DNA of 64,000 bases, taken from contig CAVOYH010000004.1 of assembly GCA_963700635.1 (NCBI GenBank), positions 480,001-544,000 of the forward strand, read 5' to 3'. Positions 1-64,000 of this stretch are shown one piece after another. Under the pieces are notes generated by a model. That model did no database searches, was not told the DNA's origin, and saw only the letters and a list, made by a program, of their open reading frames with translations. This stretch comes from an uncultured Bacteroidota bacterium (GTDB lineage: Bacteria; Bacteroidota; Ignavibacteria; UBA10030; UBA6906). The position numbers and the translations under genes were made by a program. Position 1 is the first letter of the stretch, and each line of letters begins with the position of its first letter.

Positions 1-334
1 TCTCCGATACCGGCTTCCCGGAGATCTTGCCGGCAAATGCCAGGCCTGACCCATCGGGGAGAACCAGATCGGCCTCCCGCAGAGCCTTGCGCAATGCATG
101 GCTCTCGCGCGCCACATGGATACTGTGCACATTCACGAAGAAGATTGTTCGCGGGAGACGGAATTCAGATTCGGTCAGGTAGTGTCGTATGATGGAAAGG
201 GCCGTTCCACTTGAGATATTATCAAAACAGACTCCGTCAACACAGAGCCGCTCGGTATCCGACAACGGTGCGGTCCGACGCTGATGTGCTCCCGGGGGCG
301 TTTGACCCGGGGCGACGAGGCGGGTCGGCGTCAT
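1..334 (-). CDS. WecB/TagA/CpsF family glycosyltransferase (5' part; runs off window start)
   Basis: Manual translation from ATG 334 (ATGA overlap with upstream stop): ...FFVNVHSIHVARESHALRKALREADLVLPDGSGLAFAGK..., the typical N/H...ADLxxPDG motif. Confidence 0.85.
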   Translation of the reverse strand, partial: MTPTRLVAPGQTPPGAHQRRTAPLSDTERLCVDGVCFDNISSGTALSIIRHYLTESEFRLPRTIFFVNVHSIHVARESHALRKALREADLVLPDGSGLAFAGKISGKPVSE

Positions 335-1911
335 CGGGAGCCACTCCCCGCCGGTGCTGATTCGCCCGTCCGGAGTTTCGTGGCGGCGTCCTGCTCAGTC
401 TTGAGTGTGGCCTCCAGTACGGAAAACAATCCCATCAACGCACCCATATATGTCATGGTCCGGTACCGTACAAGATGAAGATCAAAATATGCGGCGACGA
501 GTTGATTGATAACCGCGACAATAATCATGATACCCACAGCTTTTAAGTATGGGTTCTGCAGGTGTGAAACGATCATTGCTCCCCGGGCCCCGAAGATATT
601 GATGAACAGCCAGAACAGGAGGAATCCGACTCCTCCGACCTTGACGAGGAGCCAGAGGATATTGTTATGAGCCATGTAATCCCGGAGTGCATAGTTGATC
701 TTTACCAGCTCAAGCGGTTGGTAGTACTTCGTTCCGAATCCGATGCCGCCGACGGGGTAAAGGCGAACTGTGTAGGCAAGGTTGAAGTTCTCAATCTTGC
801 GGTAGAGGTTCGAGTAGTAGTTGCGGTCCCCGAGTGTTGCGTAGTCATCCACGAACCCGGACCGAATCTGATTGAGGGGAGCCGCAAGCGGGCTGGCACT
901 GCCCCAGAACACTGCTGCATAGATGCCTATGATGACGATCGCGGGCAGAGATCGTTTGATGACCTTTGTGAGTTTCTCCTTCGGCAGGAGGGCGGCAAAC
1001 GTGACAAGCGATGCGGCCAGGGACGCGAATGCGGCGCGTCGGTTGGCGGCATAGAATCCCAGAAGGAGTGGAACAAGCGCCCAGAACAGGGCGGTTCGTT
1101 GTACCGACCGTACGCCATTCGCCGCAAAAGCGAGCAGGAGAACCCACAGGGTGATAAAGAAAATGGGGTCTTCATGGGTAAGTAATGCGTCGTGCCCCCC
1201 CAGCGTGAATCCCAATCCGGCAAACCGGATTGTTCCTTCCAGAGCCTTGACGGTTATAGCGGCGATGACCACCCATACCACATTGCGCACCTGGTCAGGG
1301 GTGCGGATAATCTGTGCAAAAAAAGTATACACGATGAACAGGTAACCGAGCCCGCGGAGTTCCCAGAGGGCAGCAGTCATGTCCCCGCCGCGGCCTGACC
1401 CCGCGATAAAACCGAGCACAAGCCAGACGACAAATGCCAGAGCGAATGGCCAGGCCACCGGCCTGCGCAGGGGTGGCATGGTCCGGAACAGAAGTCCTGT
1501 TAACCACACGACAAACAGGAGGCCGAGATGGAGATCCATCGGGCTGAATGCAGCGACTTCAATGCGCGGGAGGTATGGAATGACATTGATGTTGTTGAAA
1601 TAGTTTGTCTTGTACGTCAGCGAGGTAAACTCGGGAACTTCAAACTGATCGATCAGAAGGACCGTTCCCAGGAAGATGTACAGCCCCCATTCAAGGCGGT
1701 AGAAGCTGAAAAAGACTACGCCAAGAAGGCAGACAAATCCGATTGCACCGATGGGGGTGTCACCTCCGAAAAGGATGAGACCTCCGATCAGTGTAGAGAC
1801 AACGATGGCGATAGCCAGTCCCGAAGCACGTGGAGATTGGCCGCGGTTCTTTGCTTCAAACCATGTCTCTTCAGAGGACAGTATATGGGTTCCCGAATCT
1901 GACATCATCAT
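331..1911 (-). CDS. O-antigen ligase / Wzy-like polysaccharide polymerase
   Basis: 526 aa, about 12 hydrophobic segments, RR before a large periplasmic loop, GGIGFG and AHNNILWL motifs. Confidence 0.8.
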   Translation of the reverse strand: MMMSDSGTHILSSEETWFEAKNRGQSPRASGLAIAIVVSTLIGGLILFGGDTPIGAIGFVCLLGVVFFSFYRLEWGLYIFLGTVLLIDQFEVPEFTSLTYKTNYFNNINVIPYLPRIEVAAFSPMDLHLGLLFVVWLTGLLFRTMPPLRRPVAWPFALAFVVWLVLGFIAGSGRGGDMTAALWELRGLGYLFIVYTFFAQIIRTPDQVRNVVWVVIAAITVKALEGTIRFAGLGFTLGGHDALLTHEDPIFFITLWVLLLAFAANGVRSVQRTALFWALVPLLLGFYAANRRAAFASLAASLVTFAALLPKEKLTKVIKRSLPAIVIIGIYAAVFWGSASPLAAPLNQIRSGFVDDYATLGDRNYYSNLYRKIENFNLAYTVRLYPVGGIGFGTKYYQPLELVKINYALRDYMAHNNILWLLVKVGGVGFLLFWLFINIFGARGAMIVSHLQNPYLKAVGIMIIVAVINQLVAAYFDLHLVRYRTMTYMGALMGLFSVLEATLKTEQDAATKLRTGESAPAGSGSR

Positions 1912-1933
1912 TCCGATCGCTGGTCCACCGGCA

Positions 1934-2116
1934 TCATGATCCGCCGCGCCCCGTGGGTGGCGCGTCCATGAGAAACATACTCACGATCACAATGAGGACT
2001 TCGATCAACACCGTGACGCCGATGACGAAGATTATTCCAGGGCCGATTCTTTGTGCATTCTTACCGAGCAGGACTGCCACGATGTAGCCGGCGAAGAGCG
2101 CTGCGAGAGAACTCAT
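1934..2116 (-). CDS. small two-TM membrane protein, hypothetical
   Basis: 60 aa, two hydrophobic helices, ATGA overlap with upstream gene, fills the operon gap. Confidence 0.5.
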   Translation of the reverse strand: MSSLAALFAGYIVAVLLGKNAQRIGPGIIFVIGVTVLIEVLIVIVSMFLMDAPPTGRGGS

Positions 2117-2961
2117 TCCGTCTTCCTTCGTGAAGCCCGCTTCCGCTCTGCTCCGTTGTACACAAATCCGAGTATCCTTCGCTCGTTGAGCAGCTGCAGG
2201 GCGTGGTCCAGATCCCCCTGCTTGGTCACTCCTCCGTGAACGACAAATAGCACACCATCCAGTTGGTTGGTGAAGAGGAGGGGAATGAGGTGTTCGCGAA
2301 CGGCCGGCATGTCAACGATCACGAAGCTGAAGACGCCTTTCAACGAGTAGAGCACATCCCGGAAGGCTGCGACCTGTTCGAGTTGAAGGGATGGTTCGAG
2401 ATTGTGATCTCCGTCGTCCATGACAGTGCTAAGGCCACCGGCAAGACGTCCGTTCGGAATGCCTGCGGTAAGAACGTAGAGGTCACTGATCGCCGTGCCA
2501 GCAACCTGGATAACGCCCCCGTCGCCGACCGCTTCCAGTAATCCCGGTCCGATGGACACATCAAACACCTCGTGGAGACGGGGTTTGTGTACATTCATGT
2601 CCACCAGGACCGTTTTACGCTGATAGGCGACGGTCAGCGAAATCGCCAGATTACTGGCCACAAGAGTTTTCCCCTCCCCTGCGTTGGCGCTGCTGACACC
2701 CACGGCAATGTTCATATCTTCGCCGCCGTTTGAGAGCAGGGCGTAATTGAAGGAGTCGTAGAATTGTGGCGAGACGATCTTCGCATCAACACGGCGTCCG
2801 GCATCGGGACGAAAGATCACAGGTCGGCGAAGGCGGATTAGTTCGGCGTGAGATTCCTTCGTGTCGCCTTGGTCTTCTCTATGGTGCGCGCGCATGCCAA
2901 TCGGATTCCGGGTTTCGTGCTTGGTTGTTTGGTCTAGTGAGATGGGGTCATTCATAATCAC
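2113..2961 (-). CDS. CpsD/CapB-type BY-kinase (stand-alone cytoplasmic domain)
   Basis: Walker A SANAGEGKT, A' VLVDMN, Walker B VIVDMP; next to Wzz-like gene. Confidence 0.85.
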   Translation of the reverse strand: MIMNDPISLDQTTKHETRNPIGMRAHHREDQGDTKESHAELIRLRRPVIFRPDAGRRVDAKIVSPQFYDSFNYALLSNGGEDMNIAVGVSSANAGEGKTLVASNLAISLTVAYQRKTVLVDMNVHKPRLHEVFDVSIGPGLLEAVGDGGVIQVAGTAISDLYVLTAGIPNGRLAGGLSTVMDDGDHNLEPSLQLEQVAAFRDVLYSLKGVFSFVIVDMPAVREHLIPLLFTNQLDGVLFVVHGGVTKQGDLDHALQLLNERRILGFVYNGAERKRASRRKTE

Positions 2962-4313
2962 GATCGATGGACTCCTTCGGGGATCAGGGCGATAATCGGC
3001 TTCTGATACACTTCAATCTCGCGCGGGGATCGGATTGTCGTATCAAGCAATTCCGCTGCGGCAGCCGCGAGGAGGCCGAGCATAAGTCCTGCAATCATAC
3101 CACCCGCAATGATAAGTGAACGTTTCGGTTTTGTGGGCTTGGTCGGCACACGCGCCGGGTCGATGATGATAAAGGCATTCTGGGCGTTCCTCCCGAGTTC
3201 TCTGGCAATCCGTGCCTGTTCGAGTTTTACACGCATGTCATTATAGAGCTGCTGGTAGAATGAATAGTTGGATTCTGTTTCCTTGTCGACCGTTTGTGAA
3301 ATAGAAGACGCGGTTATCACCTGCACCAGTTCGGCGCGTGATTTTTGTATATCCGACAGACGGGCCGTGAGGATGCTCATTTCTGATTGCAGGATGACAC
3401 GGGTGCGTTCCAGAAGGTCCAGAATGCGCGCTTCAAACCGTGTTACCTCTGGATGCTTTGGAGTGTATCGAACGGTAACACTGTCGTAACCGGCGGTCAG
3501 CGAACGCAGGTCTGCAGCATTGGCAATGTCAGCCGCCTCGAGCTGAGAAAGGGCTGCCCTGCCCCGTTCAGTCCGGAACGCCGCCGGGAACATGGCGATG
3601 TTCTGCAGTGCACGCTCCCTGTCCCGGATCCGTTCAGATGTTTCGCGCACCCGTTCGCTCATGATATCAAATCGTCCTGAAAATGACGTGGTTCCACCGG
3701 GCAATTCCTTGGATCTCTGCCGGAGCAGTGAGACCACGGAAGCCTGGGTTTCGCCGTACTTCTTTTCATATTCGTTCAGTTTGTTTTCAAAAAACTGGAC
3801 CGTATACTCATTCCGCTGAAACTCTGCGCGGAGCCGGGTCTGTATGAACATGTTGGCAAGCGTCGTTACCGCGCGCTGTGCGCGCACCGGGTCAGTGTCT
3901 GAAAAGAGCATGGTGAATGAATCCGATCCGCTTCGGTCGGTCCGGATGCTGGACTTTGTCCGGTCGATAAGCTCATCCCAGGCCGCCTGTGTTTCCACGC
4001 TGCCCCGCATTTCCAGGCTGTCCATAAGTGCCTCGATCGTCTGACGGCTGTACACAATTTCGTTAAAGGTCCGCAGCCTGTCTTCGGAAGCGAGCTGCAC
4101 GGCCATCGTGAAGCTGACGAGAGGGTTGAGAATCTCATCCCGCTGAACCCAGATCGTTGTGCTGGATTCATACCGGCGGGGGAGGAGGTACGCGCCGATG
4201 GTCGTGATAATGCTGACCAGAATAAAAGGAACAACAAGCCACACCTTGCGGCGGCGAAGCATTCCAAGCACCAGATGCATGCTAATTTGAGGGGATCGCA
4301 AGATTCTCTCCAT
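2958..4313 (-). CDS. Wzz/GumC-type polysaccharide co-polymerase (chain-length determinant)
   Basis: N-terminal TM then PxxYESS, coiled-coil periplasmic region with YTPKHP, IIDPA-P-P motif, C-terminal TM. Confidence 0.88.
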   Translation of the reverse strand: MERILRSPQISMHLVLGMLRRRKVWLVVPFILVSIITTIGAYLLPRRYESSTTIWVQRDEILNPLVSFTMAVQLASEDRLRTFNEIVYSRQTIEALMDSLEMRGSVETQAAWDELIDRTKSSIRTDRSGSDSFTMLFSDTDPVRAQRAVTTLANMFIQTRLRAEFQRNEYTVQFFENKLNEYEKKYGETQASVVSLLRQRSKELPGGTTSFSGRFDIMSERVRETSERIRDRERALQNIAMFPAAFRTERGRAALSQLEAADIANAADLRSLTAGYDSVTVRYTPKHPEVTRFEARILDLLERTRVILQSEMSILTARLSDIQKSRAELVQVITASSISQTVDKETESNYSFYQQLYNDMRVKLEQARIARELGRNAQNAFIIIDPARVPTKPTKPKRSLIIAGGMIAGLMLGLLAAAAAELLDTTIRSPREIEVYQKPIIALIPEGVHRS

Positions 4314-4340
4314 AGTGGTTACGATGATCGTTGACGATGG

Positions 4341-4356
4341 TGCAACGTGTGTGCCA
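4341..4356 (-). promoter_or_regulatory. sigma54 -24/-12 promoter for the leftward EPS arm
   Basis: Minus strand reads TGGCACACACGTTGCA, a near-perfect TGGCAC-N5-TTGC match, 28 nt upstream of the Wzz start. Confidence 0.85.
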
Positions 4357-4441
4357 AGATGCTCGTACTGTTGATTCCCGCACGCATCGCGTACAATGGA
4401 GGGTCGGGGCGAGAAGGATAGGCGAAACCCGGGCGGAATTT

Positions 4442-4489
4442 TGTGCCGGGAGGGTACAGCAAATTATCGGGGTGTATCCAGAAGAGACA
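4442..4489. promoter_or_regulatory. two TGT-N11-ACA candidate enhancer (UAS) sites
   Basis: TGTGCCGGGAGGGTACA (4442-4458) and TGTATCCAGAAGAGACA (4473-4489), 31 bp apart, between two sigma54 promoters. Confidence 0.5.
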
Positions 4490-4539
4490 CTCTTGCGCGC
4501 ACACGTTGTGAGAACGCCGGAAACACGGACATTCTGGAC

Positions 4540-4555
4540 AGGCACGGTTGTTGCA
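4540..4555 (+). promoter_or_regulatory. sigma54 -24/-12 promoter for the rightward EPS arm
   Basis: AGGCACGGTTGTTGCA with correct GG-N10-GC spacing, about 64 nt upstream of the Wza-like start. Confidence 0.8.
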
Positions 4556-4618
4556 AAGTCTTGTCCTGTCAAGAACGAGCCTCGTTCGGAACACACCGTT
4601 GTCTAATTACAGGAAGCC

Positions 4619-5326
4619 ATGAAGAGACACCACGTGCGCGGAATAATTCTCAGCAGTCTGGTTATGATCTTCTTCTGGGGATGTGGCAGCGACCAGTTGA
4701 TCACGAAGGATATTATGTCGTGGTCCGCCGAACGGAAGCGCCAGAATGAGGAATCGGAAGAATACGTTCTTCAACCGGGCGATCAGCTGGAAATTACGTT
4801 CGCGGGTTATCCGGAGTTTAATGTCTCGGAGGTCATCCGTGAAAATCAGCCGATCAAGATACCCCTGGTGGGTGAAATTACTGCGGAAGGGGTTACACGG
4901 GGACAACTTACGGAGCTGATTATCAAGCGGCTTTCCGGCTATGTGACTACCACGGTAGTCCCGACAATACGGATCAAGGGCGTTCTCGAGCAGAAAGTCA
5001 TTGTGCTGGGCTCGGTAACCGGACAGGGCACGTATACCGCAACTGCTCCGGTTTCACCCTTTCAAGCCCTCGCAATGGCTGGAGGGCCCTCTTCGAACGC
5101 CGACCTCCGGCATATCCGTGTGTTCCGGGGGGGAGATGCCGAGTCAACCATAGAAATTGATCTTTCGGCATCACTCTCCAGTTTGCCCGGCCGGAACGAG
5201 ACCCTGCCGCTCGTCTATCCAGGGGATCTTATTTATGTCCCGAAGGAAGAAAATGTGATCCGGGATTTTGCCGACCTCTTGCGTGACGTCATCGTCTTGT
5301 TCGGTATTTTCGCGATTATCCGATGA
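4619..5326 (+). CDS. polysaccharide export lipoprotein (Wza/Poly_export + SLBB)
   Basis: Lipobox-like FWGC, YVLQPGD, IPLVGEI, ALAMAGG, PGDLIYVP. Confidence 0.9.
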   Translation: MKRHHVRGIILSSLVMIFFWGCGSDQLITKDIMSWSAERKRQNEESEEYVLQPGDQLEITFAGYPEFNVSEVIRENQPIKIPLVGEITAEGVTRGQLTELIIKRLSGYVTTTVVPTIRIKGVLEQKVIVLGSVTGQGTYTATAPVSPFQALAMAGGPSSNADLRHIRVFRGGDAESTIEIDLSASLSSLPGRNETLPLVYPGDLIYVPKEENVIRDFADLLRDVIVLFGIFAIIR

Positions 5327-6252
5327 TCTCTTTGCGCCGACATATAGCATACATTATGGCCGCGGTGGGGGTCACGCTCTTCCTGTCAGCTGCTGCGCAG
5401 TCCCAGGCGCCATTCTACTACACCGTCCGTCCGCAAGGGCATGGGATGCGGGCTGCTGCACTGGCAGACGCATCGAGCGCTGACGCATCGAATGTGACCG
5501 GAATGTTCTGGAATCCGGCGAGCCTGTCGTTCCTGGGGAGCGGGGGCATCATCGGGACACACACACTGGATGTCAAAACCCGGCTGCAATCAGAATATCT
5601 TGCTGGCGTTGTACAGGTGGGACGTGGTCTTACCGTTGCCGCATCCGGAGTCTACGCACATGCCGGAAAACTGGAGCCCGAGGGGGGGCCCGTGGTCTCC
5701 CTGAAAGTATACGGTGCCGATCTCGCAGGGTCATATGCCATCCTCCCGACGCTGAGTGTCGGTGGACTGTTTGGAGCACGGAAGGCGGCCTTCGATGGTG
5801 AGTCCCGGACTATGGGTTGGGGGCAGATAGGGATGTTCTATTTTCCGTCACCGGGAATTTCCTATGGCATGGCGTACCGGGTAATCCGGGGATACACGTA
5901 TTGGTACGCGAATAATCAGAGCGGCGTGGAGCCGGAGCCCGATCTCATCCAGAACCTGGAAATCGGCGCCACAATGTCGTATCCCGCCCGTGCCGAACGG
6001 CCAATCGTGACACTTTCCTTAACGACAGAAAAAAGTTTTCCCGGGGTTTCCCTGTTCAGCACCAAGGGGGGGCTGGAAGTGCTGCCGACTCAGTTTCTCT
6101 CACTCCGCCTGGGGTTCAAGGTTGGAACTCTGGAGCGGGTTGCGCGGTATGGGTTCGGACTTCACTTCGGGAGGGTGCATGTAGATTTTGCGTCTGGTCC
6201 CAGCCGCGCAGAGAACCGTTTTTCGGGGGTATCACTGATGGTGAACTTATGA
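5323..6252 (+). CDS. PorV/FadL-like outer-membrane beta-barrel protein
   Basis: Signal peptide, RAAALADA...FWNPASL N-terminal motif, alternating beta-strand pattern, LRLG near C-terminus. Confidence 0.65.
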   Translation: MISLRRHIAYIMAAVGVTLFLSAAAQSQAPFYYTVRPQGHGMRAAALADASSADASNVTGMFWNPASLSFLGSGGIIGTHTLDVKTRLQSEYLAGVVQVGRGLTVAASGVYAHAGKLEPEGGPVVSLKVYGADLAGSYAILPTLSVGGLFGARKAAFDGESRTMGWGQIGMFYFPSPGISYGMAYRVIRGYTYWYANNQSGVEPEPDLIQNLEIGATMSYPARAERPIVTLSLTTEKSFPGVSLFSTKGGLEVLPTQFLSLRLGFKVGTLERVARYGFGLHFGRVHVDFASGPSRAENRFSGVSLMVNL

Positions 6253-7121
6253 CAGGCCTTGCCGAACGAAAACCGACAGACGACCGGTCATCCAACGATA
6301 GGGATGCGCTGCCATTGAGCTTTGCAGAAAAACACCCCAAACATGCCGTAGGATTTGCATTCGAATCCTCGACCAATCCTGTCATGCAGGACGCCCTCAC
6401 CACGATCAAGCGGATCGCCGCGAGCCACGTAAACGTGTTGATTACCGGGGAACACGGAACAGGGAAGGAGTGGAGTGCAAATATCATACATTCCACCAGT
6501 CCCCGCTCAGCCGGACGGTTGATAACGGTCGAGTGTGCCGCATTACCTGCGGAGCGTCTGGAGCGCGAGCTCTTCGGGCATGAAGCGATCACGTGGAAGG
6601 ATGTTGATATCAGTCCCGGTGCTTTTGAGAGGTCCAGTGATGGGACGCTCGTGTTGAACGAAATCGGACTTGTCCCCCCCACATTACTCATGCGTATTGC
6701 CAGGGCCGCAGAGTATCAGAGTGTGCGCAGGATCGCAGGAGAAATCGACATTGCCGTGAACGTGCGGCTCATTGCCACCATGAGTGTTCCGTCCCACTCC
6801 AATCCGTCCAGAGAGGGGTTGCCCGAAGAGGTACTTCATCGCCTGAGTCCCATACAGGTAGAACTGCTCCCTTTGCGGAAACGGCGTGAAGACATACCAT
6901 TGCTGGTCGGGGGTTTCCTTGCGGAAATACAACACAGGATGGGGTCGGCCTCCCTTCGTATCTCCGATGCGGCGCTGGAGACATGTCTGCAATTCGACTG
7001 GCCTGGGAACTTGCGCCACTTGAGAAACGCTATTGAATATGCATCAGTCATGAGTCAGAACGACACGATTCTCCCGGAGCACCTTCCGGCATACCTCTCC
7101 GGCACGGGCAGGAGGGGATGA
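6249..7121 (+). CDS. sigma54-activator AAA+ domain protein, degenerate (no receiver, no HTH)
   Basis: GEHGTGKE, ELFGHE, WPGNLRHL; GAFTGA absent; Walker B reads LNEI. Confidence 0.85.
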   Translation: MTGLAERKPTDDRSSNDRDALPLSFAEKHPKHAVGFAFESSTNPVMQDALTTIKRIAASHVNVLITGEHGTGKEWSANIIHSTSPRSAGRLITVECAALPAERLERELFGHEAITWKDVDISPGAFERSSDGTLVLNEIGLVPPTLLMRIARAAEYQSVRRIAGEIDIAVNVRLIATMSVPSHSNPSREGLPEEVLHRLSPIQVELLPLRKRREDIPLLVGGFLAEIQHRMGSASLRISDAALETCLQFDWPGNLRHLRNAIEYASVMSQNDTILPEHLPAYLSGTGRRG

Positions 7122-9082
7122 TCGGTATGACCACACTGCTCCATCTGGCGATCGCCTTTATTGCTCCGCTCCTGCTCACGCTGGTCCTGACACCACTTGT
7201 GATCAAGCTGGCGCATGCTGTCGGTGCAATCGACCGCCCCAATGCGCGCAAGGCACATACGGTGGCCACCCCGCGCCTCGGCGGCCTTGCCGTTAGCGTG
7301 GCATTCGCGACTTCACTCGTACTGTTGCTGGCATTTGATACCGTTCTGCCGTTTCCGGTGTGGATAACAGGGTCACGCGGTATCATGCTGGGCATCGCGA
7401 TGATTATGGTGGTGCTCCTGGGAGTCTGGGATGATCTCCGGGATATTCGCCCTTCACAGAAATTCCTCGTGCAGATACTTCTCGCGAGTCTCGTGTATGT
7501 TGCCGGATTCCACGTCTCGGGCATCACGGATCCCTTCGGCGAGGGGAAGATCAATCTCGGCGCCCTGGACTACTTCGTAACGGTGTTCTGGATCGTCGGG
7601 GTTACGAACGCCATCAATCTGGTGGACGGACTCGACGGGCTTGCCGCAGGTGTTGCGGGGATTGCCCTCCTGACGATGTTTCCGATCGCGCTGTTGCAGA
7701 ACGATGCAGGCACTGCGATCATTGCACTGGTTCTTGCAGGAGCCGTCTTCGGTTTCCTGCGGTACAATTTTTATCCCGCCCGGGTATTCCTCGGTGATTC
7801 GGGCAGCCTGTTTCTGGGATTTATGCTCGCCGTCCTTTCGTTGCAGAGTTCCACAAAAAGCACCACGGCTTTCGCCATCCTGATTCCCCTGGTTGCGCTG
7901 GGCCTTCCGATTATGGATACACTTCTTTCCATGGTCCGTCGGCTCCTGCGTTCATTCATGCATCATGGACCCCGCAGGGAAGGACAAAAGGGCCGGTGGG
8001 GCGCAATGTTCATTCCCGACCGCGAACATATCCATCATCAGCTGCTCGCGCGGGGATTGTCGCAGCGGCGTGTCGTGCTCCTCCTGTATCTGGTTTCATG
8101 TTCCCTCGGGATCGGCGCGTTTGCCATCACGATTGCGAACAACGCAGAAGCGTCTCTCATTCTTGTCGTGGTGGGAATCGCTCTCGTGTTGGGAGTCCGG
8201 CAACTCCGATACCGGGAAATCGCCGTACTTCAGAATGGGGTCTTCCTTCCCCTTTTTGATCTGCGCCTGCTGAACAGGAATGTGTTCCAGGTGTTTCTGG
8301 ATATCGTCTTTATTATCGCATCCTATGGCGTTGCGCACCTGATCCACGACGGAGTGAACCATGCGCACGACATCCAGCGAGACTTTGTCGTGACCGTTGC
8401 CCTGGTGAGTCTCATCCAGTTTCTTGTCTTCTGGCTTCGTGGAACGTACCGGTTCACCATGCGGCAATTCGGACTCGGGGACGCACTGGCCATCACCAAG
8501 ACCACATTTCTTGCTGTTACATTGTGCGGTTTGGGGCTCGCGCTTTTGTCATCGGCGGTGCCGCACGTCGACCTAACAACGTTGATGCTCGATTTCTATT
8601 TGTTGCTCACCTGTACCATAGGGTCCCGCTTTTCGTTCCGCGTGCTGCACCATATCTTCAAGAAGAACAGGAGCGGAAAAAGAAACGTCCTTATTTACGG
8701 GGCCGATCGTGATGGCGTGTTCGCACTCCAAAGGCTTCTGGATTCAGAGGGAGCAATCCTTGCGCCCGCGGGCTTTCTGGACGATCGCCCGAGCCTGGAG
8801 GGGAAACATGTGAACGGCTATCCGGTATTCGGCGGACACTGGATGCTGGAGCGGCTGGTCTATAGCAAGAGCATCCAAGAGGTGCTCATTTCGAGTGACG
8901 ATATCAAGCCGGAGGTCCAGCGAAGACTTATGAAGAAAGCCCGTGCACTTGGACTGACGGTGCGACGGCTGAATATAGGATTTGATGAAGTGTTCTCACC
9001 GGCCGGTGGCGTCGTGTATGCAGGTATGCCGTCGCTCGTTGATCCAAAGGTAGTTAACAGCAGGATTGATCTCCGGCAATAA
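7118..9082 (+). CDS. MraY/WecA-like polyprenyl-phosphate sugar-1-phosphate transferase fused to a 4-TM + Rossmann (CoA-binding-like) domain
   Basis: PRLGG, WDD, NAINLVDGLDGL, FLGDSG, HIHH; C-terminal VLIYGA...GFLDD...GYPVFG. Confidence 0.85.
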   Translation: MIGMTTLLHLAIAFIAPLLLTLVLTPLVIKLAHAVGAIDRPNARKAHTVATPRLGGLAVSVAFATSLVLLLAFDTVLPFPVWITGSRGIMLGIAMIMVVLLGVWDDLRDIRPSQKFLVQILLASLVYVAGFHVSGITDPFGEGKINLGALDYFVTVFWIVGVTNAINLVDGLDGLAAGVAGIALLTMFPIALLQNDAGTAIIALVLAGAVFGFLRYNFYPARVFLGDSGSLFLGFMLAVLSLQSSTKSTTAFAILIPLVALGLPIMDTLLSMVRRLLRSFMHHGPRREGQKGRWGAMFIPDREHIHHQLLARGLSQRRVVLLLYLVSCSLGIGAFAITIANNAEASLILVVVGIALVLGVRQLRYREIAVLQNGVFLPLFDLRLLNRNVFQVFLDIVFIIASYGVAHLIHDGVNHAHDIQRDFVVTVALVSLIQFLVFWLRGTYRFTMRQFGLGDALAITKTTFLAVTLCGLGLALLSSAVPHVDLTTLMLDFYLLLTCTIGSRFSFRVLHHIFKKNRSGKRNVLIYGADRDGVFALQRLLDSEGAILAPAGFLDDRPSLEGKHVNGYPVFGGHWMLERLVYSKSIQEVLISSDDIKPEVQRRLMKKARALGLTVRRLNIGFDEVFSPAGGVVYAGMPSLVDPKVVNSRIDLRQ

Positions 9083-9109
9083 TGTTCGACCACAAGCGAT
9101 AGGATCCTC

Positions 9110-18240: not shown

Positions 18241-19262
18241 GGCTCCGAACGACCCCTTCGCAACCTTCAAAAAGATCCGGCTTTCTGGGAACGGCTCTTC
18301 TATTTGTCGCTTCCGTCTGTGTGACAGTTGTCCTTGGGGAACTCTTCGTGAGGGCTGTTGTGCCGGTGCGAAACATTGGGCCCACGTTTTCAGAATACGA
18401 TCCGGCATATGGAAAGCGGCTCAAAAAAGATTTTTCCTGCACACGGATTGCCGCAGAGTTTACCATGGAATTTTCAACGAACAGCCTGGGGTTCCGGGGT
18501 CCTGAGCCAGCGTCGTTTCCATCGGACGGTATCCTCTTTCTCGGTGATTCCTTTACCAGCGGTTACGGCGTGAATGACGGAGAGGAGTTTCCGGCGATCA
18601 TCCGCCGCGCATTGGAGAACACGGGAGGCAGTGCGGCCCCGCCGGTTGTGAATGCAGGCAGCGGAAACATTGGTAACGGGTACTGGCTAAAATTCCTTCA
18701 GACTGAAATGGGACGGTACAATCCGCGCATGGTCGTCCTGGGTTTCTGCGTCAATGATTTTGTTGACAACCAGGTCGAGGGGATGTATCGGGTAGGGCCC
18801 GGCGGTAAGATCGTACTCTCGGATCATCCCCCGCCTCAGGAGGGTGCACGCACGGCTCAGGCGATTATCGAAGCGATCCCCGGACTTTCGTATTCCCATC
18901 TTGTGGGACTCGCCAGGCAGTTTTACTCGGAAGGATGGGGAGAGGGACCCGTTTCCGTGCCGCGCAAAGAGGCCGACTCTCTCACGTATGCGTTGCTCGA
19001 TGCGGTATTCTCGGCCTGCGCGGAGCACCACCTTCCGGCAATTGTGCTCGCCATTGAAGTTGGCAAGGAACGGCTTTCCGTGTTGCGCGACGTTGCCGGG
19101 CGCTATGCCATTCCGGTCGTCGAGGCGCCTTCGAAGTGGGAACGTCCGGAGTTGTATTATCATGTCGATGGACATTGGAATGCGGCGGGGCATGCGTACG
19201 TTGCGAACATGCTGCTGCCATATATCTACCGTCTCGCCAACGGAAACATCAAGAAAGGTTGA
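18237..19262 (+). CDS. SGNH/GDSL family membrane-anchored protein
   Basis: TNSLGFR, LGDSFTSG, VND, DGHWNAAGH. Confidence 0.85.
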   Translation: MRLRTTPSQPSKRSGFLGTALLFVASVCVTVVLGELFVRAVVPVRNIGPTFSEYDPAYGKRLKKDFSCTRIAAEFTMEFSTNSLGFRGPEPASFPSDGILFLGDSFTSGYGVNDGEEFPAIIRRALENTGGSAAPPVVNAGSGNIGNGYWLKFLQTEMGRYNPRMVVLGFCVNDFVDNQVEGMYRVGPGGKIVLSDHPPPQEGARTAQAIIEAIPGLSYSHLVGLARQFYSEGWGEGPVSVPRKEADSLTYALLDAVFSACAEHHLPAIVLAIEVGKERLSVLRDVAGRYAIPVVEAPSKWERPELYYHVDGHWNAAGHAYVANMLLPYIYRLANGNIKKG

Positions 19263-19266
19263 TTGA

Positions 19267-20406
19267 ATGTACTTCCGCGTACACATGTTGCTGTTCTCCC
19301 TGCTTCTCTGTGGATCGACGCTGACAGCGTCGGAACCGTGGGTTACGGCGTACTACGCCGGTTGGATGCAGGGAAATCAGTGGAGCTTTCACCTCCGTCC
19401 GAAGGATATTGACTTTGATGCCGTGACACACATTATCCATTTTTCACTAGGGCCAAATCCCGACGGAACGCTGAACGACGAGGGAAATGGAATCACCGCG
19501 GAGAACTCCGCAGACATTGTCGCGGCAGCTCATAATGCCGGAAAAAAGGTGCTCATTTGTGTCGGAGGATGGAATTCCGAGCGCGGGTTCGCCGGCGCCA
19601 CGCAGAAAGGCACGCGGGAACGGTTTATCATGAACCTCCTCTCATTTGTGAAGAATCGGGGTTATGATGGAATCGACATGGATTGGGAGCCGCTTTCGCG
19701 AGAGAATGTTGGTCAGTATGGAGCATTCCTTGAGGATCTGCGGAAGGCCATGCGGGCTGTGAATCCCGGCCTGCTTCTGACTGTCGCCTGCAATAGTGCG
19801 CCGGAGTTGTTCGGCCGGATTCATCCTGTGCTGGATCAGGTAAATCTGATGACGTATGACTACTCTGGAGCCTGGCCGGGATGGTTCACGTGGCACAACG
19901 CGGCAATCTATGACGGCGGTGCACGGTTTCCGAGTAACGGTGCCGCTCCACCCTCCATCCACGCGCATGTCCAGGAATTCCTCACAGCAGGCGTGCCGGC
20001 CTCGAAGCTCGGCATAGGGATCGATTTCTACGGCTACGTGTGGAACAGCGGAAACGGCACGCCAACCGGCGGAGTGACGGCGCCCCGTCAGACCTGGAAC
20101 ACCGCGCCATGGGTCAAGGATAATGTTCCCTACTACCAGATTATGGAATCCTTCTTTGATGCGGGTGCCTATCGATGGGATTCATCAGCGCAGGCGGCAT
20201 ATTTGTCCATCGACAAGCCGGGATCATCAGAAGACCGATTCGTGTCGTACGATGACGAAACATCGTGCCGCAGGAAGATTGCGTATGTACGCGGGCAGGG
20301 GCTCGGAGGTGTTATCATCTGGGAACTTGGCGGAGGATGGGAGCCGAAGGCAGAAAGGCCTGATCGTCTACTTCAGTCAGTGAAGAAGGCACTCAAGACG
20401 CGATGA
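19267..20406 (+). CDS. glycoside hydrolase family 18, secreted
   Basis: Signal peptide, CVGGW, DGIDMDWE, MTYD, IWEL. Confidence 0.92.
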   Translation: MYFRVHMLLFSLLLCGSTLTASEPWVTAYYAGWMQGNQWSFHLRPKDIDFDAVTHIIHFSLGPNPDGTLNDEGNGITAENSADIVAAAHNAGKKVLICVGGWNSERGFAGATQKGTRERFIMNLLSFVKNRGYDGIDMDWEPLSRENVGQYGAFLEDLRKAMRAVNPGLLLTVACNSAPELFGRIHPVLDQVNLMTYDYSGAWPGWFTWHNAAIYDGGARFPSNGAAPPSIHAHVQEFLTAGVPASKLGIGIDFYGYVWNSGNGTPTGGVTAPRQTWNTAPWVKDNVPYYQIMESFFDAGAYRWDSSAQAAYLSIDKPGSSEDRFVSYDDETSCRRKIAYVRGQGLGGVIIWELGGGWEPKAERPDRLLQSVKKALKTR

Positions 20407-20543
20407 GTGGACATCCCAGTTCGAAAAGGGGATTAATGATAATTAATTTGTAATGACATCCTTTCTCTACGATATTAAGATGAAAAATGGCGTCGGGGCA
20501 CTCTCCAGTTGGAGATTTTGCTCGTATCATGGGATGTGATCTG

Positions 20544-20559
20544 TGGCACATGATATGCG
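20544..20559 (+). promoter_or_regulatory. sigma54 -24/-12 promoter
   Basis: TGGCACATGATATGCG with GG-N10-GC spacing, preceded by an AT-rich tract, about 60 nt upstream of the second GH18 gene. Confidence 0.65.
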
Positions 20560-20620
20560 GCAAGACACGTGGGCTCGATCGCTCCGGTTACCCATTTTGA
20601 GATGACATGGAGGGAAGGGA

Positions 20621-22006
20621 ATGAAACGTATCACAGTTCTTCTGGCATGTATCCTGTTGCCCACTTCTGTACTGGTGGCACAGCAGCAACCCTGGGTCAG
20701 CGCATACTATGCGGGGTGGATGCAGAGTTATTGTCCGCCGTCCGCGATCGACTACGGCGCGGTCACCCACATCATACACTTTTCCATAAATCCCACCGGG
20801 GGTCCCAACATCGATGCAAGCGGGAATGGCATCACCAATGCTGCCTCGTCGGCAATTATCCAGGCAGCACACGCGGCGGGGAAGAAGGTGCTGGTGACAT
20901 GCGGCGGGTGGGGGGATGCCCAGGCGTTCGCGAGTGCGACAAATTCGACAAACCGCGCGGCCTTTATCAGCAATCTCGTCAACTTCGTTACAACGCGCGG
21001 CTACGATGGTCTCGATATCGACTGGGAACCCATAACATCAGCGAGCCAGTTCAAACTCTTTATTCCGGAACTCCGTGCCGCGCTGAATGCGGCGAAACCG
21101 GGACTGCTTCTGACAATCGCATCGATGGGTGACAACTCTTCCGCGATCGCCGAAGTACAGGCCCACTTTGATCAGATCAACATCATGACCTATGACATGT
21201 CCGGTGCATGGCAAGGATGGGTCGTGTGGCATAATGCGCCGGTGTTCGATGGCGGTTACAGGTTTCCCGGCACAAACAGCACCGTTCCTTCTGCGGATGG
21301 GGATGTCAAGGATTTCCTGGCAGCCGGTATCGCCAAAAACAAGATTGGCATCGGAGCCGACTTCTATGGCTACGTGTGGTCCGGAGTCACACGGCCACGG
21401 CAGACCTGGGTGTCTACTCCGAGCGTCACAGATAACGTACCGTACTACCAGCTGATGAACACCTATGCGGCTTACACAGCCGAATGGGACACCATCGCCC
21501 ATGCCGCTTTTATCAGTGTTCCCACCGGATCGGGGAAATTTATTTCACTGGACAATGAACAGACGATGGCTGCCAAAGGTGCGTATGTCAAGAGCAAAGG
21601 TATCGGCGGCATGATTATCTGGGAGCTGGGCGGAGGGTACCGTGCGAGCGCTCCTGCCGGCCAGCGGGATAAGCTCCTGCAGGCGGTGAAGCAGGCGTTT
21701 TTCACCCAGCCCACCGATACGCCCGGTTTACAGACAATCAGCAGTGAATACCGGCTGGAGCAGAACTATCCAAACCCGTTTAATCCCGAAACGCGCATCC
21801 GGTTTCAGATCGCTGAGAAAGGACTTGTGAATCTTGGTGTGTACGACCTTCTTGGCCGGGAGGTGGCGCGATTGGTGTCAGATGAGTATGAGGCGGGCGC
21901 CCATGAGGTACGGTTTGATGGGGCCGGGCTTGCTTCCGGAATCTACTTCGCCCGGTTGGAAGTCGCGGGAGCCGTCTTTACCAGGTCTATGGCGCTTTTG
22001 CGTTAG
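20621..22006 (+). CDS. glycoside hydrolase family 18 with T9SS type A C-terminal sorting domain
   Basis: DGLDIDWE, MTYD; C-terminal LEQNYPNPFNP...YDLLGREV...LASGIYF. Confidence 0.92.
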   Translation: MKRITVLLACILLPTSVLVAQQQPWVSAYYAGWMQSYCPPSAIDYGAVTHIIHFSINPTGGPNIDASGNGITNAASSAIIQAAHAAGKKVLVTCGGWGDAQAFASATNSTNRAAFISNLVNFVTTRGYDGLDIDWEPITSASQFKLFIPELRAALNAAKPGLLLTIASMGDNSSAIAEVQAHFDQINIMTYDMSGAWQGWVVWHNAPVFDGGYRFPGTNSTVPSADGDVKDFLAAGIAKNKIGIGADFYGYVWSGVTRPRQTWVSTPSVTDNVPYYQLMNTYAAYTAEWDTIAHAAFISVPTGSGKFISLDNEQTMAAKGAYVKSKGIGGMIIWELGGGYRASAPAGQRDKLLQAVKQAFFTQPTDTPGLQTISSEYRLEQNYPNPFNPETRIRFQIAEKGLVNLGVYDLLGREVARLVSDEYEAGAHEVRFDGAGLASGIYFARLEVAGAVFTRSMALLR

Positions 22007-22032
22007 ATGGTTGTTAAACGGAAGTGCAGTCC

Positions 22033-22058
22033 GCGGCCCCGCCTCCCGGTGGGGCCGT
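22033..22058. terminator. hairpin between convergent genes, probable terminator
   Basis: GCGGCCCCGCC-TCCC-GGTGGGGCCGT followed by GCTGTTTCT. Confidence 0.55.
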
Positions 22059-22065
22059 GCTGTTT

Positions 22066-23076
22066 CTAGGCGGATGTCTCAGGGGGCCCCGGGCCCATTT
22101 CCCGCAACCGATCATACAGATACTTTCTGCTCACACCCAATATTCGTGCTGCTTTTGCCTTGTTCCCCCCGTTTGCCTTCAGCGTGTATTCGATCATGAG
22201 CCGCTCGGCCGACAGTATCGTCGATCCGACCGGAATGGTGATAGCTTTGCGTATCGCCTGGTCCCGGAGGAGGCGCTCCGGAAGACACTCCGGCATAATT
22301 TCCGAGTGAGGGCAGGTAATCAGGAGTGCCTCCACGAGGTTGCGCAGCTCTCTGACATTTCCGGGCCACGGGTATTCAGTCAGGATCTCGAGGGTATCAG
22401 AGGAAAAGACCTTGCTGTGATCCTTCACCGCGCCATTAAGGGTTCTTAGAAAGTGGTCCAGAAGGAGAGGGATATCACATGGTCTCTCACGCAAGGGAGG
22501 AAGGTACAGCTCTACGACGGCAAGCCGGTAGTAGACGTCCTCGCGCAGAAGGCCGGATGCAAGGGCTTCCTTCACATCCCGGTTGGTAGCAGAGATGATC
22601 CGTACATCCACCTCGACTTCCTCGTTTCCACCCAACCGGCGGAATCGTTTTGTTTCGAGTGCCCGGAGGAGTTTTGCCTGAACGTTTGGTGACATTTCGG
22701 CGATTTCGTCAAGGAAAAGCGTGCCGCGATGGGCGAGTTCAAAACAGCCTATCTTTTTGGAATAAGCCCCCGTGAACGCCTCCCGCTCATGTCCGAAAAG
22801 TTCATTGTCAATAACGTCCTGCGGGAGAGCTGCGCAATTTACTTCAATACAGGGGTTTTCGGCCTGTGCGCTCTGGCCATGAATGTACTTTGCCAGCACA
22901 TCCTTCCCCGTTCCGCTCTCTCCGGTTATCAGGACCGCTACCTGTGATTGAGCCACCCTGACGGCTTGCGAAAGCAGGTCAAGGATGGGCGGATGCATGG
23001 TCACAAATGCGGATTTTGTTACGTCCGGGCCGGTGATAATGCCTGAACCGGAGGTCCGGGTGGGTCTACATCCCAT
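22066..23076 (-). CDS. sigma54-dependent activator (AAA+ and Fis HTH, no N-terminal sensor; PspF-like architecture)
   Basis: GESGTGKD, EAFTGA, FLDEI, WPGNVREL, NKAKAARILGVSR. Confidence 0.92.
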   Translation of the reverse strand: MGCRPTRTSGSGIITGPDVTKSAFVTMHPPILDLLSQAVRVAQSQVAVLITGESGTGKDVLAKYIHGQSAQAENPCIEVNCAALPQDVIDNELFGHEREAFTGAYSKKIGCFELAHRGTLFLDEIAEMSPNVQAKLLRALETKRFRRLGGNEEVEVDVRIISATNRDVKEALASGLLREDVYYRLAVVELYLPPLRERPCDIPLLLDHFLRTLNGAVKDHSKVFSSDTLEILTEYPWPGNVRELRNLVEALLITCPHSEIMPECLPERLLRDQAIRKAITIPVGSTILSAERLMIEYTLKANGGNKAKAARILGVSRKYLYDRLREMGPGPPETSA

Positions 23077-23363
23077 CGTCTTCCAGGTTGTTGTACTCGT
23101 AAGACTGGTTTACATCCGGTGACGGAGTTACAACGATCCCCGCAGAAGACTCTGGGACAACACGATTCTGCGGCTATTGCAACCGATCGCGTCTCGGGTG
23201 AAATTAGGATTGCGTCGGAAAATAGAATGGGGGACTGTGAGGGAAGGGAAAAATAGAGACGCCAAAGCGAACCAAACGTCTGATCTGCCCGGTACAAATC
23301 GCCCTTCGCAACGCTCATCCCCGATCAATGTGCGACAGAGAAACAAATGATTTCGCGATACCT

Positions 23364-23379
23364 CGCTAACGGGGTACCA
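23364..23379 (-). promoter_or_regulatory. candidate sigma54 promoter facing the activator gene
   Basis: Minus strand TGGTACCCCGTTAGCG, GG-N10-GC spacing. Confidence 0.5.
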
Positions 23380-23474
23380 CGAGGGTCTCATAGTGTGCAG
23401 ATCAGAAAGAACAGGTTACGCTGACATATGCTACCAATTATGTGACCTAATGTCAAGCGGACGTTGTCTTTTTG

Positions 23475-23514
23475 TGTTATCAGAGCGGACACTCAGCTGT
23501 ATCAAAGAGCGACA
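23475..23514. promoter_or_regulatory. two TGT-N11-ACA candidate enhancer sites
   Basis: TGTTATCAGAGCGGACA (23475-23491) and TGTATCAAAGAGCGACA (23498-23514), similar to the site at 4473. Confidence 0.5.
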
Positions 23515-23733
23515 CATCCCTGTCGGGAGAGGCAGCAGGGGGAGGATTTCAAAGGAAACTCCGACGCGCCAATTTCGTAACACTAGAGGAAAGAGCGGAT
23601 AATCCGCGTCCGGGGTCGACGAACGTGCTTGGGGATGCGCTGGAGCGGGAACCCGGGACGGATGTACATCGTTAATGGTTACATAATCCTTAGGTCTGAT
23701 CAACCCATTTCCATCCACCACGGAGAATTCTCC

Positions 23734-24789
23734 ATGACGACTCGTAGATGTTCAACACCAGCAGTCTTTGCGTTGTTTCTGGCGCTTGTTTCACAGGCTG
23801 TCGCCCAGCCCCAGCTACCCGTGCCACAACCCAGTCCCGCAGCGACCACCGTGCAGACCATCGGCATCGCCGAGGTCAAGGTAACGTATCACCGTCCGGC
23901 CGTAAAAGGGAGGTCCGTTTGGGGAGGATTGGTCCCCTACGGTGAAATCTGGCGAGCAGGTGCAAATGAGAACACCGTTCTTACTTTTTCGAAGGCAGTC
24001 AAACTCGGGGGGACCGTGCTCGACGCAGGGAGTTACGGTCTTCACATGATTCCCACAAAAGCGGATTGGACCATCATTCTCAGTACGAATGCAACATCCT
24101 GGGGAAGTTACTTCTACAAGCAGGAAGAAGATGCGGTTCGGTTTACCGTGACACCGCGGCAGGGTGAATTTACCGAATGGCTCCAGTATGAGTTTTCAGA
24201 CCTCACTGACACCAGCGGGGTTCTGTCCTTACGCTGGGAGAAGTTGCGTATTCCGATCGTCATCAGCGTAGACACGCGCGCGCAGATTCTGGCGCATGCA
24301 CGCGACGAATACCTGCGCGGACTGGCGGGCTTTTCGTGGCAGGGCTTTAATCAGGCGGCACAGTACGCTCTGCAGTCGAAAACCAATCTGGAGGAAGCGC
24401 TCCAGTGGGCGAACCGCTCCACCGGAATGGTCGAGAACTTCACGAATCTCCAGACGAAGGCCGCGGTGCTGGAAGCACTGGGGCGGAATAACGAAGCCGC
24501 ACCCCTTCGTGCAAGAGCCATGAAGACAGCGACAGAAGCCGAGATTAACACTTTCGGCTACACGCTTATGGCGCAGAAGAAGATGAAAGAGGCGTTAGAG
24601 ATGTTTGCGAAAAACGTAAAAGACCACCCTGATTCCTGGAATGTCTATGACAGTCTCGCGGAAGGGCTCGAAAACACCGGAGACGTAAAAGGCGCCATCA
24701 CAAACTATGAAAAAGCCCTGCAAAGGGTCAACGACGAAGGAAACCGGAAACGTATCACTGAGACGCTCAAAAGGCTGCGCGAGAAGTAA
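23734..24789 (+). CDS. DUF2911 domain protein with C-terminal TPR repeats
   Basis: Signal peptide, SP..YHRP.VKGR.VWGGLVPYGEIWRAGANENT, LRWE; TPR helices (NVYDSLAE). Confidence 0.85.
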   Translation: MTTRRCSTPAVFALFLALVSQAVAQPQLPVPQPSPAATTVQTIGIAEVKVTYHRPAVKGRSVWGGLVPYGEIWRAGANENTVLTFSKAVKLGGTVLDAGSYGLHMIPTKADWTIILSTNATSWGSYFYKQEEDAVRFTVTPRQGEFTEWLQYEFSDLTDTSGVLSLRWEKLRIPIVISVDTRAQILAHARDEYLRGLAGFSWQGFNQAAQYALQSKTNLEEALQWANRSTGMVENFTNLQTKAAVLEALGRNNEAAPLRARAMKTATEAEINTFGYTLMAQKKMKEALEMFAKNVKDHPDSWNVYDSLAEGLENTGDVKGAITNYEKALQRVNDEGNRKRITETLKRLREK

Positions 24790-24798
24790 GGGGTGAAT

Positions 24799-26910
24799 TT
24801 AGTCCTTCATGCCCAGCAGATCGAGCATGAACGCATACTTGAGCGCCGTCAGATGCTGGCGCTCAAACCGGCCTGATTCTCCCGAGTGCCCTGCACCCAT
24901 GTTCACCTTAAAAAGGACCGGGTTTGCGCCGGTGTTGTGCTCCCGCACCTTGGCCACCCACTTGGCAGGGGAAAAGTAGGGTACCTGGGTGTCGTTCAGC
25001 CCGCCGGTCGCCAGGATCGCGGGGTAGCGGGCGTCCTGTACGTTGTCGTACGGGGACCAGGTCAGCATATACCGGTAGTGCTCTTCGATACCCGGATTTC
25101 CCCACTCATCGTATTCAAGCGTCGTGAGGGGGAGATCCGGGTTCTGCATGTCGGTAATAACATCCATCCACGGGACCTCGGCCAGGATACCTCTAAAAAG
25201 GTCCGGGCGCATATTGGTCACGACTCCCATGAGCATCCCACCGGCACTCCCGCCGTTGGCAAAGAGCCTGTCCGCCGACGTGAACTGTTTGTCCACCAGA
25301 TACTGCGCACACGCGATGTAGTCAGTGAAGGTGTTTTTCTTCGTGAGGACCTTTCCATCTTCGTACCACTGGCGTCCCATCTCCTGCCCGCCGCGCACAT
25401 GGGCGATTCCATAAACAAACCCCCGGTCCAGGAGACTTATCACCGATGCATTAAAGTTCGGATCGGAACTGGCGCCGTATGATCCGTATGCATAGAGCAA
25501 CAACGGATTGGTCCCACTCTGCGTAAAAAGAGCCTTCTTGTACACAATGCTGACCGGTATGTGTGCTGTATCCGGAGCCGGGACCCAGATACGCCTCGTC
25601 TCGTACAGTGACATATCATATTTCACTCCGACCTTCTGTCTCTTGAGCAACAACCGTTCGCTGGTGGCGAGATTGTACCGGTAGTCGGACCGTGGTGTCG
25701 TGAGCGATGTATAGGAAAAGCGGATGCTGTCAAGTGTATAGGAATCCGTTGCAGTCGAAATGTCTGCCACATAGGCCTGCTCGGAGAATTCCACATATTC
25801 CGAATTCCGAGTGCGTCGATCCGTAATAAGAATCTGTGTCAGACCGTTGATCTTCTGCTGTGCCACAACGTAGTCGGAAAACACCTCAACTTCTTCGAGG
25901 AGTGCGTCCGGACGATGAGGAACAACGTCTTTCCATCCCGCGAGGCCGGGATTGAGAATGGGCGCGCGAACCAGCTTGAAGTTTCGGGCGTACCTGTTGG
26001 TGTAGATATAAAAGGAATTATCCTCGTGGTCAACCATCGTGTACAGAAGGTCTTTGCGTCGCGGCTGGACGAGGACCGGCGGAGTGGAGGGTGAATCCGC
26101 CGGTATGTACCGGCACTCGCTCGTAAGCGTGCTTCCAGAGGTGATAAAAATATATGCATTGTCCTTCGTCGTTGTGAGCCCGACGTCAAAAGTGCTGTCA
26201 GACTCCCGGTACACTTCACGGTCCATGGACGTCGGAGTCCCGAGCTGATGGATCATGACTTTGTATGGACGGACGGTGTGATCATTGCTGACATAGAAGA
26301 TCGAGGTATTATCATTTCCCCAGGCATAGGATCCGCTCGTATTGGGAATCGTTTCCTGCGTTTCAGCGGACGTCCGGAGGTTTTTTACATGTAATACAGA
26401 ACGGCGGTCTCCAGATGTATCAATAGCGTATGCCACCCACTGGTTGTCGGGACTGATACGATAACCGCGTACGAGGTAAATCTGGTGGCCTGCAGACATT
26501 CCCGGGATATCCAGAAATATCTCTTCAGGGGCACTCAGCTCCCCGTTCTTCCGGCAGTAAAAGGGGTATTGATTGCCCTGTGTATACCGTGTGTAGTACC
26601 AGTACCCGTTGCGCCTGACCGGAAGCGATTGGTGCTCCTGTTCGATTCGTTCGACCAGTTCGTCGTAGATCGTGTTCTGGAGGGGCACGGTGGCTCGAAG
26701 TTTGGCCTCTGTAAAGGTATTCTCCTGGCGGAGATGCCGGATCACGGCGCTGTCGGCCGGGTTGTTAAGCCAGTAGTAATTGTCAACACGCGTCTGGCCG
26801 AACTCCACAAATGTCGTGGGGATCTTTTTTGTTACAACAGGTTCCGGCTGGCCGCAACCGCAGACAAACGCGGAAAGGACCAGGACAGGCAGGAAATGGG
26901 ATTTGCTCAT
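24799..26910 (-). CDS. ptrB: oligopeptidase B (S9A family), lipoprotein
   Basis: DNYYWL, YGSYG, HVRGGQEMGRQWYE, GGSAGG, EYDEWGNP, GAGH. Confidence 0.88.
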   Translation of the reverse strand: MSKSHFLPVLVLSAFVCGCGQPEPVVTKKIPTTFVEFGQTRVDNYYWLNNPADSAVIRHLRQENTFTEAKLRATVPLQNTIYDELVERIEQEHQSLPVRRNGYWYYTRYTQGNQYPFYCRKNGELSAPEEIFLDIPGMSAGHQIYLVRGYRISPDNQWVAYAIDTSGDRRSVLHVKNLRTSAETQETIPNTSGSYAWGNDNTSIFYVSNDHTVRPYKVMIHQLGTPTSMDREVYRESDSTFDVGLTTTKDNAYIFITSGSTLTSECRYIPADSPSTPPVLVQPRRKDLLYTMVDHEDNSFYIYTNRYARNFKLVRAPILNPGLAGWKDVVPHRPDALLEEVEVFSDYVVAQQKINGLTQILITDRRTRNSEYVEFSEQAYVADISTATDSYTLDSIRFSYTSLTTPRSDYRYNLATSERLLLKRQKVGVKYDMSLYETRRIWVPAPDTAHIPVSIVYKKALFTQSGTNPLLLYAYGSYGASSDPNFNASVISLLDRGFVYGIAHVRGGQEMGRQWYEDGKVLTKKNTFTDYIACAQYLVDKQFTSADRLFANGGSAGGMLMGVVTNMRPDLFRGILAEVPWMDVITDMQNPDLPLTTLEYDEWGNPGIEEHYRYMLTWSPYDNVQDARYPAILATGGLNDTQVPYFSPAKWVAKVREHNTGANPVLFKVNMGAGHSGESGRFERQHLTALKYAFMLDLLGMKD

Positions 26911-27015
26911 CTGGCACGCCTCGTAAGAGATTGTCAGGGTAAGTTTCGATGATCGTAACGTCGGAGTAGAGTACTGATTATTCTGCTGTATCTCAAATGC
27001 CCACTGCCGGTACCT

Positions 27016-28314
27016 TCAGCCGGTTGATGCTGGTCTGCCCGGCGGTGAGTCCACAATCTGCTGTAATCGGCTGACCACCTGGATCATCGAACGCACGGTA
27101 TGGTAGTTGATTTTCCAGCCGTGTCCGAGCACTCCATCTATGACCTTCCCTTCGCGGGATACACGTTCGTACCATTCTCCCCCGCCTTCCATATTGACAA
27201 TGTGGGTGAACAGGAAATCCCAGACCTTCCGGAATGAAGTCCAGTACCGTTCCTCACCGAAGTGAATGTACCCATCCAGCAATCCGATAAGCACTTCCCC
27301 CTGCTGCCAGAACTGTTTTTGTGTATGGGTGGTCGGCGCTTGATCCGGTCCTTCGCAATAGACGCCGCCAAACTCGTGGTCAAAGCCGTAACGGAGACAG
27401 TGATCGCACATGTTTCGGAGTACCGCCGTATAGTGAGCCGGGTCCAGACCGAGGACTTCCGCTGCGTGCAGTAACAACCAGGCAAATTCAACGTTATGTC
27501 CGTATGAGGTAAAGTCCAGCGGATGGGTCGACCCGTCGTCGGGTGCGGCGTCACGTCCCCAGGCAGTAGCGAAGATTATTGCAGGCAGCGGACGAAAATC
27601 GTACGTAAACTGTGCATACCCAGTGCCGGATCCAGGGCGGAGCATCCGGGCGAGCAGCAGGTCGATAACCTCAAGAAGGCGGCGGCGATGGGTGGGATGG
27701 CCGGTCATTTCGTAGAATGTTGTTAGTGCCTCCATCATGTGCATATGCACATCCAGGCTTTTCCTGTCGCCACCAAAACGTCCGGGGCGTTCCGGTTGCC
27801 AATCCCGCTGCATGAGTTCGATGAACCCGCCGTGCCGGGTATCAACCATGTGCTCGCACACTACCCTGTAGGTCGCCTCCGCAGCGGTGCGGCCCCGCTC
27901 GTCGCCCGTTGCGAGGAAGTATTCACTAAATGCGTAGATTCCGAATGTATGACCGTATCCCACTTTCGCGGTGTTGGTCGGATTCCCCTCGCGGTCGGCT
28001 ATCCAGTACCAGCCTCCATGTTCCGCGTCCCAGTAATGATCAAGGATAAACGTGGCGGCCATTTCGGCCAGTTCCGCACAGCGCCCCTGGCCGTATCCCG
28101 CCCGGTGCGCGCTTGCCATCGTGTACAGCATCCGAATCTGAGAGAGGAACGTCTTTGTCGTCTCACCCGTGGGTTTGCCGTTCCGGTCGAAGTGTACAAG
28201 AAACCCCCCTGTTGACGGGTCAGGGGAGCGTTCCATCCAGAAGGGGAGCAGGGATTGCGTCAGATAGGATCGGGCATGGGTCAGAAGATCGGTAACGTCA
28301 GCTGTCGCGGGCAT
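27016..28314 (-). CDS. AGE family epimerase (cellobiose / N-acylglucosamine 2-epimerase-like)
   Basis: LLPFW, QIR, YWD..GG, HMHMMEA, SYGHNVE, FWQQGE, WK.NYH. Confidence 0.88.
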   Translation of the reverse strand: MPATADVTDLLTHARSYLTQSLLPFWMERSPDPSTGGFLVHFDRNGKPTGETTKTFLSQIRMLYTMASAHRAGYGQGRCAELAEMAATFILDHYWDAEHGGWYWIADREGNPTNTAKVGYGHTFGIYAFSEYFLATGDERGRTAAEATYRVVCEHMVDTRHGGFIELMQRDWQPERPGRFGGDRKSLDVHMHMMEALTTFYEMTGHPTHRRRLLEVIDLLLARMLRPGSGTGYAQFTYDFRPLPAIIFATAWGRDAAPDDGSTHPLDFTSYGHNVEFAWLLLHAAEVLGLDPAHYTAVLRNMCDHCLRYGFDHEFGGVYCEGPDQAPTTHTQKQFWQQGEVLIGLLDGYIHFGEERYWTSFRKVWDFLFTHIVNMEGGGEWYERVSREGKVIDGVLGHGWKINYHTVRSMIQVVSRLQQIVDSPPGRPASTG

Positions 28315-28466
28315 ACTCTCCTCCGGGTGATTGCCGTTTGGGTAAAACGGAACAGTACGCGATGGGAATTGAGGTACCGGGATGTGCGCATGCGGTACGT
28401 GTGTAAGATGCGTAACGCGAGATGCATTAGCAAGAGAGGTAGCGGAGCGAGGGCAGCGCTCAAACG

Positions 28467-28499
28467 AACAGGGGCCGGATGTGTGATCCGGCCCCTGTT
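28467..28499 (-). terminator. intrinsic terminator after yidB-like gene
   Basis: Perfect 14-bp stem AACAGGGGCCGGAT-N5-ATCCGGCCCCTGTT, T-rich tail on the minus strand. Confidence 0.75.
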
Positions 28500-28528
28500 G
28501 TGGAGCGTGAGGGTAATGCGTGTGTAGT

Positions 28529-28927
28529 CTACTTCATGAGCCCTTTCAGGAGCCCCATTCCCTGCGACATGATGTCACCCTGCGGGATTTTTCCGCCCGC
28601 GGTGAGTTTATCAACCACGTCGGGAAGAAGTTTGGACAACTGGGATGTCACGTCGCCGGGAGCCATCCCTGCAGTTGTTGCAAGGTCCGTGATCGTCTTC
28701 GTCCCAAAGCCCTTCTCCACCTGCTGAGGTGTGATCGGGAGGTTCGTCCCGGTACTTATCCACGAATTGACGATGTCGCCCAGCCCCTGTCCCGCAAATT
28801 GTTTCACAAGGCCTTCAATCCCGCCGCTCTTCGGGTTTCCGATAAGTCCCATGACTGCAGTAATCAGCTGACTCTGTGAGCCGCCTCCGCCCATAACCTG
28901 TCCGGCGATGCTTTCGAGTATTCCCAT
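28529..28927 (-). CDS. YidB/DUF937 family protein
   Basis: GGIEGLVKQF..GLGDIVNSWISTG.N.PI...LLPDVVDKLT. Confidence 0.88.
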   Translation of the reverse strand: MGILESIAGQVMGGGGSQSQLITAVMGLIGNPKSGGIEGLVKQFAGQGLGDIVNSWISTGTNLPITPQQVEKGFGTKTITDLATTAGMAPGDVTSQLSKLLPDVVDKLTAGGKIPQGDIMSQGMGLLKGLMK

Positions 28928-28991
28928 AATATCTCCTTTTGTGATCGGTTAAAAAAGTAAGTTGTCATTCAGAACGTTACCTCTCCGCGCA

Positions 28992-29022
28992 AGGAGCCTC
29001 CGGCGGGGCCGGAGGCGCTCCT
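28992..29022 (-). terminator. GC-rich hairpin after the OmpA gene (terminator or mRNA stabiliser)
   Basis: AGGAGCCTCCGGC-GGG-GCCGGAGGCGCTCCT; weak U tract. Confidence 0.4.
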
Positions 29023-29033
29023 GGCGGATAGAA

Positions 29034-30554
29034 CTATTTCGTGCGATAGAACTCGATACGTCTGTTCTGCGCACGACCTTCAGGCGTCGAGTTGTCCGCA
29101 ATCGGGTTCTCGGGGCCATATCCGTTCACCGCGATGCGGCCGGGTGCGATCCCCTTCATCACAAGCCACGCCTTGACGGTTTCTGCACGGCGTAAAGAAA
29201 GGTTTTTGTTGCTCGCCACCCTGCCCACGTTATCGGTGTAGCCGCGAATCTCTACGGCAATGGTCGGATTGTCATTGAGGGTGTTGAGTGCATCCATCAG
29301 ATTCTCCTCGGATGCCTGTTCGATGGTAGACTTGCCGGACCCGAATACGATTCCTTCGAGCACGATAGCCTTCCCAACCTCTATCGCCTGGATGGCCTTC
29401 TTCGGGACGTCGTCCTTCGGATCAAGAGGGTTCTTGCCTTTGGCAATTTCCTGGCCATCACTGACGGTGCCACCATCGGTATCTGCCTTGAGGGGACTGG
29501 TGCGATATTTGACTACTTCGTCGCTATCACTCAGGCCATCTCCATCGGTGTCGGCTTTCAGGGGGTCCGTCAGGTATTGTGAGACTTCCTCTCCATCGTT
29601 CAAGCCATCAGCATCAGTGTCTGCTTTTAACGGGTCGGTGTGATGTTTGTGGATCTCATCACCGTCCTTAAGCTTGTCACCATCAGTGTCAGCGTTTACA
29701 GGGGAGGTATGGAATGTAATAACTTCCTCGCCATCCAGCAGGCCGTCCATATCGGTGTCCGCGACCTTCGGGTCGGTGTTGTGCTTTGCCAGCTCTTCGT
29801 AGTCAGTCAGACCGTCACCATCGGTGTCCGGCTTGTTCATATCGGTACCGATGGATTTCTCGTACCCGTTTGTCAGGAGGTCGCCGTCAGTATCATCATC
29901 GTCGCTGTCGCCGAGATAGAAGTTGACACCCAACCGGCCTGTGGGGTACCAATCGGTTCCCAGAAAATTTTCGGTGCCGGTTGTAAAATTATCGGTATTC
30001 TTGTCCATGATGCGAGCGCCGAGGTCCACGGAAAGAGCCACGCCCCTGGAGAGCGCGATTTCCATACCGACTCCGACCGGGACATGAATCGAAGTGTAAT
30101 TGTCCTCCGCGGGCCAGCCTTTGTCACCTGCGATCGTTCGCTTATAGGAGATCATGCCTACGCCCATATAGATATACGGCGCAACAGTCTTGCCGGCATT
30201 CAGGTGGAACCATGCAACAAGGTCACCGCTCATCCCTTTTGCCGAGAGGTAGGAATTCTGAAGAGCGATCGGGGCCTGGGGCACATTGGACTCTTTTGAG
30301 GTAAGCTCATCCCACCCGCCCATCAGACCAAGCGAGAAATCACGCGTGAATGAATAACGCAGGAACGCGTCTCCGCCTGCGGTGATCGTCCGGGTGTCGA
30401 AATCATTGACCCACATGTTTCCTCCACCCTGGACCCCGAAGGACCAGCGGCCGGAATGGTTAAACCAGCCCGGACTCTGTGGAGGGGCCACCTGTGCGAG
30501 GCCAAAAGTGGCTATCAGGGGCAGCAGAAAGAGAGCAGAAGAAAGTCTTTTCAT
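29034..30554 (-). CDS. OmpA family outer-membrane protein: beta-barrel + TSP3-like Ca-binding repeats + OmpA_C
   Basis: Signal peptide from ATG 30554, barrel strands, DTDGDG repeats, GYTDNVG..N..LS.RRA..V, NRRIE. Confidence 0.9.
   Translation of the reverse strand: MKRLSSALFLLPLIATFGLAQVAPPQSPGWFNHSGRWSFGVQGGGNMWVNDFDTRTITAGGDAFLRYSFTRDFSLGLMGGWDELTSKESNVPQAPIALQNSYLSAKGMSGDLVAWFHLNAGKTVAPYIYMGVGMISYKRTIAGDKGWPAEDNYTSIHVPVGVGMEIALSRGVALSVDLGARIMDKNTDNFTTGTENFLGTDWYPTGRLGVNFYLGDSDDDDTDGDLLTNGYEKSIGTDMNKPDTDGDGLTDYEELAKHNTDPKVADTDMDGLLDGEEVITFHTSPVNADTDGDKLKDGDEIHKHHTDPLKADTDADGLNDGEEVSQYLTDPLKADTDGDGLSDSDEVVKYRTSPLKADTDGGTVSDGQEIAKGKNPLDPKDDVPKKAIQAIEVGKAIVLEGIVFGSGKSTIEQASEENLMDALNTLNDNPTIAVEIRGYTDNVGRVASNKNLSLRRAETVKAWLVMKGIAPGRIAVNGYGPENPIADNSTPEGRAQNRRIEFYRTK
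29418..29894 (-). repeat. seven tandem ~23-aa (69-bp) DTDxDGLxDxxE...TxP repeats within the OmpA gene
   Basis: Direct reading of the translation; degenerate at DNA level. Confidence 0.85.
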
Positions 30555-30683
30555 AGATTTACTCCAATGTGTGATAAGATAGTTCATTGTCACGCTTTGC
30601 GTGGTCGGTTCGTCTACCCCGGATGCTCAAACGGGTCGGCGAGCCTCTTTGGGATTAGTCATGTGACCGATCATTGTATATAT

Positions 30684-30699
30684 TGCGAAACCCGTGCCA
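30684..30699 (-). promoter_or_regulatory. sigma54 -24/-12 promoter for OmpA/TSP3 (and probably yidB)
   Basis: Minus strand TGGCACGGGTTTCGCA, GG-N10-GC. Confidence 0.8.
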
Positions 30700-30795
30700 T
30701 GATTCTAGTCAAGAACGGGGAATTGCTAATGTGTTTATTAATAACAGGTTATCGGATCTTTTCCAGACGGCTACCGGTTGAGATGCTTGAAATGT

Positions 30796-30831
30796 CCCAC
30801 GATATATAGCGGTCTCACGATATATCGTGGG
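30796..30831. promoter_or_regulatory. tandem palindromic enhancer (UAS) candidate
   Basis: Imperfect CCCACGATATATAGCGG plus perfect 14-bp palindrome CACGATATATCGTG (30816-30829), about 100-130 bp upstream of the -24 box with an AT-rich spacer. Confidence 0.7.
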
Positions 30832-30877
30832 ATTCGTGGGTGACGAGAGTAGTGTAGATCGTGGGGGTGGGGGATTG

Positions 30878-32653
30878 TCAGGAAACCGGGTGGAATCCGC
30901 TTTCTGTTCTCTCTATTCCCAGTTTCTTGATCCGGCTTCTGAGGGTTGCGGGTTTGAGGCCCAGAGCAGCAGCCGCACCACGGGGTCCTTCGATTACGCC
31001 GCCGCATTCTTCCAGCGTACGGAGAAGGTGCTGGCGCGCCATCTCGTCATACGTCTGTTTTTTGTTGCCCGTTTGATGCTGCACATGAACAAGCGCGAGT
31101 TGACTTTCTTCGAGGGTATTTCCTTCGCATACAATCATGGCGCGTTCGATAACATTTGCCAGCTCCCTTACGTTTCCCGGCCAGCTGTAGCCCATCAGAG
31201 TGCGCATGGCCTTTGGATCGACAGAGGTAACGTGCTTGTTGGTCCGGCGCGCAAAAAGACGCAAGAAATGTTCGGTGAGCAGCGGTATCTCCTCCGTACG
31301 ATTTCGAAGGGGGGGGATATGAAGGGGAAAGACGTTCAGTCGGAACAGCAGGTCTTCACGGAATCGCCCTGCCTTCACTTCTTCGTTGAGATCACGATTC
31401 GTGGCGGCGACGACCCGGGTATTGATCCTGATGGCATGCGTCCCGCCGACGCGCTCAAATTCCTGCTCCTGCAGGACCCTCAGAAGAGTCGACTGGGTGG
31501 GGAGTGGCAGCTCTCCGATTTCGTCCAGGAATACAGTCCCTCCGTCTGCAAGCTCAAAACGACCGATACGTTTCTGCAGAGCGCCTGTAAAAGCTCCCTT
31601 CTCGTGCCCGAAGAGTTCGCTTTCGACGAGATTTGCAGGAAGTGCCGCGCAGTTGACTGTAACAAGCAGTTTCTTGCTGCGATTGCTCAACCGGTGGATC
31701 TCTCTCGCGACCAGTTCCTTGCCCGTGCCCGTCTCTCCCGTGATCAGTACCGTCGTGTCCGTGACGGCAACCTTGGCAAGATCTTTCATGAGAGCCTTCG
31801 TCGCAGGGGAGGATCCGACAATTTCAGACGTCCCCTGGTTTGTACTCAGGACTTCATGCAGTGTCAGGTTTTCGGTTTCAAGTTTTGAAATCCGGGCTTC
31901 GGCCTGTTTCTGTTCTCGGAGATCACGCCCGAGATACACGACGCCGTGTACAACATGTTCCCCGGTGTCGAGCGGGGCACGCGTGAAACTGACAGGGATA
32001 GCGGTGCCGTCTTTTGAAAGGCAACGTAACTCGGTAGGAATGGACTCCCAGCTTATCTTCGTCCCTCTGGCAATACGCTCATCCGGGAGCAAATCCGTAA
32101 TAGGCCGGCCGACAAGTTCAGGGTCCGTAAAATCTGTCAGCGTGAGGGTGGCACGGTTTACGGCACTGATGACACCGTCGGCGGATGTAACAATGAGCAT
32201 GTCGGCCATTGCATCGAAAATATTTTCTATAAAGGCCTTCGAGGCGGTCATTGCGTGCATCAATAACAACGCGTCAATCGAAGTCTGTGTTCGCTTCTGA
32301 ATCTCCTCCATCCATTCCGTCACATCCTCGACGATCAACACTAGCGAATCTGTTGACCTGGTATCGCGGGATACGGTGACCGTAATATAGAGAGGGGGAG
32401 TGTTATCATGCGGACGGGAGATGCCGCGGATGATCAGGGAACGGCGGTCGGCGCTGAGGACGTCCGCGAGATCGTCCTCTGTGCCCACAAGCTCCGGAAA
32501 AGCGAGACGGACGTCATTGCCCACAGTCACCGCGCTTGGATCATCCGCAAGCCTGGCAGCGTGTTCGGAGATCCCCGTGATCAACAGAGCCCTGTCGAGC
32601 ATCACGAACTCGACCACCCTCGGGCGGAACATACTGTCAATCGTGAGATCCAT
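30878..32653 (-). CDS. PAS-PAS sigma54-dependent activator (FhlA-like AAA+ and HTH)
   Basis: GETGTGKE, ESELFGHEKGAFTGA, FLDEIGE, WPGNVREL, GPRGAAAALGL; PAS motif VNRATLTLTDFT..ELVGRPI; start probably ATG 32653. Confidence 0.92.
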   Translation of the reverse strand: MDLTIDSMFRPRVVEFVMLDRALLITGISEHAARLADDPSAVTVGNDVRLAFPELVGTEDDLADVLSADRRSLIIRGISRPHDNTPPLYITVTVSRDTRSTDSLVLIVEDVTEWMEEIQKRTQTSIDALLLMHAMTASKAFIENIFDAMADMLIVTSADGVISAVNRATLTLTDFTDPELVGRPITDLLPDERIARGTKISWESIPTELRCLSKDGTAIPVSFTRAPLDTGEHVVHGVVYLGRDLREQKQAEARISKLETENLTLHEVLSTNQGTSEIVGSSPATKALMKDLAKVAVTDTTVLITGETGTGKELVAREIHRLSNRSKKLLVTVNCAALPANLVESELFGHEKGAFTGALQKRIGRFELADGGTVFLDEIGELPLPTQSTLLRVLQEQEFERVGGTHAIRINTRVVAATNRDLNEEVKAGRFREDLLFRLNVFPLHIPPLRNRTEEIPLLTEHFLRLFARRTNKHVTSVDPKAMRTLMGYSWPGNVRELANVIERAMIVCEGNTLEESQLALVHVQHQTGNKKQTYDEMARQHLLRTLEECGGVIEGPRGAAAALGLKPATLRSRIKKLGIERTESGFHPVS

Positions 32654-33176
32654 TTCCCATGTCCCTGAGAAGGTGGGATCCGAGCTGTATGAAGAGCTCA
32701 TCAACGCCTTCTCCTGATTTTGCGGATGTATGATGCGTTGCCAACACCCCGGTGTTGTCTCCCGAGATGTCGATCATCGCATCATTCTGCGCGTCGCCCT
32801 GCAGATCCATCTTGTTCAGCGCGACAACAATCCGCCCGGTCGGATTGATCCGCCTGAAACGGCCAACATGACCCCGGATCTCTTCAACCGTGGAGGGCCG
32901 GGTGAGATCTCCCACAATAACTGCTCCCCGGGCTCCTTTGAGATAGGTCGAAGAAATATCGAGCCATGTGTGGCCCCCCTCAAGATCCCACAAAACAAGC
33001 TGAAGATCGTCCTCCCGGCCGCTCTCTGGCGCCGGAATCCGAAGCAGCTTCCGGCTGATTTTTACCCCCACCGTCGAGAGATAGGCGTCGCTGAATGAGC
33101 GGTCGACAAAACGCCGGATCAGGCTTGTTTTTCCGACCGAAACCTCTCCCAGAATGCACACTTTTGCGAGTTTCAT
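32637..33176 (-). CDS. Rab/Ras-like small GTPase (Rup-type)
   Basis: 179 aa; G1 GEVSVGKT, G2 YLSTVG, G3 WDLEG, G4 NKMD, G5 TSAK; no C-terminal prenylation Cys. Confidence 0.93.
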   Translation of the reverse strand: MKLAKVCILGEVSVGKTSLIRRFVDRSFSDAYLSTVGVKISRKLLRIPAPESGREDDLQLVLWDLEGGHTWLDISSTYLKGARGAVIVGDLTRPSTVEEIRGHVGRFRRINPTGRIVVALNKMDLQGDAQNDAMIDISGDNTGVLATHHTSAKSGEGVDELFIQLGSHLLRDMGNGSHD

Positions 33177-35056
33177 TGGCGACGGACTGAATCGGGTGAG
33201 AGGAGTGTGAACCTGACACAGCGGCTGAGGCTGTCCTGGGCGACAGGCGTGCTCCCTGGAGGCGGAGCGGGATTTCCCTCTACGATCATTCGGGCCGCCG
33301 GAATGCCGGACCGGAGCAGGACAGCCTGAGCGGCCCGTGCCCGTCCGAGGGCGATCCGCTGATTTCCGGATCTGTCGCCCGAGAGATCACTGTGCCCGAT
33401 AATACGTAACGTTGACCATGGCGTTTCTTCCACAATGTCGTGGACCTGCTTCAGAACGGCATGTCCTGCGGGACCGACCTCGATGGAATTCACATCGAAC
33501 AATAATCGTGGTGCAATGTCATTCCGACCCGGGGAAACCAGGTGCTGGAACGATCGCAGCCCGGGAAGGTCGGCGAACGTTCGTCTGATATTCTCCGCCG
33601 TTGAGGAATCCGGCGCGATGCCCGAGACAATGAGCTCCGGTCCTTTCCACTGAACGTCAAGATACACGCCGTCCATGGTGTTTAATGCCGACGTAATCGC
33701 CCCCGTGCTCGTGGTGAGCAGAACCGGAAAAGGAGGAGCAGGTCCCGGGGCAATGTGGTTTTCGATAAGCGGAGCGGGTGGTCCGATGCCGGCTGCCAAT
33801 CCGGCCCTCTCACGCTGATACTCATTCGCGACAGATCCCGTAAGACGGAGGACACCCCGGTTTGCCTCAACGGTGACATCTCTGAACGATACGGAGTCTG
33901 TCGCGCGCAGAACGGCCATGGTTCGGATTTCAGTGTTCCGGTCGGTGTTATTGCGATAAAGATACACCCCCAGGGGGATGCAGGCCGCGATGAGGAGAAG
34001 CAGTCCCACGGCGATCACAGCACGCGGTTTGGAACTTCGCCGTGCGGGTGTCGAACCGTATGAGCCCCTGACGAGCTTCTCCATGGAGTGCCCCACACTG
34101 TCGGGGACCCGGGTTACATCGCCAACAAACTCTGCAATATGCTCACCGGGCAGCTGGACGATCATGCTCACAGTCTCGCGTAGCTGTGTGCGGAACGCTT
34201 CATTGGGAATGCCCCGGAGCACTGCAGCCACATAACAGGTTCCTGCACCCTCGAGCACAATTCTGGATTCCCCGTATTCGATCTGGTCCAGTTCGCGGGC
34301 ACTTCTCCCGGTGTTCATTGACTCGTTAAACAGGCTCCGGATTGCCGTGAGCATTCCCGACAGGAGATCGGAGTCAAGGGCCGGAGCCTCCTGATTCTGG
34401 GACTGGGCAATAACGAGACCGGATGCTTTGTGAATAAGAAACGCCGCGTCCACCGTGCACCAGAGGGAGTCGCGAAGCAGGAGTTCCGCTTCGGAAACCC
34501 CTGTGACGCGGGAGCGGATCTTACGAGAAATTGCGCCGAGGCTGAGATGGGATTCGATTCTCTCATTCATCCTCTCAACAAGCGTGTTAAGAGTTTCTGA
34601 GAGATACTTGGATATCGTGCTGCCGATGACAGGATAGAGGGCATCGATCACCGCATCCCGTTCACTGCGGATTTGCTCTTTAATCGCTGCGCCGACCAAC
34701 GGGGCGAGATCGCGGGCAGCCGATGCAGGCGTGTTCGCATAATGAATAGCGATTGCCTCTGTGCTGGCAGGTGCCAGGGCCTGCGTCATGGCTGTCCGGT
34801 CCTGCTCAATCTTCTCACGGATTGCCTGGTCAAGGAGGGGGGTGACAGTCTTGAGTATCGCCAGACTCGTGGCCGGGTCACGGCGCCGGATCATCTCTAC
34901 AAGGACCGGTTCCAGAAGCCGGGAGAGCTGGACGGGATCCTGGACCTGACGCTGGAGAGCCTCAAGATCCTGCTGAAGGGTGTTGAGGGAGGTAACTTCC
35001 GGGGTGAGCAGAAGCTCCCGCAGCTGCTGGAACTCTGACGGCACTGCCATCAGCAA
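33173..35056 (-). CDS. membrane protein: helical region + longin/roadblock-like domain + TM + BON + OmpA_C
   Basis: AFLIHKASGLVI...DSDLLSGMLTAIRS segment; TM AVIAVGLLLLIAACIPLGVYLY; BON-like LTGSV; OmpA GHSD..G....N..IA..RA. Confidence 0.8.
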   Translation of the reverse strand: MLMAVPSEFQQLRELLLTPEVTSLNTLQQDLEALQRQVQDPVQLSRLLEPVLVEMIRRRDPATSLAILKTVTPLLDQAIREKIEQDRTAMTQALAPASTEAIAIHYANTPASAARDLAPLVGAAIKEQIRSERDAVIDALYPVIGSTISKYLSETLNTLVERMNERIESHLSLGAISRKIRSRVTGVSEAELLLRDSLWCTVDAAFLIHKASGLVIAQSQNQEAPALDSDLLSGMLTAIRSLFNESMNTGRSARELDQIEYGESRIVLEGAGTCYVAAVLRGIPNEAFRTQLRETVSMIVQLPGEHIAEFVGDVTRVPDSVGHSMEKLVRGSYGSTPARRSSKPRAVIAVGLLLLIAACIPLGVYLYRNNTDRNTEIRTMAVLRATDSVSFRDVTVEANRGVLRLTGSVANEYQRERAGLAAGIGPPAPLIENHIAPGPAPPFPVLLTTSTGAITSALNTMDGVYLDVQWKGPELIVSGIAPDSSTAENIRRTFADLPGLRSFQHLVSPGRNDIAPRLLFDVNSIEVGPAGHAVLKQVHDIVEETPWSTLRIIGHSDLSGDRSGNQRIALGRARAAQAVLLRSGIPAARMIVEGNPAPPPGSTPVAQDSLSRCVRFTLLSPDSVRRQ

Positions 35057-35566
35057 TCACCTGCCTGATTTTCTGCCAACGGCGTTTGTAAGTTCTTCGA
35101 GGATTTTCACACCTTTGAGTTTCGCAGCCAGTTCCTGAAGGAGATCCGCCATCGCTTCTCTGGAGACATTGGTGTCCCTCAGATCAGCCACCCGCTGCTG
35201 CAGCTCCTCCCTGAAATGCTCTTTCAGGAGAACCATCTCCGACCGGTGCTTCGTCTTGGTGCCAGCAAGTTCTTCCTGGACTGATGAAAGGGAGGTTTCC
35301 AACTGTTGGATCTTCGAGGATAGCTCCGTCCGAACTAACGATTGAGACTGGTCGATGAGTTTCTGAAGTCTGGCTCCTTCTTCGTGCAGTTCATCGAGCA
35401 GCTTCCGGGCAGAAGTGCGGGACTCCTCCTGGAATCGATCTAGTTCTGCCACAATCTCTTCAAATCGCTGGTCGTTCCGTCGTTTTTGCGGACCGAGGAT
35501 AATATCCCGGATCTGATCGATGTGGTCAGGAACGTTCTGGGATGATTCGTTTGGCGGCTTCGCCAT
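35057..35566 (-). CDS. coiled-coil protein, first gene of the GTPase operon
   Basis: DQIRDIILG N-terminal motif, heptad-rich, abuts the next gene; GGAG RBS. Confidence 0.75.
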   Translation of the reverse strand: MAKPPNESSQNVPDHIDQIRDIILGPQKRRNDQRFEEIVAELDRFQEESRTSARKLLDELHEEGARLQKLIDQSQSLVRTELSSKIQQLETSLSSVQEELAGTKTKHRSEMVLLKEHFREELQQRVADLRDTNVSREAMADLLQELAAKLKGVKILEELTNAVGRKSGR

Positions 35567-35741
35567 TCAAGATCTCCAAAAAAGGTGACGGGCGGGTTAT
35601 AACGGTGGGTGGCCGGCTGTTACCGCTGCTCCACATCGTTTATAGTACCTATTCTGCCCTTGATTATCAAGATTCGGTCCTCACCCGGATGCAGGGACGC
35701 GGAAAGTGGCCCGTTCCGGCCAACGCTGCGGTGTAGAGGGA

Positions 35742-37034
35742 TTACCGCGCGAGTGTCATTTTTCTTGTCAGGATCAATCCGACCACCTCCATCCGGAGCA
35801 GATAGACCCCGCTTGCCAGACGCCCTCCATCAAACCGAACGTCAAACGTCCCTTCCGGTTTTTCACCATTCACCAGCGTCGCCACTTCCCGGCCCAGAAT
35901 GTCATATACTGCTAACTTCAATGTCCGGCCGCCGCTGCCCGCGGTGCTCAAGGCCCCGGCGGGAACACTGTACCGGATCGTGGTGACCGGATTAAATGGG
36001 TTGGGATAATTCTGTTCGAGGGCAAAGGCGGCAGGAGGAACCTGATTGTGTGGCGCCGAGGTGGGGCCTGACACTCCCAGTTCAACTGCGATGCCGCGGA
36101 GGATCGCGTTGGCTGTCGAGTCAAATGCCCGCGCGGCGGTTGAATTCATGTCTTCGTACGTAAGGGCGAGAACGGCCTCCCTGTGATTCAGCCAGAACCA
36201 GCTCTCCGGATAGACAAGGGACGGGGCGCTGGGCCATGTGACGAAAAAATTGTGGGGTTGAATGCCCCCCGGAAAGAAACTCCTGACGCCATCGATAAAA
36301 CGTTGTTCGATAACGGCGTAGGCCGCTGACGTTCCCCCGGCAGCGTGGAACACAAAATACCTGACTTCTCCGGAAGCCGAGTGCATGTTGAGTGCGATGC
36401 GGATGGGATTACCCAATGGCATAAGCGTACCGAACATCCTCCGGAGCGTTTGTACTTCCGGCTCGCCCGGAACAGCCGTCCAGTTACTTTCGATATCAAC
36501 ATTGTGAGCGTTCCAGCGCGCGAGTCTGAGCTCCACGCCATCGGGGTTGATCATCGGGAGTATATTAAAGACGCACTCACGGCGGAGCAAACGGGAAAAG
36601 TCTGAGTTGCCAAGCAGCTGGGCGATCATCTCGTTCGTTACCCAGGTCCCCTGCACTTCAGCCGGGTGTGTCCGGGCGTGGATCCAGATACGTTTCCGCG
36701 GTTGTGGGGTTGTGGCCGTGTCTTCTATCGTGAGCATGTACAGTGCCCGGTTCTGCACGCTCGCCCCGACTGAATCGATGCGAACAAAGGGGCTGGCAGA
36801 CCATCGTAGCAGGTCGGCGCGCAGCGAATCATAACCATATCCCCAGTTCTGGGCTGCGGCCAACCGGTATGCCGCTGTTGTCGTGTCAGGCAGACCACAC
36901 GGGTCGCCGTCCCGGGCCGAGGGCAACCGTCCTTGCTCTCCGGCGTGGAGGGATGTTGTTGAGAAAATACACAGAAGAAAAAAACAGAGTTTCACATACA
37001 TGCTGGCGGAACCGGAAGCAGAAGAAGTTTTCAT
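35742..37034 (-). CDS. M14 zinc carboxypeptidase with T9SS type A sorting domain
   Basis: ARTHPAE, NPDGV, LNMHS, TYE; C-terminal LEQNYPNPFNP; start uncertain (37034 or nearby). Confidence 0.85.
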   Translation of the reverse strand: MKTSSASGSASMYVKLCFFLLCIFSTTSLHAGEQGRLPSARDGDPCGLPDTTTAAYRLAAAQNWGYGYDSLRADLLRWSASPFVRIDSVGASVQNRALYMLTIEDTATTPQPRKRIWIHARTHPAEVQGTWVTNEMIAQLLGNSDFSRLLRRECVFNILPMINPDGVELRLARWNAHNVDIESNWTAVPGEPEVQTLRRMFGTLMPLGNPIRIALNMHSASGEVRYFVFHAAGGTSAAYAVIEQRFIDGVRSFFPGGIQPHNFFVTWPSAPSLVYPESWFWLNHREAVLALTYEDMNSTAARAFDSTANAILRGIAVELGVSGPTSAPHNQVPPAAFALEQNYPNPFNPVTTIRYSVPAGALSTAGSGGRTLKLAVYDILGREVATLVNGEKPEGTFDVRFDGGRLASGVYLLRMEVVGLILTRKMTLAR

Positions 37035-37166
37035 GGATTTAATATCGGAACACTCTGCGCGATACGCAAGAGGAGCACTCACGATCGAGAGAAAAAGCGC
37101 CACGGGTTGCGGGTGTCGTTGTCTCGTTGTACATTGGGTTGCCATAGATACAGGAGGAATACCCAG

Positions 37167-38282
37167 GTGACATCAAAAGAACGTATGATGTGTGCGCTGC
37201 ACGGAGAAAAGCCGGACAGACTTCCCGTGACCGTGCATCAATGGCAGGGATATCATTTGAAGGAGTATCTCGATGGTGCGACGCCCCTGGAAGCATTTCA
37301 GAGGTTCGGCATGGATGCAGCGGTTCAGTACTTTGAGGATATGGGGCAGTTCTGGCTGGTGGACGCGGACTTTGCGAAGTTTTCAACCCCACAATGGCGT
37401 GATGAGGTGTCGGTCATCAGCGCAGACCCTGACAGGAGAATCAACCATCATGTCATCCGCACGCCGGAGGGTACACTTTCGTACAAGACCGCAGGCGACC
37501 GGAAGACCACGTGGATTACGGAGTATCTCGTCAAACACGACGAGGATATAGAACTTGTCCGGAAATATATGCCCGTACCCACGTTGGATCTCGCCCCGTT
37601 GCGTCGGGCGTATGATGAAGTCGGTGACCTGGGAATTGTACGCGGTTTTGTCTGGGGCGACCAGGCCGGGTGCTGGCAGCACGCGGCATGTCTTATGGAC
37701 ATCACAGAACTGATCTACAGGGCGATGGATGAACCGGATTGGGTCCATCGGTTTCTGAACATGCTGCTGGAAAAGAAACTTCAATTCGTTGAGGGGATGA
37801 AGGGGGCGAAGTTTGACGTGGTGGAAACCGGCGGAGGTGCGTCATCGTCCACGGTCATTTCTCCCGCCTTACACCGGGAGTTCTGCATGCCGTACGATCG
37901 TCAGCTCCATGATGCCCTGCATGAGCACCACTTCACGGTCAGTTATCATACCTGCGGTGGAACACGCGGAATAGAGGACTTGATTGTTCAGAACGGTGCG
38001 GATGCCTCGGAAACGCTCGCGCCAACAAGCATCGGCGGAAATCAGGAACCCTGGGAGGTGAAGGCGAAGATGGGGAATCGGATTGCCCTGATTGGCGGGA
38101 TGGATCAACACTCCGTACTCACAGAAGGAAGTATCGCCGAAATCAAAGCACAAGTAGAATTACTTTTCCAAAAAGTCGGCTACGATGGAGGGTATATTCT
38201 CTCCTGTGCCGACCATTTCTTTGAGACACCGGTCGACCATCTTGAGGCATTTGCGATGGCTGCCATATCGTGCAGATATTAG
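37167..38282 (+). CDS. uroporphyrinogen decarboxylase / MtaA-CmuA family protein
   Basis: MTSKER..AL.GEKPDRLPV, ISP...EF.MPY, YHTCG, LIGGMDQ, GGYILS; GTG after AGGAGG. Confidence 0.85.
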   Translation: MTSKERMMCALHGEKPDRLPVTVHQWQGYHLKEYLDGATPLEAFQRFGMDAAVQYFEDMGQFWLVDADFAKFSTPQWRDEVSVISADPDRRINHHVIRTPEGTLSYKTAGDRKTTWITEYLVKHDEDIELVRKYMPVPTLDLAPLRRAYDEVGDLGIVRGFVWGDQAGCWQHAACLMDITELIYRAMDEPDWVHRFLNMLLEKKLQFVEGMKGAKFDVVETGGGASSSTVISPALHREFCMPYDRQLHDALHEHHFTVSYHTCGGTRGIEDLIVQNGADASETLAPTSIGGNQEPWEVKAKMGNRIALIGGMDQHSVLTEGSIAEIKAQVELLFQKVGYDGGYILSCADHFFETPVDHLEAFAMAAISCRY

Positions 38283-38330
38283 AATTGGGATTCCGTTTCG
38301 AACTTGACCGGAACTTTGATTTGACCGCAC

Positions 38331-41300
38331 ATGAACCCCCTCCGCTTCGTCTGTAACGGAGTCCCCCGGGCGAACAAGCCCCTGCGACACCGCCTTATTC
38401 TTCCAGAACTTCTTCTGATTGCCGGACTTCTCTTTCCTGCTTTCCTGCAGGCTCAGACCTCGAGCTCGGGAGTGCTCAAGGGGATGGTCAGAACGGAGAA
38501 GGGAGGTCCGATACCACAGGCACACCTGGAACTGATTCACGAACCGACGGGCAGCGTGTCGAATCGGTTTGCGGGGGAAGACGGTCAGTATCTTATCGTA
38601 GGCCTCCGTGTTGGAGGCCCTTACCGGCTAAAAGTCAGCCATATAGGATTCGGAACTCAGGTCCGGCAGGGACTCTTCTTCAAGCTGCTGGAGGAGGTGC
38701 GGATTGATGTTGTCCTTCTCGAGGCGGACCTGACCACGGAGGAGGTGGTAATCACCGGGCAGCAGGGTGATATGCTGAGCACGCAACGTCCGGGTGCCGC
38801 CGTGCATGTTGCGAAGGAACAGCTGGAAGCGTTACCGCTGCCGTCCGCATCGTTCGAGGACGCCGGCCGTCTCTCCCCATATATGGTCAACGGCAGTGCA
38901 CTGGGTGTGAACAGAGTGTACAATGATGTTTCGGTGGACGGTGTGGGTTTTGCCGACCAGTTCGGACTCCAGCACGTTGAGGCCAACATCGGGGGGATGT
39001 ACGATAATCCACTCACCCTGGAGTCGATCCAGGAGATCCGGGTGGACCTTTCCCCGTTTGACGTCCGGCGGAGTGGTTTTACGGGAGCTGCCATTGCCGC
39101 ATTAACCCGGAGCGGAACAAATACGTTTTCCGGGAGTCTGAACGGGGCCGTGGGGGGAGGATGGTGGGTTGGGCGGAACCCTGACGACGGCCGGTCCGAT
39201 TTCCGCGGTTTCGCCGATAAACGTGCAAGCTTCCGGGTCGGGGGCCCGATCACGGAATCGAGGGTGTTCTATTTTGTGGCCGGGGAGATTACGGGGATGC
39301 GGGTTCCGATAGAACGGAAATTCGGCGAGCCGAAAACGCAGGGGACAACATTCAGTTTCCCTGCTGGCGCCGTCACACAGTTCGCATCAACCCTTGCCAT
39401 GGTGCACGGTTATGATCCGGGGCAGTTTGATGCAGTGTTTGTGGACCGCCAGTCAGCCAACCTTTTTACTCGGTTTGATCTTATCCTCTCGTCTGAACAC
39501 CGGTTAAGCATACGGTACAATCTTCTCTCAACCCGGTCTGACCGACCGCCGCATGGCACCACGGTCTTTGCCTCGGGAACCCTTGCCCGGAATAGCACGA
39601 ACGTCCATTCTGTGATTGCGGAGGTGAACAGTATCTTTGGACCGAAGGTCGTCAATGAGCTGCTGGTGAGCTATTCGGGGAGACGGTTCACCTCTACTCC
39701 CCAGGGTACGCCGTTCCCGTCTGTGGACGTGATCGTCACAGACCGGTACGGGTGGTGGAATCACCTCACGGCAGGGAGTGAAATCGGGGGAGATGGTGAC
39801 CACCTGGTGCAGGATCATCTGGAAATACACAATAATACGAGCATCAGCCGCGGGGATCATCTTCTCACGGTAGGTGTTCAGGGGGATATCCACTGGTTCA
39901 ACAATGACATTCTGTCCTACCGTTGGGGACATTACATATTTGGTTCATACAGAGACTTCGTCGCCGGGCGGCCGCGTGAGTACGAGTACCGGTATGCGCG
40001 TAGCACAGAGGCGGACAACAGGACGCGGTGGCGGGCCATGCAGTTCGGTGCCTTTGTGCAGGATGAGTGGACGCTCTCGCCGATCACGAAGGTGTCTGCT
40101 GGTCTGAGGGTGGACCTGCCGGTGTTCCCGGATTCCCCTGCGGAAAACAGTGCGGTGCATGAAACTTTCTTTCCGCTTGGTTATGACGTCAACACGTCGT
40201 GGGTTCCGCGCGGGCAGGTCATGGTGTCGCCGCGGATGGGGGTCACGATCGTTCCCAAAGCGGATCGTTCCATACAGATCCGGGGCGGTATCGGTGTGTT
40301 TACAGGACGAATCCCGTATTCTTGGATCGGCAATCTCTACAGCAACACCGGTCTGGAGTATGTCCATATCAAGACCTCAGCCACCACACCGGCATTCGTT
40401 GCCGATCCACTCCGTCAACCCAAACCCGGGTCCGGTTCCCCGCTTGTCGAGACGTCCGAGGTGGTCGTGATCAGCAAGGACTTCGTGCTTCCCCAGGTCG
40501 TGCGGTGGACTGTTGCGCTGGACTACGCCTTCCCGTGGAATATTATGGGATCGCTGGAGGCCGTGTATTCACGGACAAGGAACGGGGTTGTGTTCAAGAA
40601 CATCAACCTGAGACCGTCCGGAACACTTAATGCGGAGAGAAGTGGTGATGGGAGGGACGTGTATGGGCGAAGTCGTCTTCTGGGGGGGTGGGATTACGCC
40701 CGGAACGACGACCGATACACCGATGTGATGTACCTGAGTAATGCTGATGCCGGGACATCAACATTCCTTACCGCGCAGCTCCAGTGCCGGCCTGACGGGG
40801 ACGGGCTTTTTGCGAGTATCGCGTACAGCACGGGGGAGACGATGGATGTGAACAGCGGGACGTGGGACAATGCATACGATCAATGGCGGTACAATCCCGC
40901 TTACCATCCAAACAATCCCCGTCTGGACTTCTCCGCGTTTGACCGCAAACACCGTATCACGGTGGCCGTTGTATACCAGTATGACTGGTCACCGGGGTAC
41001 AGCACAACCATCGGCCTTGTCTATACCGGCGCCTCCGGAATTCCGTATTCGTACGTGTATGACGGTGATGTGAACGGGGACGGAGAATCAATGAATGATC
41101 TGTTCTATATCCCGGCCCGGTCTTCTGAGATCCTGCTTGCGGATGATGAGGGTAATCTTCTCTTGCCCGACGACGCGGCCTACAACTTGTTGTTCGGGTA
41201 CATTGCACATGATGACTACCTGTCCACACGCCGCCGGCAGGTCGCCGAACGTAATGGTGCGCGCACACCCTGGACACATCAACTGGATTTACGCATTGCG

Positions 41301-41552
41301 CAGACCGTGCCGCTGAGGTGCAACGACCGGTTGGAGATCGATGCTGAAGTGCTGAACCTGCTCAACCTTTTGAACCCATCCTGGGGATTGGTGCAGTCGG
41401 TACCCTATCAGGTTGTGCCGGTGCTGCGGTTCTTGTGGATGGATCCGATCGGGCGGCCGCTGTTTCAGTGGTCGCCGAGAACTACGCCACTCGTTCCCGA
41501 TCCGCTGCTTTCGAGGTGGCGGTTGAGGCTCGGGATGCGATATTCGTTCTAA
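38331..41552 (+). CDS. TonB-dependent receptor (Oar-like) with N-terminal carboxypeptidase-regulatory-like domain
   Basis: GLRVGGPY, SPFDVRRSGFTG, TRSGTN, FVQDEW, GDVNGDG..NDL.YIP, terminal RYSF. Confidence 0.9.
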   Translation: MNPLRFVCNGVPRANKPLRHRLILPELLLIAGLLFPAFLQAQTSSSGVLKGMVRTEKGGPIPQAHLELIHEPTGSVSNRFAGEDGQYLIVGLRVGGPYRLKVSHIGFGTQVRQGLFFKLLEEVRIDVVLLEADLTTEEVVITGQQGDMLSTQRPGAAVHVAKEQLEALPLPSASFEDAGRLSPYMVNGSALGVNRVYNDVSVDGVGFADQFGLQHVEANIGGMYDNPLTLESIQEIRVDLSPFDVRRSGFTGAAIAALTRSGTNTFSGSLNGAVGGGWWVGRNPDDGRSDFRGFADKRASFRVGGPITESRVFYFVAGEITGMRVPIERKFGEPKTQGTTFSFPAGAVTQFASTLAMVHGYDPGQFDAVFVDRQSANLFTRFDLILSSEHRLSIRYNLLSTRSDRPPHGTTVFASGTLARNSTNVHSVIAEVNSIFGPKVVNELLVSYSGRRFTSTPQGTPFPSVDVIVTDRYGWWNHLTAGSEIGGDGDHLVQDHLEIHNNTSISRGDHLLTVGVQGDIHWFNNDILSYRWGHYIFGSYRDFVAGRPREYEYRYARSTEADNRTRWRAMQFGAFVQDEWTLSPITKVSAGLRVDLPVFPDSPAENSAVHETFFPLGYDVNTSWVPRGQVMVSPRMGVTIVPKADRSIQIRGGIGVFTGRIPYSWIGNLYSNTGLEYVHIKTSATTPAFVADPLRQPKPGSGSPLVETSEVVVISKDFVLPQVVRWTVALDYAFPWNIMGSLEAVYSRTRNGVVFKNINLRPSGTLNAERSGDGRDVYGRSRLLGGWDYARNDDRYTDVMYLSNADAGTSTFLTAQLQCRPDGDGLFASIAYSTGETMDVNSGTWDNAYDQWRYNPAYHPNNPRLDFSAFDRKHRITVAVVYQYDWSPGYSTTIGLVYTGASGIPYSYVYDGDVNGDGESMNDLFYIPARSSEILLADDEGNLLLPDDAAYNLLFGYIAHDDYLSTRRRQVAERNGARTPWTHQLDLRIAQTVPLRCNDRLEIDAEVLNLLNLLNPSWGLVQSVPYQVVPVLRFLWMDPIGRPLFQWSPRTTPLVPDPLLSRWRLRLGMRYSF

Positions 41553-41577
41553 GGCTGTATGTATCCCCGCAGCCGGT

Positions 41578-42054
41578 CTATTTTACTCTTGAGGCTATTG
41601 TCTTTGCCAGATCGGTCAGCTGCGCGACTGTGAGCATGAACTTTTTACCGTAGGATGCTGGATCGGCAAACGCAGTCAGGGCGACACATCTGGATCCTTT
41701 GGTGAAGACCACCAGATTTGACGGTGACTTTGGTACCGTCCCACCTACCATGGCCTGATCTCCCACTCCGTTGAGGTCGGCCTTGAAGAAGTACTGCTTG
41801 AACCCGACATACTGACTTTTGTCCACGATCTGGACCATCAATGCGAGATTGCCGTCGGCGGTTGCAAAATTGAGGTCTCCCCCCGCACCGGTCGCCGAGC
41901 CTTTGGCGACTGACTTTACTCCTTTGAGCCCCGTGGCTTTTTCGACATCGCTGATCTTCAGGTGGTTGTCGAACGGCCCTGCATACGCCATGATGGAACA
42001 AAAGAAGAGCATGGCTGTGGCTGCTGTCACTCTGGAAACAAAGCGCGTATTCAT
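41578..42054 (-). CDS. hypothetical secreted protein
   Basis: 158 aa, signal peptide ending AYA, no family recognised. Confidence 0.65.
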   Translation of the reverse strand: MNTRFVSRVTAATAMLFFCSIMAYAGPFDNHLKISDVEKATGLKGVKSVAKGSATGAGGDLNFATADGNLALMVQIVDKSQYVGFKQYFFKADLNGVGDQAMVGGTVPKSPSNLVVFTKGSRCVALTAFADPASYGKKFMLTVAQLTDLAKTIASRVK

Positions 42055-42119
42055 TGTTAGAGGTCCTTGATGGTTGATGGTTGAGTCGGGTTGCGTGTTT
42101 CCAGATTGTCCACAGTCTG

Positions 42120-43034
42120 TCAGAGGTCGAACATGAGTCTCACCGCCATTCCGGCGCCGAGCGCGACGATCATGCTTGCCGATGTGCCCAGAATATAGTA
42201 TTCCGCAAAATCCTTGCTCTGTTCCAGTTCTTTAAAACGGGCAATTGATTTTACCGTAAGAACGAATGCAAGCGCGGTGAAGTTGCCGGTAAGGACGAAG
42301 GTGAGCGCGATGATTCGTTCAAGTATCCCGATCCATTCGCCGACGTTTTCTTCGCCGTCGCCGGGAGACGCCACAGCGCGGGGAGGATCGGCCGGTGGGA
42401 TCGTTTCTGCATCGTTCGGTGCGGACTTCATGTCTCCGGATTTCAGAGGAGACAAACTGTCGGTCTCCGCATTCAGCCGCTGCACGACCCTGGTATACAG
42501 GCCCTGGAATTTTCCAAGTAATCCTCTGACGATGCTCGTCCCGCCATCAATGACGAAGAGGAACGCCGCACCTACTGCCAGGATGAGCGTCATTTTTTCC
42601 CGCAGCACCCCCGTGCCTTCGCCGAAGGCGTTAAGGACATCTGCCTCGATGGTGGTATACCAGTGGAACACCGTTAAGGGGAGGGTGACACGCCATGCGG
42701 CGTAGAGCAGTATCCCCATTACCACCTGTTTGAGCACATAGTATTCGAGCGATTTCCTGGCATATCTTCCATGGCTCTTTGTCTCTATCCTGCCATCGGC
42801 GAGCGCATAGAGGCACGCTACACCAATAAAGGCGAGAACCAGTGCGGGCGAGACAAAACCTGATGTTCCGATGAGGAGCGCCACAAGGAGAGAAGCCGCT
42901 TTTTTTACTGCGGCTGAAAAGCCGGATCCCCGCGCCACATAAAACCCCCGGAATACGCGTTTCAAAAAAAACTCAAAGAATGCGTAGCAGAAGATAATGT
43001 TCGCGAAAACTATGGTGTCGTGTGCGGTGAGCAA
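42120..43034 (-). CDS. DUF3307-like membrane protein (SatD partner)
   Basis: Multi-TM; GEWIGILER...KSIARF...AEYYILGT motif. Confidence 0.75.
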   Translation of the reverse strand: MLTAHDTIVFANIIFCYAFFEFFLKRVFRGFYVARGSGFSAAVKKAASLLVALLIGTSGFVSPALVLAFIGVACLYALADGRIETKSHGRYARKSLEYYVLKQVVMGILLYAAWRVTLPLTVFHWYTTIEADVLNAFGEGTGVLREKMTLILAVGAAFLFVIDGGTSIVRGLLGKFQGLYTRVVQRLNAETDSLSPLKSGDMKSAPNDAETIPPADPPRAVASPGDGEENVGEWIGILERIIALTFVLTGNFTALAFVLTVKSIARFKELEQSKDFAEYYILGTSASMIVALGAGMAVRLMFDL

Positions 43035-43066
43035 TACGGGACATCCCCCGGGTGTAGTTTATTGTC

Positions 43067-43114
43067 AAACAACTATTTAAGGTTGTGTGTGTTATAAACA
43101 ACCTTTTAAGGTTG
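43067..43114. promoter_or_regulatory. tandem palindromic operator candidate (2 x 19 bp, 29-bp period)
   Basis: AAACAACTATTTAAGGTTG (43067-43085) and AAACAACCTTTTAAGGTTG (43096-43114); core CAACCTT-N2-AAGGTTG. Confidence 0.7.
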
Positions 43115-43732
43115 AGTCAGTTGCGCGAGGAACTCCCGGAGGGAGCCGGCCGCTTCGTCAAGTTCTTTTGCTGCTGCCGACAATCCTGCTTTGGAGACTG
43201 CCTGCGGGGAGATATGGAGACGCCGGGCCACTTCCTTGGCAGTGTGGTCTTTGAGCAGCTGAGCGATCTGCTTCTGACGGGGCGTGAGCCGGAGCCATTG
43301 TCTGTCCATGAGGGCCACAAGGGCATTCACCAGCCGGACCGACTCCAGGTCATACGAGTAGCGGAGGGGAGTCTTCTGGTGTTTCGCTTCGTCCAGTGCT
43401 CTGCGGGCATGATAAAACGCCTCTCCATCCATCCCGATGGCGGCGTCTTTCCGGAGTGGCGTCGAGAGGGTGCCGATACCGACGCCAAAGGCAAAAGGAA
43501 CAGGCTGCATGAGATCCCGAAAACGGCGCACGAGTTGATAACTCTCTGCGGGTGTGGTCAGGAGCCCCTGGAATTCGTCTCCAAGAGTGATAAGAAACTG
43601 TGATGCGATTGCAGAAGAAAATTCAGCGTTGATCTTTGAGACAGAGCCGGCAAATTTCCTTTGAACCGTTCCCCGATGCGGAAGCGACCGGGATTTGTTC
43701 ATATCCCCTATAATGGCGCAGTAGGTCTTCAC
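43106..43732 (-). CDS. SatD family protein with C-terminal HTH
   Basis: YCAIIGDMNKSR, TLGDEFQG, FGVGIG, DGEAFYHAR, TPRQ...KEVARRLHISPQAVS; GTG start 43732. Confidence 0.85.
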   Translation of the reverse strand: MKTYCAIIGDMNKSRSLPHRGTVQRKFAGSVSKINAEFSSAIASQFLITLGDEFQGLLTTPAESYQLVRRFRDLMQPVPFAFGVGIGTLSTPLRKDAAIGMDGEAFYHARRALDEAKHQKTPLRYSYDLESVRLVNALVALMDRQWLRLTPRQKQIAQLLKDHTAKEVARRLHISPQAVSKAGLSAAAKELDEAAGSLREFLAQLTQP

Positions 43733-43790
43733 GAGCGTATCCGTCTCTGTCGGTGAGAAAGCTCTAATATTGCCTGAAGATGTGAGAATG

Positions 43791-44711
43791 TCAACGTGTT
43801 GAGCGGGCGCTGCGCAGCACTTCGACACTCCGGGCGAACGCCACCTTCTCTTCATCGTTCATTGAAGGGGAGAGCGTCGCATATATTCCGTCCGCCCCGA
43901 TGATACGGGGGAGGGAAGTGCTTACCCCTTCAAATCCCGGGACATCGTTATTGGACAACGTGAGCACGCTCCGCTCATCGCTCCGGATCGCCTGGATAAT
44001 GCGCGCCAGCCCGGCACCGATGCCGTAGTACGTCGAGCCCTTTCCCTGAATGATCCGGTAGGCCGCCCGGCGAACCCGTACGTCGATGGACTCCTTCAGT
44101 TCGCGGGTCAGCGCTTTCCCGTGGTGCTTGGCAAACTCCGCCAGCGGCACACCGCCGATCTTCGCCTCAGACCAGACTAGAACTTCTGAATCACCATGCT
44201 CTCCGAGCACCTGGGCGTGAACAGATTGGGCGGACACCCCGTACGTCTCTCCCAACAGGGCCCTGAACCGGGCGGTGTCGAGTATCGTTCCTGATCCGAT
44301 GACCCTTTGCGGGGGGAAGGACCCGAGTTCAGTGACGATTTGGGTCATGATGTCGACGGGATTGGATGCGATCAGGACAATGGCATCCGGCGCGATTGCG
44401 GCAACGCGGATGGCGACATCTGCAAATATTGCTTCGTTACGTTCAAGGAGGTGAAGGCGGGTTTCTCCCGGACGCTGGCTCACGCCGCATGAGAGAACAA
44501 CAACAGAACTTCCGCTGATCGCGGCGTAGTCTCCGGATGAAACCTGTACGGGACTTGTCACCGGTGTGGCGTGGAGGATATCTTCCGCCTGTGCCAGGGC
44601 GAGGGACTCATTGATGTCGACAAGGACGATTTCGTTTACTACGCGTCGGAGCACCATCGCGAACGCCGCCGCGCTCCCTACCATCCCTGCACCGATAATG
44701 CTTACTTTCAT
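43791..44711 (-). CDS. ldh: L-lactate dehydrogenase
   Basis: IIGAGMVG, QRPGETRL, SNPVD, GSGTILDTARFR, GEHGDS, KGSTYYGIG. Confidence 0.92.
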   Translation of the reverse strand: MKVSIIGAGMVGSAAAFAMVLRRVVNEIVLVDINESLALAQAEDILHATPVTSPVQVSSGDYAAISGSSVVVLSCGVSQRPGETRLHLLERNEAIFADVAIRVAAIAPDAIVLIASNPVDIMTQIVTELGSFPPQRVIGSGTILDTARFRALLGETYGVSAQSVHAQVLGEHGDSEVLVWSEAKIGGVPLAEFAKHHGKALTRELKESIDVRVRRAAYRIIQGKGSTYYGIGAGLARIIQAIRSDERSVLTLSNNDVPGFEGVSTSLPRIIGADGIYATLSPSMNDEEKVAFARSVEVLRSARSTR

Positions 44712-44743
44712 AGTCGATCCCGCCCACAGCATCGTACCTATCG

Positions 44744-45004
44744 TCAGGTCGTACCCTGATCAGGCGCCGGATTCTTCCGAGCCCGAACGATTCCAGCCTT
44801 TTCTTTCATCCGCAGGAGATTACGCACGTTCGTCTTCCAGAGGGGTTTGCTTGAGCGGGTGCTGGTCTTAGCCAAATCCTCTGCATCCAGGGAGATGTGA
44901 TTCTCGACAATATCAAGAACCTGTGTAAAGGGTATCCATTTCCGGCGAGGGAGATGTTTTCGGAGAGTATTCCAGAGAGTTGGTCCGTTCGTCACGTCCG
45001 TCAC
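44744..45004 (-). CDS. small basic hypothetical protein, possible winged helix
   Basis: 86 aa, WKTNVRNLL motif, AAGG RBS before GTG. Confidence 0.5.
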   Translation of the reverse strand: MTDVTNGPTLWNTLRKHLPRRKWIPFTQVLDIVENHISLDAEDLAKTSTRSSKPLWKTNVRNLLRMKEKAGIVRARKNPAPDQGTT

Positions 45005-45229
45005 TGCCTTTCTTGTTGGCGGGGGAGACCGATAGCAAGGTCGCCCCGCGCTTGCTTCCCGTCACACGATCACGTGAGCCCTTCACCCGAATAGCCCGTC
45101 GCTTTCCGGCACGAGGTCCGTGGCGCCATATCCTGCCAGACGAGAACACTATGCACTTCCGGTACTCCTACAAAGTACGAAAAATGCTGCTGGTTTTCAA
45201 CCGGACGTCCATGCCCGGACAACCGTCCA

Positions 45230-45838
45230 TCACGGAACATAGAACTGCGACAACCCGGTCAGGAACATCTGTACCGCTATTGCTGTCAGGATCATTCCCA
45301 TGAGTCGTTCGAGCGCGACGAGAACCCTTTCGCCGAGGAGCCGGCTCAGTGAGGAGGCAAAGAACAGGACGAGTGTTGACAGAAGCCACGCGACGACCAG
45401 AGCGAGAAGCCAATCGAACACCCGCTCCGGTTCACGTCCCCGGAGCAATAACACCGTTGCCATTGCTGAGGGCCCTGCGACCAGCGGCACAGCCAGGGGA
45501 ACGATAAATGGTTCACCGCCGGGACTTGGTCCGAACGCTCCATCAGTTTTTCCGAAGACCATCTTGACGGCTATGAGGAACAACACGATGGCCCCCGCGA
45601 TGCCAAGCGCCGGCTCGCTGATCTGAAGCATGTTGAGAAAAAAACGTCCAACAAAAAGGAAAAACACCAGCACGGCCAGGGCAATAAGAGATTCCCGTAT
45701 TACGATTCTCTTTCTCCTGTGCTCCGGGATATCCTTCAACGTTGTGATATACATTGGAACATTCCCCAGCGGGTCCATGACAAAAAGGAGTATGAACATG
45801 GCTGATATGACCGATAATCCCTGCTCTTCCATAAGCAT
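45230..45838 (-). CDS. MarC/YhgN family membrane protein
   Basis: MDPLGNVP, VPLAVPLVAGP, LERLMGMIL. Confidence 0.92.
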   Translation of the reverse strand: MLMEEQGLSVISAMFILLFVMDPLGNVPMYITTLKDIPEHRRKRIVIRESLIALAVLVFFLFVGRFFLNMLQISEPALGIAGAIVLFLIAVKMVFGKTDGAFGPSPGGEPFIVPLAVPLVAGPSAMATVLLLRGREPERVFDWLLALVVAWLLSTLVLFFASSLSRLLGERVLVALERLMGMILTAIAVQMFLTGLSQFYVP

Positions 45839-46049
45839 GCACTCGTGATGCCGGGTGGATGAACTCGTAATAATTGTATAGAATAGGGAAATTACAGCTC
45901 AGAAAATAGAGCCCGAGAGGAGAACCGGGAATCAAACCGTCTGGTTGCTTCTCACTACCCAAATTGGTAGTTTCGCAGACAGTTTTCGGTTGCGCTCACA
46001 AATTAGCCGTTCATTGACAACCAACGAATCGTGTGAGGAGGAGTGGTCT

Positions 46050-47486
46050 ATGGCGTCAATTCTGGAAACCCTTCCTGAGTATGTACTGCACTGGCTGGTG
46101 CAAAAAGGGAAGGAACGGTATATTCAGACGACAGAAATTCTCCTGAAAGAGGATGAGCACAACGACTCACTTTTCATCGTTATTGATGGCCTCTTTGGTC
46201 TCTCCGTAAAGGGGATTGTGGGTCAGAAAATCGAGCACTTTCCTCCGGGAAGCATCCTGGGAGAGCTCTCGTTCTTCACCGATGGTATCGCATCAGAGAC
46301 GATTTCTGCCGAGGAACCCTCTGTCGTGCTCGAAATCCCAGGGAGCCTGCTGAGGGAGAAGCTCCAGTTTGATCATCGATATGCCTCGGATTTCTACAGA
46401 GCGGTGCTGAGTGTGGTCGCCCTGCAGCACAAGCAGACCGCTCTTCATCTCTACGCCGCGCAACGGGCCGTGACGGAGGATGAACGCAACAACCCCCTGG
46501 TGAAGCTCGCCCTGGAGGAGGTCGAGAGGTTCAAGCGGACGATGCTGGTTCTGGACAAGGAGGCACTCAAACAGGGGTCGATTTCCGAAGAAAGTTACGG
46601 CTCGTTTCTCCATCAGGCGCACGGGTTGATGCTGGTGTGCAACGAAGTCCTCGGACCACGCTCATCGCTCAACGACACGATCAAAGGGCACATCGGTGCC
46701 CGGCTCCAGCATGAATTTCTTCCCTACCTTCTCACGACTGAAACTGCCGACCGGTTCTACTCGAAGCCGCGGGGATATGCGGGTGATTACCTGGCCATCC
46801 ACCGGATCTACCAGAACATCCCGGGAGGGAACAGCCGGCTCGGACCACTGATGGACCGGATGTTCCTGGAAACACCTCCCTCAGTAGCGGTTCGTAACAG
46901 GCGAAAAATCTTCGCGGACGAGATCGTGGCTACCGTCAGCGCCAGGTCAAACAGGCCGGTGAGGGTTCTCTGTATGGCAAGTGGGCCGGCAACAGAGGTC
47001 TTTGACGCGTTCGCGTTGTTGCCGGACAGGAGTCATCTGAAGGTGACACTCATGGATATCGATCTTCAGGCGCTCGCCTTTGTGGACGACATTCGGAGCA
47101 GGCAGAAACTTGCAGGCCAGATCGAGCTCATCAACGAAAACCTGATTGCCCTGTATCTTGGGAGGAGTAAAACGCGGATAGAGCCACAGGATCTGATCTA
47201 CAGCATCGGTCTGACTGACTATCTGAACGACAAACTCATCAACAGGTTACTGCAGTACGTCTATGAGAATCTGGCACCGGGAGGAAGGGTGATCATCGGT
47301 AACTTCCACCCGCGGAATCCGGCAAAAGAGTTCATGGACTACGTGCTGGAGTGGAATCTCATTCACCGGACCGAAGACGATATGCACCGGATCTTCGAGA
47401 ATTCCGCGTTCAAGCGGAGGTGTTCCCGCATTCAGTTCGAGGGGCAGGGAGTGAACCTGTTCGCCGAGTGCGTCAAAGACGCGTAA
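46050..47486 (+). CDS. cNMP-binding domain fused to class I SAM methyltransferase (PhcB-like)
   Basis: SLFIVIDG...GELSF (cNMP); YSKPRGYAGD, AVRNR, MASGPA.E, YSIGLTDYL, LAPGG..IIGNF, LEWNLIHR. Confidence 0.78.
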   Translation: MASILETLPEYVLHWLVQKGKERYIQTTEILLKEDEHNDSLFIVIDGLFGLSVKGIVGQKIEHFPPGSILGELSFFTDGIASETISAEEPSVVLEIPGSLLREKLQFDHRYASDFYRAVLSVVALQHKQTALHLYAAQRAVTEDERNNPLVKLALEEVERFKRTMLVLDKEALKQGSISEESYGSFLHQAHGLMLVCNEVLGPRSSLNDTIKGHIGARLQHEFLPYLLTTETADRFYSKPRGYAGDYLAIHRIYQNIPGGNSRLGPLMDRMFLETPPSVAVRNRRKIFADEIVATVSARSNRPVRVLCMASGPATEVFDAFALLPDRSHLKVTLMDIDLQALAFVDDIRSRQKLAGQIELINENLIALYLGRSKTRIEPQDLIYSIGLTDYLNDKLINRLLQYVYENLAPGGRVIIGNFHPRNPAKEFMDYVLEWNLIHRTEDDMHRIFENSAFKRRCSRIQFEGQGVNLFAECVKDA

Positions 47487-47507
47487 GGGAGTGGCGGATT
47501 CCACCGC

Positions 47508-48599
47508 CTATTTATATCCCGCCCTCTCGAGGTCAGCCACCGATGTAAAAGGATGCGGCGGTTTGAGATAGGTTCCCAGGAATCTGTAGATTTTTAATCT
47601 TGTTTCTTTCGCCAGCCTGGTGTCGATCCGGTCAAAACTGTGCCCCCCCGGAGCGTTGTTGAAGATTTCGTATTCAAATTTCTTGCCGGCCGCTTTTAAC
47701 GCTGCGATCAGATGCTCGACTTCCAGCACGTGTACGTCGTCATCGTTCGTGGACGAATGGATGAGAAGCGGAGTGGAGAGTTTGTGAACGTGATTGACCG
47801 GTGACCGCTTCCTGTACTCCGCAATATTATCCCGCGCCGTTTTACCGATATGGTACGGTGCTGAATATTCCTCCCGATATTCATCGTCCGCATATCCCAT
47901 GCGGGCGACCAGGTCACTGACCGGAACCCCGGCAAAGGCGACCGCATAGTCCAGGGGATGCTCGAAGATATCCATCAGCGCTATCAAGCCGCCGTGACTC
48001 CAGCCGATGATGCCGATCCGGTCCTTATCGATAAAGTCATAGTTTTCGACCATCCAATCCCGGGCTGCATGATTGTCTTCGATCTCGAGCCCCCCGTAGT
48101 CAATCTTCTCATAAAACGACTTTCCGTAACCGGTGCTCCCCCTGTATTCCGGAGCCACCACGACATAACCCTGTCCGACGAGCTCGCGGATAATGTGTGT
48201 GTGGTAGGTGGTGAAGTTGGCGTGTACGCCGCCGTGGGGAAGTACCAGAAGCGGACTTGATTTCTTACGGTCGAGTTTCTGCGGAATGAACACATATGCC
48301 CAGAACTTCAAGGGGTTTGTTGCACCCATGGCGGTCGGATTCGCGACCTTTGCGGGGGGTGGTCCGACGATATACACTTTGTCAATATGTGCAACGTCCC
48401 CCACCTTCTGATACCAGAGGAGATCATCGATCGATTTCCGGATTTCGTCGAGCCTGTGGTCCAGAGACTTGAATTTCTGCTCCAACTGATCCTCCAGCTC
48501 CGGAGTGCGCGGCTTTTTGTCCTGGCCCAAGAGTCCGGGCGGACAGAGGAGGAACACGGTAAGGGCGACACCGAAAAGGAAACGAACCTGTTGTCTCAT
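47508..48599 (-). CDS. S9 family peptidase / alpha-beta hydrolase, secreted
   Basis: HGG, YRGSTGYG, GWSHGG, D and H of the catalytic triad. Confidence 0.88.
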   Translation of the reverse strand: MRQQVRFLFGVALTVFLLCPPGLLGQDKKPRTPELEDQLEQKFKSLDHRLDEIRKSIDDLLWYQKVGDVAHIDKVYIVGPPPAKVANPTAMGATNPLKFWAYVFIPQKLDRKKSSPLLVLPHGGVHANFTTYHTHIIRELVGQGYVVVAPEYRGSTGYGKSFYEKIDYGGLEIEDNHAARDWMVENYDFIDKDRIGIIGWSHGGLIALMDIFEHPLDYAVAFAGVPVSDLVARMGYADDEYREEYSAPYHIGKTARDNIAEYRKRSPVNHVHKLSTPLLIHSSTNDDDVHVLEVEHLIAALKAAGKKFEYEIFNNAPGGHSFDRIDTRLAKETRLKIYRFLGTYLKPPHPFTSVADLERAGYK

Positions 48600-48692
48600 T
48601 GGATATCTCCACGGAAACGAATGATACGATGGGTCCTGGATCCCGAACCATACGAAGATAATGTACAGGAGAGGAGGGCCAGAGTCAATTGT

Positions 48693-49871
48693 TTATCTAT
48701 CCCTTCTCTCCATCCGGCGCCAGTTCTGGTTCGAACCGATGTTCGGATTAAAATCTTCCTGCTCTGTAATCACGTATTCACCCAGTCCGTTCACCCAGGC
48801 GTTTCGATAGCCAGCGGGAAGCTCCACCGGACGTTCGGACACCGGATCGTAATACTCGTCCACGCTCCGGATGTTCTGACTGAACCGCTCCGACAAACGG
48901 TCATACACCGCCTGGCGACTCTCCCACGAGCGCATCATGTCGTCCGATATCTCCCGGTGAGTCTGGCTGATGATTCTGCTTAATTCGCCGGCGTTCCGGA
49001 TCTGGCGCATCTGGTTCTGGATCAAAAAGGCAACTACCTGGACATACGTGTTCATCCATTGCGGATTCACGCGTATGGAGGAGGCCATCGTGCGAAACAT
49101 CGCGCCGAGCGCACTGAGCTTTCCCTCGGGCGCCTTCACGGAAAAAATATAACTGACCGTCCAGATCGTGTTGGTGAAATTCCCGTACATGGACTGAATC
49201 GGGATTGAAAATGTCTCAACCAGCGCGTACATCTCTTCTTCCAGCACCGTCCCTGCTTGGGTGTACCTCACCCTGATCATACCACCGTCAGCGTGCAGAC
49301 CTGGTTGATGTGATGAAACTCCGAGTGACTTTGCCAGGCCGGGCAACCGCTCCTCATGCACGATGGAGAGTGCTTGTGCTGAACGGCGGAACCGCTTCAG
49401 TATGATCGACTTCAGGGCCCGTACCGGACCAACAGGCGTTCGCACCTCGGCGCCAAAGTACTTCGAGCCCGGCGGGAACATCTGCTGGTTCATGGGATTG
49501 TCCGTCCAGAAAAACGACTGGTTCGGAAACACTTCCAGTCCCTCCGGGGTTGACGGGTGAGACGCCCGCAGCCATGCTGTCGCAGGCATGCCGGGATTGT
49601 CCAGAATCCAGGTTATTCCGCCTGTAAACTTCCAGCCGGCCGGCACGAGCATGCGAAACGCCTCGACACCTGTCCCGGTCCTATCAAAACATACCTCGGT
49701 GCGGAACCGCAAGGTGTATTTTTCGGAATCCACATCTGATCCCGGCGCCTGAGCCGTTCCGGATTCTCGCCCGGAGCGGGAAGGGCCCTTGTTGTTATCC
49801 GGGTTGACACAGCCAGAGAGAAGAGGAAGAACGAAAGGCATGAGCAGCAGAATCGGGGTGGAGGTTTTCAT
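48693..49871 (-). CDS. hypothetical lipoprotein
   Basis: 392 aa, lipobox LSGC, VPAGW motif; no family recognised. Confidence 0.7.
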   Translation of the reverse strand: MKTSTPILLLMPFVLPLLSGCVNPDNNKGPSRSGRESGTAQAPGSDVDSEKYTLRFRTEVCFDRTGTGVEAFRMLVPAGWKFTGGITWILDNPGMPATAWLRASHPSTPEGLEVFPNQSFFWTDNPMNQQMFPPGSKYFGAEVRTPVGPVRALKSIILKRFRRSAQALSIVHEERLPGLAKSLGVSSHQPGLHADGGMIRVRYTQAGTVLEEEMYALVETFSIPIQSMYGNFTNTIWTVSYIFSVKAPEGKLSALGAMFRTMASSIRVNPQWMNTYVQVVAFLIQNQMRQIRNAGELSRIISQTHREISDDMMRSWESRQAVYDRLSERFSQNIRSVDEYYDPVSERPVELPAGYRNAWVNGLGEYVITEQEDFNPNIGSNQNWRRMERRDR

Positions 49872-49968
49872 CGCGGATCCTCCCGGTGAGGATAGGGTTG
49901 TTCAGAGCCTCGCCGTGAATATACCAGAAGAGAATGAGAAAAGCGAGAACTGGCCGGCAGACAGCCCT

Positions 49969-52380
49969 CTATCTGAGAAGGAGCATCTTCCTGGTCTGAA
50001 CAAAGGAGCCCGTCTGCAGTCTGTACAGGTACACTCCGCTCGCGAGTCCTGATCCGTCAAAAACCACTTCGTAGCGTCCCGGCCGCTTCCGCTCATTGAC
50101 CAGAACAACGACCGATCGGCCAAGTAGATCATACACGGCTATCCTCACGTCAACAGTCCCGCCGAGCGGGTCGCCCGTGTGTCCAACCTCATAACCGATC
50201 GATGACATGGGGTTAAACGGATTTGGATAGTTCTGTTCAAGCCGAATGGTCACGGGGGAGGGGAGTGGACCGACAGTCACGATGCCTCCCGGATGGGCGG
50301 TAAATTCGTAGATATCCCGTCTGGTAAATGGCTTCAGGATCTTGAACAAAAACAGATCGCCGGCAGACGGAAGTACAGGGTTTGAAGGACCGGTGAAGAA
50401 CAATTCCCATGTCGGGAATGGCTTTCCGAGAGCGTCTCTCTCAATCAGAATAAGGTCATCATACTGTCCGATCATGCGATCACCATTCAGGTCAGTAAAA
50501 AGTACCTCAACCCGGTGGGATTCCGTCATATTCCAGACGGTAAAATTCATCGGGGCGGGCGTCCACCCATAGAAAGAACCCGAGGTATCAACGGTCTGGT
50601 CGAAGAGTTGTATGGTGTAATCGGATACATACGGAACTCCGGTGACGAGCCCCGTGTCCGGGTAGAAACTCGGGAGACTGATGACCGGAATGAGGTCGCT
50701 TCCCCCCGTGATCCAGCGGGTCGAATCTTTGGAAATGCGGGGAGGGTCATAATCGGCAAGGACAAGCCGGAGACCATCGAAGAGGGGACCCTCCTGGCCC
50801 GGTAGACCAACAGGTGCGCCGGGGACCGCCATTACATCTTGATCAAGATCAATTACTGAATACGTTTTTGATCCTGGAATGCTGTCGTGAAAGAGAATGC
50901 GGTATCTGCGGCCCGAGACGGCAGCGGAATCCACGACATGCACGCCAATCGACCCGTCTGCGATCCCCTTGACGTGCTCAACCAGCGTTGATTGAAGCGA
51001 AGGCCGGTGGTTGAATACAGAGAAGGGCGGAGAAATCGCAACACCCGAACTCGTTCCGTCGCTGCCGCGAATTTTGAGCCGGTAACGTGACGTGTTGGGA
51101 GCCGCAGCGGTATTCCAGAGGTACATGCCATCGTGTAACGGGTCTGCAAGATGAGTCCATGTGGTTCCATCATCGGTGCTCGTTTCGATGGAAATCGTCA
51201 GGAGATCACTATCAGCATCTTCGGCCCGCCAGCGGACCGCCTGCACCCCGGTGAGAGTCTGTGCGGAGTCGGGAAACAGAATCTCCACCTCGGGCACCGC
51301 GTTTCCTGGGTTATTCAGGGTAAAGGACCCGGCCATCTGGGTAAAACCATAGGTTGTATCCCCGAGCACGCGTACCCTCAGTCTGTACCCGGTTCCATCC
51401 TGCAACGGGAGGGTATTCCAGAGGAATGACGTATCCGTGGTTGCAGATGAGTACAGCTCCAGCCAGCTTTTTCCCCGGTTTCGACTGTACTCAACAACTG
51501 TCCGAACGTTTTCTGCCGGTGGCTGCACGGACCACGACACGGGGACGGCGCCGGATACTGTCGAGGCAGGAAGGGGGGAGACGATCTGGACCGCAAGCGT
51601 TTCCGATCCCACGAGAAAGTGCTGCCAGTGTAAAGGCAACGATTTTTCCATATGCAGGTCTGCGAAATACCAGTTGTGAGAAGAACTGGGGGCAATAGCG
51701 AGCGTATCGAAGGCGTTGGTGATCCCATGGGACTGAAGAATAGAAAGGAATTGCTGGTTGGATGTGTAGTTGCCGGAGGGGGTTGAATGGACAAGGAACT
51801 TCATCTGGCGCAAGAGATTCCAGTATGGTTCGCCTGTGCCTGCGAAAAATGTGTTCAGATTCACAAGCCAGAAGGATCCGTCATATGCACCCGCCGTGAA
51901 AAAGAGTTCCGGGCTTCTCCGCAGGAGTTGCAACACATCGTATCCCCCCAACGAAAACCCGTCCATACCCCGCTTCTGGCGAACGGGTATGGTTCGGAAA
52001 TGTGCATCGATGTACGGGATAAGTTCCTCCGCCGCGTACGCGAAGTCGGCTGACGTGCCGGGTTGTGAGATTCCGGGCATGACCAGGATCATTCTCCCGA
52101 TCGTTCCTGCAGCGTAGAGCCTGTCGGCTACGGTCTTGATGTTCCCACGCCGGCTCCCGTCTTCAGTGGGATTTGCCCATTCCCGCTCATGCCCCCGAAA
52201 AAGGTAGACAACGGGATAACGCAGCGAGTCCCGGTCGTATCCCTCCGGGAGAAATATGTTGTAGTTCTTCTGGGTTCCGAGCAGGGGACTGTAGTGACTC
52301 TGTAATTCAATGCGGCTCTCCTGGGCAGAGACACCCCCCGTCATTGCAGCGAACAGAGAAAGGAGAAGAATTCTTTTCAT
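49969..52380 (-). CDS. putative esterase (alpha/beta) + Ig-like domains + T9SS sorting domain
   Basis: FLPEGY..RYPVVYL, GFSLGG, HNW; C-terminal LEQNYPNPFNP; start ATG 52380. Confidence 0.82.
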   Translation of the reverse strand: MKRILLLSLFAAMTGGVSAQESRIELQSHYSPLLGTQKNYNIFLPEGYDRDSLRYPVVYLFRGHEREWANPTEDGSRRGNIKTVADRLYAAGTIGRMILVMPGISQPGTSADFAYAAEELIPYIDAHFRTIPVRQKRGMDGFSLGGYDVLQLLRRSPELFFTAGAYDGSFWLVNLNTFFAGTGEPYWNLLRQMKFLVHSTPSGNYTSNQQFLSILQSHGITNAFDTLAIAPSSSHNWYFADLHMEKSLPLHWQHFLVGSETLAVQIVSPLPASTVSGAVPVSWSVQPPAENVRTVVEYSRNRGKSWLELYSSATTDTSFLWNTLPLQDGTGYRLRVRVLGDTTYGFTQMAGSFTLNNPGNAVPEVEILFPDSAQTLTGVQAVRWRAEDADSDLLTISIETSTDDGTTWTHLADPLHDGMYLWNTAAAPNTSRYRLKIRGSDGTSSGVAISPPFSVFNHRPSLQSTLVEHVKGIADGSIGVHVVDSAAVSGRRYRILFHDSIPGSKTYSVIDLDQDVMAVPGAPVGLPGQEGPLFDGLRLVLADYDPPRISKDSTRWITGGSDLIPVISLPSFYPDTGLVTGVPYVSDYTIQLFDQTVDTSGSFYGWTPAPMNFTVWNMTESHRVEVLFTDLNGDRMIGQYDDLILIERDALGKPFPTWELFFTGPSNPVLPSAGDLFLFKILKPFTRRDIYEFTAHPGGIVTVGPLPSPVTIRLEQNYPNPFNPMSSIGYEVGHTGDPLGGTVDVRIAVYDLLGRSVVVLVNERKRPGRYEVVFDGSGLASGVYLYRLQTGSFVQTRKMLLLR

Positions 52381-52742
52381 GACAGGGTTCCCGGGGGAGG
52401 AGAAGAGGAGAATTGGCATCACGATGCTGTGGTACAATATACAAAAGCCCGGAAACAATGCCATCGCGCGTATGTGAGGAGGACTGTATTCCATTCTTTG
52501 GGCGCCCTCCATGCCGCCGGGATCTTGACATTCACCCGAAGAGTGTCCATATTTTAGGGCGAAATACGCGCGAGTGTGCTCGCACTGTTCTCACACGTCT
52601 CCGGTCCTCAGACATGCCTGGCAGTCTAAACTCCAGCTCTGGCTTGTTCAATCTTGCTTCGCCGTCCGATTTTCCTCTTCGATGTGCCTTTGCACCCCTT
52701 TTTCTCAAAACCATACATACACCCACCGCAGGGAGTAATGTT

Positions 52743-53321
52743 ATGAAGAGCGTACGTAATGTTCTCATTCTTTGTTTGCTGCTCGTACCGGCGACCAAGC
52801 TGGTTCGGGCGCAGGAAATGAAAGGATTTCGCGCGGATCTGATCGGCCAGATCGAGTACGTGCAGAAGCAGATTCTGGATCTTGAGGCCAGCATCCCGGA
52901 CAAAAAGATGACGTGGCGTCCGGCGAAAGACGTTCGCTCCATCAGTGAAGTGTACGCGCACATCTCCTTTGCAAATTACCTGATGGGGAAGTTTGCGGGG
53001 TTCCCGCTGCCCGAGGGCATCGTTGTGGCAACTCCGGAGGATGCGGCAAAGTGGGACAAGGCATCCACAGACAAGAAAGTGCTCCACGAGCAGATGGTGA
53101 AGTCGTTTGATTTCGTGAAACATGAGATCGGCGCCATGTCTGACGCCAGCCTGGAGAATATGGTGGATTTCTTCGGGTACAAGATGACGGTGCGAAGTGT
53201 CCTGCTGGTCCTCCTTTCACACATGCACGAACATCTCGGGCAGTCCGTTGCCTACGCGCGGTCGGTGGGCGTGGTGCCACCCTGGACGGCTGCACAGATG
53301 GCTGCAGAGAAGGGTAAGTAG
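52743..53321 (+). CDS. DinB family protein, secreted
   Basis: WRP..VRS..EV..H, HMHEHLGQ..YAR.G.VPPW; GGGAG RBS. Confidence 0.88.
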   Translation: MKSVRNVLILCLLLVPATKLVRAQEMKGFRADLIGQIEYVQKQILDLEASIPDKKMTWRPAKDVRSISEVYAHISFANYLMGKFAGFPLPEGIVVATPEDAAKWDKASTDKKVLHEQMVKSFDFVKHEIGAMSDASLENMVDFFGYKMTVRSVLLVLLSHMHEHLGQSVAYARSVGVVPPWTAAQMAAEKGK

Positions 53322-53329
53322 TTCCCAGC

Positions 53330-53362
53330 GGGGCCCGGATCCCTGATTCGGGCCCCCCTTTT
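53330..53362 (+). terminator. intrinsic terminator
   Basis: GGGGCCCGGAT-CCCTG-ATTCGGGCCCC then CCTTTT. Confidence 0.7.
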
Positions 53363-53392
53363 AACACTGTTGCCTTCCTGCGAACCATTCAT

Positions 53393-54895
53393 ATGCCATT
53401 TCTCGGACAACTTCCCGTGCACAAGATCCTTACCTATGGATCCCTTTGCCTCATCGGGCTATATCTCCTTCTTGCACTACCACCGTCCGCGCCTGATGTG
53501 CCCGAGCAAGGACCATCCTTGCACGCGCGTCCATTCCTCTGGAACCAGGATGCGAGATGGGATTCGCTGGAGGAAATGTATGTGAAGGCCCGGCGTGCCG
53601 GCTGTGATACTATGCGCCTGAAGTTTGACGCGAGCATGCGAGGCCTTCAGGATATTATCCTCCACATTGAAACGCACACGGAGTCTGCAACGTCTCCGGC
53701 ATTCTCGCATCTTGAAGAGAGGATATTCCAGACCGCCACGTTGCTCGGCGCCTGTCCGCGGGGGGTTCCCGATTTTCTTGCGCTCGTATCGCGGCTGCGC
53801 TCAGCCCTCAAACGCCAATCCGAGCGGTGGGACATGACCGACAGACAGACGCGCGAGATACTCTACCGCCTCCTCTACGGCACGCGGAGCGCTGCGGAGG
53901 AAGTGATTCTTCAGACCCCCCGTGAGCAGCGTCCTTCCCCGCTCCTCGAGGGAACTCAAGAACCTTCGGCCACGCCGGCGGCGGTGATACTCGACGTCAC
54001 AGTCCACAGCGGGGATATCCTGGTTTCGCGCGGTGGAGCGCCAACGTCGGCACTTATTGCGCGCGGAAACGACTTTCCCGGCAACTTCTCCCATGCCGCG
54101 CTGGTGTATGTCGACTCGGCAACGGGCCGCCTGTCGATTATAGAATCGCATATTGAGTATGGTGTTACGGTCTCTACGAGGGAAGAATATCTGCGCGACA
54201 CAAAACTCCGCATTCTGGTGCTGCGCCTGAGGGCGGACCTCCCCATCCTGGTTCACGATCCGCTTCTTCCGCACCGGGCGGCATCGATGATGCTCCGGCG
54301 TGCCCGTGCGGGGCACATACCCTATGACTTCGCCATGGCGCATGACGATTCCACGGAGCTGTTCTGTTCCGAAGTGGTCTCTTCGGCGTACGGAATGTTC
54401 GGCGTCCATCTCTGGATTGGCAAATCGTATATATCTTCCCCGGGGCTTCGCGGTTGGCTCGGGGACTTTGGGGTCCGTCATTTCGCGACGGAGGAACCCT
54501 CCGATCTGGAGTATGATCCCCAGGTCCGCGTGGTTGCGGAATGGCGCGATCCTGAGACACTCCGTAAGGATCACCTTGACAATGCGGTCACGGAGGCAAT
54601 GCTCGAAGGGGCCGAGCGCGGCGACCGGCTTCGATACGATTGGTACCTTCTGCCCATTGCGCGCGTCGTGAAGGCGTATTCGGTGGTGTTGAACCTGTTT
54701 GGTTTCGCGGGACCCATCCCCGAGGGGATGAGTGCGGCTGCGGGTCTGAAGCACGAGGATTATGTTACGCGGCACGAGGCGGCAGTCGCCGCCGTACGCG
54801 AAAGTGCTGATCGATTCCGGCACGACCGCGGGTTTGAACCGCCATACTGGCGGCTTCTCCAAATGGCACGCACGTCCCTCCAGCGCGAGGACTGA
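53393..54895 (+). CDS. YiiX/YebB-like permuted NlpC/P60 papain-like amidase
   Basis: SGDILVSRG, FSHAAL, PYDF, LFCSEVV (His before Cys); N-terminal TM. Confidence 0.82.
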   Translation: MPFLGQLPVHKILTYGSLCLIGLYLLLALPPSAPDVPEQGPSLHARPFLWNQDARWDSLEEMYVKARRAGCDTMRLKFDASMRGLQDIILHIETHTESATSPAFSHLEERIFQTATLLGACPRGVPDFLALVSRLRSALKRQSERWDMTDRQTREILYRLLYGTRSAAEEVILQTPREQRPSPLLEGTQEPSATPAAVILDVTVHSGDILVSRGGAPTSALIARGNDFPGNFSHAALVYVDSATGRLSIIESHIEYGVTVSTREEYLRDTKLRILVLRLRADLPILVHDPLLPHRAASMMLRRARAGHIPYDFAMAHDDSTELFCSEVVSSAYGMFGVHLWIGKSYISSPGLRGWLGDFGVRHFATEEPSDLEYDPQVRVVAEWRDPETLRKDHLDNAVTEAMLEGAERGDRLRYDWYLLPIARVVKAYSVVLNLFGFAGPIPEGMSAAAGLKHEDYVTRHEAAVAAVRESADRFRHDRGFEPPYWRLLQMARTSLQRED

Positions 54896-54937
54896 TCCCG
54901 CCACTCACCGGACCGTCTCCCGGCCACCGGAAGACGG

Positions 54938-64000: not shown

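Follow-up and report, generated by a model that had tools for sequence, protein, structure and literature searches.

Can the state of a small GTPase reach a sigma-54 promoter in this bacterium? The question is raised by six genes in a 64,000-nt stretch of DNA from an uncultured Bacteroidota bacterium (the window), for which an initial annotation had proposed a circuit running from an envelope sensor through a GTPase and an activator to target genes. Our ORF list places all six on the minus strand where that annotation had put them, and the locus reads as follows.

35057–35566, minus strand: coiled-coil protein, first gene of the module (169-aa ORF)
33173–35056, minus strand: membrane protein with longin-like, transmembrane (TM), BON and OmpA-like regions (ORF; Pfam BON, OmpA)
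32637–33176, minus strand: Ras-superfamily small GTPase with Group 1 Rup features (179 aa; Pfam Ras, 2e-20)
30878–32653, minus strand: sigma-54 activator (bEBP; 591 aa, Pfam)
30795–30832, minus strand: tandem palindromic upstream activating sequence, the putative enhancer (two 18-nt repeats, core CACGATATATCGTG)
30730–30760, minus strand: conserved A/T-rich block lying between the enhancer and the promoter (five-way intergenic alignment)
30684–30699, minus strand: candidate sigma-54 type -24/-12 promoter (TGGCACGGGTTTCGCA)
29034–30593, minus strand: OmpA-TSP3, proposed target gene 1 (Pfam OMP_b-brl, TSP3_bac, OmpA)
28529–28927, minus strand: YidB-like protein, proposed target gene 2 (132 aa; Pfam YidB, 2.2e-21)

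We consider it likely, with a probability of about 0.72, that the locus encodes small-GTPase signalling of the Group 1 Rup type with a sigma-54 enhancer-binding protein as its output. The first four genes abut or overlap, as had been claimed: the coiled-coil stop abuts the membrane-protein start, an ATGA overlap joins the membrane-protein stop to the GTPase start, and the activator ATG overlaps the GTPase 3′ end by 17 nt. The true start of the activator, at 32653, agrees with a 591-aa database copy. A Pfam scan of the coiled-coil protein returned no family above cut-off.

The GTPase is a single-domain protein within the Group 1 Rup size limit of ≤ 240 aa and carries all five canonical G motifs (G1 to G5: GEVSVGKT; YLSTVG, with T35; WDLEGGH, with DLEG; NKMD; TSAK, with SAK). 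Its C-terminus (...GNGSHD) has no cysteine, and it is the sole strong Ras-family match in the whole genome. The initial annotation had called it Rab-like. Membership of the Ras superfamily stands on Pfam (Roc scores 3.7e-19, next to the Ras match listed above), but the matches reach the Ras/Roc/Arf level only, and the loose label Rab-like is probably better taken as Ras-superfamily.

These features correspond to those given for Group 1 Rup GTPases in the main text of a 2015 paper (Wuichet and Sogaard-Andersen, Genome Biol Evol 2015; PMC4316618). The neighbourhood described there consists of a coiled-coil protein, a protein with an unknown domain, TM helix and OmpA domain, a Rup GTPase with eukaryote-like G motifs but no glutamine in G3, plus an output protein; the same four components occur here in the same order. 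The G3 motif of the window's GTPase is WDLEGGH, without a glutamine after the glycine, and in a 42-row GTPase alignment the consensus is WDLEG followed by a variable position, with G, S, H or N after DxxG and Q in none of the 21 rows listed. Group 1 Rup outputs are described as sharing an N-terminal region with an invariant glutamine, and the N-terminal region of the fourth gene here has such a conserved residue (Q119 or Q123). According to PMC4316618 a function has been demonstrated for none of the Rup GTPases, as the initial annotation had also said; our literature search found no text on Rup beyond that paper and no experiment on any Rup system.

The initial annotation had suggested a survey of synteny, and had counted it against the proposal if the activator were not conserved next to the GTPase module. 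We found the four genes colinear in 6/6 loci of relatives and all four together in 74 of the 80 loci fetched from other genomes, mostly cyanobacterial. In 77 of these loci the membrane-protein gene is preceded by a coiled-coil homolog, and in 76 the GTPase occurs with an output protein bearing the shared N-terminal domain (N-domain), whose HMM matches the next gene along. The other four loci lack both GTPase and N-domain output; contig ends cut three of them (L034, L072 and L079) but not the fourth (L023). Together the 80 loci hold 104 N-domain ORFs, classified, with a Pfam check on 10 of the 104, as 31 histidine kinases, 30 histidine kinases with REC, 25 cyclases, 7 bEBPs, 2 GGDEF proteins and 9 unclassified or cut. 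Activator outputs are found in 7/80 fetched loci and, counting the relatives, in 12 genomes of the window's phylum; wherever a bEBP-type locus was examined (12/12 genomes), the activator sits beside the GTPase module. The window's GTPase is 44–51% identical to cyanobacterial GTPases with the same neighbourhood, and the taxa named for Group 1 Rup in the main text of PMC4316618 (Bacteroidetes, Cyanobacteria) fit the loci found here. By comparison across genomes, the coiled-coil protein, the longin/TM/BON/OmpA protein, the Rup GTPase and the output are shown to make up what reads as one conserved, translationally coupled operon.

The second gene encodes a cytoplasmic helical region (residues ~1–195), a longin-like domain (~199–336), a putative TM helix, seen as a hydrophobic stretch near residues 345–365, and periplasmic BON and OmpA-like domains (Pfam BON, residues 375–422; OmpA, residues 519–597). 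A database copy of this protein starts two codons later and has 625 aa. An AF2 model built on a 66-row alignment has a mean pLDDT of 60.8, with blocks at 65–87 within residues 261–330. Its modelled elements (E200–209, E215–220, H229–247, E258–261, E264–271, E274–282, H286–301 and H319–330) follow the longin/roadblock pattern beta-beta-alpha-beta-beta-beta-alpha(-alpha). Foldseek matched the model to AP sigma, Rag C-terminal domains, TRAPP, MglB and Ykt6 in the PDB (E 4e-4 to 4e-3). VIA-align gave a Z of 12.1 to the VAMP7 longin domain (4afi_B; rmsd 2.7 over 119 residues) and 10.2 to MglB, and the best 50 matches listed were longin or roadblock proteins throughout. No Pfam Robl_LC7 or longin match was found in the membrane protein at E ≤ 0.01, and the assignment therefore holds at fold level only. 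The model and both structure searches bear out the longin-like domain that the initial annotation had named, and we have moderate confidence that the domain folds as a longin. The domain labelled 'Unc' in the main text of PMC4316618 is, on this model, longin-like here.

The fourth gene encodes a sigma-54 activator by its AAA+ motifs: Walker A (GETGTGKE) at residue 306, Walker B (DEIGE) at 377 and, at 353, the intact GAFTGA that had been reported. The Rup-associated N-domain (~1–135) is followed by a PAS domain (Pfam PAS_9, ORF residues 168–263), the AAA+ domain (Sigma54_activat, PF00158; 5e-71) and a putative C-terminal HTH. The HTH_8 match, at 17.8 bits against a cut-off of 22, is below the Pfam threshold; the homolog in G416 scores 53 bits. 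The best NCBIfam matches are the NifA, NorR, FhlA and PrdR models, each below its own cut-off.

Residues 1–150 of the activator have no Pfam match. The N-domain aligns between activators and kinase proteins, with an invariant motif (P53 E54 .. G57. E59) and near-invariant Q119 and Q123, each present in at least 90% of 46 rows. Its best PDB profile match is weak (Rv1364c, E 0.065) and falls on what we take to be the PAS domain of that protein. Feature neighbours in the ESM Atlas are PAS clusters (score 0.97), and all ten best family-bearing matches belong to that clan. The N-domain, ~135 residues long and possibly PAS-like, is common to all outputs of the module. The N-domains of activators group as one clade, a grouping confounded with taxonomy. 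The window's own copy has Ile at position 126, where nearly all others have Asn126, which counts against the explanation that we favour.

Modelling the GTPase with the activator's N-terminal domain had been proposed as a check. Prediction of the N-domain bound to the GTPase with GTP and Mg gave a score of 0.78, compared with 0.18 for the best of three controls; 58/80 solved complexes and 2/110 mismatched pairs attained the 0.78 mark in a benchmark whose counts apply only roughly, because our own alignments and ligands went into the prediction. At least 93% of contacts agreed between runs, with a partner pLDDT of at least 84. The predicted interface joins GTPase residues 12–13, 32–40, 61, 66 and 77–82 to N-domain residues 53–58, 73–79 and 115–133, the last including both conserved glutamines.

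The activator might instead be governed mainly by its own PAS domain, through a small ligand or redox state, with the GTPase module as a modulator or a participant in another process (localisation, envelope assembly) and adjacency reflecting co-expression. We regard this as unlikely: the PAS domain between N-domain and AAA+ is Pfam-significant, PAS is retained in all 10 non-bEBP outputs scanned and G014 has a promoter of this kind but no module, yet the N-domain of the G416 activator is fused straight to AAA+ with no PAS between, the N-domain accompanies the GTPase across nearly all loci, and the predicted GTPase/N-domain complex beats its controls.

Alternatively, signal flow could be reversed, such that the N-domain is chiefly a GAP that sets the GTPase state, the GTPase and membrane protein are the effectors (for example, in envelope remodelling) and the activator is regulated otherwise. 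The missing G3 glutamine would suit this arrangement, as would the position of Q119 and Q123 in the predicted interface, beside switch I and the P-loop; the main text of PMC4316618 proposes that a glutamine is supplied in trans. Fusion of the N-domain to five signalling output classes, however, is what would be expected of an input (receiver) domain rather than of a regulator carrying passengers, and we consider reversed flow quite improbable. The GAP and receiver roles of the N-domain are not exclusive.

The regulatory DNA downstream of the activator contains both elements that the initial annotation had described. The tandem 18-nt repeat includes a perfect palindrome, CACGATATATCGTG, and TGGCACGGGTTTCGCA lies ~120 bp downstream of it. 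Taken alone, the window's matches may be accounted for by chance, with three matches to a loose -24/-12 pattern (1.96 expected) and four to the palindrome with ≤ 3 mismatches (2.3 expected). Within the 4.2-Mb genome, TGGCAYGNNNTTCGCW occurs once, at this promoter, and the palindrome with ≤ 1 mismatch has just one further site. When the window was aligned with four relatives whose intergenic DNA is otherwise diverged (mean column identity 47%), the enhancer, the A/T block and the -24/-12 element stood out as conserved islands; TGGCA and TTCGC of the promoter are invariant across the five genomes. The A/T block has conserved columns TAA..GTTAT..ATTAGC, which we liken to what is presumably an IHF-like consensus, and is possibly a site for a DNA-bending protein. 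The genome contains rpoN.

Pfam also confirmed the two genes reported downstream. OmpA-TSP3 has an outer-membrane beta-barrel, TSP3 calcium-binding repeats and an OmpA-like peptidoglycan-binding domain, and its likely start is the ATG at 30545, ahead of a signal-peptide-like stretch. The yidB gene begins 106 nt past the OmpA-TSP3 stop, with no terminator-like site found in the gap, and comes after OmpA-TSP3 in L011, L012 and L013 as well. Comparison shows a conserved candidate enhancer, A/T block and -24/-12 element directly downstream of the module, fronting an apparent OmpA-TSP3/yidB operon.

The link between module and target extends beyond close relatives. An OmpA-TSP3 homolog lies downstream of the activator in 8/12 bEBP-type genomes, including distant ones (40–44% membrane-protein identity). 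In G022 the OmpA-TSP3 ortholog is on a separate contig, unlinked to the activator, yet keeps the tandem enhancer and TGGCACAGAGATGGCG; there the gene after the activator encodes a Golvesin_C protein bearing a T9SS sorting tail, for which no recognisable promoter was found. G416 lacks an OmpA-TSP3 gene downstream of its activator, and a pattern search of the distant loci L028, L030 and L049 found no clean -24/-12 site. We examined 15 OmpA-TSP3 homologs and found the enhancer on 7/8 from module-bearing genomes, the exception being a second paralog in G004, and on 1/7 from module-free genomes (absent in G015, G013, G021, G036, G009 and G023). The single module-free case is G014 (98% completeness), whose ortholog keeps enhancer and promoter, although neither a Rup GTPase nor an N-domain was found in the genome; the module is therefore not necessarily all that the promoter depends on. 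The G015 homolog has a canonical sigma-54 promoter in place of the enhancer, which makes sigma-54 control of genes of this type not specific to the module. That a different bEBP serves this enhancer and promoter while the Rup-linked activator has its target elsewhere is very unlikely, despite the ~18 strong Sigma54_activat matches in the genome and the G014 and G022 cases, given the contrast between module-bearing and module-free genomes and an enhancer that begins ≤ 50 nt from the activator stop codon in six genomes.

We compared the proposed Rup system with known ones. The four-gene module is already known from PMC4316618, in which a chain from membrane protein through Rup GTPase to output protein was published as a model in 2015; the additions here would be the sigma-54 output and a visible target, with enhancer, promoter and target gene legible in the sequence. 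In the main text of that paper the 'typical' outputs are GGDEF/EAL proteins and histidine kinases, and no others are named, whereas here the output is a sigma-54 bEBP and nucleotidyl cyclases are also common among the loci. The word 'sigma' is absent from that main text; supplementary table S2 may already list bEBP neighbours. Actinobacterial conservons (CvnA-D/Mfp), as described in the main text of PMC4316618, similarly combine a membrane sensor, a roadblock/longin-superfamily protein and a Ras-like GTPase in one operon, but their GTPases belong to the MglA family, their roadblock protein is a separate polypeptide, their sensor is a histidine kinase, and they have no N-domain output protein, the GTPase itself being regarded as the output. 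The MglA/MglB pairs from Myxococcus and Thermus (PDB 3t12, 3t1r and 6hjm among our structure matches; VIA-align Z 10.2 and 9.5) likewise pair a Ras-like GTPase with a roadblock/longin-fold regulator; MglB is a soluble GAP, whereas the longin-like domain here sits within a membrane protein and best matches the longin domains that eukaryotes have in SNAREs, adaptor complexes and Rab GEFs (Z 10–12). The activator itself resembles those with non-receiver sensory N-termini (NifA, NorR, FhlA, PrdR) in its GAFTGA-bearing AAA+ domain, putative C-terminal HTH and enhancer-to-promoter spacing, and differs in that its proposed input is a small GTPase acting on a dedicated N-domain. Our literature search found no described bEBP with small-GTPase input through an N-domain.

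The wiring from membrane protein to GTPase to activator to sigma-54 promoter, as first proposed with a peptidoglycan-tethered receptor that would set the GTPase's nucleotide state, is partly supported. It gains from conserved adjacency, the shared N-domain, the predicted complex and the longin fold; it loses in novelty to the published four-gene model in the main text of PMC4316618, and the promoter kept without the module in G014 speaks against it. In the Rup reading that we favour, the membrane protein would sense envelope state through its periplasmic BON and OmpA-like domains, and its cytoplasmic longin domain, perhaps with the coiled-coil protein, would serve the GTPase as platform or exchange factor. 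Using switch I, switch II and its P-loop, the GTPase would bind the N-domain of the activator, and so relieve or impose N-terminal control over AAA+ assembly; the activator, bound at the enhancer, would open the sigma-54 promoter and alter the abundance of a tether between outer membrane and peptidoglycan. The GTPase active site may be completed by conserved glutamines in the N-domain helix, in which case the output protein would be both effector and GAP.

More tentatively, the N-domain might be a general bacterial 'small-GTPase receiver', an effector and GAP on switch I/II of Rup-GTP that feeds five or more kinds of output (kinase, hybrid kinase, cyclase, GGDEF and sigma-54 AAA+), with the longin domain as exchange factor. 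If so, the module would be a cascade of receptor, longin-GEF, GTPase and effector with eukaryotic Rab/Ras logic and perhaps common ancestry, which in the lineage studied would control, by way of sigma-54, how much outer-membrane/peptidoglycan tether is present. Outputs of the kinase, cyclase and c-di-GMP types, as are common in cyanobacteria, give diffuse read-outs; the bEBP variant would convert GTPase state into transcription at one genome-unique promoter, and the pathway, at four genes and ~290 bp of further DNA, could therefore be reconstituted alongside a reporter in an rpoN host. A rebuilt system would bear on whether the longin protein is a GEF or a GAP, on the N-domain glutamines and on sensing by the BON and OmpA-like domains. 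By joining a prokaryotic longin-type domain to small-GTPase control in one operon, the locus may also bear on the origin of eukaryotic GTPase regulators.

We identified six genes on the minus strand of the window from ORFs, Pfam matches, motifs and gene junctions, confirming the arrangement proposed in the initial annotation. They are listed here in the direction of reading, together with the candidate promoter that lies among them.

35057-35566, minus strand: coiled-coil protein, 169 aa; no Pfam family above its cut-off
33173-35056, minus strand: membrane protein; Pfam BON at residues 375-422 and OmpA at 519-597; a hydrophobic helix around residue 345 is apparent from the sequence
32637-33176, minus strand: GTPase, 179 aa; Pfam Ras 2e-20, Roc 3.7e-19
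30878-32653, minus strand: bEBP (sigma-54 activator); Pfam PAS_9, Sigma54_activat 5e-71, AAA_lid_14 and a weak HTH_8
30684-30699, minus strand: candidate -24/-12 promoter TGGCACGGGTTTCGCA, about 120 bp beyond the repeat described below
29034-30593, minus strand: OmpA-TSP3 protein; Pfam outer-membrane barrel, TSP3 repeats and OmpA domain
28529-28927, minus strand: YidB-like protein; Pfam YidB 2.2e-21

The first four genes, from coiled-coil protein to bEBP, abut or overlap, with an ATGA overlap between the membrane protein and GTPase genes and a 17 nt overlap between the GTPase and bEBP genes; the bEBP start is set at 32653 because the database copy has 591 aa. Motif inspection found intact GAFTGA, Walker A and Walker B motifs in the bEBP, and G1 to G5 are all present in the GTPase, with G3 reading WDLEGGH. 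The genome contains rpoN and about 18 strong bEBP matches, and the GTPase is its sole good Ras-family gene. A sigma-70 promoter and terminator scan of window positions 28200-35800 gave nothing beyond shuffled expectation that alters this reading. Directly upstream on the same strand (35742-37145) lies an M14 carboxypeptidase with a T9SS C-terminal sorting domain, and such a carboxypeptidase also adjoins the module in genomes G002 and G004 and in that of locus L028.

The four-gene module is already described as Group 1 of Rup, a family of prokaryotic small GTPases. According to the main text of that paper, Group 1 Rup GTPases have eukaryote-like G motifs without the G3 glutamine, and their neighbours are a coiled-coil protein and a protein in which an unknown domain is combined with a membrane helix and an OmpA domain; its authors suggest that a glutamine of the output protein acts in trans, and liken the system to the actinobacterial conservon (PMC4316618). 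The word 'sigma' is absent from the main text. Literature searches found no later study of the Rup system and no bEBP under small-GTPase control. A conflict or defence system was considered and rejected, as the relevant passages of a study of NTP-dependent conflict systems have OmpA and small GTPases in unrelated contexts only (PMC7159879, eLife 2020).

Among 41 related genomes the GTPase was found in 7, namely all six of the genus and one from another genus of the family; the remaining 34 yielded none. Colinearity of the four genes holds in 6/6 loci of relatives. Among 8000 scored candidates, at least 1245 are relatives of the membrane protein's cytoplasmic part, most of them from filamentous cyanobacteria. 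A scan limited to a single genome for each species confirmed 554 loci, and the 80 best of these were retrieved. All four genes are present in 74 of these 80, and 76 pair the GTPase with an output protein carrying the N-domain (residues ~1-135 of the bEBP, common to module outputs); three of the remaining four are cut by contig ends (L034, L072 and L079) and one is uncut (L023).

Output types among the 104 N-domain ORFs of the 80 loci, typed by their likeness to the Pfam-named domains of 10 representatives
Histidine kinase: 31/104
Hybrid kinase (HK+REC): 30/104
Class III nucleotidyl cyclase: 25/104
bEBP: 7/104
GGDEF: 2/104
Unclassified or cut: 9/104

The seven bEBP loci are labelled Bacteroidota, Ignavibacteriota or Chlorobi. 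A sample of 401 genomes from the window's phylum includes 17 with the membrane-protein domain, and in 7 of those an N-domain bEBP adjoins the GTPase. After loci on one contig were merged, the bEBP form was counted in 12 genomes (G000 to G005, G022, G348, G178, G324, G416 and the MAG of L028), so that the activator is conserved next to the GTPase across 12 genomes of the phylum. A tree built from 46 N-domains has a branch (support 97/88) that sets the ten bEBP rows apart from the rest, a grouping inseparable from taxonomy because all ten come from one phylum. We conclude from these comparisons that the operon is a conserved one of a known but uncharacterised kind, in which a sigma-54 AAA+/HTH unit has taken the place of the output domain. 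A word-indexed search with bEBP residues 1-150 returned 5 matches among 662 candidates, a figure that reflects limited reach and not rarity. The 643,477 matches of a profile search against 1.84 billion representatives are of no use for counting the N-domain family, being dominated by PAS and kinase domains because full-length kinase rows gave a 506-position profile.

Two or three successive N-domain outputs follow one GTPase in L042, L043, L057, L029 and many Microcoleus loci, and one GTPase may therefore feed several outputs; one such series is a kinase followed by a GAF-PAS cyclase. Four cyanobacterial loci hold a second GTPase paralog (L024 8906-9442, L031 8906-9436, L069 3777-4310 and L027 6862-7383), and three of the four have degenerate motifs in the displayed or scored copies (G1 GESDVGKS, G3 WSVTG) and may be pseudo-GTPases. 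Three loci from other classes of the phylum (L127, L128 and L130) encode soluble proteins of 280-310 aa that match only the longin-containing part of the membrane protein and adjoin a Rup-like GTPase; an N-domain output was not detected at these loci. In L123, a REC-type bEBP situated about 1 kb away from the module has no N-domain and was taken as unrelated.

We modelled the GTPase (42-row alignment) with GTP, Mg and the N-domain (46-row alignment), a pairing that the initial annotation had put forward. The predicted complex scored 0.78 (median of three runs) compared with 0.18 for the best of three controls, a mark reached by 58/80 solved complexes and 2/110 mismatched pairs, rates that hold only roughly because custom alignments and ligands were used. 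Contact agreement between runs was at least 93% and partner pLDDT at least 84. On the GTPase side the interface is made up of the P-loop (residues 12-13), switch I with strand 2 (32-40), and residues 61, 66 and 77-82 (switch II region). The N-domain contributes its invariant PE..G motif (53-58), a strand at 73-79 and, at 115-133, the helix bearing Q119 and Q123. Position 126 is Ile in the window's own protein and Asn in nearly all other N-domains. This predicted interface is the surface expected of a Ras effector or a GAP, and it fits, without proving, the glutamine-in-trans idea of 2015. One alternative reading reverses the flow, so that the N-domain would serve mainly as a GAP.

A further alternative is that the PAS domain dominates control of the bEBP. 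The initial annotation called the protein 'PAS-PAS', and the second PAS domain is borne out by PAS_9. A PAS identity for the N-domain is plausible: it matches no Pfam family, PAS clusters are its neighbours by feature in the ESM Atlas (score 0.97), and its profile found nothing significant among PDB sequences (best, Rv1364c, E 0.065). G416 has a minimal bEBP of 464 aa (L120 11255-12649) that carries no PAS domain, its N-domain being joined directly to AAA+ and a strong HTH_8. A small soluble histidine kinase follows it.

The membrane protein had been described as 'longin-like', and this holds at fold level since Foldseek and VIA-align searches with a predicted model both return longin and roadblock proteins. 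The model of residues 1-345, built on a 66-row alignment, has a mean pLDDT of 60.8 and replaced an all-helical single-sequence AF2 model (pLDDT 44). Its N-terminal part forms long helices, and a beta-beta-alpha-beta-beta-beta-alpha-alpha unit spans residues 199-336, where blocks from 261 to 330 reach pLDDT 65-87. Foldseek matches in the PDB were AP sigma subunits, Rag C-terminal domains, TRAPP subunits, MglB and Ykt6 (E 4e-4 to 4e-3). In VIA-align against 48,161 chains, all 50 matches listed were longin or roadblock proteins, the best being the VAMP7 longin domain (Z 12.1, rmsd 2.7, 119 residues) and Fuzzy (Z 11.9), with MglB at 10.2 and Mon1-Ccz1 at 9.9. The models therefore support docking of the GTPase on the N-domain and a longin-type domain in the membrane protein. 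Residues ~40-195, a helical cytoplasmic region, contain repeated 'ALAP....AI' units, which are multiplied in some cyanobacterial homologs (P0044, P0095), proteins of up to 1088-1225 aa.

The 284-nt spacer 3' of the bEBP gene contains two 18-nt direct repeats (30795-30832), a candidate enhancer, each a palindrome around CACGATATATCGTG. Neither element exceeds chance in the window, where the promoter pattern has 3 matches against 1.96 expected and the palindrome, at up to 3 mismatches, 4 against 2.3. Across all 4.2 Mb of the genome, however, the promoter variant occurs at this place alone, and just one further near match to the palindrome exists. Elsewhere in the window are a perfect canonical sigma-54 promoter TGGCACACACGTTGCA (4341-4356, minus strand), a one-mismatch site 200 bp from it on the opposite strand (4540-4555, plus strand), and two more Sigma54_activat genes (~6372-6860 and ~22507-22995).

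Enhancer and -24/-12 site recur 5' of OmpA-TSP3 in L009, L011 (two paralogs), L012 and L013. Across five genomes the spacer alignment has a mean column identity of 47%, and its invariant columns make up three islands, namely the tandem palindrome, TGGCA..TTCGC and, between them, an A/T-rich block (TAA..GTTAT..ATTAGC). An OmpA-TSP3 homolog lies 3' of the bEBP in 8/12 bEBP-type genomes, among them three (L028, G348 and G178) in which identity of the membrane protein is only 40-44%. In the other four, the contig ends too early (G002, G324), a different gene follows the bEBP (G022) or no OmpA-TSP3 gene occupies that place (G416). The best OmpA-TSP3 ortholog in G022 (67% identity) is on another contig from the bEBP, where a tandem enhancer still precedes TGGCACAGAGATGGCG by about 110 bp. 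A simple pattern search found no clean -24/-12 site at the distant bEBP loci L028, L030 and L049; L028 and also G002 read TTCGG where the others have TTCGC. We conclude from this comparison that a conserved putative enhancer and promoter adjoin the operon, ahead of the OmpA-TSP3/yidB operon.

Several intervals hold other features. In G022, four direct copies of a ~13-nt motif (AGTGCTTCACATC and variants; L010 7800-8000, equal to L022 11230-11300) separate the bEBP stop codon from the gene for a 916-aa Golvesin_C protein that has a T9SS sorting tail; a sigma-54 site is absent from this interval. Small genes between bEBP and OmpA-TSP3 appear by eye YegP/DUF1508-like in L028 (11659-11990) and STAS-like in L049 (11300-11600).

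We checked 15 OmpA-TSP3 homologs for the enhancer and found it in 7/8 from module-bearing genomes (all but a second paralog in G004) and in 1/7 from genomes in which no module was found. That one, in G014 (L147 3100-3260), has a clear tandem enhancer-like repeat and a -24/-12 site TGGCACGGCATTGGCG. Neither Rup GTPase nor N-domain was found in this 98% complete genome, and a search with the C-terminal 108 residues of the bEBP gave several matches at 41-46% identity and no clear ortholog. G014 is the main result against an exclusive link of enhancer and promoter to the module; an alternative is that a different bEBP serves the promoter. The yidB-like gene of G014 lies upstream, instead of downstream, of its OmpA-TSP3 ortholog. 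The circuit proposed in the initial annotation is partly supported, by the conserved operon, enhancer and promoter, the modelled docking and the longin fold.

In the circuit that we favour, the periplasmic BON and OmpA-like domains of the membrane protein would sense the envelope, its longin domain would set the nucleotide state of the GTPase, and GTPase binding would switch AAA+ assembly of the bEBP; the loop would adjust an outer-membrane/peptidoglycan tether. What is new here is a variant of a module already published (PMC4316618), and its interest lies in tractability more than surprise: the bEBP form would offer a single-promoter read-out for the Rup family, which has no demonstrated function.
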